Assembly (NCBI RefSeq): GCF_022483985.1
Contig: NZ_JAKVME010000003.1
Coordinates: 9,442-73,441, forward strand
DNA length: 64,000 nucleotides
Source of the DNA: Acetobacter sp.
GTDB taxonomy: Bacteria > Pseudomonadota > Alphaproteobacteria > Acetobacterales > Acetobacteraceae
Direction of reading: 5' to 3'
This document shows positions 1 through 64,000 of the stretch, piece after piece. A program made the position numbers and the translations under genes. The notes under the pieces were generated by a model, which had not been told where the DNA came from, ran no database searches, and saw only the letters and a list, made by a program, of their open reading frames with translations. How positions within the stretch are numbered: the stretch's first letter is position 1; every line of letters begins with the position of its first letter.

Positions 1-458
1 AACGCTACGGCGTGGTCAGCTTCGATGAGACCGGCAAGGCTCTCACGGTTGAGGAAAAACCGGCTGAGCCGGCTTCCAACTGGGCCATCACCGGCCTCTA
101 TTTCTACGATGACCGTGTGTATGACTTCGCCCGCAAGGTGAAGCCTTCCGCGCGCGGCGAACTGGAAATCACCGACCTCAACCGTTTCTACCTTGAGGAA
201 GGCACATTGCAGGTCGATCGTCTGGGTCGTGGCTGCGCGTGGCTGGACGCCGGACTGCCGGAAAGCCTCATGCAGGCCGGTCAGTTCGTCCACACGATTC
301 AGGCGCGTCAGGGCATGCTCGTCGGCTCGCCGGGAGAAGTGGCCTTCCGCATGGGTTATATCACTGCGGACCAGCTTCGGGATCACGCCGCGAAGATGGG
401 CAAGACCGAACTTGGTCGTGTGCTGAAAGAACTGGCCGACCACGGCCAGCAGGGCTGA
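1..458 (+). CDS. rfbA: glucose-1-phosphate thymidylyltransferase, C-terminal part (5' end lies outside the window)
   Basis: The frame is open from the window edge (..RYGVVSFDETGKA..). It has RmlA-type C-terminal sequence (ELEITDLNRFYLEEG, LGRGCAWLDAG) and is followed by rfbC and rfbD. Confidence 0.9.
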   Translation, partial: RYGVVSFDETGKALTVEEKPAEPASNWAITGLYFYDDRVYDFARKVKPSARGELEITDLNRFYLEEGTLQVDRLGRGCAWLDAGLPESLMQAGQFVHTIQARQGMLVGSPGEVAFRMGYITADQLRDHAAKMGKTELGRVLKELADHGQQG

Positions 459-570
459 ACACCCCGTCTCCCCCTTGCCCGACCGACGGACAGGGGGGAA
501 AGTTCACCAGTACGGCACCGCGATTGTTGCAAAAGGGCCGTCATGGCCCGTTTTTTATGGAGTAGAGTCT

Positions 571-1131
571 ATGAAGGTCGAGCGTCTGGCTATTCCCGAC
601 GTCATTCTCGTCACCCCGCCGCGATTCTCCGACAATCGTGGGTTCTTCTCCGAAACCTACAATATCGACCGTATGAAGGACGCCGGGATCACCCTCCCCT
701 TCGTGCAGGACAACCAGAGCCTGTCCCGTCAGAAAGGCGTGGTCCGTGGCCTGCACTGCCAGCTCGATCCGCATGCACAGGGCAAGCTCGTGCGCTGCAC
801 CAAGGGCGCGATCTGGGATGTCGCCATCGACGCCCGCACAGGCTCCCCGACCTACGGCAAGTGGGTAGCGGCTGAGCTGTCCGAGGAAAACTGGTCGCAA
901 CTCTGGATTCCGCCGGGCTTCCTGCACGGCTTCTGCACTCTCACGGACAATGCCGAGGTGCAGTACAAATGCACCGGCCTGTATGACAAGGCGTCCGAAC
1001 GTGCAGTGATCTGGAACAGCACGGAACTGGCGATCGACTGGCCGATCAAGCCGGAAGAGGCCGTGCTGTCCGACAAGGATCTGGAAGCGCCTGAGTTTTC
1101 CGCAGCCAAGGGATGGTTCGAATACAAATGA
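571..1131 (+). CDS. rfbC: dTDP-4-dehydrorhamnose 3,5-epimerase
   Basis: ATG at 571 (MKVERLAIPDVILVTP..). Contains RmlC motifs FSDNRGFFSETY and RGLHCQ. I used the internal start of ORF 475..1131. Confidence 0.9.
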   Translation: MKVERLAIPDVILVTPPRFSDNRGFFSETYNIDRMKDAGITLPFVQDNQSLSRQKGVVRGLHCQLDPHAQGKLVRCTKGAIWDVAIDARTGSPTYGKWVAAELSEENWSQLWIPPGFLHGFCTLTDNAEVQYKCTGLYDKASERAVIWNSTELAIDWPIKPEEAVLSDKDLEAPEFSAAKGWFEYK

Positions 1132-2033
1132 CCGACAGTTCCAGCAAAGGTCCGATCCTCGTCACTGGCGGCAACGGACAGCTCGCCACGTCTCTGGCCA
1201 ATCTTGGCGCCCCGCGCATTGATCGCGTGGGGCGTCCCGAGTTCGATTTCGCCAGGCCGGAAACCATCGAAGCCGTGCTTGACGCGCACAGGCCCGTCGC
1301 CGTGGTGAACGCTGCCGCATGGACGGCCGTCGATCTCGCGGAGACGGAAGTCGCGGGTGCGGAAGCGGCCAACAGCACCGGCCCGGCCCTGCTGGCTGCC
1401 GCCTGCGCCAGACGCAACATCCCCTTCATTCATGTCTCCACGGACTATGTGTTTTCCGGTGACAAGGGCGCTCCCTATCTGGAGAGTGACCCGGTTTCCC
1501 CCGACACCGTCTATGGCCGCACGAAGGCCGAGGGTGAGCAGAAGGTTCTGGCGGCTGACCCGAAGGCCATCATCCTACGCACCTCATGGGTTTATTCCGC
1601 GCACGGCAAGAATTTCGTCCGCACGATGATCAATGCCGGTGCGAAGAACCCGGCCCTGAAGGTTGTGGGCGACCAGCGAGGCAATCCGACCAGTTCGGAC
1701 GATCTGGCCGAGGCGATTCTCTCCATCCTCGCGCTGATCGAGCGTGACGGCTGGGAGGATCAGTATGCGGGCATCTACCATGCCTGCGGCACAGGAGAGG
1801 CGACATGGCATGAGCTGGCTGTCGCGGCGCTGGAAAACGCGGCGCGTCATGGTCAGAAAATGCCGGAAGTCGCAGCCATCCGCACCGAAGACTGGCCGAC
1901 ACCAGCCAAGCGCCCGGCTGATTCGCGCATGGACAACAGCAAGCTGAACGACGTGTTCGGCGTGAAGATGCCGGACTGGCGTCAGAGCGTAACGCGTACA
2001 GTCGATATGCTGTTTTCCGGCAAGACGGACTGA
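1128..2033 (+). CDS. rfbD: dTDP-4-dehydrorhamnose reductase
   Basis: ATG at 1128 overlaps the rfbC stop (ATGA). Has a Rossmann motif ILVTGGNGQL, STDYVF and the YGRTK catalytic motif. Confidence 0.9.
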   Translation: MTDSSSKGPILVTGGNGQLATSLANLGAPRIDRVGRPEFDFARPETIEAVLDAHRPVAVVNAAAWTAVDLAETEVAGAEAANSTGPALLAAACARRNIPFIHVSTDYVFSGDKGAPYLESDPVSPDTVYGRTKAEGEQKVLAADPKAIILRTSWVYSAHGKNFVRTMINAGAKNPALKVVGDQRGNPTSSDDLAEAILSILALIERDGWEDQYAGIYHACGTGEATWHELAVAALENAARHGQKMPEVAAIRTEDWPTPAKRPADSRMDNSKLNDVFGVKMPDWRQSVTRTVDMLFSGKTD

Positions 2034-2064
2034 CGGCACGCAGCCGGACAATGGGCGCATCTTC

Positions 2065-3060
2065 ATGAATTCAGGTGACGATGCCTCGTTTCCGGACCGT
2101 GTTCCCCGACTTGTCTCCTCCCGGATGAGAAACGCGTCGTCCGGCGTTACGATCCTGCTATCCGTTCATAACGGCGAAGCCTATCTGAACGCCCAGATCG
2201 ATTCCTTTCTGGCTCAGGATTATACCAACTGGAGATTGATCTGGCGGGATGACGGGTCATCCGATGCGTCCCGCTCTATTGTCCGGGCCTTCGCCGCCCA
2301 TCGTGGCGCCGGACGCTGTCTGGAAATCGACGCAGGGACTTCGGCCTGTCTCGGCATCGCCGAGTCCTACCGCCGCCTCCTCGCGCATGTGCGGCCCGGC
2401 GCCATGGTCGCTTTTTCAGATCAGGACGATGTCTGGCTTCCCGACAAACTCCAACGCGCCGTCACCCGCCTTGGGGACGTTCCGGCGGGAACGCCCGCCC
2501 TTTACTGCGCCCGGCAGGTCCTTACGGACAACACCCTGAAACCCATCGGGCTCTCGCCTGCCCTGACACCGCCAGCAAGCTGCCTTTCGGCCCTGACACA
2601 GAATATCGCAACCGGATGCACGGTCGTTTTCAATGCCGCAACGCTGGCACTGCTTATGGCGACGCAGCCTCCGCCGTCACTCATTCTGCATGACTGGTGG
2701 GCCTATCTGACGGTCTCCGCGGCGGGCGGCACGATCTGCGTCGATAACAGTCCGAGCATCCTTTACCGGCAGCACGGCGCCAACGCGATCGGAGCCGCGC
2801 CATCCAGACTGAACCGGGGTAAGGCCGCGCTCCGCAGAGGACCGACGGCGTTCATGGCGATCTTCCGGTCCAGTCTCGACTGGTTGCTGGCTCACGGCAC
2901 CATCCTTTCGCCTGAGACCATCGACGCTCTTGTCATCATTCGCGATGGCCTGAGAGGCGGTCCGCTGTCACGGATGCGGCTCCTGTGGCGTTTCCCGCAT
3001 CTCGCACGAGCCGGTTTCGCGGAGAACCTGCTGTTCCGTCTCTGGTTTGTCTGCGGATAA
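2065..3060 (+). CDS. family 2 glycosyltransferase (rhamnosyltransferase-like)
   Basis: GT2 N-terminal signature VTILLSVHNGEAYLNAQIDSFLAQDY..WRDDGSSD and FSDQDDVW (DxD). It sits next to the rfb genes. An alternative start is at 2125. Confidence 0.75.
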   Translation: MNSGDDASFPDRVPRLVSSRMRNASSGVTILLSVHNGEAYLNAQIDSFLAQDYTNWRLIWRDDGSSDASRSIVRAFAAHRGAGRCLEIDAGTSACLGIAESYRRLLAHVRPGAMVAFSDQDDVWLPDKLQRAVTRLGDVPAGTPALYCARQVLTDNTLKPIGLSPALTPPASCLSALTQNIATGCTVVFNAATLALLMATQPPPSLILHDWWAYLTVSAAGGTICVDNSPSILYRQHGANAIGAAPSRLNRGKAALRRGPTAFMAIFRSSLDWLLAHGTILSPETIDALVIIRDGLRGGPLSRMRLLWRFPHLARAGFAENLLFRLWFVCG

Positions 3061-3316
3061 TATCAGCGGCCTTTTTGCCTGACCTTTTCTGCCGGGGAGA
3101 TTGACAGGGCGCTACCCCGAACCCCGCCAAAGGCGCGCCTTTGGAAACTGTTTTATGATCAATAAATCGGGACGCAGGGACCTCCGATTCCTGCCGGGTG
3201 CGGGCAGAACCGGCTTCGACCTATGTCCTTCCTGTCGCCGACAGGTCGCCTATTTGCCCTTGGTGCCTGTTTTTGCGAGAACACAGGCTGATCGGATCAA
3301 CCAGAGGAGCGCGTCC

Positions 3317-4294
3317 ATGTTTCTGGCCCACAGGAACGGCCAGCCAGCCTGCGCTGTCGTGACTGAGGCGGATGCCAGAGGCGCTGTCTGGCTCGATCTT
3401 GTCGATCCAACAGACTCCGAGCGCGATCTGGCTGCGCATCTGACCGGTAAAATCATTCCGCAGCGCAGCGATCTGGAAGAGATCGAAAGTTCTTCAAGAC
3501 TGCATACGGACGATGACGCCGTCTACATGTCGCTGCCGCTGGTGCGGCGCACGGAGACGGATCTTTATTCTTCTCCCATCGGTTTTGTGCTGACTCCCAA
3601 CTGGCTCGTAACCATCCGGTTTTCCGACTACGCTTCCTTTGACAACGCCGCACGTCAGGTCGCGGAATCCAGAACCGGTCTCAGCAGTGACGACAGTCTG
3701 GTCATGATTCTCGAATGTATCGTGGATCGTCTGGCTGATGTTCTTGAGCATGTGGGACTCAATCTGAATCAGCTCTCCCGTGATGTGTTCGCCGGATACG
3801 ACCCCAAAGGCAACACGAGGCTCGCATCATGGCAACGCACCATCCTGCGGCGGGTGGGACATGCCGAGGATTTCAGTTCGCTGATCCGTGACAGCCTGCT
3901 CGGCCTTGACCGTATCTCGATCTTCATCAGCGAGAACCGCAAGCACACACTTCCGCACGGTCTTGCCGCCCGTCTGGCCACGGTCAGCCGCGATGTCACG
4001 TCCCTGACGGACTTTGTTTCCCAGCTTTCCAACAAGATTCAGTTTCTGCTCGATGCGGCGCTGGGTTTCATCAGCATCGAACAGAATGACGGCATGAAGA
4101 TCCTGACCGTGGTCAGCTTCATCGGTGTCGCCCCGACATTGATCGCCGGCATTTACGGGATGAACTTCAAGGATATTCCCGAGTTATCGTGGTCGTATGG
4201 ATACTGGTATTCCCTGTGCGCCATGCTTGCCTCCGTTATCCTGCCGCTGCTCTGGTTCTGGCGGATCGGCTGGCTCAAGGGAGGCAATCGATAG
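3317..4294 (+). CDS. corA: CorA-family magnesium/cobalt transporter
   Basis: YGMNF (GMN) motif followed by two C-terminal TM helices. ATG at 3317 is preceded by gaggag. The upstream part of ORF 3101.. has no CorA-like sequence. Confidence 0.85.
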   Translation: MFLAHRNGQPACAVVTEADARGAVWLDLVDPTDSERDLAAHLTGKIIPQRSDLEEIESSSRLHTDDDAVYMSLPLVRRTETDLYSSPIGFVLTPNWLVTIRFSDYASFDNAARQVAESRTGLSSDDSLVMILECIVDRLADVLEHVGLNLNQLSRDVFAGYDPKGNTRLASWQRTILRRVGHAEDFSSLIRDSLLGLDRISIFISENRKHTLPHGLAARLATVSRDVTSLTDFVSQLSNKIQFLLDAALGFISIEQNDGMKILTVVSFIGVAPTLIAGIYGMNFKDIPELSWSYGYWYSLCAMLASVILPLLWFWRIGWLKGGNR

Positions 4295-4941
4295 GCCGGA
4301 AACACCGCGTCTACAGTGAGCAGGGGTTTCCGGCCCAACTTCTGTATCGTCGCCAGTGCGCCAGCATTAGCCGTCGGACCGAAAAACCTCGGAAGATCAC
4401 CCCCCCCCTCCCGCCGGATGATGACCGAACCGCAGCGTCTCCGGACCGGTTTTCGTGACACGATGCCCGATCTTCCAAGGGTGAATGCGCCTGACCCGGC
4501 ACTCCCTGCATTCAGCCCGGATCGGCACGTTTCATGGACATATTCTCGCTGCGCGTCCCGCCCTTTCCGAAGTGCTTTACGCTGGATCGCGTCACGCTCC
4601 GTCTGATGCCGGTTTCCCCTGAACATGCTCCTTCCCGACATCTCCGCTGGACAGTATCGGGCGACAAAAACCGGCTTCCGGGTAGCGCTGGTGTCTGTCG
4701 TGTGTGGTCCATGAGCGAACAGCCATGAGCTCGATAAAAATTGCTTGACAGAACAAAAACACGTGTCTACTCGGACAGCACCGCTGGTAAGTCTCTTGCC
4801 GGTGCGTTCCTCAAAATCAGGATTTCGCCCATCGGACGCGATAAACATCGTGATGCTCCGGGGCTGTGCCGAATGATGGCCAGTCTGCGAAAACCTTGAC
4901 CCTTTCCGGTATTCTGCCTGCCACATCAAGGCGCACTCTGC

Positions 4942-6237
4942 ATGCATCTCGCTGAACTGAAGGCCAAGTCTGCGGCCGATCTTCTCTCCTATGCCGAGGA
5001 ACTCGGCGTGGAGAACGCCTCCTCGCTTCGCAAGCAGGAGCTCCTTTTCGCCATTCTCAAGACGCTGGCCGACAATGACCAAGCGATTTACGGCGACGGC
5101 ACCCTTGAAATCCTGCCGGACGGCTTTGGCTATCTCCGCTCTCCGGAAGCCAACTACCTTTCCGGGCCGGATGACATCTACATCTCTCCGCTTCAGGTGC
5201 GCCGCTTCGGCCTGCGCACAGGCGATACGGTCGAAGGCCAGATCCGCGCCCCGCGCGACGGCGAGCGTTACTTCTCGCTGCTGAAGGTCAACACGATCAA
5301 TTTCGAGCCGCCCGAAGCGGTCCGTCATCGCATCAACTTCGACAACCTCACGCCGCTCTATCCGGAGCGTCGCCTGCAGATGGAAGTCGAAGGACAGGGC
5401 GAAGTCGAGCCAGCGCCGACCAAGGGCAAGAAGGGCACGCAACGCGACTTCACGTCCCGCGTCATCGACCTTGTCGCGCCGATCGGCATGGGCCAGCGCG
5501 CGCTGATCGTCGCGCCGCCGCGCACCGGCAAAACCGTGATGCTCCAGAGCATCGCCAGTTCGATCTCAGCCAATCATCCGGAAGTCTTCCTGATCGTCCT
5601 GCTGATTGACGAACGTCCGGAAGAAGTCACCGACATGGCCCGCTCCGTGCGTGGTGAAGTCGTGGCCTCGACCTTCGATGAACCCGCACAGCGTCACGTG
5701 CAGGTCACGGAAATGGTGCTGGAGAAGGCCAAGCGTCTCGTCGAGCACAAGCGCGACGTGGTCATCCTGCTCGACTCGATCACCCGTCTGGCCCGAGCCT
5801 ACAACACCGTCGTTCCTTCATCGGGCAAGGTGCTGACCGGTGGTGTGGACGCCAATGCGCTCCAGCGTCCGAAGCGTTTCTTCGGTGCGGCCCGTAACAT
5901 TGAGGAAGGCGGCTCGCTGACGATCATCGCGACCGCGCTGATCGACACCGGTTCGCGTATGGACGAAGTCATCTTCGAAGAGTTCAAGGGCACGGGTAAC
6001 TCCGAACTCATCCTTGACCGCAAACTGGCTGACAAGCGCGTCTTCCCGGCGATCGACATCACCAAGAGCGGCACGCGTAAGGAAGAGATGCTGGTCGATC
6101 GCGCCACGCTCTCGAAAATGTGGGTGCTGCGTCGTATCCTCGCGCCGATGGGCACGATGGACGCCATGGAGTTCCTGCTCGACAAGCTGAAATACAGCAA
6201 GTCGAACAATGACTTCTTTGAAGCGATGAATAACTGA
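4942..6237 (+). CDS. rho: transcription termination factor Rho
   Basis: [25 protein letters not shown].. N-terminal domain, Walker A APPRTGKT, and the conserved C-terminus [14 protein letters not shown]. 431 aa. Confidence 0.97.
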
Positions 6238-6270
6238 TTTTTCAGCGCCTGATGGACTGATACCTGAAAT

Positions 6271-6296
6271 GCCGTCTCCCTGAGACGGCATTTTTT
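6271..6296 (+). terminator. intrinsic terminator downstream of rho
   Basis: Stem gccgtctc (6271-6278) pairs with gagacggc (6282-6289) around a 3-nt loop, followed by attttttgt. Confidence 0.8.
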
Positions 6297-7046
6297 GTGT
6301 CTGTATCTTTTGATGGAATGAAGCCTGTATCCGGAAAAGCACTGGCTCTTTAGCCATCCATTTCAACAGGTCTGGATCAGGGGAGATGTGCTGCGTTGTG
6401 AGATTCGCGACTCGGTCTTGAACGTTCCTGTTAATATTTACGAAGCATATCCGTGTTTTTTGCCATTTCCGACTGGAGCCGGTCCAGCTTAAATGGGCGC
6501 TTCGTTTCTTTCAAAAATCATGCTGGAAATAAACAGCCGTCCGGTTATTTCGGTAGAGGTTCATCGGTAATATGCGTGCGACATGTTGTCGGCGCATTTT
6601 TTGAAATACCGAGGTATTTTAGTGCTGTCATATAGATACGGACACACATCCCATCGACAGGATTATCTCCAAAACAATACCTTGATTACGAAAGCGGTCA
6701 ATCTTTACCTTCCTTCCACTTCGCGAGATGGATGCGCTTGACGAAATACGATCATGCCTACAGACTTCGGACATAAGGCAATGGATTCTGCCTGATCTTT
6801 TCGAAGGTCGAACTGCCTGCAAAGGCTGATGATTCCTACCCCCGCTATAGAAGCATGGAGGAGGAGTCTGTTCAGAATCATAGGTCTTTTCTGGAAATCA
6901 TCACGTTGAATCGCTGCCTGAACCGGCAGCCCGCAACCATTTCCCGGACTCTGAAAAGATCCAGATTCCAACTGATTTTTTGTTTTGTCCGTAAGATGGA
7001 TGGTCAGGTTTTCAGGTAATGACAACCTTATCTGGGGAAAGTAGTC

Positions 7047-7865
7047 ATGCGTATTCTCGTCATTCTCGACCGTCCTGAGACAGCGCTCCTTACGCTGGAA
7101 ACGGTTGGCCTTCTTATAAAAAAAATCCCTGACTGTGCTATCAAGATCCTTCATCCACGTCTGGCTGCCGATCCAAAATTCCAGTCACCGGACGAAGGCA
7201 TCCCCAGCGCCGATGACACGACACACTTTGAAAATGAAATGGCTGCTCGATCTGCTGCGCTGCTCAGAGTCTTCAAAGAATGGCGTGCGATTTCATCCCC
7301 ATTGGAAAAAGCTGAATGGTCTGAAATCTCAGGGATTCCACGTGCGATCGTCGCCGAACAGGCCGCAATGGCCGACCTGACGGTTCTGGGACGCCCGCTT
7401 TCTGATGATCCTGATTATGTCAGGCAGGCCTTTGACGGCGCCCTGTATGACGCGCAAGCAACGGTTCTCATTACACCTCTCCAGCGGAAGCAGACTGTGG
7501 CAACCCGTCCGGTGATTGCCTGGCATCCGTCAGCCAGTCTGGAGCAGCTTGTCATCGAGGCGCATCCGCTGCTGAAGCAGGCTGCCCACGTCACGGTCCT
7601 TATTGGCGAAGAGCGGGAGAATGAAGAACAAACGCCCGATATCGTCCACGAGCTTCGTTCCGGGAATATTCCTGTTTGCGTAGAACGTTTTATCATTCCC
7701 CCTTCCGGTGCTGGAGAGGAAATCAGAAAACGTGCGCTCGCCGCAGGCGGCGACCTGCTGGTCATGGGAGCCTATACCCACTCGCATTTTCTCGAATGGC
7801 TTTTCGGCGGTGCAACGCAGGATATCCTCGCACACGACACGCTTCCCATTCTCACACATCACTGA
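7047..7865 (+). CDS. universal stress protein (tandem Usp domains)
   Basis: MRILVILD.. start. C-terminal Usp signature DLLVMGAYTHSHFLEWLFGGATQDIL. The 272-aa length fits two Usp domains. Confidence 0.8.
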   Translation: MRILVILDRPETALLTLETVGLLIKKIPDCAIKILHPRLAADPKFQSPDEGIPSADDTTHFENEMAARSAALLRVFKEWRAISSPLEKAEWSEISGIPRAIVAEQAAMADLTVLGRPLSDDPDYVRQAFDGALYDAQATVLITPLQRKQTVATRPVIAWHPSASLEQLVIEAHPLLKQAAHVTVLIGEERENEEQTPDIVHELRSGNIPVCVERFIIPPSGAGEEIRKRALAAGGDLLVMGAYTHSHFLEWLFGGATQDILAHDTLPILTHH

Positions 7866-7883
7866 CCGGAGACAAAACGGGAC

Positions 7884-8297
7884 ATGCCCACAACCATATT
7901 ACCGACGATCCTGATTGCACTGGGCGGCGCTGCCGGAACCCTGCTGCGATACTGGGTCGGCCTCGCAATGACGCGCTGGAGTCAGTCTCTCCCCTGGGGA
8001 ACTATCCTGATCAATGTGACCGGTTCCTTCGCCATCGCCTTTTTTGCCGCGCTGACCGCCGGTGGAGGGCGCCTTCAGGTTTCCGACACGGCGCGGCTGG
8101 TGTTCATGGTCGGCCTTTGTGGGGGATATACAACCTTCTCCTCATTCAGCCTCCAGACTCTGGACCTGCTGCGCAATGGCGCTCCTGAACGGGCGCTCCT
8201 GAATATCGGATTGTCTGTGGCGCTCTGCATGATGTCCGTCTCGGCAGGATATTTTGCCGCACAGGCCCTCAATGCGGCACATCCACCTGCCGGATAG
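7884..8297 (+). CDS. crcB: fluoride ion channel CrcB/FluC
   Basis: GGAAGTLLRY, WGTILINVTGSFAI and GLCGGYTTFSSFS motifs in a four-TM small protein. Confidence 0.9.
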   Translation: MPTTILPTILIALGGAAGTLLRYWVGLAMTRWSQSLPWGTILINVTGSFAIAFFAALTAGGGRLQVSDTARLVFMVGLCGGYTTFSSFSLQTLDLLRNGAPERALLNIGLSVALCMMSVSAGYFAAQALNAAHPPAG

Positions 8298-8617
8298 GGA
8301 CGAGCATTTTCGCTCATGCGTCGTTGAGCCGGTGATTTCTGCCACAGCAGGACCAGAGGGACACACGCCTTCACCTGAATCAAACCTGCGAGCCGGAAAA
8401 ACGATTCCCCCCTGAAATCAGAGCAGATTCATCAATCCTTGTCGGAGAGCTGACAGGAGGAACGGACGTCCTCACGATACGTTTGAGGGGAGAGGGAGAA
8501 GCTTTTATGAACGACGTTCAAAAATATATTGCCAACAGGGTGCGGGTGCGCTATCAAAATTGAACATCGTTCATTAACTAGACCCACACCAGAGCAACCC
8601 TTCTCCGGAGCCGGTAT

Positions 8618-11600
8618 ATGACCGCTTCTCTTCTGACACAGCGCCGCTTTCTTCCGCTGTTCATCAGCCTGTTCGCCTCCTCGCTCGGAGATACGCTTCT
8701 GCGTAATGCTCTGGCCGCACTGGTTCTCTGGACAGTCTCAAACGGAGCGCCGTGGATCGTGGCGTTTGCAGCCGCTGCATTTGTTCTCCCCGCTGCTTTC
8801 CTATCCGGTCTCGGAGGAGAACTTGCGGACCGGATGGACAAGTCCCGGCTGATCCGCATTCTGAAACTGATTGAAATCCCCATCGCCTTTCTGGCGGCAG
8901 CCGGGCTGATGACCGAGAACGTTCCTCTCGTCCTCGGCGCTCTGGCAGCATTCGGGGTGGTCGCATCACTCTTTGCGCCCGTAAAATACGGTATCCTTCC
9001 AGATCATATCGAAGCCGAGCGTCTGCCCGTCGCCAATGCGCTGGTTGAAGGCGCGGTCTTTGCCGCCATCCTGATCGGTTCCGTGGTCGGCACGGTGCTG
9101 ACCGGAAAGATCGGAGCGACCGAGGCAGGTGTCTGCATCGTCGGACTGGCCTGTCTTTCGTGGCTGAGCGCACGGACTATTCCCGCGTCTCCTGCGGCAG
9201 CTCCTGAACTGCGTGTACAGTGGAATATCCTGACCTCCGGCCTCACCCTGCTGCGCGAACTGCGCGCCGACCGACGCTCATGGTATGCGGCGCTGGTCGC
9301 CGCATGGTTCTGGATCATGGGCGTGACCATGCTGTCGCTTCTGTCTCCCGTGACGCGCGATGTGCTGAAGCTGACACCGACATGGAATGCGGTCTTTCTC
9401 GCGCTCTTTGCTGTCGGGATCGCCACGGGTTCCGCTCTTGCGGCCTTCCTGTGCGGTGGTCGCGCCATCCTGCTGCCGGTTTCATTCGGCGCCTCTCTCT
9501 CAGGACTGGCGATGGTCGCTCTGGGATTTTTCCTGCTACACCCAGAAAGTCTTCCGTTTGTTATCGTGCCTGTCTGTTTCTTTGTGGCTGCTTTAGGAGG
9601 AGGGTTGATCGCCGTACCAACCCAGGCCGCCATCCAGACATGGGCCAATCCCCAGCACCGCGCCCGTGTGGTGGCGGGCATGAACATGCTGGCCGCTATC
9701 GGCATGACGATCGCCAGCCTGCTGCTGTCCTTTACCCAGCGTATTGATGGTGAATCCGCCGCGCACGGCAGCGAAATCATGCCGTTCTTCGTGATCGGTG
9801 TGATCACATTGCTGCTGGTGCCTGTTTTCGCCCGGACCCTGACACGGAATCAGGTGGGCGAGCTGCTCTGGTGTCTCTTTCGCGTCGCTTATCGGGTGGA
9901 AGTGCAAGGAGAGGAACATTACCCCCTCTCCGGTGAGAAGGCCGTGATTACGCCTAACCATGTCAGTTGGCTCGATGCGGCGCTGATCGTCGCTATTGCG
10001 CCGTGCAAGCCAACCTTTGCCATCGACCTGAACATTTCCAGACTGTGGTGGGTCAGGACGCTCCTGCGCTTCGTGCCAACGGTTGCCGTTGAAAGTGGAA
10101 ATCCTTTTGGAATCCGCACTATGGCGCAGGTCGTGGAAGATGGCGCTGCACTGGTCATCTTTCCAGAGGGACGCATTACCGTCACCGGCTCGTTGATGGG
10201 TATTCAGAGCGGCGCTGCCTCGATCGCGGATCGCGCCGATGCTCCGGTTGTCGCCATGCGGATTCAGGGTGCCGAACGCTCCAGCTTCAGTCGCCTCACG
10301 CGTGCGCAGACTCCGAAAGCCCTGTTTCCCAAAATCCGCGTGACGCTTTTTCCTCCCCGTAAACTTGCTGTTGCAGATGATCTCTTTGGCCGGGCACGTC
10401 GTCATGCCCTGACCGCAAGCCTGCGCGATATGATGGAAGAGGCCGTTTATCTGACGACACCTTCTGACGGCACAATTCTGCAGGCGGCCGGTCGTGCGGC
10501 CCGGACGTATGGCATGAAGCGTGTTGCTATTGAAGACCCGATTTCAGGTGCGATGACGTGGAGAAAACTGCTTACAGCGTCGGAAGTTCTCGGTGAGGCG
10601 CTTTCCGGTCGGCTTGATCCCGCCCATCCGGTCGGGCTGCTGTTACCGACATCCAACGCGACGGCTGTCTGCCTGTTTGGCCTGTGGTCACGTGGTTTCA
10701 CACCGGCCCTGCTGAATGCGACCGCTGGTGCGGCGGGTTTGCGAGCGGCCCTGCTGTCGGCGGGAATCACCACGATCGTCACCTCCCGTGCGTTCGTTGA
10801 AAAAGCCCGGCTTGGAGCCGTTCTTGAAGCACTCGACCCGATGCCTGACATCCTGTTTCTGGAAGACGTGCGGAAATCAATCGGGCTGGCGCAGAAACTG
10901 CGTGGCGCCTTACGGGCCAGATTTGCTCCCGCGAAGGCTCATGTCCGGCGTGAAGCGCATGATCCGGCCGTAGTTCTTTTTACCTCCGGTTCCTCGGGCA
11001 CACCGAAAGGTGTCGTGCTGACCCATCGCAACATTCTCGCAAACATCGCGCAGGTGACAGGACGGATCGGTTTCAGTCCGGCGGATCGCGTGCTTTGCAC
11101 ACTGCCTCTCTTCCATGCGTTCGGGCTGACCGGAAGTTTCCTGCTGCCGCTTCTGTCAGGCATCCCGACCTTCCTCTATCCCTCGCCGCTGCATTACGCC
11201 GTTATTCCAAAGATCGCCTATTTCTGGAACGCCACTGTGCTTTTCGGCACGTCAACCTTTCTCAGGGGCTATGCGCGCAAGGCGGCTCCGACTGATTTCC
11301 GCTCTGTCCGACTGGTGGTCGCAGGAGCGGAACGTGTGCAGCAGTCTGTGCGGGAACTCTGGATGGAACAGTTCGGCCTACGCATTTTCGAAGGCTACGG
11401 TGTGACGGAATGTTCTCCTGTCGTCGCGCTGAACACTCCGGATTCCAGTCGTTCAGGCACGGTGGGACGGCTGGTGCCGGGGATGACGGCGATGCTGGAG
11501 ACTGTGGACGGTATGCCCGATGCCGGACGCCTCATTCTCTCGGGGCCGAACGTCATGGCGGGATATCTTCTGACCAGTCAGCCCGGCGTCCTTCAGCCAC

Positions 11601-12001
11601 CCGCCAATGGTGAGTATGACACGGGCGACATCGTTTCGGTCGGGACAGATGGTCATGTCACCATCGTCGGACGAGCTTCACGTATTGCCAAACCGGGTGG
11701 TGAGATGGTGTCTCTTGCCGCTGTTGAAGATCTTGCCATGCGGGCCTGGCCGGAGGCGCTGTCAGTGGCGGTCTCTATTCCCGATCCGCGCAAGGGAGAA
11801 CGGATCATCCTTTTGACCGAACAGTCCGACGCCGGACGGTCAGCCTTTGTAAACGTGGCGAGGGAGAGCGGCGCCGCGGATATCATGATTCCGGCGGAAA
11901 TCCGGATCGTCCGGAAACTTCCTCTTCTTGGTTCGGGGAAACCTGACTTTGTCGCCGCGCAGGCTCTGGTGACCATGCCGGAAGCTGCAATACTCCAATG
12001 A
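8618..12001 (+). CDS. aas: fusion protein: MFS lysophospholipid transporter (LplT-like) + PlsC-type acyltransferase + acyl-ACP synthetase (Aas-like)
   Basis: The N-terminal ~400 aa are a multi-TM MFS domain. The middle has the NHVSWLDA (HxxxxD) and FPEGRIT acyltransferase motifs. The C-terminus has the AMP-binding motifs FTSGSSGTPKGV, GYGVTE and TGD. Confidence 0.85.
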   Translation: MTASLLTQRRFLPLFISLFASSLGDTLLRNALAALVLWTVSNGAPWIVAFAAAAFVLPAAFLSGLGGELADRMDKSRLIRILKLIEIPIAFLAAAGLMTENVPLVLGALAAFGVVASLFAPVKYGILPDHIEAERLPVANALVEGAVFAAILIGSVVGTVLTGKIGATEAGVCIVGLACLSWLSARTIPASPAAAPELRVQWNILTSGLTLLRELRADRRSWYAALVAAWFWIMGVTMLSLLSPVTRDVLKLTPTWNAVFLALFAVGIATGSALAAFLCGGRAILLPVSFGASLSGLAMVALGFFLLHPESLPFVIVPVCFFVAALGGGLIAVPTQAAIQTWANPQHRARVVAGMNMLAAIGMTIASLLLSFTQRIDGESAAHGSEIMPFFVIGVITLLLVPVFARTLTRNQVGELLWCLFRVAYRVEVQGEEHYPLSGEKAVITPNHVSWLDAALIVAIAPCKPTFAIDLNISRLWWVRTLLRFVPTVAVESGNPFGIRTMAQVVEDGAALVIFPEGRITVTGSLMGIQSGAASIADRADAPVVAMRIQGAERSSFSRLTRAQTPKALFPKIRVTLFPPRKLAVADDLFGRARRHALTASLRDMMEEAVYLTTPSDGTILQAAGRAARTYGMKRVAIEDPISGAMTWRKLLTASEVLGEALSGRLDPAHPVGLLLPTSNATAVCLFGLWSRGFTPALLNATAGAAGLRAALLSAGITTIVTSRAFVEKARLGAVLEALDPMPDILFLEDVRKSIGLAQKLRGALRARFAPAKAHVRREAHDPAVVLFTSGSSGTPKGVVLTHRNILANIAQVTGRIGFSPADRVLCTLPLFHAFGLTGSFLLPLLSGIPTFLYPSPLHYAVIPKIAYFWNATVLFGTSTFLRGYARKAAPTDFRSVRLVVAGAERVQQSVRELWMEQFGLRIFEGYGVTECSPVVALNTPDSSRSGTVGRLVPGMTAMLETVDGMPDAGRLILSGPNVMAGYLLTSQPGVLQPPANGEYDTGDIVSVGTDGHVTIVGRASRIAKPGGEMVSLAAVEDLAMRAWPEALSVAVSIPDPRKGERIILLTEQSDAGRSAFVNVARESGAADIMIPAEIRIVRKLPLLGSGKPDFVAAQALVTMPEAAILQ

Positions 12002-12802
12002 ACACGGCATGCACAAAACGATTTACATGAGCCCGATCAAGTAACTTGAGAAAAACGCCATTCAGGCTGAATGAAGCGCACAATATCTGATTCACTTCCC
12101 TGAACGGTATGTTGAGCCTGCCGTTTATCCAGAAAACTCCTGATTTGCGACAAGAGTCCGAAGTAATCTGGGCAGAATGTGTATCTTGTCAGTTTTATGA
12201 ATTGATAGGATTTCAAAGAAAGAATCAGAAGTTTCTTTGAAAATTTCAGCAATTGAAACGATATCGACATCATGGGGCCGATGTCGTTTTCAGTCTCGGC
12301 CCTTCCCGGAATATCTGGAACTGCCTTATGAGCATGCTGTTTCAGATGGTCCATAAGCCACGCGATTACGAAACTTCTGTTTCGTTCACTCTCGTCTCTA
12401 CAGAATTATAAGCCTTCGTCGAAAAGACCAGAGGTCCACACCGGTACCGTCCTGTCAACTCTGAGATGGATATTACTCGGGTCAGAGGAACAGGATCAAA
12501 AAAAACGGACCATCAAGCATTTTTTGCAAAACAGTTCGACCATTCCATGTGTCTACAAAATAAAACACATCCTAAATGAAGCGACCTTTCACTGACCTTA
12601 AAACGTCATTAAAAATCGATTGAGTATTGTTAAAAATAGTCCCTAAAAGGCGCCAAGGACGACTTGGAGAAATGATCACTCAAACAGATTGAATGCATGT
12701 ATTTACAGTTTTATTGCATTTTTTTGAATGATTTATTTCCGTGACTCCTGTCGATTCAACAAGCAGCGATGCTTTACCCGGACTTGAGGTTCTTCTTCCA
12801 TC

Positions 12803-15169
12803 ATGACGATCAACCTATCAAAGCGGAATTTCCTGCGCTCTTCGCTCGGCTCGGCTGCTGCCATGGCGACCCTTTCCACCTTCCCGCCTGCCATCCGTCG
12901 TGCGCTCGCCATTGATGCGCACAACAGAACAGGTACCATTCAAGACGTGAAGCACGTCGTTATGCTGATGCTGGAAAACCGATCCTTCGACAGTTACTTC
13001 GGCACGTTCAAAGGTGTGCGCGGGTACGGTGACCGTTTCCCCATCCCCACATCCAACGGCGCCAACATCTTTTATCAGAACTATACGAAGAGCAGCGTCA
13101 CCAGCACACTGATTCCGTACCACCTTGACGAGACAAAAGGTAACGCCCTGCGTGCCGGCAGTACGCCGCATACATGGTCTGACGCTCAGGCGGCGTGGGA
13201 TAATGGCCGCATGAGTTCCTGGCCGACGGCCAAGACACCGCTGTCGATGGGTTATTACGAGACATCGGAAGTGCCTTTCCATCGTGCGCTCGCCGACGCC
13301 TTCACACTCTGCGATTCGTATCACTGCGGTATGCACACAGGGACAATCGCAAATCGTCTGTTCTACTGGACGGGCACCAACGGTCCGAACGGCGTCAGCC
13401 CCACGGATGGCAGCCGTGTCAATGTTGCTGCGCTGAACAACCAGTTCAACGGCGGTAATGACATCGGTGCATCGACAACGGGCTGGACCTGGACCACCTA
13501 TGCAGACCGTCTGGAATCAGCCGGTGTCAGCTGGAAGGTTTACCAGAGCCTGATCGACAATTTCGGCTGCAACGAGATGATGGGTTTCCGTCACTGGCGC
13601 GCCGCCATCGAAAAAATGCCGGAGGAAAGACGCCCTCTGTATGTCGCTTCCGAAGATATCAAGCAGGATGTGACAGCCGCCGGTCCGTTCTACGACGCCA
13701 GCATTGACGATGCGATCAGCCCGCTCGCCAAGGGCTTTGGCAATACCATGCCATACGGCTTTCTTGAGACGTTCCGTGAGGATATCCAGAGCAACACACT
13801 ACCTGAAGTGTCATGGATCATTCCGCCGTCAGCCTATAGCGAGCATCCGTCTCCTTCCAGCCCGACACAGGGTGGCTGGTATATTCAGGAAGTGCTCGAC
13901 GCCCTCACATCCAATCCGGAAGTCTGGAGCAAGACCGTTCTGCTCGTGAACTACGATGAGAATGACGGCTTCTTTGATCACCTGCCCCCTCCGTCAGCTC
14001 CTTCTCATAATACCGACGGCACGCTCGCCGGCGGTAGCACGCTCAGTGATGAATCCATGGCCGTGGAGTATCACAACTATACGCCCGCCACATCCAGCCA
14101 GCCTGCGATCGACGGTCGTCCCTACGGACCCGGTCCACGTGTTGCTCTGTGGGCGATCTCTCCTTGGAGCCGCGGCGGTTTTGTCAACTCACAGGTCTTT
14201 GACCATACTTCGACACTGATGTTCCTTGAAGCGAGGTTCGGTGTAATCGAGCCTCAGATCAGCGACTATCGTCGTGCAATCTGTGGTGATCTGACCTCAT
14301 GCTTTGACTTCGTGAACCCGAACAGACGCACAATCCCGACGCTGTCCGGCCGCAGCACCAAGGATGATGCCGACAGTCTGGCTGTCGCCCAGAAGGCTGA
14401 AGCGGCTATTGCTGTCCCTGCCGCCACGACGACCTCCACATTGCCGAAACAGGCGACGGGTTCCCGTCCATCACGCGCCCTTCCTTACGAGCTGCACGTC
14501 TCGTCACATGTTGACGTAAGCGGAGGCACGGTCACACTTCGCTTCACCAACACAAGCTGTGACGGCGCCGGTGCGGTTTTCCACGTCTATGACCGCAATC
14601 ATCTTGATCTGGTGCCGCGACGTTATGTGGTGGAAGCACAGAAAGCTCTCAACGGTGTCTGGACGCCCACGGCGGACGACAAGGGGAACTACAACCTCTG
14701 GCTGATCGGCCCTAACGGTTTCCATCGTGAGTTCACTGGCAATATCACTGAACTGGGCAAAACCAGTCACCCAGAGGTCGAAGTTGCCTATAAAACCCGC
14801 GGCAGAGCCGAAATCCTTGTGAAACTCCACAATCACGGTCATCATGCCTGTTCTTTTCAGGTAGAATCAGAAGCCTACAGGGTCGATGGTCCAAATGGCG
14901 TACGGGTTGCACCGGGTGGCTCCAGCGAACTGCGGTGGCCGGTTGAAGAGAACGGCAACTGGTATGACTTCACGATCACAAGCAGTGCGTCCGCATCCTT
15001 CAAGCGTCGCATTGCCGGTCGTATCGAAACCGGAGAGGACTCCATCTCCGATCCTGCCATGGGAGGAGGTCACGCAGGCCATCGTCCACAGCCACCTCAT
15101 CACCACCATGAAGATATGTGGCCTGATTTCAGGGAAGAAGACCCCATGATGGGCCGCCACAGGTTCTGA
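12803..15169 (+). CDS. phosphocholine-specific (non-haemolytic) phospholipase C, Tat-exported
   Basis: Twin-arginine-type signal SKRNFLRSSLGSAAAMA..ALA. Phosphoesterase motifs MLENRSFDSYFG and YDENDGFFDH. Duplicated C-terminal DUF756-like region. Confidence 0.85.
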   Translation: MTINLSKRNFLRSSLGSAAAMATLSTFPPAIRRALAIDAHNRTGTIQDVKHVVMLMLENRSFDSYFGTFKGVRGYGDRFPIPTSNGANIFYQNYTKSSVTSTLIPYHLDETKGNALRAGSTPHTWSDAQAAWDNGRMSSWPTAKTPLSMGYYETSEVPFHRALADAFTLCDSYHCGMHTGTIANRLFYWTGTNGPNGVSPTDGSRVNVAALNNQFNGGNDIGASTTGWTWTTYADRLESAGVSWKVYQSLIDNFGCNEMMGFRHWRAAIEKMPEERRPLYVASEDIKQDVTAAGPFYDASIDDAISPLAKGFGNTMPYGFLETFREDIQSNTLPEVSWIIPPSAYSEHPSPSSPTQGGWYIQEVLDALTSNPEVWSKTVLLVNYDENDGFFDHLPPPSAPSHNTDGTLAGGSTLSDESMAVEYHNYTPATSSQPAIDGRPYGPGPRVALWAISPWSRGGFVNSQVFDHTSTLMFLEARFGVIEPQISDYRRAICGDLTSCFDFVNPNRRTIPTLSGRSTKDDADSLAVAQKAEAAIAVPAATTTSTLPKQATGSRPSRALPYELHVSSHVDVSGGTVTLRFTNTSCDGAGAVFHVYDRNHLDLVPRRYVVEAQKALNGVWTPTADDKGNYNLWLIGPNGFHREFTGNITELGKTSHPEVEVAYKTRGRAEILVKLHNHGHHACSFQVESEAYRVDGPNGVRVAPGGSSELRWPVEENGNWYDFTITSSASASFKRRIAGRIETGEDSISDPAMGGGHAGHRPQPPHHHHEDMWPDFREEDPMMGRHRF

Positions 15170-15181
15170 TTGCCGTATCCT

Positions 15182-15207
15182 GATGAAGGAGCTCTGCTGC
15201 CTTCATC
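15182..15207 (+). terminator. possible terminator hairpin after the phospholipase C gene
   Basis: gatgaagg (15182-15189) pairs with ccttcatc (15200-15207). The following tract (ggtaatttta) is only weakly T-rich. Confidence 0.4.
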
Positions 15208-15844
15208 GGTAATTTTAAGACTGGTCATGATACAGAGGGCGGCATCGATCCTGTTGGACGATGCCGCTTTTCATTTCAATCCCGGCAAAACTTCTTTCAG
15301 GTGGTGTATTGTACCACATAAATCTCGCACTTGCTGTTGCGCTGGCTCTACATTTTATCTGCATTTTGATGTGATGTTGAACTTCTCCTGCAACGCAAAT
15401 TCAGAAGAAAATCATCATATTATTCCTATAAAAATCACTTCTAATAGAAATCTACACATCCCGAAACAGGAGAGCAGTTCCCGCTCCAGGAACGCCCTGG
15501 AATTGAAGTAAGAGCCAAAAATAGAAAATAAATTAATTGAAAATGCATAACAAACTCTTGTTTTTTAAAAAAGTCAGTCCACCATCACGACTGTACATGT
15601 GTACCGCAGGCATAGCGTAAACGGCACGCCTGAACTATCCCGCCCTACCGTTTGCTCGCACCTTCGATCAGCACGGTGCGAGCACAATTGCGCCACTTCA
15701 GCCAGAAAAACATTGATCAGCATGATTTCATCCATCGTCACGTTATTCACAATTTTAGTGTTATTCTTTTCCATAACAAAAAATTGTGCATTTAATGGAT
15801 TAATTAGAGCATCCATATCCGTCATTTATTTCAAAAATTTTTAA

Positions 15845-17233
15845 TTACTTCTTTAAAGAACAAGAGCGGAGCCTGTTAAGATGAACAAACCTTACAGTTT
15901 GCAGGCAGGCGGAGCAAAACACACCGATACAGATACCAGCCCACACACCCAGCACAGGCTGAGGAGTTAGACGTGCGAGTATCATCGCAAACACAAATCC
16001 CACAATCCAGTAGCTTGCAACGGCCATAAGCATTGGAATTTTCATATCCAACTGCCCTCTGAGCGCACCGGAGGAAGCGGCTTGGAGAGCATCGAAGACC
16101 ACAATCCCGCACACGGCAATAAACATACCATATAAACTGCCGCCAAAGCTGGCAGCAAGCTCACCTGTATCCACAATACTGACCTTGTAGATGGCATCAT
16201 GAAACAGCATGATAAGTGCAACCTCTGCAAACGCGACAAGCAGGATGAATGTCACTGCGACACGATGAACCAGACGGATGCGCGCAGCCTCACCTTTGCC
16301 ATGGAAATACGCAACGCGCACCGATACAGCCTGGCTCATAGCCAGAGAGGGCATAAAAGTCAGAAGTTCTATGGATTGGCAGAGTTGATGCACGCTCATC
16401 TGAGTCACGCCTGATGCCCCGACAAACATTGCCAGCATAGTATTAGCGCTCATTTCAGAGGCCACACCAAGCCCGACAGGCCATCCGGCTGACAAAATCG
16501 CCAAACAGTCCGCGAAGACGATATGTTTATTAGAGTCAGACAACGTTCTTTTAAGAACAGACAGAATATCGAGAGAAAGAAATGAAATAATAGCCACCAC
16601 GGTCCAGGAAAGAGAGAATATCACTCCCATCAGCATCAGAAGATTCTGCTCTGTTACACTCCGGAAAAACATCACTACCACTGCGGCGCACACGCCGTAA
16701 AAAAAAACACCACACCCTACCGCTTTGAGAATGGAAGCAGCTTTTCTCGATGCCGAAGCATAGGACCTCATAACTGAAAAAAAAACCATGCCTGGCGTGG
16801 CAAAAACCGCACTACTCATATACAGTAGCGCACCCTGTCCCATCGTCGCCTCAAACACATAAGCACGACAGAAAAGAATAATCAGGATCAGCAGAATCAA
16901 TAGAAAAACAGACAGAATCAGTGCTATAATGCATGCGCAACCCACAAAACGCTCTGCAACACGATCCCCCCTCCCCTGAGCCTGTCCGAAGAGAGACTGA
17001 AAAGAAGAAATTGCTGACTGAACTATGACAACGCCAGTCTGAATCAATATATTGCAGATACCGCCAGACGCCAGAGCTTCAACTCCAATTCCACCCAAGG
17101 CAAGATTGGAGCACACTGTGATGCTCACTTGCATCAACTGAGCCAGAGAAAGCGGGAAAAATATTCTCGAACTCTCTTTCGATTCTTCAAGAATAAAATA
17201 TTTGTTTTTCAAAGATCTTACCGCCGATGCCAT
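15845..17233 (-). CDS. MATE-family efflux transporter
   Basis: 462 aa and about 12 TM. The layout is MATE-like (FPLSLAQLMQ.. N-terminus, GALRGQLDMKIP in the second half). Last gene of the AT-rich one-strand block. Confidence 0.7.
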   Translation of the reverse strand: MASAVRSLKNKYFILEESKESSRIFFPLSLAQLMQVSITVCSNLALGGIGVEALASGGICNILIQTGVVIVQSAISSFQSLFGQAQGRGDRVAERFVGCACIIALILSVFLLILLILIILFCRAYVFEATMGQGALLYMSSAVFATPGMVFFSVMRSYASASRKAASILKAVGCGVFFYGVCAAVVVMFFRSVTEQNLLMLMGVIFSLSWTVVAIISFLSLDILSVLKRTLSDSNKHIVFADCLAILSAGWPVGLGVASEMSANTMLAMFVGASGVTQMSVHQLCQSIELLTFMPSLAMSQAVSVRVAYFHGKGEAARIRLVHRVAVTFILLVAFAEVALIMLFHDAIYKVSIVDTGELAASFGGSLYGMFIAVCGIVVFDALQAASSGALRGQLDMKIPMLMAVASYWIVGFVFAMILARLTPQPVLGVWAGICIGVFCSACLQTVRFVHLNRLRSCSLKK

Positions 17234-17250
17234 CTATTATCACACATCCA

Positions 17251-17895
17251 TCACGCCCCGTGCCCAATCACGGAAAAAGCCGCCATGACATCCTGAGCGT
17301 TCCTGCGCGCACCAGCCTGTAGATATTCCATAGCAGACAGAGCCGCCTCATGTGCACGATAGCTGGAACCGGCAACACAATCTTCAACAACACGGCAGTA
17401 ATAATCCATCTGGTGCGCATCAACAAAACTGTAATGGACGCAAACGTCTGTAAAGCCCCCGACCATGACAAGCGTCTGAACTCGCAACCCCTTGAGCAGG
17501 ATCTCCATATCCGTGCCAAAAAAAACAGAATAGCGCCTCTTTGTAATCCGGTAATCATCCGCTAACATACCTAATTCTTCCACAGCAAATTCAGTAACTA
17601 AATCACCTTCAAGACAATGAATATTTTCAGAACCATCCAACTCACGACCAAAATCGATCAGATTACTACGATGAGCCTCCTGAACGAAAATGACAGGAAT
17701 ATCTGCTACACGGGCAGCGTCCACCATTTTTCTGGCCCGCGTATAACGCTCTACGGCATCTGACATGAACTCAAGACGAGAGCTCGCAGGACGTGGAGCA
17801 AAGCAGCCTTTTTGAATATCTATGACAACCAGAGCTGGACGACCAACAATCATTGGTTGGGCCGTAATCTGTTTTGCTGCGCTCATGCAATGCAC
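17251..17895 (-). CDS. isochorismatase-family cysteine hydrolase (amidase-like), paralog 1
   Basis: LVVIDIQKG.., KRRYSVFFGTDMEILLK and the GGFTDVCVHYSFVDA catalytic-Cys motif. By eye roughly 60 percent identical to ORF 22353..22988. Confidence 0.8.
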   Translation of the reverse strand: MHCMSAAKQITAQPMIVGRPALVVIDIQKGCFAPRPASSRLEFMSDAVERYTRARKMVDAARVADIPVIFVQEAHRSNLIDFGRELDGSENIHCLEGDLVTEFAVEELGMLADDYRITKRRYSVFFGTDMEILLKGLRVQTLVMVGGFTDVCVHYSFVDAHQMDYYCRVVEDCVAGSSYRAHEAALSAMEYLQAGARRNAQDVMAAFSVIGHGA

Positions 17896-18030
17896 TCCTC
17901 TAAAAAGAATAAGAGTATTTATTCCTCTTTCTCTTTCAATATCAAATGAGACAAATAAACTTGCCTGATATAGTAGATGTATGCCGGACGGTAGTTTACC
18001 GGAGCGAGCTACGCTACGTGAACTCTGTAT

Positions 18031-19311
18031 TCAACCAAGCGTGGGATTTAATCTCTGAGCTTCATCCATGTCCTGTTTGATATGTTTACAAGACAAAATC
18101 AGAAGCACGCCTGCTGGCAGGATGGCCACAAGCATGGAAAGAAATGCCGCTTGCAGAGGGTCTCTCATTCCCATACCTTTGTACAGATCACTCATCACTC
18201 CCACGAGGTAGTTCCCGCCCCCGGCTCCGATCACACTCATGCTGACAAGGATGACCGTAGCCCCCAGAGCCCTCTGGGCGGGTGGCAGAACCTCTTGTGA
18301 AAGGGAAAGCACTGGGGAAAGATACGCCCCAATACCAAAAATGACAAAAGCATAGAAAAGATACGATACAGCCCCTGTAGTCTGAAAAAATGCGAGCATG
18401 GATACATTCACAAGCACACATGCGACGAGAGGAATCAGACCGTAAGCCCGCCTGTCCTTTTTGACAAAATAGTCACAGAGAACACCAGCCATAATCGTAC
18501 CGGATATTCCGCCAATTCCTTCAACAAGGCCACTGATATTACCTGCCTGCTCAACAGTTAGTTCCCGACTGCGGATAAGATACGCCGGACACCAACTCTC
18601 AAATCCGGAACTCGCCATCACAAGCAGGGTATAAGCCATACCGGTCATCCAGTAACTTTTTCGAATCACCAGAAGTTGCAGTCCCTCTGCAAATGAAGTC
18701 TGGGGCACCTGAATATCCACGAGCGCTGGAGAAGTCTCTCGAATAATGAACCAGGCTCCCAGCGCAAGAACAAGACCTGGCGCACCAAGTATAAACAGTG
18801 CATATCGCCAGCCCAACCAAGGAACCAGCATGCCACCAGCACTCAGACCAATCCATATACCCAGAGAAATACCGCTATTATAGACCGAAATGGCACGTGC
18901 ACGGTACCGGTCTGGAAAATAGCGTGAAATGATATAATAACAGACCGGACTGCTGCCCCCTTCAAAAAAAGCGACTGCCAGCCTCGAAAATGCAAAGGAC
19001 CACAGGCCAGATGCTATTCCCCCCATCAGGGTAAACAAGCCCGCGCCCAGAGAGACCACCGCCAGCAGACGACCTGAGGGCACCTTGTTAACCAGATAGG
19101 AAAATAGGAAACCCGAAAGCGAATAGACCAGAGAAAAGAGCGCCCCATTGATCAGCCCGACATGATGATCTGTAATATTCAGATCTTTTTCGATTGGATC
19201 AATGAGAATGGAAATACTGAACCGATCTACCCATTCAAAGCTGAAAATGCACAACATGATCGCAAGGTAAATCAGCATTCTTTGCTTACCGATTTTTTCC
19301 ATGACTCGCAT
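18031..19311 (-). CDS. MFS transporter
   Basis: 426 aa and 12 predicted TM, with MFS loop motifs (RLAVAFFEGGSSP, DRYRARA). Confidence 0.8.
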   Translation of the reverse strand: MRVMEKIGKQRMLIYLAIMLCIFSFEWVDRFSISILIDPIEKDLNITDHHVGLINGALFSLVYSLSGFLFSYLVNKVPSGRLLAVVSLGAGLFTLMGGIASGLWSFAFSRLAVAFFEGGSSPVCYYIISRYFPDRYRARAISVYNSGISLGIWIGLSAGGMLVPWLGWRYALFILGAPGLVLALGAWFIIRETSPALVDIQVPQTSFAEGLQLLVIRKSYWMTGMAYTLLVMASSGFESWCPAYLIRSRELTVEQAGNISGLVEGIGGISGTIMAGVLCDYFVKKDRRAYGLIPLVACVLVNVSMLAFFQTTGAVSYLFYAFVIFGIGAYLSPVLSLSQEVLPPAQRALGATVILVSMSVIGAGGGNYLVGVMSDLYKGMGMRDPLQAAFLSMLVAILPAGVLLILSCKHIKQDMDEAQRLNPTLG

Positions 19312-19346
19312 TCTAGCCTTGTATTAAAAGACTGATCGTCTGTAGA

Positions 19347-20651
19347 TCAATAATTGAACGGAACATGCGGATCTGGCTCCTGTATCGGACCAGGAATATG
19401 GAGTAAGTGACAGTTTGAAACCGGCTTTCTGCCTTCCCGCAATGCGGTCACAAACCTCAGCTCATCGGGGAATGCCGCATTAACCGTTCCGCTGTGCGTC
19501 AGATCCGGATAATAGTGCCATTCCACTTTGTCCTGAGCCGAACACATGGCTGCAACCACGTTATATTGCGGGATAGTTCCTGCTTCCGCATCAGCAAGGC
19601 CTGTCGCTGTAAAAACAGGAGCACTCTGGTAGGCATCCGGCAACATTCTGGCCTGCTGGGCCAGAGTTTCATAATGAGTGATAGCTGGATAGTAGATATC
19701 ATCTGCCTTCATGTGGTGGTTGCGGGCATAGCCCATCAGGTCATGGAGGCAGGCATGAGAAGCCAGAGCTATGATCTCATGTCCCTTCTCCCTGATCAGG
19801 GAAAAGAGACCGGGATAACCCAACCCTTGCAGACTGCCCAGAAAGTAGAGGGTGGAATAGGCGGCATCAACGTCCTCTCCCCCTTGATACGCTCCTTCAG
19901 GAAGCGCCGGAGCATTGTGTCTGTCTCTGATATCAAGCACGAGCCCACTGGCGATCACACCCACAATATGCAGGTCCGGCGCAGCGGAGGGTGCAAGATA
20001 GGCTGCTCCCAGAGCAGCGCCAGAACCTTGGGATTGTCCCGCCAGCACAACACTGTTTGCAAGCTCATGCGGGTAGGCCTTGAGCACAGCACGAACACCA
20101 TCGAGAATGCTGTACCCTTCCGGTCTGTAAAGTAGATACGGGTGCACACCCGGCGTACCCAGCCCCTGATAATCTGTACCAAAGACAGCAAAGCCGTGGT
20201 CAAGCCACTGCTTGAAATACGCCATGTCCCTAGGGGACGAGCCACGCCAGGAAGGCGCACATACATCCGCAACTCCCGTTGTGCCGTGTGCCCACGCTAC
20301 AACGGGCCAGCCACCCGTCGGCGGCTTTCCGGTCGGGACATACAAGACACCCGAAACCGCTGTTGCCTGCCCTTCTCGTAGACCATCGCGGGCAGAATAC
20401 AGCAAACGGTAAGCCTGATACCCGGACTCTGCCACTGGGTACGGTTCCTGTCGCAGGACTATGCCATTCGCCGCGGGCAGAGGTGCATCCCATTTGTAAA
20501 ATGCTGATACACCACCATCACCGGATGGCAGTACCTGTGCCGCCATGACCTGATTATTCCAAAGCGTTGCAGCCACACCTCCGGACACACAGGCTTTCAA
20601 CATACGAGCACTGTGCCATAATGCTCTTTTGATATTTCTTTTCATTTTCAT
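19347..20651 (-). CDS. secreted LIP-family lipase / alpha-beta hydrolase
   Basis: N-terminal signal peptide ending NNQVMAA. AWAHGTTGVADVCAPS and a GQSQG nucleophile elbow, as I recall them for the secretory lipase (LIP) family. Confidence 0.65.
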   Translation of the reverse strand: MKMKRNIKRALWHSARMLKACVSGGVAATLWNNQVMAAQVLPSGDGGVSAFYKWDAPLPAANGIVLRQEPYPVAESGYQAYRLLYSARDGLREGQATAVSGVLYVPTGKPPTGGWPVVAWAHGTTGVADVCAPSWRGSSPRDMAYFKQWLDHGFAVFGTDYQGLGTPGVHPYLLYRPEGYSILDGVRAVLKAYPHELANSVVLAGQSQGSGAALGAAYLAPSAAPDLHIVGVIASGLVLDIRDRHNAPALPEGAYQGGEDVDAAYSTLYFLGSLQGLGYPGLFSLIREKGHEIIALASHACLHDLMGYARNHHMKADDIYYPAITHYETLAQQARMLPDAYQSAPVFTATGLADAEAGTIPQYNVVAAMCSAQDKVEWHYYPDLTHSGTVNAAFPDELRFVTALREGRKPVSNCHLLHIPGPIQEPDPHVPFNY

Positions 20652-20657
20652 CTTGTT

Positions 20658-22325
20658 TTACCACACAGATAGGCCGGAAAGTCGACTGAAAATCCAGTCC
20701 AGTTGAGTCTGTCGGAAATGCGTTCTGACCGAGACATCATGCGCTCCGAACTCCAGCACAGGACCAGAAGATGGCACATAACGCGGCCATGTCGGCGCCA
20801 GCTTCCCGGCATCCGGCGCACCCGTCTGTACAAAACTGACCCAGTACGCCATCATTTGTCTTGAAAGCTGGTGTACTTCTTTTTCACTATCCACTTCCTT
20901 TCCGGTCGATGAGCCCTCCTCTGTTACCTGATACGGCTGTGTGCCCTGATTAGTATAGGCTCTGGTCAGATTTCCAAAAACATAGGGGAGTTCAGAAGCA
21001 TGAGCCGCACCCGCACACCCTTCGGACTGCCAGCCCTGCCCCTTGATCGCGTGATCAAAATTATAAACCCATACGGATAGACCGCTGGTGGACCATGCCT
21101 GAGCCTGAAAGCGGACAGGTTCAGTCTCTATCCGGTCGGTCTGCGCTTCTCGGACAGCCATCTGGAGTGGGCCTGGATATAACCGTCGGAAAACCGGATC
21201 TGTATAGGAAGCAAAGGTAAAAAGGGCCAGCGCATCTGGCCCGTAAACACTAGCATCACAACTGGTACCCCCCACCATAAGGGTAACAGACAGCATTTTC
21301 CCTTGAGCGAGCAGATCCGGCAAAGATGCAGACAGCATCTGACCGTCCACTATCGGCATTGGCGTAGTGCGATCTATATCCTCAGGTGGATCATCCTCTA
21401 CAAGTGCGGACGCAGGCAAGGCACGCAGGGCCGCTGCCTGTTGAGCAGATGTTCCTTCAATCCCATGTCGGTGTGCATATTCAGCCCCTATGGCTTCGGC
21501 AGAACCTGCGCCTGTATTCAGTGGACGCCCAGCCCAACGTGGAAAACCTGACTGTGAAATAGCACGTGCAAATAATCCTTTTGCCGCAGGCATCACAGAC
21601 AGAAAATTGACAGACGCCCCTCCAGCACTCTGACCGACAAGAGTCACCTGAGAGGGATCACCGCCAAAACCTGCGATGTTGTCTTGCACCCAACGTAGGG
21701 CGGCCAACTGGTCCATCAATCCATAATTAGCCTGCCACTCCCCCTGCGACTGCATGGCAGAAAGAGCAGGATGCGCAAAAAAGCCAAGCCGACCGAGACG
21801 ATAGTTAAAACTGACAACAAGAATACCCTGCTGAGCCAGATGAGTACCGTCATACAGTGGTTCAGCCGAAGCACCTCCAATAAAAGCTCCCCCATGAATC
21901 CATACCATGACGGGCAGAAGCCGTGTGCGCTCACCAGAGAAACGGGTAGCGGGCCGCCAAATATTGAGTGTCAGACACGACTCACTTGTAGGAAGACCGC
22001 GGGCCGCCATGCGTTTAATCTGTAAACATGCTGGACCAAAATGCTTGGCGTCAATTTCTATCTTTCGTGCAGATTCCGGCAATAGCAAAGGTTCTGGAGG
22101 ACGCCAGCGCAAGGTGCCGACAGGAGGAACCGCATAAGGAATACCTTTAAAACTTTCTACTCCCATATCTGATACGCCCCTCACCAGACCATAACGGGTC
22201 TGAACCAAGGGTACGCCAGTATCCGCAGTAGCTATCTGGCATGAAAATGCCAGCACAACACCATGCAGAAAAAATCCGGAAAAAATTTTTATTCTTTCTG
22301 GTATTGCTTTTTCCTTAAACCTCAC
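20658..22325 (-). CDS. secreted type-B carboxylesterase (para-nitrobenzyl-esterase-like)
   Basis: Signal peptide ..SCQIATA. VWIHGGAFIGGA oxyanion region and GQSAGGASV nucleophile elbow. 555 aa. Confidence 0.85.
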   Translation of the reverse strand: MRFKEKAIPERIKIFSGFFLHGVVLAFSCQIATADTGVPLVQTRYGLVRGVSDMGVESFKGIPYAVPPVGTLRWRPPEPLLLPESARKIEIDAKHFGPACLQIKRMAARGLPTSESCLTLNIWRPATRFSGERTRLLPVMVWIHGGAFIGGASAEPLYDGTHLAQQGILVVSFNYRLGRLGFFAHPALSAMQSQGEWQANYGLMDQLAALRWVQDNIAGFGGDPSQVTLVGQSAGGASVNFLSVMPAAKGLFARAISQSGFPRWAGRPLNTGAGSAEAIGAEYAHRHGIEGTSAQQAAALRALPASALVEDDPPEDIDRTTPMPIVDGQMLSASLPDLLAQGKMLSVTLMVGGTSCDASVYGPDALALFTFASYTDPVFRRLYPGPLQMAVREAQTDRIETEPVRFQAQAWSTSGLSVWVYNFDHAIKGQGWQSEGCAGAAHASELPYVFGNLTRAYTNQGTQPYQVTEEGSSTGKEVDSEKEVHQLSRQMMAYWVSFVQTGAPDAGKLAPTWPRYVPSSGPVLEFGAHDVSVRTHFRQTQLDWIFSRLSGLSVW

Positions 22326-22352
22326 AATGGCATGCTCCTTGTCTGCTCGTTA

Positions 22353-22988
22353 TTATCCAGCACGCAGTGCCGCATAACGGGCCAGAGCATCAACCGCATA
22401 CGCGCTATCAATATTTGAGCCATGCTGCAGATATTCCATAGCTTCCAGCGCGGCCGTGTGCGCTCTGACACTTGAACCAGCGACGCAATCATGCACCACT
22501 CGACAATGATAATCGTGCTGATGACCATCTACAAACGTGTAGTGAATACACACATCTGTAAAACCCCCAATAAGAATAAGGGTCTCTGCCTTGACCGCCT
22601 TCAAAAGAATTTCAAGCTCCGTACCAAAAAAACATGAATACCGACGTTTCTGGATAACATAATCATCTTTTTTCAGACCTACGATATCAGACGCGATAGG
22701 TGTCCCGGGATTACCTTCCACACAATGCGGCCCCTCACTCCCATCCAGTTCACGACCAAAATCGATCATGGAAGCCCTATGAATTTCCTGAAAGAAAATG
22801 ACAGGAACATCCGCTGCACGCGCTGCATCGATAATTTTACGTGTCCGGGTCATGCGTTCGATCATGTCGGGCATGAGGGGCAGATGAAAATCAGGAGGGG
22901 GAGTCACAAACGATCCCTTCTGGATATCAATAGCCAGAACAACAGGATTTCCCACAATAAAAGGGTTATTTTTCTTCATTTTTACCAC
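22353..22988 (-). CDS. isochorismatase-family cysteine hydrolase (amidase-like), paralog 2
   Basis: LAIDIQKG.., KRRYSCFFGTELEILLK and GGFTDVCIHYTFVDG. Paralog of 17251..17895. Confidence 0.8.
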   Translation of the reverse strand: MVKMKKNNPFIVGNPVVLAIDIQKGSFVTPPPDFHLPLMPDMIERMTRTRKIIDAARAADVPVIFFQEIHRASMIDFGRELDGSEGPHCVEGNPGTPIASDIVGLKKDDYVIQKRRYSCFFGTELEILLKAVKAETLILIGGFTDVCIHYTFVDGHQHDYHCRVVHDCVAGSSVRAHTAALEAMEYLQHGSNIDSAYAVDALARYAALRAG

Positions 22989-23109
22989 AACATTTCTCTT
23001 TCAGGTAGTGCTTTTACACACTCAAAAGGTGCTGCCATCTCAGCCCGTTTCAAAACCACAATGAAACAGCATTTTTTGCATAACAGAGAGTGAGAGCGCC
23101 TTAGAAAAT

Positions 23110-25534
23110 TCAATAAGATGCACTTATTGTTCCAAAAAACTCGCGAACTGCACCACGCTGAAGCGATTGATAATCACCTGACACAGGAAAACCATTTTCA
23201 CCCATCATGGAGACGTATTTCTGGTTAAGCAGATTATAAACTGTAAAATTTACCTTGACATTTTTCAGAACAGATATCTTCCCGAAGTCATAAGAAGCGC
23301 CAGCACTTGTGAACCAGTACGGATGAACAGAAGTATCATTAACAAGAGAATAGTATCTCTTTGAAAAATAGTTAGCTGAAAAATTGGCCGAAAAACCCTG
23401 ATAATGAAAATCCATACCCGTCTTATAAATAATTGAAGGATAAGCAACCATTTTCTTGCCATATAGATCACAGTTGCCATCAAGCGGACAGGCATTAACG
23501 TGTGCACCATATGTCATGTGATTGTAGCTGATGGAATTCATAATCCCCAGCCATTTGAAAGGATAATAATTAAGAGAAGCATCAACTCCGTACATGGAAG
23601 CTTTCCGGCTGTCGATCACGGTTGAAACGGGATTGTTGATGCTTCCGACAGAAGCTGACAGCAGACGATGCGAAATATCCGCATGATACGCCGCAACAGA
23701 TGCCACAATTTTTTTACTGGTATAGCGGTAACCCACAACATAGACCCAATCTTTTTCCGGTCTGAGTTTGGAATGATTCTGCTCAAACAGGTCCTGAGTA
23801 GATACACCCCACGGTGAAGTATAGCTGCCTCTTGCCGCAACACTGTAAGGACGCATTGTTTCAGCCACGTCAAAATACAGTTCATGATGCTTCATAAAAC
23901 GCCAGACAAGATTAACGTTAGGCAGGAATGCTGCCGACGATGTCAAGGTTCCATGGGCAAGCTTGGAAAATCCAGCTTGAGCTCCACCCGATGTTGTCTG
24001 CAACATGGATTTAAATCCATAAGTTAGCTGCAGATTGTCCAAAGGCTTATATACATCCATCAAATGATACTGAAATGTATTTGTATTCCACTGATAATGA
24101 TAAATCGGGTAAAGGAGTCCGTACGTATCATATGGACCTGTGACTGAAACTGGCTTACCCTGTCCAAGGACAGGCTGATTGACAGCATTAAAAGCCGTTT
24201 CCTGTCTGTTGTTTTCAAACCAAACACCAGTTTCAATATGGTGCTTCCTATAATCATACGTAAAACTAGTTGTAAAACCACCGCGCTGCTGCTGAAGGTG
24301 CCATACATCCTCGGCCAATGGCGCACCCGTTGTAGAAGAGTCATACGGATCACCTACAACCGTATGTGTATCATCCTTATGACCATACAGAAGACCATGC
24401 CATTTCAGGCGATCGGTAATATCAATATCCAGATGCAAGCCGGTCAGATAGTCAACCGTAGCCTGTCCCGCATCATAAAAAGCCGTGCCATAGGTTGTTG
24501 AAACATTCTGCCACCCTGCAGGAAGCGCTCCTGCAGGAAGCGCTCCTGCAGCTCCGTTTGTCTGCCCCCATAAACCTGCCGCATACGCACCAGCATAATT
24601 GGGATAGAAATTGGCAGTTCTCCAGCCAATTTTATCCAACATTTCCAGAGAATTATCGGAATAGTTCCATACTTCCGCATTTGACCAGTTGAAAAACAAT
24701 GACATTCTTGCGCGTTCACCCAAAGGCTGCACAAGCTTACTGTCAACATTCTGCATAAAATCGGGGCTGGAACTGTTGTATTTTTTTTCATATGCCCGCG
24801 CATAGGAAACAAAGAATTTCGTACCTTCTTTATTTAACCTTCCACTATCCAGACGGACATATGTTCTCTTCATACCGTAACTACCAAACCCTTGAGAAAC
24901 CTTGGCACCAGCAACATCCTCAGGATCCTTTACGGACATTTGCATGGAACCACCAAGATTACTATTAGACGGCAGAGACACCCCCCCCAGCACCAACTGA
25001 AAGTGATACCCGGCCAATGTCATCAGAAATCACGGCATTGTTGATATTCAGACCATTGAGATTAGCATAAGTCTGATCATTCAATGGGATACCATCCAGT
25101 GTCACACCAAGCTGGTTCTGGCTGAAACCTCGGATACGGATACTGGATGACCATCCATCTATTCCAAGCGGATCGGATGAGCTGTAGCTAGTTCCCGGAA
25201 GCTGTCCTAGAGCCTTAAGAATATTCTGTCCCGGCACCTCATTCTGCATGATCCGACGCTCAAGCTTCATATCGCTTCCGGTCTGCATATAACGCTGAGA
25301 ACCAGTAACCTTCAGCTCCTCAGTCTGATGAGAGATGGCTGCATGATGTATTTTTTTGCTCTGATGAACTGCGCGCGGTATAATGCTTTTTTTTACAGGC
25401 GTCTTAGCATCAAGATGAGCCGTTTTTCCCTCAGCCTTCGCAGAAGCGCTCCATGCACACATTGAATATACAAGCAAAAAACTCAATTTCACTAAAAATA
25501 CAGAACTTTGCTTTTCCGAGAATACACCTCTCAC
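23110..25534 (-). pseudogene. TonB-dependent outer-membrane receptor, reading frame broken at a G8 (plus-strand C8) tract
   Basis: ORF 24965..25534 encodes the signal peptide and plug (IRIRGFSQNQLGVTLDGIPLND). ORF 23110..25023 encodes the beta-barrel, ending in aromatic Y. The two frames overlap at cccccccc 24981-24988, and removing one base fuses them (..SVGAGGVSLPSNS..). Confidence 0.85.
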
Positions 25535-25681
25535 TGCGGCTCTCCCTCACTGCCCTCTCTACATACAGTGAAGATTTTGTTTCGGATTAAAAATAACTTA
25601 TGAGGAAATTTTATTTTCCTTTTTTGTAAAGTTGACCACTCAGGAGCCTCTATTTTGAATCTTTTTTGAGCCTCCGGAAAT

Positions 25682-25870
25682 ACTCTAGGGCGTGTTGTCA
25701 GTTAATTCCGATGATGGCGGAAACGAGTTGCACTGCTGCGAGGAATGTTGATTTCAGCTTGTCGTAGCGTGTTGCAATGCCTCTGAACTGCTTCAGCCTG
25801 GCGAAGAAGCGTCCAATGATGTTTCTGTTTTTGTAGAGCTGGAAGCTGATTTTCTGTGGATTGTGTGCTT
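25682..25870 (-). mobile_element. IS5-family (IS427/IS1031-like) element, 3' end only
   Basis: The minus strand translates to ..KNRNIIGRFFARLKQFRGIATRYDKLKSTFLAAVQLVSAIIGIN*, a typical transposase C-terminus. The terminal repeat actctagggcgtgttgtcagtta at 25682 matches the one at 47859. Confidence 0.75.
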
Positions 25871-25886
25871 GTCGTTCTGGTCAGAA

Positions 25887-26185
25887 TTATCCGCGCGGTG
25901 CCAGCGCTTCGATATCCACTGCCTCGCAGCACTGATTCTTGCGGTAAACGAAAGCGAGAAGCGTGCTGACCTGTTTCATAAAAAACCCGAGATTCCGTGC
26001 CAGCCGGATGAAGCTCAGGCTACTACGTTGGCGCGTGTGATATCGGTCATTCGGCGTGTACCGAGCTTTGGTACGATGAACAGATCGACCGAACGGCGAT
26101 ATTCTGCCTGCATCGTGGGTTTAAGATGAACTTCGACGTGACGTTCCATGAAAGTCTTGCCGAACTGTTTGAAGGACTGAAACCC
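25887..26185 (-). pseudogene. two gene scraps: MerR-like fragment (about 25887-26025) and tyrosine-integrase N-terminal fragment (about 26028-26185)
   Basis: Minus-strand translations: LSFIRLARNLGFFMKQVSTLLAF.. (MerR effector-helix-like) and FKQFGKTFMERHVEVHLKPTMQAEYRRSVDLFIVPKLGTRRMTDITRANVVA* (integrase SAM-like N-domain). Confidence 0.5.
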
Positions 26186-26197
26186 AGCCTATCACTA

Positions 26198-27016
26198 TTA
26201 TGGCGACGATACCTTAAAACCATTCAAACGGGCTGAAGAAATAAGAACGAGATCAGCCTCCCGTGCAAGACGCAGGGCGAACGCTGTCGGAGAAGACAGA
26301 GCCACAACGGCACCGATTCCCGCCGTTATGGCCTTGGCGACCATCTCGTAGGAACAACGGCTGGTGAGCACGCAGAAGCCTCGGCTTAAATCGACCTCGC
26401 GACGCAAACTGAGGCCTATGAGCTTATCAAGGGCATTATGTCGCCCCACATCCTCACGGATATGGAGGATATGTCCATCCTCCCGGCACCAGGCTGCCGC
26501 ATGAAGCATACCGACGCCTTTATTCAGCACCTGATGAGCACGAATATTTTCCAGAACTCTGCGCACGGAGGCAGGCGATGGCTCACTCCCGGTAACCGTC
26601 CTGACGGAATGGTGCATCAGGCTTTCCTCATCCGCCCCGCAGACTCCACATCCGGTGCGGCCTGCGATCGGGCGGCGACTGCGTGACAGCACTTTTCGCA
26701 TTGCCTCCGGGCCGACCTGAATCTCCGCCTTCAGACCATTTATGCTTCTGCTGACTGCGATCTGCCGCAACTCCGTAACGGACGTGATGATTCCCTCTGT
26801 CAGGGAAAAGCCAGTAACGAAATCCTCCACATCATGAGGGGTAATCATCATGACAGCGTAATCCATGCCGCCATAAATCAGTGACAGCGGCACTTCGTCC
26901 GCAACCACAAGGTCTTTCTGCTCGCGGATGACATCATCACAATCAGCACCTTCCTGCCATCTGACCTGCTGAACACTGTAAATATGTGAAACGGGCAGGA
27001 GCGTATTCTCACTCAT
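26198..27016 (-). CDS. fdhD: formate dehydrogenase accessory sulfurtransferase FdhD
   Basis: 272 aa with the GRTGCGVCG motif and C-terminal SSPTAFALRLA. Located in the fdh cluster. Confidence 0.9.
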   Translation of the reverse strand: MSENTLLPVSHIYSVQQVRWQEGADCDDVIREQKDLVVADEVPLSLIYGGMDYAVMMITPHDVEDFVTGFSLTEGIITSVTELRQIAVSRSINGLKAEIQVGPEAMRKVLSRSRRPIAGRTGCGVCGADEESLMHHSVRTVTGSEPSPASVRRVLENIRAHQVLNKGVGMLHAAAWCREDGHILHIREDVGRHNALDKLIGLSLRREVDLSRGFCVLTSRCSYEMVAKAITAGIGAVVALSSPTAFALRLAREADLVLISSARLNGFKVSSP

Positions 27017-27624
27017 GGGTTCCGGCTTTCTGTTTCGTTCCGGTTCTGAGCCGCGATCAGATCCTCAGGCGTATTGATGTTCATGAACGGATCTCCGCCG
27101 CTCAGACGACCGAAATCCACGGCGCGTGCGGCAATGGAACGGGCCAGTGTGCGGACACGCGTGTTGCGCTTTTTTGCCTCACCGACGGCGTCAGCCAGTT
27201 GCCGGGCCAGTATGGAACGGCACGAAACCGGCCACGCCGCAACGAGCGGATGCTCCTCGCCGTTCCAACTGGCGAAACTCGGGGCCGGAAGCAGAGAAAT
27301 GACCAGATCGGAAGGGATGAACGGCGTATCGACCGGCACAGTGACCAGTGTGTCGTAGCCACTGGTTTCTGCCCACTCCAGTCCACTGAGAAGACCGGCC
27401 AGCGGACCGATATCGTGCAGACGATCAGCCAGTACCGGACACGACCACTCCCTGAAACGGGACGAATCTCCGTTCGCACTGATGGCAATGGCAGCACACT
27501 GCCTGTGCAGGCGTGAAAACACATGTGTCAGGGAATTTATGCCATTGATATCGAGAAAAGCCTTATCCCGACCCTGCATACGGCTTCCCTGCCCCCCTGC
27601 CAGCACAAGCCCTGCCGTCGACAT
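27013..27624 (-). CDS. mobA: molybdenum cofactor guanylyltransferase MobA
   Basis: GLVLAGGQGSRMQGRDKAFL N-terminus. ATG at 27624 is preceded by gagggga. The stop overlaps the fdhD start. Confidence 0.85.
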   Translation of the reverse strand: MSTAGLVLAGGQGSRMQGRDKAFLDINGINSLTHVFSRLHRQCAAIAISANGDSSRFREWSCPVLADRLHDIGPLAGLLSGLEWAETSGYDTLVTVPVDTPFIPSDLVISLLPAPSFASWNGEEHPLVAAWPVSCRSILARQLADAVGEAKKRNTRVRTLARSIAARAVDFGRLSGGDPFMNINTPEDLIAAQNRNETESRNP

Positions 27625-27707
27625 CTCATTCCCCTCATCATTCTGTCGGTCACTGGTTTTCGCCAGAGAACTGGTTACAATAAATCCTGAAACCCGCTGC
27701 AAAAATA

Positions 27708-28247
27708 TTGAGTGCGTTTATGCAATTCCGTCGTACACAATCCGTTTTCGGCATTATCGGTCGCAGCGGCTCCGGAAAAACCACACTGATCACCCGTCTT
27801 CTTCCTGTCTTCAGGCAGGCAGGGTTGCGCGTCTCGACCATTAAACACACACATCATGGTGTGGATATGGACCAGCCCGGAAAGGATACGTTCCTGCACC
27901 GGGAAAACGGCGCGCATGAGGTGATGCTGGCAACACCCGGACGATGGGTGCTCCAGCATGAAACACCTGAGGTGCCCGCTCTGGAAACTCTGGTGCAGGC
28001 TATGTGTCCGGTGGATCTGATTCTGGTTGAGGGATTCCATGCAACCGTCCCGGCCTGCCTGGAAGTATGGCGTCCCGAAATCGGGAAGGCTCCGCTGTTC
28101 CCGGATACACTCTCAGTCACTCTTGTCGCGACGGACAGCACGTCTCTCCCCGAATGCCGATCTGGTCTGGAATTCATACAGCTTGACGATATCGCCGGGA
28201 TTGCCGCCTTCATAACAGCCCATGCGGCGACGATAACACCGGAATAG
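27708..28247 (+). CDS. mobB: molybdopterin-guanine dinucleotide biosynthesis adaptor MobB
   Basis: Walker A GIIGRSGSGKTTL, then STIKHTHHGVDMDQPGKD. TTG start at 27708, or ATG at 27720. Confidence 0.85.
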   Translation: MSAFMQFRRTQSVFGIIGRSGSGKTTLITRLLPVFRQAGLRVSTIKHTHHGVDMDQPGKDTFLHRENGAHEVMLATPGRWVLQHETPEVPALETLVQAMCPVDLILVEGFHATVPACLEVWRPEIGKAPLFPDTLSVTLVATDSTSLPECRSGLEFIQLDDIAGIAAFITAHAATITPE

Positions 28248-28266
28248 GAATAGTCCGGCGCCACGA

Positions 28267-29484
28267 TTAAATGCCTGTGAAAGGCAGCATATCGCACTCC
28301 TGACCGATTTCCAGAGACTGCCCGGCATCGATCTGTACGAGCCCGTCTGCATGTGTGAGGCACGAAATGTCCGAGGCTCCGACAGAGGGGACGAGGTTGA
28401 AAAACGCTCCCTCTCCCGGTTTTTGTGCAATACTGACAGGAAGAAAGCATGTGGCCTGAGCAGGAGCGGTGTAGGTGAATGCGCTGCGGCCACGCACCGG
28501 CCAGATGTTCTCCGGAGTTCCCGATGCTCTGGACAGCGCCCGCAGACAGGGCAGCACAAAAAGCTGTGCACAGAACGCTGCGGCTCCGGGATTACCCGGC
28601 AGGCAGAAAACGATTTTTCCACCGAGACGCATCACCGTAACCGGCTTGCCGGGGCGCATGCTCACCCGCCGGAAGACGCACGAAGCTCCCATTTCCAGAA
28701 GAACAGCCAGAACGTGGTCTGTATCGCCGACGGATATGCCGCCCGTGGTCACGATAACATCAGACTGCCCAAGATATCTGACGAGAGCCTCACGGAGTTC
28801 TTCTTTGCTGTCGGATGCGGCAACCAGCCGTGTGACGTGCACGGTCCCGCTGCGCATCATCGCAGCCAGCATGTGGGTGTTGAGTTCTGTCCGGCCATCC
28901 CCGGCCTGCTCACCGAACTCAGCGCCGTTTGCCAGTATGCTCACCGTAACGGGCCGGTAAACCTCTACATCCGTCATACCCTGACTGAGCAGCAGAGGCA
29001 TATGCCGCCAGTCGAGACCTTGCCCGCGCCGGAGAAGGCGCTTGCCCGGAGAAAATTCCTCTCCCTTACGGCGGATGTTAAGCCCTTTCCCTGTGACTGG
29101 CTTTGTCAGCGTCACATGATTCTGCTGCAGCACTGTATATTCCCGTGCCACAACGCAATCCGCACCTTCGGGAATTCGTGCTCCGGTCAGAATAATACTG
29201 GCCGTTCCGTGCAAAAGCGCTGCTGGACAATCTCCCGCTGCAACATAGCCCACAACCGGCAGACCGGCCTGTCCCGCCTTTTGCATCTCCTCAGAATGAA
29301 ATGCATAGCCATCCATTGCCGAAATATCAGCTTCTGGTCGGGCAGTTACCGCATACACATCCTGAGCAAGAACGCGTCCAGCCGCCTCGGAGACAGGAAT
29401 ACGCTCGCCTCTGACAGGCGTCAGATCATGCAGCGCGGCGGCAAGAAGAGCCTGCGCCGTGTCGTAATCGACCATTGAAGGCAT
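28267..29484 (-). CDS. moeA: molybdopterin molybdenumtransferase MoeA
   Basis: MoeA-type sequence (DISAMDGYA, TTGGISVGDTDH, LPGNPGAA). I chose the start at 29484 (MPSMVDYDTAQ) so that it lies downstream of the fdhE stop. Confidence 0.85.
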   Translation of the reverse strand: MPSMVDYDTAQALLAAALHDLTPVRGERIPVSEAAGRVLAQDVYAVTARPEADISAMDGYAFHSEEMQKAGQAGLPVVGYVAAGDCPAALLHGTASIILTGARIPEGADCVVAREYTVLQQNHVTLTKPVTGKGLNIRRKGEEFSPGKRLLRRGQGLDWRHMPLLLSQGMTDVEVYRPVTVSILANGAEFGEQAGDGRTELNTHMLAAMMRSGTVHVTRLVAASDSKEELREALVRYLGQSDVIVTTGGISVGDTDHVLAVLLEMGASCVFRRVSMRPGKPVTVMRLGGKIVFCLPGNPGAAAFCAQLFVLPCLRALSRASGTPENIWPVRGRSAFTYTAPAQATCFLPVSIAQKPGEGAFFNLVPSVGASDISCLTHADGLVQIDAGQSLEIGQECDMLPFTGI

Positions 29485-29536
29485 ACAAGACTGTGGTTCT
29501 TGGGCGGGACTCACGATATTTCCGACCGGCTGTGGA

Positions 29537-30436
29537 TCAGACGGGGAAGGAAAACGGGTTGAGGCCAGCACGGCTGAAGCCTTCCGCCTGCACCAGCGCG
29601 TCGAGCGTGAATCCTCCCAGATCATCGGCGACGACTTCAAGGTCAGGGTCATAATCGAGACGGATCACTTTCAGATAGGTTCCGCAATCTCCACATGCCT
29701 CGGCCTGTGTGGCGGACTTCAGATCGTCGAGCGTAAAATGTTCCAGCTTGCTGGAAGCCCCGCAACTGACGCAGAGACCGCGGACCCGATGCCAGCGTGT
29801 CTCGCACAGACTGCACTGCAGATAGCGCAGCCCCTCGCGGTCTCCGCCAAGGACGACGCTCCCTGACGGAGGGGCGCCACAACACGGACATGCCGCAACC
29901 TGACCGCCTTTTGCGGACTGGCTGAAAAACGCCACTGTCTGTGCCCAGCAGACAGACAGCGCAGCCCACAGCACAACGGACAGACCGGCATCGACCGTGG
30001 CGTAATCTCCCCGCAGAAGCTGCGCCGCCTGTCGGCTCAGGGCTAATACCGACTGCTGTGAGGCTTCCATTGCAGCCTGCGCGGAAAGAGGCAGAACCGG
30101 CAGAAGTTCCTGAACCAGTTCCGCGAAGACTGTCCGCCAGACAGCTATCTCTTCAAGCTTCTGCTCCAGGTCCGGCTGGGCGTAGCCGTGCTGAATGAGA
30201 GCATGGATGGCCGTCGCATCCGCTTCACTGAGCAGCATCCTGCCTACGAGGCTCTGCTGTATCCCGACCAGACGGGACAGAAAGCGAAAATACTCTCCCT
30301 GTTCGCCAGCGAGCGCATTCAGCCTTCTGATGCGGCGGGCGTAAAGCCGGTCCGGCTGAGGAAAGATCAGTTCCTCAATCGCCGGAACGCCCGGAGTCCG
30401 CTTGTCCAGCGGGACAACATCAGAGTCCCTGTGCAT
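29537..30436 (-). CDS. fdhE: formate dehydrogenase accessory protein FdhE
   Basis: Four CxxC pairs (CPCCG, CSLCETRWH, CVSCG, CGDCGTYLK), as in FdhE. Confidence 0.9.
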   Translation of the reverse strand: MHRDSDVVPLDKRTPGVPAIEELIFPQPDRLYARRIRRLNALAGEQGEYFRFLSRLVGIQQSLVGRMLLSEADATAIHALIQHGYAQPDLEQKLEEIAVWRTVFAELVQELLPVLPLSAQAAMEASQQSVLALSRQAAQLLRGDYATVDAGLSVVLWAALSVCWAQTVAFFSQSAKGGQVAACPCCGAPPSGSVVLGGDREGLRYLQCSLCETRWHRVRGLCVSCGASSKLEHFTLDDLKSATQAEACGDCGTYLKVIRLDYDPDLEVVADDLGGFTLDALVQAEGFSRAGLNPFSFPV

Positions 30437-31092
30437 CAGGAATGCCGTTTCACGGAGGTTTCCTCCTCAGAGAGGACTTCCTCAGCATACCAGCGATCAT
30501 GATGCTGGCGCGCCCATGCGCGGGAAACATAGCCTGTGATCATGCCGCCGATCGAGCCACGGACCCAGATGCCCATATAGATATGCCCGAGCACCAGAAG
30601 AATGAGCGCAAGAGCCGCCGCCGAGTGCGCCAGAAGCGCCAGCCGGATGACCGGGATCGGGAAATACATCGCGAAATAGGCCCGCCAGATCACCAGTCCT
30701 GTAACGAACAGTGCGCTGATCAGGGTCATGATGCCCCAGAAGAGAATTTTCTGCCCGGCATTATATTTACCGATCAGGAGCTTCTCACCGTGACGGTTCA
30801 TCAGCACGTCGAAAACATGACGGAACCAGACCCCGTCCGTCCGTACGGGCATATTATGGTGCACGAAGCGCACGAACATGCACATCAGCAACAGGAAAAC
30901 CACCACACCGAGGAAAGGATGCAGGATACGCGCCAGTTGTGGCGGTCCGAGAACGCTGCCCAGCCAGTGCAGGCTGGGGAAGAACCACGAGAGTCCGGAC
31001 ATGGCGACAAGAAAGAAACACGCCACCATCGTCCAGTGAAGCAGGCGATCGCCAAACTTCGTGCGCAGAATGCGACCGGAATTATCCATCAC
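30436..31092 (-). CDS. fdoI: formate dehydrogenase cytochrome b556 (gamma) subunit
   Basis: 218 aa and 4 TM with conserved His residues. Follows the beta subunit with an overlapping stop/start. Confidence 0.85.
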
Positions 31093-32042
31093 GCGTCCCT
31101 CCGATCTTCTGAAGAGTCGTTACCGGCTGTTTCCAGTTCTTTTTCAGGTTCCGGAATATGTTCCGGCCCGGCTTCCGGCGTTTCATCCGTCGTGTTGGGA
31201 CCGACGCCCATGTAATGCGCAAAGGCGCCCGCCACTGTGGCGATGAAACCAAGTGCGCCCACAGGCTTGAGCCATTCCTTCCAGCCACGGACAACAGGGC
31301 TGATCGTGGGATTGGCAGGCAGGCGGTGATAGAGTTCAGGCTTATCCGCGTGTGTCAGCACATACATGACGTGCGTGCCCCCAACGCCAGCAGGATCGTA
31401 CAGGCCGGCCCCATCATGCCCGCGGCCTTTGAGTTCCTCCACCCGCTCGGCCGCGAGATCCTTCATTTCAGCCTTGGAGCCGAAAGCGATCGCGCCCGTC
31501 GGACAGGTTTTCACACAGGCCGGTTCCTGTCCCACAGCCACCCTGTCCGCGCAGAGCGTGCATTTATAGGCGCGGTTGTCGGTCTTGCTGATGCGGGGAA
31601 TATCGAAAGGACAACCCGCCACGCAGTACCCGCAGCCGATGCACTGCTCGGACTGGAAATCGACGATACCGTTTGCGAACTGTAGAATCGCACCGGGGCT
31701 GGGACATGCTTTCAGGCAGCCCGGATCCTCGCAGTGCATACAGCCCTCCTTGCGGAGAAGCCATTCCAGCTTATCGCTCTCATCCTCGACTTCATCGAAG
31801 CGGATGACCGTCCATGTTTCCGCCGTAAGATCGGCGGGGTTGTCATAAACGCCCACATTGTGCCCGACCTCGTCACGCAGATCGTTCCATTCGGAACACG
31901 CAACCTGACAGCCCTTGCACCCCGTGCAGAGGGAAACGTCGATCAGTTTGGCGACTTCCGTTTCATGGCTGCGGACCTGAGGCGTCGGAGTAAAACCATT
32001 GGTGGCGGAGCGGCGGATGATGTCCTGTGACTGCATGCCCAT
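31089..32042 (-). CDS. fdoH: formate dehydrogenase iron-sulfur (beta) subunit
   Basis: Multiple 4Fe-4S Cys clusters ([38 protein letters not shown]) and a C-terminal TM anchor. Confidence 0.9.
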
Positions 32043-32053
32043 CGTGATGCTCC

Positions 32054-35000
32054 TCAGGCTTTCTCAACATTGACAAGGAAGGCCTTGAATTCCGGCGTCT
32101 GGGAATTTGCATCGCCTATGGCGGGCGTGAGGGTGTTGGCAAGGAAGCCCTTGCGTGTCGCTCCCCTGAAACCCCAGTGGCAGGGAATACCGACCTGATC
32201 GAGATCGTTTCCCATCACATTGAGGCGCTTGAGCCGCTTGGTGACCACAGCCTTTGCCTCAATGTAACCGCGCTTTGAAGACACGCGCACCTTGTCGCCC
32301 GCGACGACTCCCAGTTTGCCGGCAAGCCGTTCGCCAATCTCCACGAACTGCTCCGGCTGCATGATGGCATTCAGATGCGAATGCTTCGTCCAGTGACGGA
32401 AAAGTTCCGTGATGGAGTAGGTCGTGGCCACATAGGGGAACTGATCCGGACTGCCCATACGGGACATCTCATCGGCAAACATGCGGGCAACAGGATTGTG
32501 CCGGACGACCTTGCCAAGCGCAGGCCCCGTGACAGGACTTTCGGTGGGTTCGTAATGTTCCGGGAACGGGCCATCAGCCATGGACCGGCCGGCAAACAGG
32601 CGCGACACGCCTTCACTCTGCATAATGAACGGCCCGACGCCACTGCCGGGAGGGGAGGTGAGCGGATAGTCAGGCACATCCGCTCCGCCCCAGCGCTTTC
32701 CGTCCCATGAGATGATCTGGCGGCGCGGGTCCCACGGACGCCCCTGCGGATCCAGCGATGCGCGGTTATACAGCAGCCGTCGGTTGGCGGGCCATGCCCA
32801 TGCCCAGCCCGGCGTGTTGCCAAGACCGGTATCGGTGTTATCGCGGCGCGCCATCTGGTTTCCGGCCTGCGTCCAGGAACCGGCAAAGATCCAGCAGTAA
32901 CTGCTGGTCGTCCCATCATCTTTCATGACAGAAAAGTCGGGCAGCAGCTCACCCTTACGCACCACGACCTGACCTGAGGCGTCCTGAATGTCCGCAAGGG
33001 CGTATCCATTGGATTCCTGCGCCACTTCTTCCGGGGTCGGCTCTTCCGGATCGTGGTAATTCCACTGCATGTTCAGCACGGGTTCGGGGCAGGTTCCGCC
33101 TTCCCTCGTGTACAAATCCCGCATCTTTGTATAGATGGTGCCGAGAATACGCCCGTCGCTCCAGGCATCGCCCGGCGGTTTTGCACCCGAAAAATGCCAC
33201 TGAAGCCAGCGGGCCGAGTTGACGATTGAACCGTTTTCTTCAGCAAAGCAGGTGGATGGCAACCGGAAGACCTCGGTCTGGATCTCTTCCGGCTTTGCGT
33301 CGTTGTAGACGCCCTCATTGCGCCAGAAGTTGGAGGTTTCCGTATCCAGCGGGTCGATCGTGACGAGGAATTTCAGTTTCGAGAGCGCTTCGCGCATCCG
33401 GTTCTTGTCGGGCATCGCGGCAAGCGGATTGAAGCCCTGCGCGATGTAGCCGTTAACCTTTCCCTGATGCATCAGTTCGAAGTAGGCCAGCATGTCATAG
33501 CTGCGATCCCATTTCGGCAGCCAGTCATAGCCCCAGCTGTTGTCCGCGGATGCATGATCGCCCCAGAGGGTTTTCATCAGGCTGACGAAGAATTTGGGTG
33601 TGTTGTGCCAGTAATTGACCTCGTTCGGCTCATCGCTCTTCGGTGTCGTGGCCTCCAGATACGTCTCGATTGTCTGCTGACTGTCTTTCGGAAGGTTCAT
33701 ATAGCCCGGCAGACGTGTGGAGAGCAGGCCGAGATCCGTGTAGCCCTGAATGTTCGAATGCCCGCGCAGAGCATTCAGACCGCCGCCAGGCATCCCGACA
33801 TTGCCGAGAAGCATCTGAATCATGGCTGCCGTGCGGATAACCTGCGCGCCGTTTGTATGATGCGTCCAGCCAAGGGCGAACAACATGGTTGCCGTGCGAT
33901 CAGGGACACTGGTGGAGGCGAGTTCCTCACAGACATGCAGGAAATCCTTTTCGGACGTGCCTGTGATCTGCGAGACGAGTTCGGGCGTGTAGCGACTGAC
34001 GTGCTGCCGGAGAAGATTGAGGACACAGCGCGGATTCTGGAGCGTGGGATCTTTTCTGGCAAACCCCTGTTCGTCGCGCTCATAGTCCCACGACCCCATG
34101 TCGTAGCTGCGCTTCGCCGCGTCATAACCGGTGAAGATGCCGTCATGGAACTCGAAGTCTTCCCGAACGATCAGCGCCGCATTCGTATAGGCGATCACAT
34201 ACTCATGCTGAATCTTGTCCTGACTCAGGAGATATCGGATCACGCCCAGCAGGAAGGCCGCATCGGACCCTGCCCGGATCGGCGCATAGAAATCCGCAAC
34301 GGCGGCGCTGCGATTGAAGCGGGGATCAACCACCATCACCCTGGCGGCGTTACGGATTTTGGCTTCCATAACCCATTTGAAACCAACCGGATGGGCTTCA
34401 GCCGGGTTGCCGCCCATGATCAGAACGACATTGGCGTTCTTGATATCCACCCAGTTGTTGGTCATCGCGCCACGCCCGAAACTCGGAGCAAGAGCTGAGA
34501 CCGTCGGAGCGTGACAGAGACGGGCCTGACAATCCAGACCCAGCATTCCAAGGGAGCGGGCAAACTTGAAATCCAGCAGACCGGTCTCATTGCTGGCTGC
34601 GGAAGACGCCAGCATACCAGAACTGAGCCAGCGATTGACCAGTTCGCCTTTCTCGTTGCGCTGGATAAAGTTTTTGTCGCGGTCATCCTTCAGCAGGCGG
34701 GCAATCCTGCTGGTCGCCTCATCCCAGCTTATCCGCTTCCATTCATTGCTGCCCGGCGCGCGATAGGTCGGATATTGCAGGCGGCTCTCGCTGTGGATGA
34801 AATCAACCAGCCCCGCACCCTTCGGACACAGCGAACCACGGCTCACAGGATGGTCCGGATCGCCTTCAATATGGAAGATGCTGGGTTTCGCGTTCTTTGC
34901 GCCGTCACCAAGCGAATACATCAGGATTCCGCAACCGACCGAGCAGTAGGTGCAGTTGTTGCGTGTCTCTTTCGCCCGCAGGAGCTTGTACTGTCGCGTC

Positions 35001-35107
35001 TCCTGCGCATGGGCCAGAGGCGGCGTAAACCCAAGAGCGACAGCGCTGGCACCGGCGATGCAAGCGCCGGTGTTTTTCAAAAAGTCTCTACGCCCAAGGG
35101 TCGTCAT
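32054..35107 (-). CDS. fdoG: formate dehydrogenase-N/O catalytic (alpha) subunit, Cys-type, Tat-exported
   Basis: Tat signal [17 protein letters not shown] from ATG 35107. CTYCSVGCG FeS motif. [10 protein letters not shown] has Cys (tgt, 34514-34516) where the E. coli enzymes carry Sec. Confidence 0.9.
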
Positions 35108-35465
35108 AAGGGATATCCTGCTACCCTGATCAATAAGTCGGATAGCATATATCTGAAATTTATTGAGATTGTCTTTGATACGGATCATAAAAAAGTGATT
35201 TTTATTCAGAACAACAGGAAAACACGCTTCTTTTATCTATATTTCTCTGTATATAGTTGTGCTGCCGGACCGGAACCGGCCAACATAACCACAACTTCTC
35301 AAACCGGCTATTTTCCTCATATTCAGAGAACCGACGGACACATCAACACGTTGGCCGGAAATTTCAGTGTCGTTCAGAGGTCAGAGGTTGCAACGGTGAC
35401 GACGTTCGCAGCCGAAACAGTCATATCCATCACCGTTATCGTGCTGTCCGTGCGAGGTCGAATGC

Positions 35466-35600
35466 CTCAATAAGCATCTGTTCCGTAACATCGCCCACGC
35501 ACCGACGGTCATCGCGGACTGGCGGGCCGACTACAACGCCGTCAGGCCCCACACCAGTCTCAATGGCATGACCTCAGATGCTTTCGCTCAACACGCCGAC
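35466..35600 (+). mobile_element. IS3-family transposase C-terminal scrap
   Basis: Translates to LNKHLFRNIAHAPTVIADWRADYNAVRPHTSLNGMTSDAFA, which matches the end of the rve integrase-core region (W-R-x-D-Y-N-x-x-R-P-H). Confidence 0.65.
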
Positions 35601-35635
35601 AAGGCATTCGCCAGCTACCGCTGCCCGGATCACAG

Positions 35636-36352
35636 TCAGACTGACAGAAAGCGCGTCAACTGATCGATATCCGCGTCTGCTCGTGTCGTTTCATGCACGA
35701 TACGACCGCCTTCAATCACGATGATCCGATCCGCGACATCCAGTGCGAAACTAAGCACCTGTTCCGACACCATGATCCCAAGCCCACTTTCATCGCGAAT
35801 TCTGCGGAGTGTTCTGGCCATATCCCGGATGATCGAAGGCTGAATTCCCTCGGTTGGTTCGTCGAGCAGCAACAGTTTCGGCTCTGTCGCCAAGGCTCGG
35901 GCAATGGCAAGCTGCTGCTGCTGGCCACCGGACAGGTTGCCTCCTCTCCGTGTCCCCATTTCCTTCAATACCGGAAACAACGCATACAGCCTTTCGGGAA
36001 TGCTCGATTTTCCACGCACGAATAATCCGGTTTCGATATTTTCTTTCACGGTCATCGCCGGAAAAATCATCCGTCCCTGTGGCACATAAGCCAAACCGGC
36101 CTTTACGCGCTCACAAGCCGCCAGCGAAGCCAGTTCCGTCCCTTCCAAGCGGATTGTTCCTGACCGGATGCCCATATTGCCAATCAGGGACTTCATGAGC
36201 GTGCTTTTACCCATCCCGTTTCGTCCCATCAGGACCAGTATCTCGCCCTGAGCGATCCGCAGATTGATGCCATGCAGGACTTCGCTGGCTCCATAAGCGA
36301 CGTGAAGGTCGCCTACATCCAGCAACGTGCCCATAACCGGAGCCGGGGCCAT
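35636..36352 (-). CDS. urtE: urea/short-chain-amide ABC transporter ATP-binding protein (UrtE-like)
   Basis: Walker A GRNGMGKST, signature LSGGQQQQLAIARAL and Walker B LLLDEP. Start at 36352, or 36334. Confidence 0.8.
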   Translation of the reverse strand: MAPAPVMGTLLDVGDLHVAYGASEVLHGINLRIAQGEILVLMGRNGMGKSTLMKSLIGNMGIRSGTIRLEGTELASLAACERVKAGLAYVPQGRMIFPAMTVKENIETGLFVRGKSSIPERLYALFPVLKEMGTRRGGNLSGGQQQQLAIARALATEPKLLLLDEPTEGIQPSIIRDMARTLRRIRDESGLGIMVSEQVLSFALDVADRIIVIEGGRIVHETTRADADIDQLTRFLSV

Positions 36353-36359
36353 GCCGCTT

Positions 36360-37106
36360 TCAATGCCCAAGATACACCTCCACAACTTTAGGATCATTTT
36401 TCACATGCTCCATGGAGCCGTCTGATATGATGCGTCCCTGGTGCAGAACCGTGACCTGATGGGCAATTTTCTCGACAAAACCCATATCGTGCTCAATGAC
36501 CAGAACCGAACGTGACTGGATGATACGTTGCAGCAGTTCCGCTGTGCGTACACGTTCGCTGATTGTCATGCCTGCAACCGGTTCATCGAGCATCAACAGC
36601 GCCGGATCCTGTATCAGCAGCATACCGATTTCCAGCCACTGTTTCTGGCCATGACTCAACCCGCTGGCCTGCTGATCCAGTTTGTCATCCAGATAGATCA
36701 TCGCAGCAATGTCGTTGATCCGTTCGAGCATGGCCCGGTCCTGCCGGAAAAACAGAGCTTCGAAGACTCCTCGACCGCGGGGATAGGATATCTCCAGATT
36801 TTCAAACACCGTCAGATCCTCATAGACGGAAGGCGTCTGAAACTTCCGCCCTACGCCTGAGCGCACGATGTCGTATTCCTTCATCCGTGTCAGTTCGCGT
36901 CCAGCGAAACGGATGGACCCGGATGTGGCTGCCGTGCGACCACAGATCAGATCCAGAACCGTCGTCTTGCCCGCGCCGTTCGGCCCGATGATGACGCGGA
37001 TCTCGCCGCGATTGATACGGAATGACAAATCATCAACAGCCTTGAAGCCATCGAAAGAAACGCTCAGTCCTTCAACTTCCAGAAGGGGTTCGTTCGTTGT
37101 TGTCAT
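36360..37106 (-). CDS. urtD: urea/short-chain-amide ABC transporter ATP-binding protein (UrtD-like)
   Basis: GPNGAGKTT, LSHGQKQWLEIGMLL and LMLDEP, with the UrtD-type N-terminus LLEVEGLSVSFDGFKA. Confidence 0.8.
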   Translation of the reverse strand: MTTTNEPLLEVEGLSVSFDGFKAVDDLSFRINRGEIRVIIGPNGAGKTTVLDLICGRTAATSGSIRFAGRELTRMKEYDIVRSGVGRKFQTPSVYEDLTVFENLEISYPRGRGVFEALFFRQDRAMLERINDIAAMIYLDDKLDQQASGLSHGQKQWLEIGMLLIQDPALLMLDEPVAGMTISERVRTAELLQRIIQSRSVLVIEHDMGFVEKIAHQVTVLHQGRIISDGSMEHVKNDPKVVEVYLGH

Positions 37107-37118
37107 GCTGGTCTCTCC

Positions 37119-38282
37119 CTACGCCTTTTCATCGGTGGTGCTGGAGATCCTGCTGCCCAGCACGCTCAGAAAGCGGTCCACATATCGGTCGAGGTGAGTC
37201 CGGTAGAGGCTGGCAAGACCACCGGGAAGAAACAGCACGATTCCGATGAACAGTCCCCCCATCGCGAAGGTCCAGAGTTCGGGGAGCGATTCTGAAAAAC
37301 TCGTTCGTGCCCAGTTGACGATCAATGTGCCGTACACCGCTCCGAACAGGGAGTTCCGTCCGCCGACCGCACAGTAAATGACCATTTCGATGGACGGCAC
37401 GATCCCGACGAAGGTCGGCGACATGAATCCGACTTCCAGCGTGAACAGGGCGCCACCGATACCGGCCATGGCCGCGCAGAACGCAAAGATGAAAATCTTG
37501 AAGTTCGCCACATTGTATCCGGAAAACCGGACCCGGTCTTCCTGATCCCGTATCGCGCGCAGGATACGGCCCAGCTTACTGCGCCGCACGAAACGGACCA
37601 TCAGCATGCAGACCAGCAGCAGAACCGCGCCGACGTAATAAAGGACCAGTTTCGCGTGGTCACTCTGGATATCCCAACCATCCAGAGTTCGCAGATCGGT
37701 AATGCCGTTGACGCCACCGGTATAGCCCTGCTGTCCGATGATAAGGATGGTCAGGATCGACGCGATAGCCTGTGTGATGATTGCAAAATAAGTGCCACCC
37801 ACACGGCGGCGAAACATGGCGATGCCAATGACCATGGCCAGAAGCGTCGGAACTGCCAGCACGGCCAGAAATGTGAAGGACAGGCTGTGGAATGGTTTCC
37901 AGAACCACGGCAAGGCTGTGATCTGGTTCCAGTCCATGAAATCGGGAATCCCCGGAGTGGACTGACTCTTGGTCGCTTCTGGTGTCGAGGCCTGGAGTTT
38001 CAGGAACATCGCCATGCAATACCCGCCAAGGCCAAAGAATATTCCCTGCCCCAGACTGAGGATTCCCGTGTCGCCCCAGCAGGCGACCAGCCCGATGGCC
38101 ACGAAGGCATAGGTCAGATATTTTCCGACCAGCGTCAGGCGAAACGCATCCAGCCCCGCGGGCAGCACGACCAGAAGAACCACGGCGAGGATACTGAAGA
38201 ACAGGATATCCTTGCGGTTCTGAAGGGAAAGCATGTCTTTCTCCCGAAATATGGAAATTTTGGCCTGAATGCCCTTCGGCAT
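37119..38282 (-). CDS. urtC: urea/short-chain-amide ABC transporter permease (UrtC-like)
   Basis: LivM/UrtC-like multi-TM protein. ATG at 38282 (TTG at 38288 and ATG at 38234 are also possible). Confidence 0.75.
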   Translation of the reverse strand: MPKGIQAKISIFREKDMLSLQNRKDILFFSILAVVLLVVLPAGLDAFRLTLVGKYLTYAFVAIGLVACWGDTGILSLGQGIFFGLGGYCMAMFLKLQASTPEATKSQSTPGIPDFMDWNQITALPWFWKPFHSLSFTFLAVLAVPTLLAMVIGIAMFRRRVGGTYFAIITQAIASILTILIIGQQGYTGGVNGITDLRTLDGWDIQSDHAKLVLYYVGAVLLLVCMLMVRFVRRSKLGRILRAIRDQEDRVRFSGYNVANFKIFIFAFCAAMAGIGGALFTLEVGFMSPTFVGIVPSIEMVIYCAVGGRNSLFGAVYGTLIVNWARTSFSESLPELWTFAMGGLFIGIVLFLPGGLASLYRTHLDRYVDRFLSVLGSRISSTTDEKA

Positions 38283-38284
38283 CT

Positions 38285-39235
38285 TCAACGCCTGACCTTG
38301 ATGGCAAACAGACCCTGCGGACGGATCATCAGTATTCCCACGACCGTCAGCAGAACGACCACCTGCGCCATTGAGCCGTTGAAGAAGAATTCAAGGATTG
38401 AACGCACCTGCGAAATGCTGAAAGCCGAGGCTATCGTGCCACCCAGACTCTCCGTCCCACCGAAAGCGACTACCAGAAACGTATCCACGATATACTGCTG
38501 TCCCGCCGTCGGGCTGGTGGAGCCGATCATGGTAAAAGCTGCACCGGCGACGCCAGCCACACCGCAACCAAGCCCGAATGTTGTGCGATCGACCCGCTCG
38601 GTATCGATGCCAACCGCACCGGCCATGGTCCGGTTCTGCATCACCGCCCGCACCTGCTTGCCCCAGCCGGAACGGTAGAGAAGCGCGTAGACACCGCCGG
38701 TAATCAGCAACGTCAGAGTGATGACGATCATCCCGTTGATCGGAATCTGGATGGTCTCGGTCAGGTCCCATGACCCCATCATCCACGAGGGCAGCGTCAC
38801 GCCGACCTCGCGTGCGCCGAACGTCGAACGCAGAACCTGTTGCAGGATCATGCTGACGCCCCAGGTTGCAAGCAGCGTGTCGAGCGGCCTCTTGTAGAGA
38901 AAACGTATCAGTGACCATTCCAGCAACATCCCGATTCCACCAGCAACGATGAAGGCCAGAATCACGGCGAAGAAGAAGTAAAGGCCGAACAGACCGGGCA
39001 ACCATCGCTCGAATATCTGCGAGCAGACATAGGTCGTATAAGCGCCCAGAATCATGAATTCGCCATGCGCCATGTTGATGACGCCCATCTGGCCGAACAC
39101 GATCGCCAGTCCCAATGCCATCAGGAGAAAAACCGAAAACAGAATCAGTCCGGCGAAACTCTGCATGACGAAGATCGACGCCAGATCGTTGATCGAATAT
39201 CCCGCGAACATCGAGATCCTCCTGATGAAGGACAC
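38285..39235 (-). CDS. urtB: urea/short-chain-amide ABC transporter permease (UrtB-like)
   Basis: LivH/UrtB-like. 316 aa with the INMAHGEFMILGAY motif. Confidence 0.8.
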   Translation of the reverse strand: MSFIRRISMFAGYSINDLASIFVMQSFAGLILFSVFLLMALGLAIVFGQMGVINMAHGEFMILGAYTTYVCSQIFERWLPGLFGLYFFFAVILAFIVAGGIGMLLEWSLIRFLYKRPLDTLLATWGVSMILQQVLRSTFGAREVGVTLPSWMMGSWDLTETIQIPINGMIVITLTLLITGGVYALLYRSGWGKQVRAVMQNRTMAGAVGIDTERVDRTTFGLGCGVAGVAGAAFTMIGSTSPTAGQQYIVDTFLVVAFGGTESLGGTIASAFSISQVRSILEFFFNGSMAQVVVLLTVVGILMIRPQGLFAIKVRR

Positions 39236-39307
39236 ATGGCCGCGACACAGGCAGACACTGCCTGAACGCGACCTATGACATGAAAAATATTTCTGTAATA
39301 AGGGTTT

Positions 39308-40570
39308 TTACTGATACCCGACCGGGAAAGGATTGGGCTCGATCAGATCGGGCGTCTGATAGATGACATTGAACTGTCCGTCCGTCCGGGCCTGCCCAAC
39401 CAATGTGCGGCTCCACAAATGATGGTTTTTGGCAATGCGGACATACCCTTCAGGCGCATCCTTGAATTCGATCCCCGGTGATGCGTCGATAACCTTGTCG
39501 ATATCGAAAGAGCCAGCTTTTTCGACGCTCATTTTCCAAAGCCACGGCCCCAGATAGGCGGCCTGAGTCACGTCGCCGATTACGCTGTTCTCTCCCCACA
39601 TTTTCTTGAAGGCCGCGACGAATTTCTGGTTTTCCGGAGTCGCGATACTCTGGAAATATTTCATGCAGGCGTAAGCACCGGCGATATTTTCACCACCGAT
39701 ACCAAGAATTTCGTCCTCCGTGACCGAAATGGTCATCAGATTATGTTTCGACAGATCCAGTCCAGCGGCTTTCAGCTGCTTGTAGAAGGCGACATTCGAA
39801 CCGCCAACAATGATCGCGTAGATCACGTCGGGCTTCATGAGCTTGATCTTGTTGATGACTGAATTGAACTGCGCATCGCCAAGAGGGAAATACTCCTCTC
39901 CCACAACACGTGATCCCTTCAGATGATTTTCAATATGCTTGCGTGCGATCTTGTTCGCGGTGCGCGGCCAGATGTAGTCCGACCCAAGCAGATAATACGT
40001 CTTGGCGTTCTTTTCCTTGGAAATCCAGTCCAGACCTGCCAGAATCTGCTGCGTCGCTTCCTGACCGGTGTAGATCACGTTGCGGGACTGCTCCAGTCCT
40101 TCGTAAAAAGTCGGATAGTAAAGCAGCCCGTTGTAATGCTCGAAAACCGGCAGTACCGCTTTGCGCGAGGCAGAAGTCCAGCAGCCGAATACTGAGGCGC
40201 ATTTATCGTTTTCCAGCAATTTGCGCGCCTTCTCGGCGAAGGTCGGCCAGTCGCTTGCGCCATCTTCCTGAATAAATTTGATCTTGCGTCCCAGAACGCC
40301 GCCCGCCTCGTTGATCTGCGCGATCGCAAGCTTCTCGGCTTCAACCGACCCTGTTTCACTCAACGCCATCGTACCGGTGATGGAATGCAGAATACCGACA
40401 GTCACACTGTCGTCGGTGACGGCCAGACCGCTCTTGTTGATCAGCGCCGTGGCCGGGGTATCCGCTCTGGCCAGACGCGGCATCAGCGCACCGAGGGGGA
40501 GCGCCGACATGCCCATCAGAACCCTGCGGCGACTGGATTGCTTGTTCAACGGATTCTTTCTGTCAGGCAT
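39308..40570 (-). CDS. urtA: urea/short-chain-amide ABC transporter substrate-binding protein (UrtA/FmdD-like)
   Basis: ATG at 40570 (MPDRKNPLNKQSSRRRVLMGMSALPLGA..ARA signal). Type-I periplasmic binding fold sequence (VGILHSITGTMA, YYPTFYEG). Confidence 0.8.
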   Translation of the reverse strand: MPDRKNPLNKQSSRRRVLMGMSALPLGALMPRLARADTPATALINKSGLAVTDDSVTVGILHSITGTMALSETGSVEAEKLAIAQINEAGGVLGRKIKFIQEDGASDWPTFAEKARKLLENDKCASVFGCWTSASRKAVLPVFEHYNGLLYYPTFYEGLEQSRNVIYTGQEATQQILAGLDWISKEKNAKTYYLLGSDYIWPRTANKIARKHIENHLKGSRVVGEEYFPLGDAQFNSVINKIKLMKPDVIYAIIVGGSNVAFYKQLKAAGLDLSKHNLMTISVTEDEILGIGGENIAGAYACMKYFQSIATPENQKFVAAFKKMWGENSVIGDVTQAAYLGPWLWKMSVEKAGSFDIDKVIDASPGIEFKDAPEGYVRIAKNHHLWSRTLVGQARTDGQFNVIYQTPDLIEPNPFPVGYQ

Positions 40571-40646
40571 TATCTGTTCACCTTCGCTGCAAGTGTTCGT
40601 GCTCTTGGGACGACCAGACAAGAATTCAGGATCGGGTAGCGCATTT

Positions 40647-40665
40647 TCCATACGTCGATTGACGT
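40647..40665. promoter_or_regulatory. candidate operator, 7-2-7 palindrome TACGTCG-AT-TGACGTA, in the urtA / kinase divergent region
   Basis: ccatacgtcgattgacgta. The same 19-mer with one mismatch recurs at 46132-46150, upstream of amiF. Confidence 0.6.
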
Positions 40666-40786
40666 ACCAGGACGGAAGCAAAAGACGCTTCTTTGTTCTG
40701 GTTTCGATATGTAGAGTGATGCCAACCGGATGCCTGTCCTGTTCGGCCGTACGGAAAGGCGCATGTTTCCACATCAACGGATCATT

Positions 40787-43700
40787 ATGTCGCGTCGCAG
40801 CTACAACCGCTGGGTCGCGGACGAGACGATGGAAGACTACGCCTTGCGTTTCACGCCGGGTTCGGCCCGGCGCTGGTCATTACCGGGCGTCGCCAACACT
40901 GCTTTTGGAGGCGTGTCATTTCTGGCGCTGGAAATGATCGGCGGTCTGGTGTTTCTGCAATACGGCTTCACCAACGCAACGTTGGCGCTGCTGATCGGCG
41001 TGGTGCTGATTTTCCTGCTCAGTCTCCCCATCAGCTATCATTCGTCGCGCTGCGGTATTGATATCGATCTGCTCACGCGCGGAGCGGGCTTCGGCTATAT
41101 CGGATCGACACTGACCTCGCTGGTCTACGCATCGTTCACCTTCATGTTCTTCGCCATCGAAGGCGCGATCCTGTCCGATATCCTGAAACTGAGTCTCGGA
41201 ATTCCGCTCTGGCTGGGATACATCCTGTCCACACTGGTCGTCATACCCATCGTTGCACGCGGCTTCACGCTCATCAGCCGGTTTCAGGCATGGACAGTCA
41301 TACCGTGGCTGGCGCTTCAGCTTTTGCCCTTCGTGGTTATCGCGTGGCGACAGCCTGATGCAGCGGCTGGGTGGTCGCATTATGCGGGACAGAATCCGTC
41401 CATGCCCCGGCTGATGGGAATAGGGGCTGCTTTTTCCATCATCTTTTCTGTTGTCACCCAGATCGGTGAGCAATCGGATTTTCTGCGCTTTCTCCCCGTC
41501 CCGCAGAATGGACGACAGAAATGGGCGTGGTGGACGGTCATTCTGACCTGTGGCGCGGGGTGGATCTTCGCGGGCGGACTGAAGATTCTGGCGGGTATGT
41601 TTCTGGCCTGGCTGACACTGCGTCACGGAGAGCCCTCCGCCATCGCACAGCAACCGACGACAATGTATCTGATGGCGTTCAGGCAGGTAACAGCCCACCC
41701 CGGCTGGGCGCTCGCTCTGACCACTCTTTTCATTGCGTTATCCCAGATCAAGATCAACATCACCAACGCCTATGCCGGGTCGATAGCGTGGTCCAATTTC
41801 TTCTCGCGTGTCACCCACAGCCACCCCGGTCGCGTCGTGTGGCTTGCGTTCAATGTCGGACTCGCCCTGCTACTGATGGAAATGGACATCTACAGCACCA
41901 TCATCAGTCTGCTGTTTCTGCATTCGACCGTTGCGGCCTCATGGATCGGTGCATTGACGTCCGATCTGGTCGTCAACAAGCCGCTGGGGCTCAGTCCGCC
42001 GGGGATCGAATTCCGTCGGGCCTATCTGTACGACATCAATCCCGTCGGTATCGGCGCCATGACCGGGGGCATCGCGGCGGCGGCGGCTCTCTACCTTGGG
42101 GTGTTCGGTCCCGCCTTCACTGTCTTCGCCCCGATGGCCGGACTGGTTTGCGCTTTCTGTCTGGCGCCGCTTATCGGTTGGGCAACGCGGGGCCGGTACT
42201 ATCTGGCGCGACGTCGCTTCGTCCCGCCGGTGAACGCTAACCGTTATACCTGTGTCATCTGTCAGAACAGTTTTGAAGGCGAGGACATTGCCCGCTGTCC
42301 CGTCTATGCGGGCTTCATATGCTCGCTGTGCTGTAGTCTGGATTCACGCTGCCGTGACGCCTGCAAGCCGGATGGCGCACGTCTGAGCGGCCAGATCGCA
42401 TCTCTGGCGCGCGCACTGCTGCCGAAGGCGATCATGACACCCAACTTCGGGATCATCTGCCGCTATCTGGCCATTCTGTTCGCGCTGATGGTCTGTGCCG
42501 GCGGCGTTCTCTTCGGACTGTATGCTGCGATCGTGCCATTCGCCGCTGTTCAGTCATCCGGACTATACGCGGTTTTCTGGAAGACGTTCTTTCTGCTGCT
42601 GCTGCCACAGGCAGTGCTGGCATGGTTCGTGGTCCTGAACCAGCGAAGCTATCGTACGGCTGAAGACGAAAACCGTTACCAGACCAGACTGCTGATGAAA
42701 GAAATACGGGCTCACCGTCGCACTGACCAGCAACTGAAAAAAGCCAAGGAGCGTGCAGAATCGGCCAACCTGTCAAAAAGCCGTTTTATGGTCGGCGTAA
42801 ATCATGAAATTCGCACTCCACTCAATTCGATAATGGGATATGCCTATCTGCTGGAAAACCGGATGCTGACACCGGCACGACGTGACGAGGGGTTGAAGAT
42901 CATCCAGCGCAGCGCCGAGCATCTGAGCGGCCTGATCGAGGGGCTGTTCGACATCTCCAAGATCGAAGCAGGCCGGATGGATGTGCTGCACGAAAAAATC
43001 AACCTGCGCGACTTCCTGCGGCATCTGACGGATATGCTGCGTTTTCAGGCCAATCAGAAAAACCTTGATTTTATTGAGGATATTCCAGACACGATCCCGG
43101 ATTACGTCATCACCGACCAGCGTCGGCTGAGGCAGATTCTGATCAACCTGCTGTCAAACGCGATAAAATTCACCAATCAGGGATTCGTTTCATTTTCAGT
43201 CCGCTGGGGGACTGAAATTGCGACATTCGAAATCCGGGATAGCGGAATCGGTATCCCGGAGGAGGACATGGAGCGTATTCACGAACCATTCCAGCGGAGT
43301 TCTCACCCGAATTCCCATCGTATTCCCGGAACCGGTCTGGGGCTGACCATAACGCGCCTGTTAGTCCAGATTCTGGGAGGAGAGTTGACGATTTCCAGCA
43401 AGGTCGGACAGGGGACCTCCTGTCGCGTGCGCTTGATGCTGGCCAGCGCTCAGTCTGATGCAGGAACGGTGCCGCCGATCAGCCTGCTGACGGAAACGGG
43501 ATCAATGGCAATGGGAAAACGTCGGCCCAGCGTCTTCGTCGTCGATGACGATCCGATTCATAGAGGCATGATCAACGATGCTCTGGAGCCGCTGGGCTTC
43601 GTGGTCTATTCTGCCTCCAATGGACAGGAATGTCTGGATATCGCGGCTCATGCTTCGATCGACCTGTTTCTGCTGGACGTCAACATGCCTGGCATGAGCG

Positions 43701-44116
43701 GGTGGCAACTGGCGCGCCGGTTACGTCAGGGGAGCAATCGTGCCTCCGTTATCCTGATCATTTCCGCCGACGAGCAGGTAAGGACCCAGACAAATCGCGA
43801 CGGATTGTGCGATGGTATCCTGTCCAAGCCCATTTCGATCTCCGAACTACTGACTCTGATTGACCGAACGCTGGTTCCCGCTGCTTCCACTTCCGAACCT
43901 GCTGTCAAGAACACGACAAACCAGTTGCTGACACCCCCAGACCTGTCGGAACTCCGGCGACTGGCCCGGCTTGGCCATATCGCTGGTCTATTGCGCTTTC
44001 TGGATACGGTTGCAGACACCGCACCGGACGATGCACGAATTATCCGTGACATGGCGAAACATTTTCAGATCGGGGAACTGCGCTCTTTCCTCGACAACTA
44101 CAAGGAGCGGGAATGA
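40787..44116 (+). CDS. hybrid sensor histidine kinase/response regulator with N-terminal permease-like (cytosine/purine-permease-type) 12-TM sensor domain and an 8-Cys cluster
   Basis: ATG at 40787. About 480 aa of transporter-like TM helices, then the Cys cluster CVICQ..CP..CSLCCS..CRDAC (42251-42364), 2 TM, HisKA (VNHEIRTPLNSI), HATPase (GTGLGLTITR) and REC (VFVVDDD..LLDVNMPGMSG). Confidence 0.8.
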   Translation: MSRRSYNRWVADETMEDYALRFTPGSARRWSLPGVANTAFGGVSFLALEMIGGLVFLQYGFTNATLALLIGVVLIFLLSLPISYHSSRCGIDIDLLTRGAGFGYIGSTLTSLVYASFTFMFFAIEGAILSDILKLSLGIPLWLGYILSTLVVIPIVARGFTLISRFQAWTVIPWLALQLLPFVVIAWRQPDAAAGWSHYAGQNPSMPRLMGIGAAFSIIFSVVTQIGEQSDFLRFLPVPQNGRQKWAWWTVILTCGAGWIFAGGLKILAGMFLAWLTLRHGEPSAIAQQPTTMYLMAFRQVTAHPGWALALTTLFIALSQIKINITNAYAGSIAWSNFFSRVTHSHPGRVVWLAFNVGLALLLMEMDIYSTIISLLFLHSTVAASWIGALTSDLVVNKPLGLSPPGIEFRRAYLYDINPVGIGAMTGGIAAAAALYLGVFGPAFTVFAPMAGLVCAFCLAPLIGWATRGRYYLARRRFVPPVNANRYTCVICQNSFEGEDIARCPVYAGFICSLCCSLDSRCRDACKPDGARLSGQIASLARALLPKAIMTPNFGIICRYLAILFALMVCAGGVLFGLYAAIVPFAAVQSSGLYAVFWKTFFLLLLPQAVLAWFVVLNQRSYRTAEDENRYQTRLLMKEIRAHRRTDQQLKKAKERAESANLSKSRFMVGVNHEIRTPLNSIMGYAYLLENRMLTPARRDEGLKIIQRSAEHLSGLIEGLFDISKIEAGRMDVLHEKINLRDFLRHLTDMLRFQANQKNLDFIEDIPDTIPDYVITDQRRLRQILINLLSNAIKFTNQGFVSFSVRWGTEIATFEIRDSGIGIPEEDMERIHEPFQRSSHPNSHRIPGTGLGLTITRLLVQILGGELTISSKVGQGTSCRVRLMLASAQSDAGTVPPISLLTETGSMAMGKRRPSVFVVDDDPIHRGMINDALEPLGFVVYSASNGQECLDIAAHASIDLFLLDVNMPGMSGWQLARRLRQGSNRASVILIISADEQVRTQTNRDGLCDGILSKPISISELLTLIDRTLVPAASTSEPAVKNTTNQLLTPPDLSELRRLARLGHIAGLLRFLDTVADTAPDDARIIRDMAKHFQIGELRSFLDNYKERE

Positions 44117-45009
44117 CCAGCATTGTACTTGTCGTGGATGACGAACCTGTCAATCTGTCTCTCGCCACGGACATTCTGGAAGCTGGAGGCTTTACGGTCC
44201 TTGTGGCCCAGTCGGCGGACGACGGTCTGGCCATTCTGGCCGATGTTCCGGTCGATCTGGTATTGCTGGATGCCGTGATGCCGGGGAAGGATGGATTCCA
44301 GATGTGCCGCATCATGAAAACGATCCCGGATTACTGTGATATTCCAGTCATTTTCATGACCGGCCTGTCCGGACAGGATGACATTGTTCTGGCATTTGAA
44401 GCGGGCAGCGTCGATTATATCATCAAGCCCATCCAGCCAGCCGAACTGCTGGCCCGCACGCGCACACATCTGGATAATGCTAGAAAAACCAAGAATATTT
44501 TTCGGGCCATAAATTTTTCGGGCCGCCATTTCCTGGCCACTGACCGGGAAGGCGTCGTGCAGTGGTTCTCTCCGCAGGTTCCCGCCATCATTGGAAGTGG
44601 CGCAGCACATGACGCGACGCCGAAGCTGTCTGCGGACACACTGCGCTGGCTGCTGACCTGTATCAATACATCATCATCCGTCGATACCAGCTACAGGCAG
44701 CAGGACACGGAGTATGGTATCGAATTCAATTTTATGGGGCAGTCTGAATCCGATGAATTTCTGGTCCGTCTGACTGTTGTCAGGGATGGACAGGACATTA
44801 CGTGCCTACAGGTCAAACTGGGACTGACGGTAAGGGAGGCTGAGGTTCTGTTCTGGGTGGCAAAAGGCAAAACCAATCGGGATATTGCTGAAATCCTGTC
44901 GATCAGCCATCGAACCGTCAATAAACATCTTGAACAGGTCTACATAAAAATCGGTGTGGAAAACAGGGCGGCCGCAACCGCCCGTGTTCTCCAGGCACTT
45001 CATGGATAG
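44113..45009 (+). CDS. response regulator, REC + unknown middle domain + LuxR-type HTH
   Basis: ATGA overlap with the kinase stop. REC motifs VLVVDDE..LLDAVMPGKDG. C-terminal LTVREAEVLFWVAKGKTNRDIAEILSISHRTVNKH. Confidence 0.85.
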   Translation: MTSIVLVVDDEPVNLSLATDILEAGGFTVLVAQSADDGLAILADVPVDLVLLDAVMPGKDGFQMCRIMKTIPDYCDIPVIFMTGLSGQDDIVLAFEAGSVDYIIKPIQPAELLARTRTHLDNARKTKNIFRAINFSGRHFLATDREGVVQWFSPQVPAIIGSGAAHDATPKLSADTLRWLLTCINTSSSVDTSYRQQDTEYGIEFNFMGQSESDEFLVRLTVVRDGQDITCLQVKLGLTVREAEVLFWVAKGKTNRDIAEILSISHRTVNKHLEQVYIKIGVENRAAATARVLQALHG

Positions 45010-45012
45010 AAA

Positions 45013-46020
45013 CTATTTGGGCATCGGTCCAAGTTTCACGCCGTCTGGATAATATTTCCAGCCATCGCGGATACGGACTTTGTCATCCCAGGGAAGTTTA
45101 TATTCTCCAGCGGCAAGGTCGCGTACCCAGGTCAGATAGTTAGCCTTCTCACCACCCGGTTTGCCGACATAGGCGCGGCACCCCAGATTGAAGATATTGT
45201 TTTCCAGCGCCCAGTTTTCACGCGCCTTGTCCACCAGACGTGGGAACAGCTCGGCGGTAACGATTTCCCAGGGGTTGCGATGTCCCTGCTGGATCACGTT
45301 GCCGTCGTAATTGCAGACTGTACCTTCACCAAAATAATAAAACACATTGTCATATCCAGCAAGGTTGACGGATATGGTGTACATCAGATTTTGCCAGGCG
45401 TTGGTCCTGTTGGTCCATATCCACTGGTCGTTAACCTGCGTGGAATAGCCGGAAATGCGGATATAGACATTCGCTCCCTTATAGGCCGCTTCACGCGCCA
45501 GTTCCGGAAACATGCCGTCATGGCAGATGCATACCGCCAGACGTGATCCCTTGGGACCATCGCAGACCGGCATTCCAAAGTTTCCCGGCGACCAGGGCTC
45601 GATCGGCACCCAGGGCTGCAATTTGCGGTAATGCAGTGCGATCTCACCATCAGCGTTAATAATGATAGCTGTATTGTAGGGAGGCAGCGACGGATCTTCG
45701 TTTCGCTCCATGAGCGAGAAAACCCCCCACACATCGTTGCGCTTGCATGCTTCCTTGAAACGGGTGATTTCCGGACTTTCGACCGTCAGCAGCATTTCGT
45801 CGTAGGTCCAGATCGACGTATTCAGCCCTTGCGTCGAATATTCCGGGAACACAATGACGTCCAGATCCGGGTATCCGGCCTTCGTTGAATCGACCGCACG
45901 GCAGATCTGATCAACCTGTGTCTGGATATCTTCAGGACCTTTGATGACCGGGACCGGATATTGAATCAGCGCGACCAGAAGAGCCTCTTCCCACGCGCTC
46001 ACACTCCCTGTGCTTCCCAT
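45013..46020 (-). CDS. amiF: formamidase (AmiF-type, nitrilase superfamily)
   Basis: From ATG 46020 (aaaggag RBS): [59 protein letters not shown]. This matches Helicobacter AmiF closely as I recall it, including the Glu/Lys/Cys triad context. Confidence 0.85.
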
Positions 46021-46131
46021 GAACTGCTCCTTTGCAAAAACGACAGCCCTACTCGGCCAGTCAGACAGCGGATCGAAGACTTCACGCTCCCGACCCAGGA
46101 GATAATCGTCACGCGTCATGTGGATTCAGGC

Positions 46132-46150
46132 CCATACGTCGTTTGACGTA
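46132..46150. promoter_or_regulatory. candidate operator upstream of amiF (second copy of the palindrome)
   Basis: ccatacgtcgtttgacgta. Its centre lies about 120 bp upstream of the amiF ATG, and 18 of 19 positions match 40647-40665. Confidence 0.6.
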
Positions 46151-46700
46151 AAATGGTGGTTCTAAAGGCAATTCAGGGATGAGCGTTTTTCGGATGAGAC
46201 TGGCGCCCAGTGCGATGAGGATGATGGCCTGTGAGATATCGAGGCGGCGATCGTAGTCGTGCATGAAACGTGGCCATCTTGTCATCCAGCCGACTGATTC
46301 GCTTCATGGCTCGACCGCTTCCGTTCCAGCATCAGTCCCACGTCTTGAATGGTCTGGAGCAGGAACCGTCGGACCAATTCCCTGAACCAGCCATAGACCG
46401 TCGCCAAGACCCGAAATGAATCGGAAGCATCCGCCAGCCGCAGCCGGATCGAATCAAATCGTGCACCGCGTTGATCGCGAAAAACTGGACATCAAAGTCT
46501 GAACACATGAAGCGGACTCTTGTCCTCGCTGATGTGAGGTTTGCGACCAGATCGGTGCATGTCTTGGCAATGATCGAACGGAGTATTGATGCTGGCGTGC
46601 CGTTCCTCTGGATAGCATCGGTCGTCTGGACTTTGGTAAGATCAATTGGTTATTATTCCGGTACCGGAATGGAAGGTTTTCGACTCCTCCCATTTTTGCA
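46151..46700 (-). mobile_element. IS5-family element remnant (frameshifted, internally deleted transposase)
   Basis: Minus-strand frames give ..AINAVHDLIRSGCGWRMLP.., ..TVYGWFRELVRRFLLQTIQDVGLMLERKRSSHEANQSAG.. and ..TRWPRFMHDYDRRLDISQAIILIALGASLIRK... These are the N- and C-terminal blocks of IS5-type transposases with the DDE core missing. Confidence 0.65.
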
Positions 46701-46739
46701 GAACATGCTGAGTTCGCATGAATAAGAAGGCGGATATGA

Positions 46740-47648
46740 ATGAGTTTACAGAAAAAATTTCGTGGAAAGATCACGGGTAGCGATGTTCGTTTGATCAAAG
46801 TGTTCTGTACTATTGTAGAATGCGGAGGGTTTGCGGCTGCCGAACCGGTTTTGCAGATTGGATTGCCTGCGATTAGTCGTTGCGTTTCTGATTTGGAAAT
46901 TCGCACTGGTGTAACTGTATGCCGAAGGGGTAAGGCTGGTTTTTCTGTTACGGAACACGGTTTACGTCTGTATGATTACTGCAAACGGCTTTTGTATGAT
47001 ATCGAGCGTTTTGAGCATGAAATTTCAAGCTTGAACACAGAAGTCAGCGGTACCCTGCGTTTGGCGGTAGTGGACGCTTTGATTACGGATGAAAGTTTCA
47101 GGCTGACGGCAGTCCTCAATAACTTCTGCACGCTTTATCCAGACGTTCTCCTTAATTTAACTTCAAAAACAACGGAAGAAGTTGAATCTGGCATTGTTAA
47201 TAATGAATTTGATGTTGGTATTATATTTAAAAGGAGAGCTGTAGAAAAAATAGAATATAAGTTTCTTCATGGAGAAGTGAATCATCTGTATTGTTCTGTT
47301 GGTCATGAGTTGTTTAAAAATCCACCTAAAAACATCAGCGAAATAAAGCATAAAAAATACAGTTTTTGTGGTTATGATCTGAATAGGGCAACAAGACTTC
47401 CGGAAATTGTTAGAAGTTTTAAGCAAAAAGCTATTGTTCAAAACATGGAGTTAGCTGCAACGCTCATTGGAAGTGGGTGTTATCTGGGATTTCTGCCAGC
47501 GCACTATGTTGACTCACTCTGGAGAAAAGATGATTATAAAAAAATACTTCCGTCAGAAATCCAGTTCATTAATTCTATTGAGATTATTACGCTTAAGGGA
47601 AAAACTTCTTCATTGATAAAAAAATTTCTTTTTTGTATGCATGAATAG
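46740..47648 (+). CDS. LysR-family transcriptional regulator (AT-rich, orphan)
   Basis: N-terminal wHTH (VRLIKVFCTIVECGGFAAAEPVLQIGLPAISRCVSDLE) and a LysR substrate-binding domain. Flanked by IS scraps on both sides. Confidence 0.85.
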   Translation: MSLQKKFRGKITGSDVRLIKVFCTIVECGGFAAAEPVLQIGLPAISRCVSDLEIRTGVTVCRRGKAGFSVTEHGLRLYDYCKRLLYDIERFEHEISSLNTEVSGTLRLAVVDALITDESFRLTAVLNNFCTLYPDVLLNLTSKTTEEVESGIVNNEFDVGIIFKRRAVEKIEYKFLHGEVNHLYCSVGHELFKNPPKNISEIKHKKYSFCGYDLNRATRLPEIVRSFKQKAIVQNMELAATLIGSGCYLGFLPAHYVDSLWRKDDYKKILPSEIQFINSIEIITLKGKTSSLIKKFLFCMHE

Positions 47649-47858
47649 AAATGGTTTCGCTATAAAAACAGAAATTATATTTTGTTTTTATCGGGGGAAT
47701 TGTAATGGGTGTCGCTCCTTAGTTTATAAAAATCTCTTTGGGAATTTATCTGTTAATGATGAATTGGCCTCGTGGAGCATATGTATGACGTTTGAAAATA
47801 CCAATTTTTCGCCATTTTCCTGTTAACGTAAAAAAACCGTCTCCATACTCATTTCGGG

Positions 47859-48280
47859 ACTCTAGGGCATGTCGTCCGTTAGCATCAGACGCTATGAGGC
47901 TTGTACTTCCATCTGATCTGTGATGTTTTCTCCCTGTTTTCAGGGAGAAAATGAATGCGACGATATGGCCTGAGTGACAGCCAGTGGGAACGGATAAAAG
48001 ATCTTCTCCCGGGTCGCGAAGGTCATGTCGGTGGAACGGCTGCCGATAACCGTCTGTCCGTGGAAGCGGTTCTGTATCGTTACCGTGCCGGCATTCCCTA
48101 GCGTGACCTGCCTGTCCGTTTTGGTGACTGGAAGAACGCCGTCATCCCCAAACGGAATCGCAACAATGTATCAACGTGGTGTGTGACGGACCGATATCAG
48201 ACTTAAATCGCAAATTTGGAAGATCTGGCCTCTGCTCACTCGAAACGAAGTGGTCGTTTTATGGTGGAGGCGTCAGGCAT
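47859..48280 (+). mobile_element. IS5-family (IS427/IS1031-like) element, 5' part, degenerate
   Basis: Terminal repeat actctagggcatgtcgtccgtta at 47859. From 47955: [52 protein letters not shown], with an in-frame stop where W is expected. The sequence decays after about 48135. Confidence 0.7.
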
Positions 48281-48295
48281 ACTAAATGGTGGGCG

Positions 48296-48596
48296 TTCCT
48301 TAGGCTCAGGACTCATAGCCAGAACATGACGGTTGCGGCGAGGCAGATGGCTGAGAAGAAGGCGGTCGGGCATCTGTCGTAGCGTGTTGCGACCCGCCGC
48401 CAGTCCTTGAGGCGGCCGAACATGATTTCAATGCGGTTGCGTCTTTTGTATTTTCGCTTGTCGTATTTGACTGGTTTTGCGCGGGATCTTCTTCCTGGAA
48501 TGCAGGGCCTGATCCCTTTTTCCTCCAGAGCATCCCGGAACCAGTCAGCATCATAACCTCGATCCGCCAGCAGCCACTGTAAGGGGACACTTAGTT
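48296..48596 (-). mobile_element. IS5-family transposase C-terminal fragment (a different IS)
   Basis: The minus strand gives QWLLADRGYDADWFRDALEEKGIRPCIPGRRSR..RRNRIEIMFGRLKDWRRVATRYDRCPTAFFSAICLAATVMFWL*. Confidence 0.75.
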
Positions 48597-48840
48597 CTGC
48601 ACCACGGGTAGGCCGGGATTACGTGGGACGAACGGGGACGCCGTGGGATAAAATTTGGCAGGTGGCCGCGATTGAAACGCGGCGTTCAGTTTTATCCACA
48701 GAGGAAAAGCGATCTTAGAGAGGTTTTGCACCAAAATGGATTTCGGCGATTTCGGACAGTTGGTGTTGCACTTTCTGGGCTGAGCGCGGACCGCGTGTCA
48801 GGTTGCGCTCAGAGACCGCTTAGAACTTGATGAAGTTGTG

Positions 48841-49223
48841 TCAGACGCGAGTCTGAATTGCCTCCTCTATCGCGGATTTTAGACGTAGGGCTTGTTCCTT
48901 GTTTTTCGTCGTGAGGATTGGCTGATCGCCAGACGAGTTTTTGATCATCACTTTGTAAGTCGCTGCTTCTATCTTTGATTTACCAATCCCGGCAATAATT
49001 ATTAAAATGATAAAAAAGAAATAAAACCCCAAATAAACCCTTCCGAACTACCTATCATAAACCCAAAAAACAAAGAAATTAAAAAAACAATTCCCGAAAA
49101 TATGCTATCTTCTTTTTTTAACGAGACACTTCCTATGGAGGATACTGAATAACTTGTCTCTCCTATTTTTATTATATTGCTATCAACGGAGAAATTGCCT
49201 TCTGATAAAATAGGATCGCTCAT
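48841..49223 (-). pseudogene. small AT-rich membrane protein, apparently split by a frameshift in a T-run
   Basis: ORFs 49002..49223 and 48841..49032 overlap at tttctttttt. A 1-nt shift would give one protein of about 125 aa (soluble N-terminus, 2 TM, soluble C-terminus). I recognise no family. Confidence 0.35.
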
Positions 49224-49310
49224 TTATGCTGCCTTATGACATGGCCTGGATGCCTGCGACAAAGCGGGGTGTGCAGGAGCGCATTCAGTCTGAGGTCTGG
49301 ATGAAACCTG

Positions 49311-49754
49311 AACAGGAAGGCCAAGGACATCGACGTGACCCGCGCCGATGTCGTCGAATTGCACCAAGGGCTGAAAGAGACACCCTATCAGGCCAACCGG
49401 GTGCTGGGCGTGCTGGCGAACATTCCCCGGATCGACGGCAATCCCTATGTGATCACCGGGAAGATGGAGGGCCAGTATCTGACCGACATCCAGAAACCCC
49501 GGCGGCGGCTTCGCACACGGGCCGGGCTGGACACGCTGCGTATCCATGATCTGCGCCATTCCTTCGCCTCGGACGCGCTCCAGCTTGGCGCGGACCTGAC
49601 CATGATCGGGCGGCTGCTGGGCCATACGCAGGTACAGACCACCGCGCGGTATGCCCACCTCAAGACCGATCCCGTCCGCACCACCGCCAACAAGGTGGCG
49701 GATGCCATCGCCAGCGCGCTCGGGCACGTCGCGCTAGAAAACAGGGTCAACTAA
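49311..49754 (+). pseudogene. tyrosine integrase remnant (N-terminus missing, internal deletion)
   Basis: ..DIDVTRADVVELHQGLKETPYQANRVLGVLANI joins directly to ..NPYVITG..LRIHDLRHSFAS..LLGHTQVQTTARYAHL. The catalytic R-H-R-Y C-terminal box is present, but about 130 aa of the core are absent. Confidence 0.75.
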
Positions 49755-49835
49755 GTTTCCACCCCAGACGATGTGCCTTTTCTATTCAAAGAGTCGGATT
49801 TTCACGTTAACGGAAGGAAAATGATCCTTACATTC

Positions 49836-50405
49836 CTACTTCAATCCAAGAAAAAATGACATTATCGCCACGAGCAATGGAAACACAACTCCCACTACCA
49901 GCTTTCCAAATATTCCATCCCAAAATCCTGTCGCGATTTTTTCAACCGCTTCATTCGTATGATTTATTTGATTAATCGTAACACTTCCATCAGATTGAAT
50001 ATTTCCGATAGATTGATTATTACCATTTGACCCAATCAATTTCTGAAGATCCAAAAAAGAGGCTGCTTCAGATATTAACCTAAAATCTCGTTGTGCTCTG
50101 TCCGTAAACCAAGCACCTGCAAGAAAAAGACTCAACGCGACCATTATGGTGATATTGTAGAATATCTTAAATACTTCATTTGAGGGGTCTGAAGTTATGT
50201 GCCAAAATGCTCTAACTACTATATATCTATCATAAAAATCCCGAACAATATCGGATTTCAAGGGGAAATTTGAAATATAAGATATTTTTAATACCTCTTC
50301 TATTAACAAAATTATAGCCATAAAACCACATAACCCCCCAAATACATATGAGGCCATCGCCCTATTACGCGCTTTTTTCAACATCAGAGACGGATCTTTC
50401 CACAA
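49836..50405 (-). CDS. hypothetical membrane protein (very AT-rich)
   Basis: 189 aa with 3 predicted TM helices. No recognisable motif. It sits between the integrase and methylase remnants. Confidence 0.45.
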   Translation of the reverse strand: MWKDPSLMLKKARNRAMASYVFGGLCGFMAIILLIEEVLKISYISNFPLKSDIVRDFYDRYIVVRAFWHITSDPSNEVFKIFYNITIMVALSLFLAGAWFTDRAQRDFRLISEAASFLDLQKLIGSNGNNQSIGNIQSDGSVTINQINHTNEAVEKIATGFWDGIFGKLVVGVVFPLLVAIMSFFLGLK

Positions 50406-50730
50406 TTAATCCAATAAATTGGCAAATTTTTATTTTTTATGTCGAGACGATTTCTTCATTGAAGAGTCTTTCTACCGTCTCCACAAACAAGAGATTATAT
50501 CCACATCTCTATCGACAAAGAAGGGGAAGGAAGGCCCTTCGCCTCCCTTCCCCCAAAGGCCGCCTACAGAGCGGCAGGGCCGCGCGACGGCGCAGGTCTT
50601 CGCCCCGCTGGCGCGCAACCCGGCCACTCCCGCCGTCATTTGTCCCCAATTCTCCCGCGCGGTCACCCGCCTCCGGGAAGCACTCAGGGGTGCTTCCCCC
50701 GGCGATGATACCGGCAAAGGAGTCGGGGAT

Positions 50731-51400
50731 ATGACCGACAATATGAATGGGGCCTTCCGTAATGTGATCCTTCACGGCGACAGCGTTGCCCTCATGCGGG
50801 CGATGCCGCGCGAGAGCGTGGATTTCATCCTCACCGACGCGCCTTATTCTTGTGAACTACCGGGGCCGGGACGGGCGGACGGTGCGCAATGACGACAACA
50901 CCGCATGGCTTCGCCCGGCGTTCAACCAGATGCACAGAGTCTTGAAGGACCGCGGGTTCGCCCTCTCGTTCTATGCGTGGAACCGGGTTGACCTGTTCAT
51001 GGCGGCCTGGAAGGCGGCGGGGTTTCGGCCCATGGGGCATATCATCTTTCGCAAGTCCTATGCGTCATCCGCCCGGTTCGTCCGCTACACCCATGAGGCG
51101 GCTTACCTACTGGCCAAGGGTGACGCGAAGCTGCCCCGCCAGTCCATCCCGGACGTGATCGACATGCCCTATAGTGGCAGCAGGATGCACCCGACACAGA
51201 AGCCCGTCGCGGCGCTATTGCCCCTGGTTCATGCCTTCTGCCCGGCTGGCGGCCTGGTTCTGGACCCGTTCTGCGGTTCCGGTTCGTCCCTGGTCGCGGC
51301 GCAGCATCTTGGCCGCGACTGGCTGGCATGGAACTGGACGCAACCCACGCCGCCACGGCATCTCGGCGGCTGGCCTATTGGGGCGAGAGACGGGCGGCGG
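50731..51400 (+). pseudogene. ICE-type N6/N4 DNA methyltransferase, frameshifted
   Basis: MTDNMNGAFRNVILHGDSVALMRAMPRESVDFILTD reads in one frame. The rest (..LVNYRGRDGRTVRNDD..MHPTQKPVAALLPLV..VLDPFCGSGSSLVAAQHLGRDW) reads in another, so the DPPY region is broken near 50850. The tail is shifted again after about 51320. Confidence 0.75.
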
Positions 51401-51879
51401 CATAAGTCGCCCCCTCCCTCTTTCCGGCCTGTCACCTACTACGAAGTAGTCGCGCGCTGATCCTTACGGATTGGAAGAAAAAACAAGACCGCATTAATCA
51501 CCGTTCCACTTGAAGCGCGCTCTGAATAATCGCGACCAACCTTCGCGTAATACGGTCTCGTTTTCCTTGCGGAGTCACCATGATCACCCCCCTCTTTCGT
51601 CCACAATTCGCACCGCAGATTCAATGTGTGATTGATCGCCTTTATTCCGAGACACTCTCGCAAGATCCAGCGATACGCCAATTGGCGCAAGCCAAAGGAC
51701 TGACACATGACGGCCAGCGTGGTTTCTACGAGGCCATGAAAGATGAGATCGTTCATCCGGTTGTTGCGGGGTGCGATGTCGTCGAATTCATCAGTCGGGT
51801 CGAGTGTGAACTCGTTCTCCATCGGCTCTTTCTTTTCGACAGTGCCTTCGCCCAGTTCAGGCTGACGGCGTCGGGCGGA

Positions 51880-52330
51880 CTAGTTCGGATCTTCTTCCTC
51901 ATCGTCCGTGGCCGCTTCACCTGCTCCCGTGTCCGGAACAGGTGGCCTGGGGGGCAAGGGCTGGCTACTCCAGTCATCCGGACAACCGTCCTTGGGACGT
52001 GTGGGCTTTGGCGGTGGAAGAACACGCTCGCGGAAGCGGTCATCCTCGAAATAACGGGCCTTCTTTGCACGGATCGGGTAGAGGCCGGAGACCATGACAA
52101 TCTCGTCCGTGGGCGAAAGCTGCATGATCTCGCCGGCCGTCAACAGCGGGCGCGCCGTTTCCGAGCGCGAAACCATCAGATGGCCCAGCCAGGGCGAAAG
52201 CCGGTGTCCGGCATAGTTCTTCATCGCCTTCATCTCTGTGGCGGTGCCGAGCGCGTCCGAGACACGTTCGCGGTCCGCTCATCGTTGGTGGCGACCCGAC
52301 AGCCCCCCCAGGAGATACGATGCCGGCATG
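51880..52330 (-). pseudogene. traG: type IV coupling protein TraG/VirD4, C-terminal fragment
   Basis: ..ATNDERTA(frameshift)RVSDALGTATEMKAMKNYAGHRLSPWLGHLMVSRSETARPLLTAGEIMQLSPTDEIVMVSGLYPIRAKKARYFED. This is only the last ~130 aa of an ~650-aa protein. Confidence 0.75.
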
Positions 52331-52806
52331 ACCGGTCCGACAGGTGGGGAACGTGCGACACAGATGAATATCGCGTTCGCCCGGTGCGACCGTCTTCCAT
52401 GCTGGTGCCGCGGGCTGCGACCTGACACCCGCCCCCGACTGCCACGTCCCTGCTGCGAACGGTTCGGGCCGTATCCTACGGACCCGTCGTTCCAACGAAG
52501 GCCTGCCAGCCGCTTGCCCGCTGGACGATCCCTCCTTCGCCACGGACAGTCCGACCGTTTCACGGGTGAGGAAGGGGCAGTCACGTCTCTTGTCAGCCAC
52601 TCGCACAGCCGGACATGGGAGAGACGTCGCCGCCCATCCCGGTCTCCCCGGGCGGGGTCTTCCGGGTGCGCCGCGCCCGAGGCGGCGAGCAAAATGGTCG
52701 CACTCCGGCTGACCGTTCATGTCCGCAGCCCCATGATATGTGACGACGACATGATGGAATTGTGCTAGAATGCGCCGTCTAGAGGCTGAACAAGTAATGG
52801 GCTGTC

Positions 52807-53229
52807 ATGATGCCAACGATGACGAGCAAGAATGATGGGGGCAGCATCGCCGTCGATGCTGTTCACAAAGCCGCAGGATCGCGAGACTGGCGGCATAACA
52901 ATCGGACGCGTGCCCTACTGGCAAGCGAACCTAAGCTCAAAACCATTGTTCGTCTGGCAAAGCAGAAGCTGGGAGCGAAGCAGGTCTGGATTTTCGGGAG
53001 CCGGGCCACCGGTACAAATCGCCCTGATAGCGACTGGGATATTTTCCTCGTTCTTCCGAACCGTGCCAGTGACAGTGACCTCAGTCCCAGCAAAACCTGG
53101 GCCGTCGGTCGAGAGGCCGGCCTGATTGCGGATATCGTCGCTGAACGAGACGCCGAGATTCGCTCGACCATCAACGTGCCCAACACATTGTCCTATATTC
53201 TTCACCGTGAGGGTGTGCGCGTTGGCTAA
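52807..53229 (+). CDS. nucleotidyltransferase-domain protein (MNT-type antitoxin candidate)
   Basis: Minimal NTase motif IFGSRATGTNRPDSDWDIFLV (GS-x9-D-x-D). Confidence 0.65.
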   Translation: MMPTMTSKNDGGSIAVDAVHKAAGSRDWRHNNRTRALLASEPKLKTIVRLAKQKLGAKQVWIFGSRATGTNRPDSDWDIFLVLPNRASDSDLSPSKTWAVGREAGLIADIVAERDAEIRSTINVPNTLSYILHREGVRVG

Positions 53230-53686
53230 AACGCCCGATCCCGTTGCAAAGAAGATCGGCTCGCAGATCTGGCTGGCCAATAATTTCCTCAGTGATGCGC
53301 GCCTGCTCCACGCTTCCGGCAGCCGAAATGCGGTCAACCAGCTTTTCTACGCGGTCGAGGCCGCCCTGATTGCCGTCATGACTGCGGAAGGGATCCATAT
53401 CGGACGTCAGCATCAGCACCAGCTCGGCGCCATTCTCGATGACCTGCCTGACGATAACCCGTTGAAACCGGGGTTTCGTGAGGTTGAGGTGCTGACGGCT
53501 TATGCGACCACCTATCGTTATGCGACACCCGGCGGCAATATTCCCCGCGCTCCTGATCCGGATGACGTCGATCGCTGGCAGGAAACGGCTTCACGTCTGG
53601 TCGAAACCATCACACGACATTTCGGGGTGACGGTCACACCAGATGCGTTCAATGCGATAGCAGACGTTACCTCGCCCCCTCGCTAA
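53213..53686 (+). CDS. HEPN-domain protein (toxin candidate of an MNT/HEPN pair)
   Basis: GTG at 53213 (or 53207/53222) overlaps the MNT stop. The helical protein has AVNQLFYAVEAALIAVMTAEGIHIGRQHQHQLG, which is HEPN-like. The R-x4-H motif is not a clean match. Confidence 0.5.
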   Translation: MCALAKTPDPVAKKIGSQIWLANNFLSDARLLHASGSRNAVNQLFYAVEAALIAVMTAEGIHIGRQHQHQLGAILDDLPDDNPLKPGFREVEVLTAYATTYRYATPGGNIPRAPDPDDVDRWQETASRLVETITRHFGVTVTPDAFNAIADVTSPPR

Positions 53687-53852
53687 GCCTCCCTGCCCCG
53701 GCTTTGCCGGAAGATCACAATTGAGTCTGGGACAGTCGCGCCATGCGGCGGATCGTTGTGCAAAATGCATCCGCCTCCCGACGGTGCATGTGGTCGAGCG
53801 GGAACGACCGCCAAAAGTATACCGAAACAGTATTCTCATCTGGAGGAGGCGC

Positions 53853-54170
53853 TCACGCGCCAGCCTCCCTGCGGAATCGCCAGACCGGAATGCCCATCTG
53901 CTTGGCCTTGTCGGCCAGATTGTCCTGTATGCCCGATCCCGGAAACACCATGATGCCGACGGGCAGGACTTTCAGCAGGGCGTCGTTGCGCCGGAACGGG
54001 GCGGCCTTGCCATGCCGGTTCCAGTCGGGTTTGAAGGCGATCTGGGCAACCTGCCGATGATCGGCCCAGCGGGAGGCGATGAATTCCGCGCCCTTGGGTG
54101 AACCGCCATGCAACAGCACCATGTCGGGATGCTTCTCGCGCACCTTGTCAAGATGGTTCCAGATCAGAAG
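53853..54170 (-). pseudogene. DUF2493 (SLOG-like) ICE protein, N-terminally truncated
   Basis: ..LDKVREKHPDMVLLHGGSPKGAEFIASRWADHRQVAQIAFKPDWNRHGKAAPFRRNDALLKVLPVGIMVFPGSGIQDNLADKAKQMGIPVW. The upstream part of the ORF is unrelated sequence. Confidence 0.6.
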
Positions 54171-54487
54171 ATGACCAGCTCGGCGCGGTGCGACAGCAGC
54201 CCGTGCTGGAGATTGATCGCCGCCAGAGGCGCGGGGAGATTGCGCAGGTACGACGATGGCGCGCCGACCAGACTGCACATCTGGCCAAACGACCAGTGCG
54301 TGGGCGCGATCGGGTCATTCTGTCCCGGCACGGTCAGGGTCAGGGTCATCATCCGATCCGCAGCGAACGCCAGCATCTCACGAACAAAATCGCCATCCGA
54401 CGCTTGCTCCACAAGCTCCAGCAGCGCCATCTTCTCGCCGGTCATCGTCAGGTCCTTCAGGTTCATTTCGCACCCGAACCCTATCAA
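54164..54487 (-). pseudogene. chimeric scrap: IS256-family transposase N-terminus fused to a DUF932-like ICE gene fragment
   Basis: MALLELVEQASDGDFVREMLAFAADRMM is IS256-like. It is followed by LTVPGQNDPIAPTHWSFGQMCSLVGAPSSYLRNLPAPLAAINLQHGL, which is DUF932-like. Confidence 0.45.
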
Positions 54488-55093
54488 AGACCGGCGATGG
54501 CCGCCTCAGCGGCCAATCTCACTCCTACACCACGCCCCGTGACAGCGATTCCGCCGGTGAGCGTATTGTCGTCACATCGCGCAATTTCCACTAATCAATA
54601 AGGCCGCCGATAAAGCTCACGCCATCGTGAAGCGCCCCGATTTCAGCCCAACCTACGCTGGAGTTTCACTCCCGTTTGCATCCTATACGGATCCTGCGCG
54701 TATGTCCCAAACGCAGAAAGCCGCCCTTACGGACGGCTTAACATGCTGATGATGTTGGATAATGTATGGTTGCGGAGGCACGCAAACCCCGATACCGACA
54801 GTCACTTCAGGCGGCAATATAATTACGTGATGTCAGTAGTTTAATACCTTAAATTAGGACAGGCACTCAGTTTAGCTCCACGAAGCGGCATCAGTTCAAG
54901 AAGCTATATATCGTCAACATTTGGACCCATCATCCAACTCAGCCTTTTTGCGTATAATAAGTTATCGACCCATCACTCTCTTCCGACCAGGCAGAGCACA
55001 CATTCTTAAAATCAATCAGAATAACCAGCATTCGGCGCTCTTGCATCTATACCCAGAGCTTAAATTACGCTTTGCTTTTTATTAGCACTATCC

Positions 55094-55963
55094 TCAAGCA
55101 CATAATTCTACGGGCTCCAAACCAAGAGACTCCGGCATTCTTAGTTTTTTTGATAATATTAAAAGTTCTTTTCCAATACGTTTTTTTTGGACTGAATAAT
55201 TTATATCAAATCCGAACTGCCGTCGTTTTTTATATAAGTTTTGAATTTCAGGCACAAAATCGTAGGTTACAATCCATGGGCACTTAATTCCCATCACGGC
55301 TTCAGAAAGTTTTTGATGGTCTTCAGCATCATAAAAACTTGTATATAAAGACGATCCCTTATTATAATAGGGAGGATCAATACAAAACAAAACTTTTTCG
55401 TCAAAGAGCAATGATTTATTTTTTATGTAAGATGAAGCATCTTCATTTGTAAGGTTTATTCTATCTTTATACTTGAAAACCCTTTCAATTCTTGATATTA
55501 GATCCTCCTTATTAAACCTACAATCAATCTTATAATTACCTTCTTGAGACAGTCCTCCAATAACCCCAGCCCCTTTTATGATACCAGATCTATTCGTTCT
55601 GTTTAAAAAGAATGCAGAAAATCCCAAAGATAAAGGGTCTCTAATATCCTGCTGCAAAAACATTTCTCTTTGTCTATGCCATTCGTGCATGTTGACCGGA
55701 GTATATGTAATCATATCTAAAAAATCTCTATTATGATTTAATACACTAAACCAAAATGCATAAATAGCCGGGTCTATATCGTTAATATGAATATCTGAGA
55801 CCTCTCCTCCATAAAGCAATGTCAAAGCTAACCCAGCCCCTCCTGCAAACGGCTCCACATAATGGCCCCGCTCCAATTTATTTAACTTCAATATGTAGGA
55901 CACCATCTCGGCTAGACAGGTTTTGCCACCGGGATAGCGCAGCGGGGATACAGTTCGTGCCAT
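55094..55963 (-). CDS. Dam-family (D12 class) N6-adenine DNA methyltransferase
   Basis: SPLRYPGGKTCL, YVEPFAGGAGLAL (SAM site) and CIDPPYYN (DPPY catalytic motif). ATG at 55963. Very AT-rich. Confidence 0.85.
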   Translation of the reverse strand: MARTVSPLRYPGGKTCLAEMVSYILKLNKLERGHYVEPFAGGAGLALTLLYGGEVSDIHINDIDPAIYAFWFSVLNHNRDFLDMITYTPVNMHEWHRQREMFLQQDIRDPLSLGFSAFFLNRTNRSGIIKGAGVIGGLSQEGNYKIDCRFNKEDLISRIERVFKYKDRINLTNEDASSYIKNKSLLFDEKVLFCIDPPYYNKGSSLYTSFYDAEDHQKLSEAVMGIKCPWIVTYDFVPEIQNLYKKRRQFGFDINYSVQKKRIGKELLILSKKLRMPESLGLEPVELCA

Positions 55964-56009
55964 TACCAATCATACCAACTCGAAAAATGGGCTATAAAGC
56001 ATCAACATC

Positions 56010-57500
56010 TCATCCAGATTTTTTCTCTGCACTCTGTTTAATTATATCTTCAATGCACGCATTAACCAATGGTGCTATCGCTTCCATATCATTCGCCAAC
56101 TGGTGTCCATAAAAATTTGCAGAGGTTCCATGGTGTTTCGTCGTATTGCCATGTTCTGAAATTCTTTTAACCGCTTGGTTGAATGCATTATATGTTTCTT
56201 TTTCTTGAAACCCGTAAGCTTTTACCTTTTCCTTACTCCAAAACGATATAAAATCATTATTGGGTCCTTTCCCTGCGAGGGCAGCTAGTGATTCAAGAAA
56301 GGCCCAGCATCCAACTGATAATAAGGGCGTATTGTCATACAGAGACACATTGCAAAGTGAACAATATAGACTTTCTAGTTTTTTACTTTTTATTTTCTTC
56401 AGACCATCAAGTATATTCGAATGATTTTGGATGTATTTCTGCGTACTTGGACGAATCTGTCGCCCAGAGTGATCTCCATTATTTTTAGAATCGACTTCGT
56501 TATCTCGTTCGAAATCTGGATCGGTTTTATCCTTACTTCCCTCCTCAGTTGTTCGATCTGTCTGATTTTCGGTAGGAGAATTACCCGCATCATGAGTTGA
56601 GGCGTTGTCAGATGTCTCTTTAGATATTTTCCTACCGGATGAGTGATCAAGTGCCGCCGATGGTGTTTTCGGTGCCTGGTCTATCAACGGCCATTTCAAA
56701 ATTCTAGGGCTATCAGAAGTTTCTAGGTGAATTAATTTATCAGCATATTTATCAATTTCAGCTTTTTTTGCCCGAGAATTCACAACTCCAGACAAAAGAT
56801 CTTCAATAAATAACTTTGACAAGTCATTAAAAGTTTTCTTATTTCTATCAGTACAAACAATATCATCATCATTAAGAGATAGTCCGAAGCATAATTCTCT
56901 TATTTTTGAATTGCTCAAATATCTTTGTACCGTTGTTAATCTTCCTTTTCTATTTCCGTTTTCTATAATCGACTCTCTCTCAGAATAATCCAAAAATTCT
57001 AAAGCAAATTTATTCTTATCATTTTTCTGTTTGTCTCTAATGAACCTAGATTTTTGATCGGCGTCCCAAGATTTCCGGCCTATGCCACCATTTTGGCCGG
57101 AATGATTTCGTTCTACCCAAATGCTAGCATCATCTACATCAGAAAAAATCACACATCTTACAGAATTTATACCTTCAAACGACTTCTCAAGTCTTTTGAA
57201 TTGGGACTTAAATTTGGTCGGAGCAAGTTCTGGATCTTTGAGAAGTTTCAATGCACATAAGCGCCGATTGCCCTCGACGACTTCATATGCGCCTTGATTG
57301 CCAGCCACAGGTATAACAGCAAACATTTCAATGGGGCTCAAGCCATTGGTTGCTATATCTCGAGCCAATGGATAGACATCTTCTTTATCACAAAGATACT
57401 CTATTGCATCAGATTCTGTTCCTGACGGAGTATGCCTGGGATTTTTTAAATCAAGAAATAGTTTAGAAAGACTAATATTTTTTATATCTCGCTTTACCAC
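56010..57500 (-). CDS. ParB/Srx N-terminal-domain protein with a disordered acidic linker and an unknown C-terminal domain
   Basis: GTG start. LFLDLKNPRH and YEVVEGNRRLCALKLL (GxxRxxA arginine patch). A low-complexity S/T/D/E/N stretch near the middle. The C-terminal ~130 aa are unassigned. The gene lies 46 bp upstream of the Dam gene on the same strand. Confidence 0.7.
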   Translation of the reverse strand: MVKRDIKNISLSKLFLDLKNPRHTPSGTESDAIEYLCDKEDVYPLARDIATNGLSPIEMFAVIPVAGNQGAYEVVEGNRRLCALKLLKDPELAPTKFKSQFKRLEKSFEGINSVRCVIFSDVDDASIWVERNHSGQNGGIGRKSWDADQKSRFIRDKQKNDKNKFALEFLDYSERESIIENGNRKGRLTTVQRYLSNSKIRELCFGLSLNDDDIVCTDRNKKTFNDLSKLFIEDLLSGVVNSRAKKAEIDKYADKLIHLETSDSPRILKWPLIDQAPKTPSAALDHSSGRKISKETSDNASTHDAGNSPTENQTDRTTEEGSKDKTDPDFERDNEVDSKNNGDHSGRQIRPSTQKYIQNHSNILDGLKKIKSKKLESLYCSLCNVSLYDNTPLLSVGCWAFLESLAALAGKGPNNDFISFWSKEKVKAYGFQEKETYNAFNQAVKRISEHGNTTKHHGTSANFYGHQLANDMEAIAPLVNACIEDIIKQSAEKKSG

Positions 57501-57734
57501 GGGGCCTCACAAAAAGTTCTAATTTGACTAATATGTGCCTTAAGAATACCCAGAACCATCTCTACCCGCAACGGTTGCCCGAATTCCATTCAGAATTAAC
57601 TCAAATACGACAAAGGGAGCCTAGAATTTCCCAAACCTGTGGCGATGAACCGTTCCAACAGGTGTTATGAGAAATGTGAAATCGGGATGCCTTGGCCGGT
57701 TCCGGGCATCAATATCTCAGCATAGACGGAAAGA

Positions 57735-57818
57735 TTACGTTAGCCGGGTGGAGAGCAGCAGAAATGTTACCTTCATGCGCTTGTCGTCCTTGATCGGGCC
57801 GAGCCTCAGCTTCGTCAG
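57735..57818 (-). pseudogene. DUF2274-like ICE gene stub (start codon lost, truncated)
   Basis: LTKLRLGPIKDDKRMKVTF.. follows trbI as in Tn4371/ICE backbones. The expected overlapping ATG reads CTG, and homology stops after about 20 codons, where the AT-rich cassette begins. Confidence 0.5.
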
Positions 57819-59014
57819 GGCTGGATTTCCTTCGTTCTCCAGGGCTTGAGAACCAGATCGTGGTTCAGAATAAGCGTGAACGGTAGACCCGGCCGGTCGG
57901 TCAGCGTCGGCTGGACGTTAAGGCTGCGATCGATCAGGCGGTTGCCTACCATGGAAAACCCGTTACTAGCCCCACTGCGGATCGCCTGCATCAGGTTGTT
58001 CTCGTTCCACGACGTCCCGGCTTCGGAGCCCACGCTGAGCAGGGTTGTGACCAGCGCCGCCCTGAAAAGCTGTCCCCAATGGTTGTTTACCTCATCGGAC
58101 AGGCCGGACTGACCGATGGCGTCGCCACCGGGCAGCTTTTCCAGCACCAGGCTCTCCCCGTTCAGGTAGATCAACCGGGTCCAGATGATCTGGGTCCGCT
58201 GCTGCCCGAAGGAAACACTGCTGTTATAGGCCCCGAACAGGGTGCTGCCCTGCGGGATCAGCAGGAATCGGCCGGTCGGGCTGTCATAGACGTTCTGGGT
58301 GACATGACCGACAATCTGACCCGGCAGATCGGAGCTGATTTTCGTATTCAGCGCACCAGCGATGACAGTACCCGCCTGCAGAACGTATGGCGAGGTCGGG
58401 AGCATAATCCGGTCGGGACTCACCGTCGCACGGTCTGACTGACCCGCCAGAAAGGCGCGATTGCCAGCCTGCTGGTCGGTTCCTGCCGATGATGCCTGCG
58501 CTCCGGGAGCGGTCGCCATCACCGGCACCGCCTGCGCACTCTGCCCCTCCCGCACCTCGACCTGCGCGAAAAGTCGGCTGGTGCGCGCCGCCTCGATTTC
58601 CTGGTCGCCGCGACGATCCTCCATGCCGGGAACCGGTCCCGCACGTCCCTGCCACTGCGCGTTGACGATCGGCCGGCCCAGATCGCCGGGCAGAGGCTGC
58701 CCCAGCTTCGGGGCATTGGTATAGTCGCGGGGCAAAGCCGACAGCCCGTCGGCCGAGGCACGCGCGTCGGTATCCTGTGCCGCCTGAACCGGTCCTTTTG
58801 GCGTGTTGCCTTGCAGCGCGTAGCCCAACGCGAGACCGATGGCGAGCATTCCGATGGCCCCCAGGGTCCAGATGACGGGGCGCGAAAGCTTTACGACCGG
58901 CGGACGCTGCGCGCGCAGCCGCAGATCGGGTGGCACTGCTGATCCCGGCCCCGCTGCGCTCCCGTTGCCAATAGCGCCTCCGTCCTCACCCGGGCGTTCT
59001 TCCGCGCTGCTCAT
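57815..59014 (-). CDS. trbI: conjugal transfer protein TrbI (VirB10 family)
   Basis: Gly/Pro-rich N-terminus, a single TM (VIWTLGAIGMLAIGLALGYAL) and a conserved C-terminal VirB10 barrel sequence (QAGTVIAGAL..DLPGQIVGHVT..). Confidence 0.85.
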   Translation of the reverse strand: MSSAEERPGEDGGAIGNGSAAGPGSAVPPDLRLRAQRPPVVKLSRPVIWTLGAIGMLAIGLALGYALQGNTPKGPVQAAQDTDARASADGLSALPRDYTNAPKLGQPLPGDLGRPIVNAQWQGRAGPVPGMEDRRGDQEIEAARTSRLFAQVEVREGQSAQAVPVMATAPGAQASSAGTDQQAGNRAFLAGQSDRATVSPDRIMLPTSPYVLQAGTVIAGALNTKISSDLPGQIVGHVTQNVYDSPTGRFLLIPQGSTLFGAYNSSVSFGQQRTQIIWTRLIYLNGESLVLEKLPGGDAIGQSGLSDEVNNHWGQLFRAALVTTLLSVGSEAGTSWNENNLMQAIRSGASNGFSMVGNRLIDRSLNVQPTLTDRPGLPFTLILNHDLVLKPWRTKEIQP

Positions 59015-59265
59015 GACTTTCTGCCATCCGTGCGCACGATACGCACGCGCTGCTCGGAATGTTTGTCACCCAGACGCAATTCAGCGGCGGCAAACAGGCG
59101 GTCGACGATCATCCAGTTCTGCCGCATCCGGTAATTGACCAGTTCCGGGCCGCCATCGGACCCAAGCACGAAAAGCGGCGGCAGTTCCCCCTGTCCGATC
59201 CCGGCCGGAAACGCGATATAGACCTTGTGGCCATCGTCAAACGCCCGGCCAGGCAGCCAGGGCGG
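59011..59265 (-). pseudogene. trbG: TrbG (VirB9 family), C-terminal fragment only
   Basis: ..AFDDGHKVYIAFPAGIGQGELPPLFVLGSDGGPELVNYRMRQNWMIVDRLFAAAELRLGD... It joins directly to the trbD 3' end. Confidence 0.7.
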
Positions 59266-59524
59266 CGTAGCGGAGATGCCGCCGTCCGACCTCGACGAAC
59301 AGCGGATCGCGTTTGGCACCCCAAACCGCGAGGCTATGCCCCACGATCCAGAATACCGCCCCGACCAGCCAGAGCCGCAGACCCAGCGAGATCGCGGCGC
59401 CCAGCGTGCCATTGGCGATGGCCAGCGTACGGGGTGCCCCGCCCAGCAGGATCTGGTCGGTCAGCGAGCGATGCACCGGGACATGAAAGCCCGGCACCGC
59501 GTCATCGTCATATCCAGCGCCCAT
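59237..59524 (-). CDS. trbD: TrbD (VirB3 family), C-terminus altered by the deletion junction
   Basis: MGAGYDDDAVPGFHVPVHRSLTDQILLGGAPR..LWLVGAVFWIVGHSLAVWGAKRDPLFVEVGRRHLRY. The ATGA overlaps the trbC stop. Confidence 0.7.
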   Translation of the reverse strand: MGAGYDDDAVPGFHVPVHRSLTDQILLGGAPRTLAIANGTLGAAISLGLRLWLVGAVFWIVGHSLAVWGAKRDPLFVEVGRRHLRYAALAAWPGV

Positions 59525-59853
59525 CAGATCAGCGCTCCACCGCTGAAGCTGAAGAACGACAGGAAGAACGAGCTGGCCGCAAAAGCGATGGACAGGCCGA
59601 AGACGATCTGGATCAGGCGGCGGAAGCCACCAGAGGTTTCCCCGAACGCCAGCGTCAGGCCGGTCACGGTGATGATGATCACCGACACGATACGCGCTAC
59701 CGGTCCCTGCACGGATTCCAGAATCTGGTTGAGCGGTTCCTCCCACGGCATGTCCGATCCGGACGCCAAGGCCGAGGAGCACCATGCGATGGACAGCAGC
59801 ACGGCGGAAAAGACAGGCGCGTGCCGACGCACGCGAAACAGCGTGATGTTCAT
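59524..59853 (-). CDS. trbC: TrbC (VirB2 pilin family)
   Basis: MNITLFRVRRHAPVFSAVLLSIAWCSSALA signal, MPWEEPL and two TM helices. The ATGA overlaps the trbB stop. Confidence 0.75.
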   Translation of the reverse strand: MNITLFRVRRHAPVFSAVLLSIAWCSSALASGSDMPWEEPLNQILESVQGPVARIVSVIIITVTGLTLAFGETSGGFRRLIQIVFGLSIAFAASSFFLSFFSFSGGALI

Positions 59854-60808
59854 TGGAAATCTCCATCGGTATCGATTGAATGAATGCGATAGGCGCCTGT
59901 GGCGGGGTCGATCCCGTCCACGGTGGCGAGTTCGGACAACCGGCGCTGTGTGCCTCGCCCCGACAGGACAGCGATCACGTCGATCGTCTCGGCGATCAGC
60001 ACGCGGGGCACGGTGACGACGATTTCCTGGATCAACTGCTCCATGCGATGCAACGCGCCGATGGCGGTGCCGGCGTGGAGCGTACCGATGCCGCCAGGAT
60101 GGCCCGTGCCCCACGCCTTGAGCAGGTCGAGCGCCTCGGGACCGCGCACCTCGCCGATCGGGATACGGTCGGGCCGCAGGCGCAGGGCTGAACGGACCAG
60201 TTCGGACAGGGTGACGATGCCATCACGGGTGCGCAGGGACACGAGGTTGGGTGCCGCGCATTGCAGTTCGCGCGTGTCCTCGATCAGCACGACCCGGTCG
60301 TCGGTTTTCGCGACCTCGGCCAGCAGGGCATTGACCAGCGTGGTCTTGCCGGTCGAGGTTCCGCCCGCGACCAGGATGTTCTTCCGGTCTGCTACAGCGC
60401 GACAAAGGTATGCTGCCTGCCCCGCTGTCATGATCCCGGCAGCGACATAATCGTCGAGGGTAAACACGGCGACGGCGGGTTTGCGGATGGCGAAGCTCGG
60501 GGCCGTCACCACGGGCGGGAGCAATCCCTCGAACCGTTCGCCGGTCGGCAATTCGGCCGAGACACGCGGGGCACCGTCATGCACCTCCGCCCCAACATGA
60601 TGCGCTCAGCGTCGGCGAGTGTGATGACGTCGCCCGTGTCGGACAGGCCCTCCGACAGACGGTCGATCCACAGCCGCCCGTCCGGGTTAAGCATCACCTC
60701 GACCACGGAAGGATCGGCAAGGTGCCCTGCGATCGCCGGCCCCATCGCTGTGCGCAGCATGGAAATGCCACGTGCCTGACTTTCCGAATTATGGTGCGAA
60801 ACCGCCAT
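59850..60808 (-). pseudogene. trbB: TrbB (VirB11 ATPase), broken by a small deletion/frameshift near 60590-60600
   Basis: The N-terminal part (MLRTAMGPAIAGHLADPSVVEVMLNPDGRLWIDRL..ADAERI) is in one frame. The rest ([27 protein letters not shown]..) is in another. Confidence 0.8.
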
Positions 60809-60910
60809 CTGATCCCCGCTCGAACGGGACCGGAACAGATGGCCCCCATACGGGGATGATTAAAAGAAGGCCATTTCGGCTCGATTCAACAACTATCGCA
60901 TACCGTGCGG

Positions 60911-61255
60911 TCATCGCGTGGAAACGGCGGCGATCGGCGGGATTGACGAATCCTTGCGGCAACCCCACGCAATCTGACGATTACTGGGGGTCTTCGCCTT
61001 TTCGGCTGGGGTCAGCGGACGGGCAGGAAAGACCCGGCAGGGTGTCTCGTCGATGGTGGACCTGCGGACACCATTCTCGACCCACATCTGAAGATCTGGG
61101 AGAGCATAAACGATGCGACCGCCGATTTTCCGGTAGGTCGGGCCGGTGCCGTAGGTGCGGTGTTTTTCCAACGTGCGGATGGAAATACCTAGGAAGCGCG
61201 CCGCATCGGGCGTGCGCAGGAAACGGGGCGGCAACCCCGTCTTGGGATCGAGCAT
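60911..61255 (-). CDS. excisionase/AlpA-like helix-turn-helix protein
   Basis: RFLRTPDAARFLGISIRTLEKHRTYGTGPTYRKIGGRIVYALPDLQMWVE. I chose the start at 61255. The C-terminal tail may be read-through. Confidence 0.55.
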   Translation of the reverse strand: MLDPKTGLPPRFLRTPDAARFLGISIRTLEKHRTYGTGPTYRKIGGRIVYALPDLQMWVENGVRRSTIDETPCRVFPARPLTPAEKAKTPSNRQIAWGCRKDSSIPPIAAVSTR

Positions 61256-61803
61256 GATCGGGCCTCCGGTTGGGTTCGGCGGCTGTCGGTCACGACAGCG
61301 GGCCATGGCGAACCGTGGCGGAAGATCGGCAAGATAGAGAGTGCCGGAATCAAGGCGGTATGGTTTCGGCACCCCAATGGATCTTACTTATGAAGAATGG
61401 CAGCAATGGCGAGGAACGGAATGTCTGCTTTGTGTAGGGAAATTGGTAAAACCGGACATGCACACAGACGACCGACGCGAAGGATTCCATCCCATTCTGG
61501 TCGTTCAAATAACCCGTGAGACTTTCTGAAGCCAACATTTTCTCATCAATCAGCCAAGCGTCAGCTAATTGATTCGGTTTACGTGTTCGGACCCCACCTG
61601 GTCCGCCGATTACCGTGCAAACTGGCCACCTGTCCATTCTCTATCAAAGAGAAAGCGCCTTAAGGGGCGGTTGCTCTGCGGGCAGGGATTCTCTTACATC
61701 CTACCAACCAGCATAGCCCGTCGCCACAACCGCCGCTCACATGTCATCGCGTGAATGGCGGCGCATTCACCCCCGTTCCATTCTGCACCTCCCCGCATGA
61801 GTG

Positions 61804-61830
61804 GCATAGAAGCCGGAAAGGCTTCTATGC
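61804..61830. other. perfect 11-bp-stem hairpin / palindrome
   Basis: gcatagaagcc ggaaa ggcttctatgc, about 90 bp upstream of the XRE gene. No T-run follows on either strand. Confidence 0.6.
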
Positions 61831-61918
61831 AGCTCGCTTTCCAGCTAGACGCCCGAGGTGCTCAATGTTACCGTTTTTATATAACCTTTGAGTAAATCTT
61901 CGATCTGCGAGGCTAGAC

Positions 61919-62146
61919 GTGACCATAACGCCAGAGCAGTGCCGAATGGCGCGAGCTGGACTGCATATGAGTCAGGCCGATTTGGCCCGACGCGCTGATG
62001 TCGCACCCGCGACCATCGCAGAATTCGAGAAGGGAAGAAGAACACCTTATGACCGCACGGTTCGCGACATCCAACGCGTTCTCGAAGAGGCAGGGGCAAC
62101 TTTTGTAGATGGTGGCGTGACGCTCACAGCGGAGCAAGGAAAATGA
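61919..62146 (+). CDS. XRE-family HTH transcriptional regulator
   Basis: GTG start. ITPEQCRMARAGLHMSQADLARRADVAPATIAEFEKGRRTP (Cro/C1-type HTH). The stop overlaps the next start (ATGA). Confidence 0.8.
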   Translation: MTITPEQCRMARAGLHMSQADLARRADVAPATIAEFEKGRRTPYDRTVRDIQRVLEEAGATFVDGGVTLTAEQGK

Positions 62147-63303
62147 CGAACAACCCAATCCAGAAGCCTGCCGATGTCCCGCTTGAAGATACGACTAAAG
62201 TCAGCGTCGATTGGCTGAAACTCGACCACGAGAACCCTCGTCTTGTGGGTATAAGCGCTCGCACGACAGATGAAAGCATTGTGGCGCAGCTTTACCGGGG
62301 CGAAGAATTGGGCGAGTTGCTCCAGTCTATTTCGGCGAACGGCTATCTGGACATCGAGCCTCTGATCGTCTGGTTGGACCCCGCCGACCAGAAATTCACA
62401 GTTCTTGAAGGCAACCGCAGGCTTGCAGCTATTCGTCTGTTTCGCGAGCCTGCGTTTGTTGATGCCATTGCCAAAAATGAACGCATTAAGATCGGCGTCC
62501 CTGTAATCAACAACGCGGTTGAGGCATCGCTTGCCGAGGTATCTGTCTATCGCGTCCCTGACCGGGACGCGGCTCGCTCATTCATCGGCTTCAAACACAT
62601 CAACGGCGCGGCGAAGTGGGAATCTTACGCCAAGGCAAAATTTGCAGCGGGGTGGTACAATTCCGGGAATGTGTCGCTGGAGGAAATTTCTGAGAAGATC
62701 GGTGACCGGCATGACACGATCAAGCGAATGGTTGCCGCGATTTACGTTCTGGATCAGGCCGAGCGTCAGGGCGTCTTTTCGCTAACAGATCGTAAGATCA
62801 CCAAGTTCAATTTCTCGCATCTGTATACGGCCCTCTCCCGCTCAACATACATGAGCTATTTGGGGCTTGAGACCGCCTGGTCTCGGTATGACCCGCAGCC
62901 TGATCCGGTGCCGGCTGATAAGCTGGACCGCCTGCGGGAAGTGCTGGTCTGGATTTATGGTTCTAAGGATGATGATAAGGAACCAGTTGTCCAGTCGCAA
63001 AACCCCGACATCAAGAACCTTGGCGAAACGCTCGCAAGCGCCGAAGGACTCCATATCCTGCGCGCAGGCGGCACACTGGCAGAAGCGCACGCAAGCACCA
63101 AGCCAGCCGATGAAACCCTTTCGGCGTCGCTGATTCGTGCCCGCAGCGTCTTACGGGAGGCGGCGAACAGCCTTCGAGGCTATGACGGACGCGATCAGTC
63201 CCTTCTGAACATTGCGGAAGACGTGTCTGAGACTGCGCAAACCATTTATGATCGAATGAGGAAGAAATTCCGCGATGCCATGGGGGACGGCCGTGGCAGT
63301 TGA
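62143..63303 (+). CDS. ParB/Srx N-terminal-domain protein (paralog type of 56010..57500)
   Basis: VDWLKLDHENPRL and FTVLEGNRRLAAIRLF (GxxRxxA). A shared downstream block: GFKHINGAAKWESYAKAKF here, versus ERNHSGQNGGIGRKSWDADQKSRF in the other copy. I see no ParB HTH or dimerisation region. Confidence 0.7.
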   Translation: MTNNPIQKPADVPLEDTTKVSVDWLKLDHENPRLVGISARTTDESIVAQLYRGEELGELLQSISANGYLDIEPLIVWLDPADQKFTVLEGNRRLAAIRLFREPAFVDAIAKNERIKIGVPVINNAVEASLAEVSVYRVPDRDAARSFIGFKHINGAAKWESYAKAKFAAGWYNSGNVSLEEISEKIGDRHDTIKRMVAAIYVLDQAERQGVFSLTDRKITKFNFSHLYTALSRSTYMSYLGLETAWSRYDPQPDPVPADKLDRLREVLVWIYGSKDDDKEPVVQSQNPDIKNLGETLASAEGLHILRAGGTLAEAHASTKPADETLSASLIRARSVLREAANSLRGYDGRDQSLLNIAEDVSETAQTIYDRMRKKFRDAMGDGRGS

Positions 63304-64000
63304 ACTTTATTTTCCACATGATGAAGTGGACACCAAAAAGCCGAACTTCGATCTTGCCGCTGACTATCTTGAACTGACGGCTTTCTTTTCAGAAGAAGCT
63401 AGGTCATTTACGAAAGACCTAATTAACGCGACAGAGATTGGCGCAGAAGACGACTACGAGACTGCCGATGAAGAGATGACCGACCGGGAAGAAATCGTTT
63501 CCGGGGCGGTCAGACGAATTGACGGCAGACGTGACGCGCTTGGCGAATCTTACCCATTCACTCTGGATGAGAATGGCGATGTCCTGACATATGGCGGGAA
63601 TGATCCTTCCTACGGGCAAGCCGCCTATATCCTCTCGCTCATTCTTTCGCATCTGAAGGCATTATCGCCAATTCTCGATGGATCGGCTGTTTATCCGACA
63701 GACGCGGAAATTATAGAGCTTAGGAAATATTTCCAGTATTTTGCGACGGCAGCGTTGGCGGCAGAAGTAAATGGTCGGGCTTGGTCTTTCGGTCATCCCC
63801 GACCGGACAAGACCAATTTTCACACGAAGCTCGCCGAAATATGGGGGGTATTTCGAGATGGCGTTCTACAGGCAGCCGTGGGCGTGCCTGACAGGCCGCA
63901 AGATGACCAGATAGACGTTTTCGCAGCTCGTCTCCAACCGGATGGTCTCCCCGGCTTTCTACTTGCCGCAGGACAAGTCGCGACTGGCAATAACTGGCGT
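63275..64000 (+). CDS. unknown protein, 3' end beyond the window (third gene of the XRE/ParB-like operon)
   Basis: The frame is open with no stop from 63275 (ATG) or 63293 (GTG) to 64000, as checked by reading the codons. It overlaps the upstream stop. The visible end carries DDQIDVFAA..x20..GQVATGNNW. It is absent from the supplied ORF track because no stop codon is reached. Confidence 0.6.
   Translation, partial: MPWGTAVAVELYFPHDEVDTKKPNFDLAADYLELTAFFSEEARSFTKDLINATEIGAEDDYETADEEMTDREEIVSGAVRRIDGRRDALGESYPFTLDENGDVLTYGGNDPSYGQAAYILSLILSHLKALSPILDGSAVYPTDAEIIELRKYFQYFATAALAAEVNGRAWSFGHPRPDKTNFHTKLAEIWGVFRDGVLQAAVGVPDRPQDDQIDVFAARLQPDGLPGFLLAAGQVATGNNWR

Follow-up and report, generated by a model that had tools for sequence, protein, structure and literature searches.

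At the right-hand edge of the window (the whole 64,000-nucleotide stretch of Acetobacter sp. DNA analyzed here), three genes of the same strand are linked by overlaps and form the first part of a four-gene operon, whose products are, in order, a controller protein, a ParB-like DNA-binding protein, a predicted restriction-type nuclease and a DNA methyltransferase. ORF1 (61919-62146, +, 75 aa) has a GTG start with GAGG 7 nt upstream, and its end shares the ATGA at 62143-62146 with the start of ORF2 (62143-63303, +, 386 aa). The ORF3 frame (+) is open from either 63275 (ATG) or 63293 (GTG) up to the window edge, and both start candidates overlap the ORF2 stop codon at 63301-63303; alignment with 55 homologues favors 63293, giving a protein of 333 aa, of which the window part (63293-64000) holds the first 236 codons. 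The full ORF3, ending at window-equivalent position 64294, and the fourth gene were read from an identical 518-kb metagenome contig (L001), in which the methyltransferase gene (window-equivalent 64291-65382, outside the window and past ORF3) overlaps the end of ORF3 by 4 nt. A first-pass annotation had described a coupled operon of an XRE regulator, a ParB-like protein and a gene of no recognized family, with the same coordinates and the shared ATGA. This operon exists as described and, as that annotation had proposed, ORF3 has now been completed from sequence past 64000, but the methyltransferase gene that follows it had been missed. Overlapping ORF2/ORF3 junctions occur in 73/81 related loci, and the 4-nt overlap between ORF3 stop and methyltransferase start in 52/57. 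Given these conserved junctions between ORF2 and ORF3 and the number of database homologues of both (n=3602 for ORF2, n=737 for ORF3), ORF1 to ORF3 are real genes and not chance ORFs. Scanning the operon for promoters and terminators gave nothing above chance.

ORF1 is an XRE-family HTH protein that matches Pfam HTH_3 (E 2.8e-8) and the PADLOC model 'Control_protein' (E 3.8e-12), and its best solved structure is PDB 4yba, 'Regulatory protein C' (E 1.9e-10). Judged by these matches, it is a homologue of restriction-modification controller (C) proteins. A candidate operator, the inverted repeat AATGTTA-N11-TAACCTT (61864..61888, no strand), precedes the ORF1 start by about 50 bp; it is the single match in the window, matches were found in 0/100 shuffles, and related loci carry the motif equally far ahead of the XRE gene. 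Its degenerate form has 24 matches in 1.1 Mb, 10 of them inside a 270-bp zone upstream of the XRE gene. The two marks of a controller, a small HTH protein and, ahead of the gene for it, a putative palindromic operator, are present together at this locus. ORF1 probably autoregulates the operon via this inverted repeat, and expression of the nuclease could in this way be delayed after entry into a new cell. Among related loci, about a quarter (~22/82) have a controller gene ahead of the ParB-like gene.

The ParB/sulfiredoxin N-terminal signature reported at first reading is present in ORF2 (LKLDHENPR at residues 25-33, VLEGNRRLAAIRL at residues 87-99), with the NPR motif at 62233-62241 and the GNRR motif at 62410-62421 (both +), and residues D28, N31, P32, R33 and E89-G-N-R-R93 are invariant. 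The Pfam ParB_N match is under its threshold (16.8 bits vs 26.3), and the family profile had no meaningful match among PDB sequences. Foldseek with the AF2 model (pLDDT 86.5), a search that had been recommended at the outset, returned 22 PDB matches at E<1e-3, every one of the ParB family (ParB, Spo0J, KorB, Noc) and several solved with CTPgammaS or CDP bound. The alignments span ~260 columns across the N-terminal nucleotide-binding domain and the HTH region (about 62623-62766, +), beyond which lies a helical C-terminal part; this overturns the earlier statement that ORF2 has no ParB HTH. The third ParB motif carries residues required for CTP hydrolysis. In ORF2, this motif is FKHxNG, unlike that of CTP-hydrolyzing ParBs when compared with the canonical form, and the stretch (residues 150-157) is modeled at low confidence. 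The PADLOC model PD-Lambda-5_A matches residues 15-213 (E 1.4e-21) through its first ~200 profile positions only, and hhalign aligns residues 15-324 of ORF2 with residues 4-311 of PD-Lambda-5_A at a probability of 97.4%. GmrSD_N does not match ORF2 and matches its relatives weakly (E 8e-4 to 0.017).

A nucleotide-binding domain and an HTH that both match ParB, KorB and Noc in structure, together with the conjugation genes adjoining the locus, could also be expected of a ParB/KorB-type partition or silencing protein, with ORF3 as a backbone gene of the element and the methyltransferase as an incidental neighbor. ORF2 does have the ParB N-domain with GxRR and the HTH of ParABS systems, but the adjacent ParA and parS are missing: there is no parA among the called genes within 10 kb, no parS-like repeat or repeated palindrome family at the locus, and no ParA-like gene among the recurrent neighbor clusters listed for 80 related loci. 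In those 80 loci, the ORF2-ORF3 pair occurs without conjugation genes and beside ORFs resembling restriction-modification (R-M), toxin-antitoxin and IS genes. The closest named relatives of ORF2 are PD-Lambda-5_A defense proteins, and ORF3 has a predicted nuclease fold. An explanation by partition or silencing is, altogether, very improbable, and partition ParB was discarded as an identity for ORF2 on the absence of parA and parS and the recurrence of the pair in defense contexts. The first-pass annotation had likewise seen neither parA nor parS-like repeats nearby, and the ordinary partition ParB that it named as fatal to its own proposal was not what was found.

ORF3 was said at first to match no nameable family, and this is the case in Pfam (single sequence and all 55 members), NCBIfam and PADLOC (v2, 2023), the last of which, run as had been advised, gave Control_protein for ORF1 and PD-Lambda-5_A for ORF2. 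The family profile had no meaningful match among PDB sequences, a viral fold library gave weak Mrr/restriction-endonuclease-like matches only, phage genomes yielded no homologue, and plasmids gave three weak matches, all unannotated. The AF2 model of an 89%-identical homologue (pLDDT 88, pTM 0.90) has as its best PDB folds MspJI, VC1899, Can2, AspBHI, Ecl18kI, BsmI and Card1. The match to MspJI is marginal (E 2.7e-3, probability 0.97, TM-score ~0.2). The restriction-endonuclease-like fold occupies the C-terminal half, with a D...D...Q-x-(K) core layout, and the first ~190 residues fold into a largely helical domain for which no relative is recognized. The motifs DDQIDV and GQVATGNNW are both present, with D204-D208 encoded at 63902-63916 and Q228-V-A230 at 63974-63982 (both +), and D204, D208, D217, Q228, R289 and R291 are invariant down to relatives that are 20-27% identical. 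The layout is thus that of Mrr-like PD-(D/E)xK nucleases with Ala for Lys, as had been read from the sequence alone, A230 being at the canonical Lys position. K238 is kept wherever position 230 is not Lys, and one branch with a canonical Q-C-K has no K238. Since such covariation of K230 and K238 is the pattern expected of relocation, the catalytic lysine of most members is apparently now the one at position 238. A derivation of ORF3 from a detached C-terminal domain of PD-Lambda-5_A was ruled out (hhalign probability 0.07%).

Some ParB/Srx-fold proteins, such as Osa, have been reported as nucleases. With this precedent and with A230 at the Lys position, ORF3 could be hypothesized to be a catalytically dead DNA-binding adaptor, cleavage or toxicity coming from the ParB-like protein or from an unlinked factor. 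Osa is named only among ParB-domain NTPases in the Menshen paper (PMC12065111). The invariance of D204, D208, D217 and Q228 to 20% identity and the presence of K238 wherever 230 is not Lys, with its absence from the Q-C-K branch, speak against a dead enzyme, which we consider quite unlikely.

The fourth gene encodes an N6/N4-class DNA methyltransferase with SPPY and FxGxG motifs, matching Pfam N6_N4_Mtase (E 2.6e-13) and PADLOC MTase_II (E 1.8e-25) and giving no match to the PD-Lambda-5_B models. A DNA methyltransferase that has AdoMet-binding and catalytic motifs and is linked to the nuclease gene, as characterizes type II R-M systems, is present here just outside the window, beside the predicted nuclease gene. 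Conservation was assessed in the 80 genome loci returned by the scan, of 105 confirmed. A ParB-like gene lies directly upstream of ORF3 in 80/80, which suggests that the predicted nuclease does not work alone. A type II nuclease does so, as a homodimer that needs Mg2+ only and is blocked at its recognition site by the cognate methylation. Pairs occur in Alpha-, Beta- and Gammaproteobacteria, Binatia, Acidobacteriota, Dehalococcoidia, Nitrospirales, Cyanobacteria, Latescibacterota and others. Examples are Aquamicrobium terrae DSM 27865 (NZ_JBEPML010000001.1), whose ORF3 is about 91% identical, and a variant in Vibrio campbellii LJC015 (NZ_CP050465.1, about 1105.8-1109.0 kb). The first-pass annotation had proposed co-occurrence across genomes as a check and a lack of conserved adjacency as grounds for giving up its proposal; the pair is adjacent in every locus. 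Proteins of the ORF2 type form 197 clusters (50% identity) matching at E<1e-30. A methyltransferase gene is adjacent in 65/80 loci (56 of the N6_N4/SPPY class, nine of the D12 class), and relatives that are 29-36% identical retain the triad with a methyltransferase of either class placed upstream, downstream or convergently. In 12 loci (one cut by a contig end), there is no methyltransferase within 7 kb, and in three there are fragments only; in such loci, ORF2 and ORF3 still keep nearly all family-conserved positions.

Because the methyltransferase gene adjoins ORF3, the module is probably a restriction-modification-type defense (or exclusion) system of three core proteins and an optional regulator. 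The methyltransferase would mark host DNA, ORF2, with its GNRR pocket for nucleotide binding and its ParB-type HTH, would bind DNA as sensor or specificity subunit, and ORF3, as a Mrr/MspJI-like PD-(D/E)xK nuclease, would be the effector that cuts DNA once licensed by ORF2. Cutting would be sensitive to methylation, and phages or plasmids may be the targets. A restriction enzyme of the classical kind would be expected to disappear once its methylase is gone, and the intact pair without a methyltransferase in 12-15 of the 80 loci counts against this interpretation and puts strict methylation dependence in question. The marginal nuclease match of ORF3 with Ala at the canonical Lys, the modification-dependent nature of its best folds (MspJI, AspBHI) and the difference between the third motif of ORF2 and that of CTP-hydrolyzing ParBs also weigh against it.

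Some of the same data would fit a modification-dependent (type IV-like) or infection-triggered nuclease made of ORF2 and ORF3, similar to GmrS and GmrD, in which ORF2 would sense modified or foreign DNA and the methyltransferase would be separate or a counter-defense. Its supports are the fold matches to MspJI and AspBHI, the methyltransferase-less loci, the weak GmrSD_N matches of ORF2 relatives and the design of GmrSD, SspE and BrxU, in which a ParB-superfamily NTPase is combined with a nuclease (PMC12065111). Against it, the methyltransferase is adjacent in most loci (65/80), usually coupled to ORF3 by the 4-nt overlap, and this linkage is kept while the methyltransferase class changes, which points to a functional need for methylation; ORF3, moreover, has a mostly helical N-terminal half and no SRA-like modified-base reader domain. 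Such a nuclease appears unlikely.

The operon sits on the margin of a conjugative element that has been gutted, with a truncated TrbB, mere fragments of TrbG and TraG and no trbD/E/J/L/F, in agreement with the decayed conjugation genes noted at first. An upstream methylase had been called an orphan; it is instead PD-Lambda-5_B, beside a PD-Lambda-5_A gene that matches its model end to end (E 2.5e-148), and the window thus holds a complete PD-lambda-5 system. Recurrent neighbors of related loci, as read by eye from N-terminal sequences, include ORFs that resemble type I and type III R-M genes, IS transposases and a PIN/VapC toxin. One neighbor is SoFic-like by PADLOC match on scanning, and an integrase-like ORF, also read by eye, adjoins the Vibrio variant. 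The identity of 52-91% at which the module spans distant phyla argues for its horizontal transfer.

This mobility could also be that of a mainly selfish addiction cassette, which would stabilize its island by R-M post-segregational killing, with defense as a side effect at most. The decayed conjugative element and other mobile-element cargo alongside, a C-protein-type regulator typical of mobile R-M units and the 52-91% identity across distant phyla all speak for it. Addiction is itself compatible with defense and does not exclude it; methyltransferase-less loci with an intact pair fit strong addiction poorly, and ORF3 homologues are missing from phage genomes and number three weak matches in plasmids. 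The chance that addiction is the main role is, in our judgment, small. The suggestion that the locus is a candidate new defense module is strengthened by the conserved pairing, the defense-island neighbors and the homology of ORF2 to PD-Lambda-5_A, but the module is less new than supposed, being a relative of a validated system.

A restriction-modification-type module of this kind would define a widespread family of methylation-linked defense systems across many phyla. Library-based annotation (Pfam, NCBIfam, PADLOC v2 2023) would class the ORF3 product as hypothetical or as a stray 'ParB', because the nuclease subunit has no model in any of these libraries. For PD-lambda-5, the presence here of the same ParB-like core with another effector suggests that sensing is the task of the ParB-like part and that the variable part acts as effector. 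A bolder proposal, possible yet doubtful, is that ORF2 is a nucleotide-switched ParB clamp in immunity, its HTH loading at unmethylated sites, the clamp closing on CTP or another NTP, then sliding and delivering or activating ORF3 at a distance. If ORF2 does work by a CTP switch, immunity would join chromosome segregation and gene silencing among the processes served by the ParB clamp mechanism. If the clamp is real, a restriction enzyme would communicate along DNA by a ParB-type sliding clamp and not by an ATP-driven motor, with interchangeable effectors, HEPN fused in PD-lambda-5 and PD-(D/E)xK in trans here.

Among known systems, the ParB/KorB/Noc CTP-dependent clamps give the best structural matches to ORF2 and share its conserved NPR and GxRR pocket motifs, but ORF2 differs in having no ParA/parS, a third motif of FKHxNG, another C-terminal part and an ever-present nuclease-like partner gene. 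ORF3 shares with Mrr/MspJI-type nuclease domains the fold family and the D...D...Q-x-(K) core of its C-terminal half; it is set apart by the lack of a sequence-level family match, by Lys at 238 in most members and by its helical N-terminal ~190 residues. ParB-superfamily domains coupled to nucleases serve as DNA sensors in GmrSD, SspE, DndB and Menshen (PMC12065111). The module resembles GmrS/GmrD, GmrSD, BrxU and SspE in its proposed design, a ParB/Srx-fold nucleotide-binding DNA sensor combined with a DNA nuclease, in one protein or two (PMC12065111). In contrast with the GmrSD type, which has a DUF262 domain with DGQQR, a DUF1524 His-Me nuclease, modified DNA as target and no methyltransferase, what was found here is EGNRR in a ParB/KorB/Noc-like fold with HTH, a predicted PD-(D/E)xK-like nuclease and a methyltransferase in 65/80 loci. 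Weak generic matches to mad1 and mad2 were the only sign of MADS, and literature searches on ParB-like proteins in restriction or defense turned up no account of the triad.

With C-controlled type II R-M systems (Esp1396I, the system of PDB 4yba), the module shares an upstream XRE controller with a palindromic candidate operator, a stand-alone methyltransferase, a predicted PD-(D/E)xK-type nuclease and a mobile, patchy distribution. It is unlike them in the ParB-fold protein always present between controller and nuclease genes, in a controller limited to about a quarter of loci, in a methyltransferase gene that is co-directional and coupled at the operon end, not separately transcribed, and in the absence of a methyltransferase from some loci. 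C-controlled systems do not usually have the methyltransferase gene last, and its terminal place here also counts against a restriction-modification-type module.

Broad anti-phage activity has been validated by experiment for PD-lambda-5, which has been called a compacted RM+Abi system (PMC9519451) and consists of two genes, the ParB-like PD-Lambda-5_A and the D12-class methyltransferase PD-Lambda-5_B (Vassallo et al. 2022, PMC9519451); the C-terminal domain of PD-Lambda-5_A has been called HEPN in a preprint. The two systems differ in several respects: ORF2 has no counterpart of the ~130-aa domain at the C-terminus of PD-Lambda-5_A and is shorter than the full length of ~430-500 aa, the module methyltransferase is of the N6_N4/SPPY and not the D12 class, and a C-protein gene is often present. 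The two-gene architecture is also replaced by one in which a separate, obligatorily linked PD-(D/E)xK-like ORF3, without a PADLOC model, is always present and resembles neither PD-lambda-5 protein, including PD-Lambda-5_A. They are alike in the homology of ORF2 and PD-Lambda-5_A over ~300 residues (ParB N-domain, HTH and middle part, with NPR and EGNRR) and in the linkage to a DNA methyltransferase, some relatives of the module even sharing the D12 class. Altogether, the four-gene operon appears to be a relative of the anti-phage system PD-lambda-5 that has not been described before, and would have retained the sensor core and swapped the fused C-terminal domain for a separate nuclease gene; judged by homology, the module is an evolutionary relative of PD-lambda-5 with a different effector gene and methyltransferase class.

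The operon formed by ORF1 to ORF3 is truncated by the 3' edge of the window. ORF1 (61919-62146, forward strand), a predicted XRE/HTH_3 controller-protein homologue, and ORF2 (62143-63303, forward strand), a predicted ParB-fold protein, have in common the ATGA at 62143-62146, as described in the first-pass annotation. The two starts it proposed for ORF3, a putative restriction-endonuclease-like protein on the same strand (from 63275 or 63293 to the window edge), indeed both overlap the ORF2 stop at 63301-63303, and the sequence motifs it quoted were found in ORF2 and ORF3. Alignment with 55 homologues points to GTG 63293 as the probable start of ORF3, whose product is then 333 aa long. The exact ORF2 sequence was found on a 518-kb JGI metagenome contig (L001), which matches the final 11,858 bases of the window at 100% identity. 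On this contig ORF3 ends at window-equivalent position 64294, and a fourth gene, encoding a DNA methyltransferase of 350-376 aa, begins 4 nt ahead of the ORF3 stop; the operon therefore runs XRE / ParB-like / ORF3 / methyltransferase, with an overlap at each junction. The methyltransferase matches Pfam N6_N4_Mtase (E 2.6e-13) and PADLOC MTase_II (E 1.8e-25), and has an FxGxG motif close to the N-terminus and SPPY ~200 residues further. Downstream lies a LysR gene on the opposite strand, followed by tRNA-Met ~2 kb on and a tRNA-Ala/tRNA-Ile pair ~5.5 kb on (reverse strand, L001 15407-19005, window-equivalent 67549-71147, beyond the window). The neighbouring Ile and Ala genes suggest the spacer of a ribosomal RNA operon. 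Because tRNA-Met has its 3' end toward the island, the decayed element may have integrated at this gene.

Sequence-library matches of ORF2 to ParB are weak (ParB_N, E 0.007; TIGR00180, E 8.6e-7). An AlphaFold2 model built from 68 sequences (pLDDT 86.5, pTM 0.64) gave 22 PDB matches at E<1e-3, all of them ParB-family proteins, including M. xanthus ParB with bound CTPgammaS (7bnr, 1.3e-5), KorB, Noc and Spo0J. The structural alignment with ParB extends over ~260 columns, spanning the nucleotide-binding domain and the HTH, and HTH-like helices are modeled at residues ~161-208 (…VSLEEISEKIGDRHDTIKRMVAAIYVL…), a region with weak HTH matches in distant relatives. The earlier statement that ORF2 has no ParB HTH is thus unsupported, and the model identifies it as a ParB-fold protein with an HTH. 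No variation is seen at residues D28, N31-P32-R33 and E89-G-N-R-R93. In place of the third ParB motif stands F-K-H-x-N-G, within a low-confidence loop (150-157). Binding of some nucleotide is therefore likely, with or without hydrolysis. The C-terminal part (225-386) is predicted to be helical, terminating in a long helical hairpin. Judged by membership tests, ORF2 is not a partition ParB.

ORF3 has no sequence match in Pfam, NCBIfam, PADLOC or PDB; none of its 737 homologues has a precomputed Pfam domain, and all those with a source name are labelled 'hypothetical protein'. Its fold was taken from a homologue of 89% identity, confidently modeled with AF2 (pLDDT 88, pTM 0.90). No PDB match reached E<1e-3, but the best matches, all at E>1e-3, were consistently PD-(D/E)xK nucleases, with MspJI first (E 2.7e-3, probability 0.97), along with VC1899, Can2, AspBHI, Ecl18kI, BsmI and Card1; a viral library search returned Mrr-type endonucleases as well. 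On this fold ORF3 is predicted to be restriction-endonuclease-like, and its family is uncharacterised. Residues D204, D208, D217, Q228, R289 and R291 are invariant down to relatives of 20-27% identity. Alanine does occupy the lysine position of the Q-x-K motif (Q228-V-A230), as first noticed, and K238 is conserved; a single divergent branch with Q-C-K (L084) lacks K238. This covariation is the pattern expected of a relocated catalytic lysine, and argues for an active family in which the lysine has probably moved to K238.

ORF1 matches Pfam HTH_3 (E 2.8e-8), its top PADLOC model is 'Control_protein' (E 3.8e-12) and its nearest solved structure is 4yba, 'Regulatory protein C' (E 1.9e-10), which by homology places it with controller proteins. 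An inverted repeat, AATGTTA-N11-TAACCTT (61864-61888, ~50 bp 5' of ORF1), is a candidate operator through which ORF1 may regulate itself. It occurs once in the window (matched in 0/100 shuffles), and related loci of different phyla have it at an equal distance 5' of their XRE gene, as a perfect palindrome in some copies (L045, L053); a degenerate form matched 24 times in 1.1 Mb, 10 of them within the zone upstream of the XRE gene. Many related loci have a TAGAC/TGGACA motif, -35-like in appearance, directly 5' of the operator. In the window, a hairpin with 16-nt, 88% complementary arms (GAGTGGCATAGAAGCC ggaaa GGCTTCTATGCAGCTC; 61799-61835) lies ~30 bp 5' of the operator. The XRE gene is optional, being present in ~22/82 loci.

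A scan with one genome per species returned 80 of 105 confirmed loci, from Alpha-, Beta- and Gammaproteobacteria, Binatia, Acidobacteriota, Dehalococcoidia, Nitrospirales, Cyanobacteria, Latescibacterota, Caldilineaceae and others, several being sponge-associated MAGs. An ORF2 homologue lies immediately 5' of ORF3 in all 80, with an overlapping junction in 73/81 loci (48 by 4 nt); the association is conserved and has been widely transferred. The same SPPY methyltransferase follows immediately 3' in 56 loci (4-nt overlap in 52/57), and a D12 (Dam-like) methyltransferase adjoins in its place in nine, in at least three of which it belongs to a complete pair of the anti-phage system PD-lambda-5 (A+B). 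Such pairs lie directly beside the ParB-like/ORF3 pair in L018 (8068-10409), L019 (4298-6642) and L045 (8037-10369), with all genes of both on a single strand in L018 and L019; in L020 (9541-10566) the D12 methyltransferase alone was detected. One methyltransferase may serve both of the adjoining ParB-like systems, or the two may cooperate. The triad is retained with ORF2 relatives of just 29-36% identity, the ORF3-like gene being recognized by hhalign (96%) and hmmsearch (E 1e-13 to 1e-37), and the methyltransferase being of either class and upstream, downstream or convergent; in one case XRE and Mrr genes accompany the triad. The ParB-like gene is interrupted by insertions of ~3.2 kb in L012 (2585-6984) and ~1.9 kb in L040 (3570-7004), with ORF3 and the methyltransferase intact, and is truncated at the N-terminus in L064 and L076; it can therefore be lost while the other two persist. 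Among the recurrent neighbours are ORFs that, judged by eye from N-terminal sequences, look like a PIN toxin, IS transposases and R-M genes of types I and III; a SoFic-like neighbour was matched by PADLOC, and a Vibrio campbellii variant adjoins an apparent integrase gene. In a distant variant of the module (XRE / ParB-like / ORF3-like / D12 methyltransferase; L083 3797-4660), the genes directly after it are a canonical Mrr type IV restriction gene and a DUF3800 gene, an additional defence-island context.

The first-pass annotation also reported decayed conjugation genes beside the operon, and the transfer cluster (57815-60584 and about 51880-52233, reverse strand) is indeed gutted: a truncated TrbB of 244 aa covers profile positions 100-272 of 370, TrbG/CagX and TraG/VirD4 are fragments of 102 and 117 aa, and TrbC and TrbI are present. 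The usual Trb gene order places trbD/E/J/L/F between TrbC and TrbG; here these are absent, with nothing in between and no room for them. The reported MNT/HEPN pair is real (52807-53686, forward strand; NTP_transf_2/Polbeta, then HEPN, E 7.7e-5) and adjoins a small YAcAr-domain gene (53853-54143, reverse strand). The methylase described as an orphan is instead PD-Lambda-5_B, a D12 methyltransferase (55094-55906, reverse strand; PADLOC E 4.4e-110), beside a full-length, 496-aa PD-Lambda-5_A (56010-57500, reverse strand; E 2.5e-148, end-to-end), so that by sequence 55094-57500 is a complete PD-lambda-5 system. Its genes have a G+C of 34-37% against 54% for the window, and therefore resemble foreign DNA recently inserted amid the Trb genes. 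With this pair near the operon, the island has two related ParB-like, methylation-linked systems ~4.4 kb apart.

Altogether, the module is best read, with moderate confidence in a classical mechanism, as a restriction-modification-type defence. The methyltransferase would label self DNA, ORF2 would act as a DNA- and nucleotide-binding sensor or specificity subunit, ORF3 would be the nuclease effector and the C-protein would time expression. Confidence is held at this level because of the methyltransferase-less loci, of which 12 have no methyltransferase within 7 kb (one interrupted by a contig end) and three have fragments alone. ORF2 and ORF3 of these 12-15 loci, none of which has an intact methyltransferase linked to the pair, still have nearly all family-conserved positions (median deviations 0.5/83 and 2/113, against 0 and 1 in methyltransferase-linked loci) and every candidate catalytic residue. 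A methyltransferase might work in trans there, the nuclease might be gated by something besides methylation, or the pair might act as a type IV-like or infection-triggered system; as a reading of the module, this last is much less likely than the restriction-modification one. Within the restriction-modification reading, a ParB-type nucleotide-switched sliding clamp licensing the nuclease is a speculative, rather unlikely refinement.

The reported feature is genuine and conserved, and none of the libraries searched (Pfam, NCBIfam, PADLOC) contains it. Its fit to 'type II R-M with C protein' is only loose, because of its obligatory third protein. GmrS/GmrD, SspE and Menshen are of similar design, their nuclease being under the control of a DNA-sensing ParB-superfamily domain (PMC12065111); membership tests reject an assignment of the module to GmrSD or to PD-lambda-5 proper. 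ORF2 matches PADLOC PD-Lambda-5_A (E 1.4e-21) over the first ~200 positions only, and a profile-profile comparison with four PD-Lambda-5_A proteins (97.4% probability, ORF2 residues 15-324) supports their relatedness. The two-gene PD-lambda-5 system has validated, broad anti-phage activity; it includes a methyltransferase, required an mrr-deleted host for cloning, and has been called a compacted form of RM+Abi (PMC9519451). It has been placed among HEPN-containing systems (preprint 10.1101/2024.10.26.620412), although our Pfam search did not confirm a HEPN domain. ORF2 lacks the C-terminal domain of PD-Lambda-5_A (HEPN according to the preprint), and the module resembles that system with its effector exchanged: restriction-modification-like and related to PD-lambda-5, rather than categorically new.
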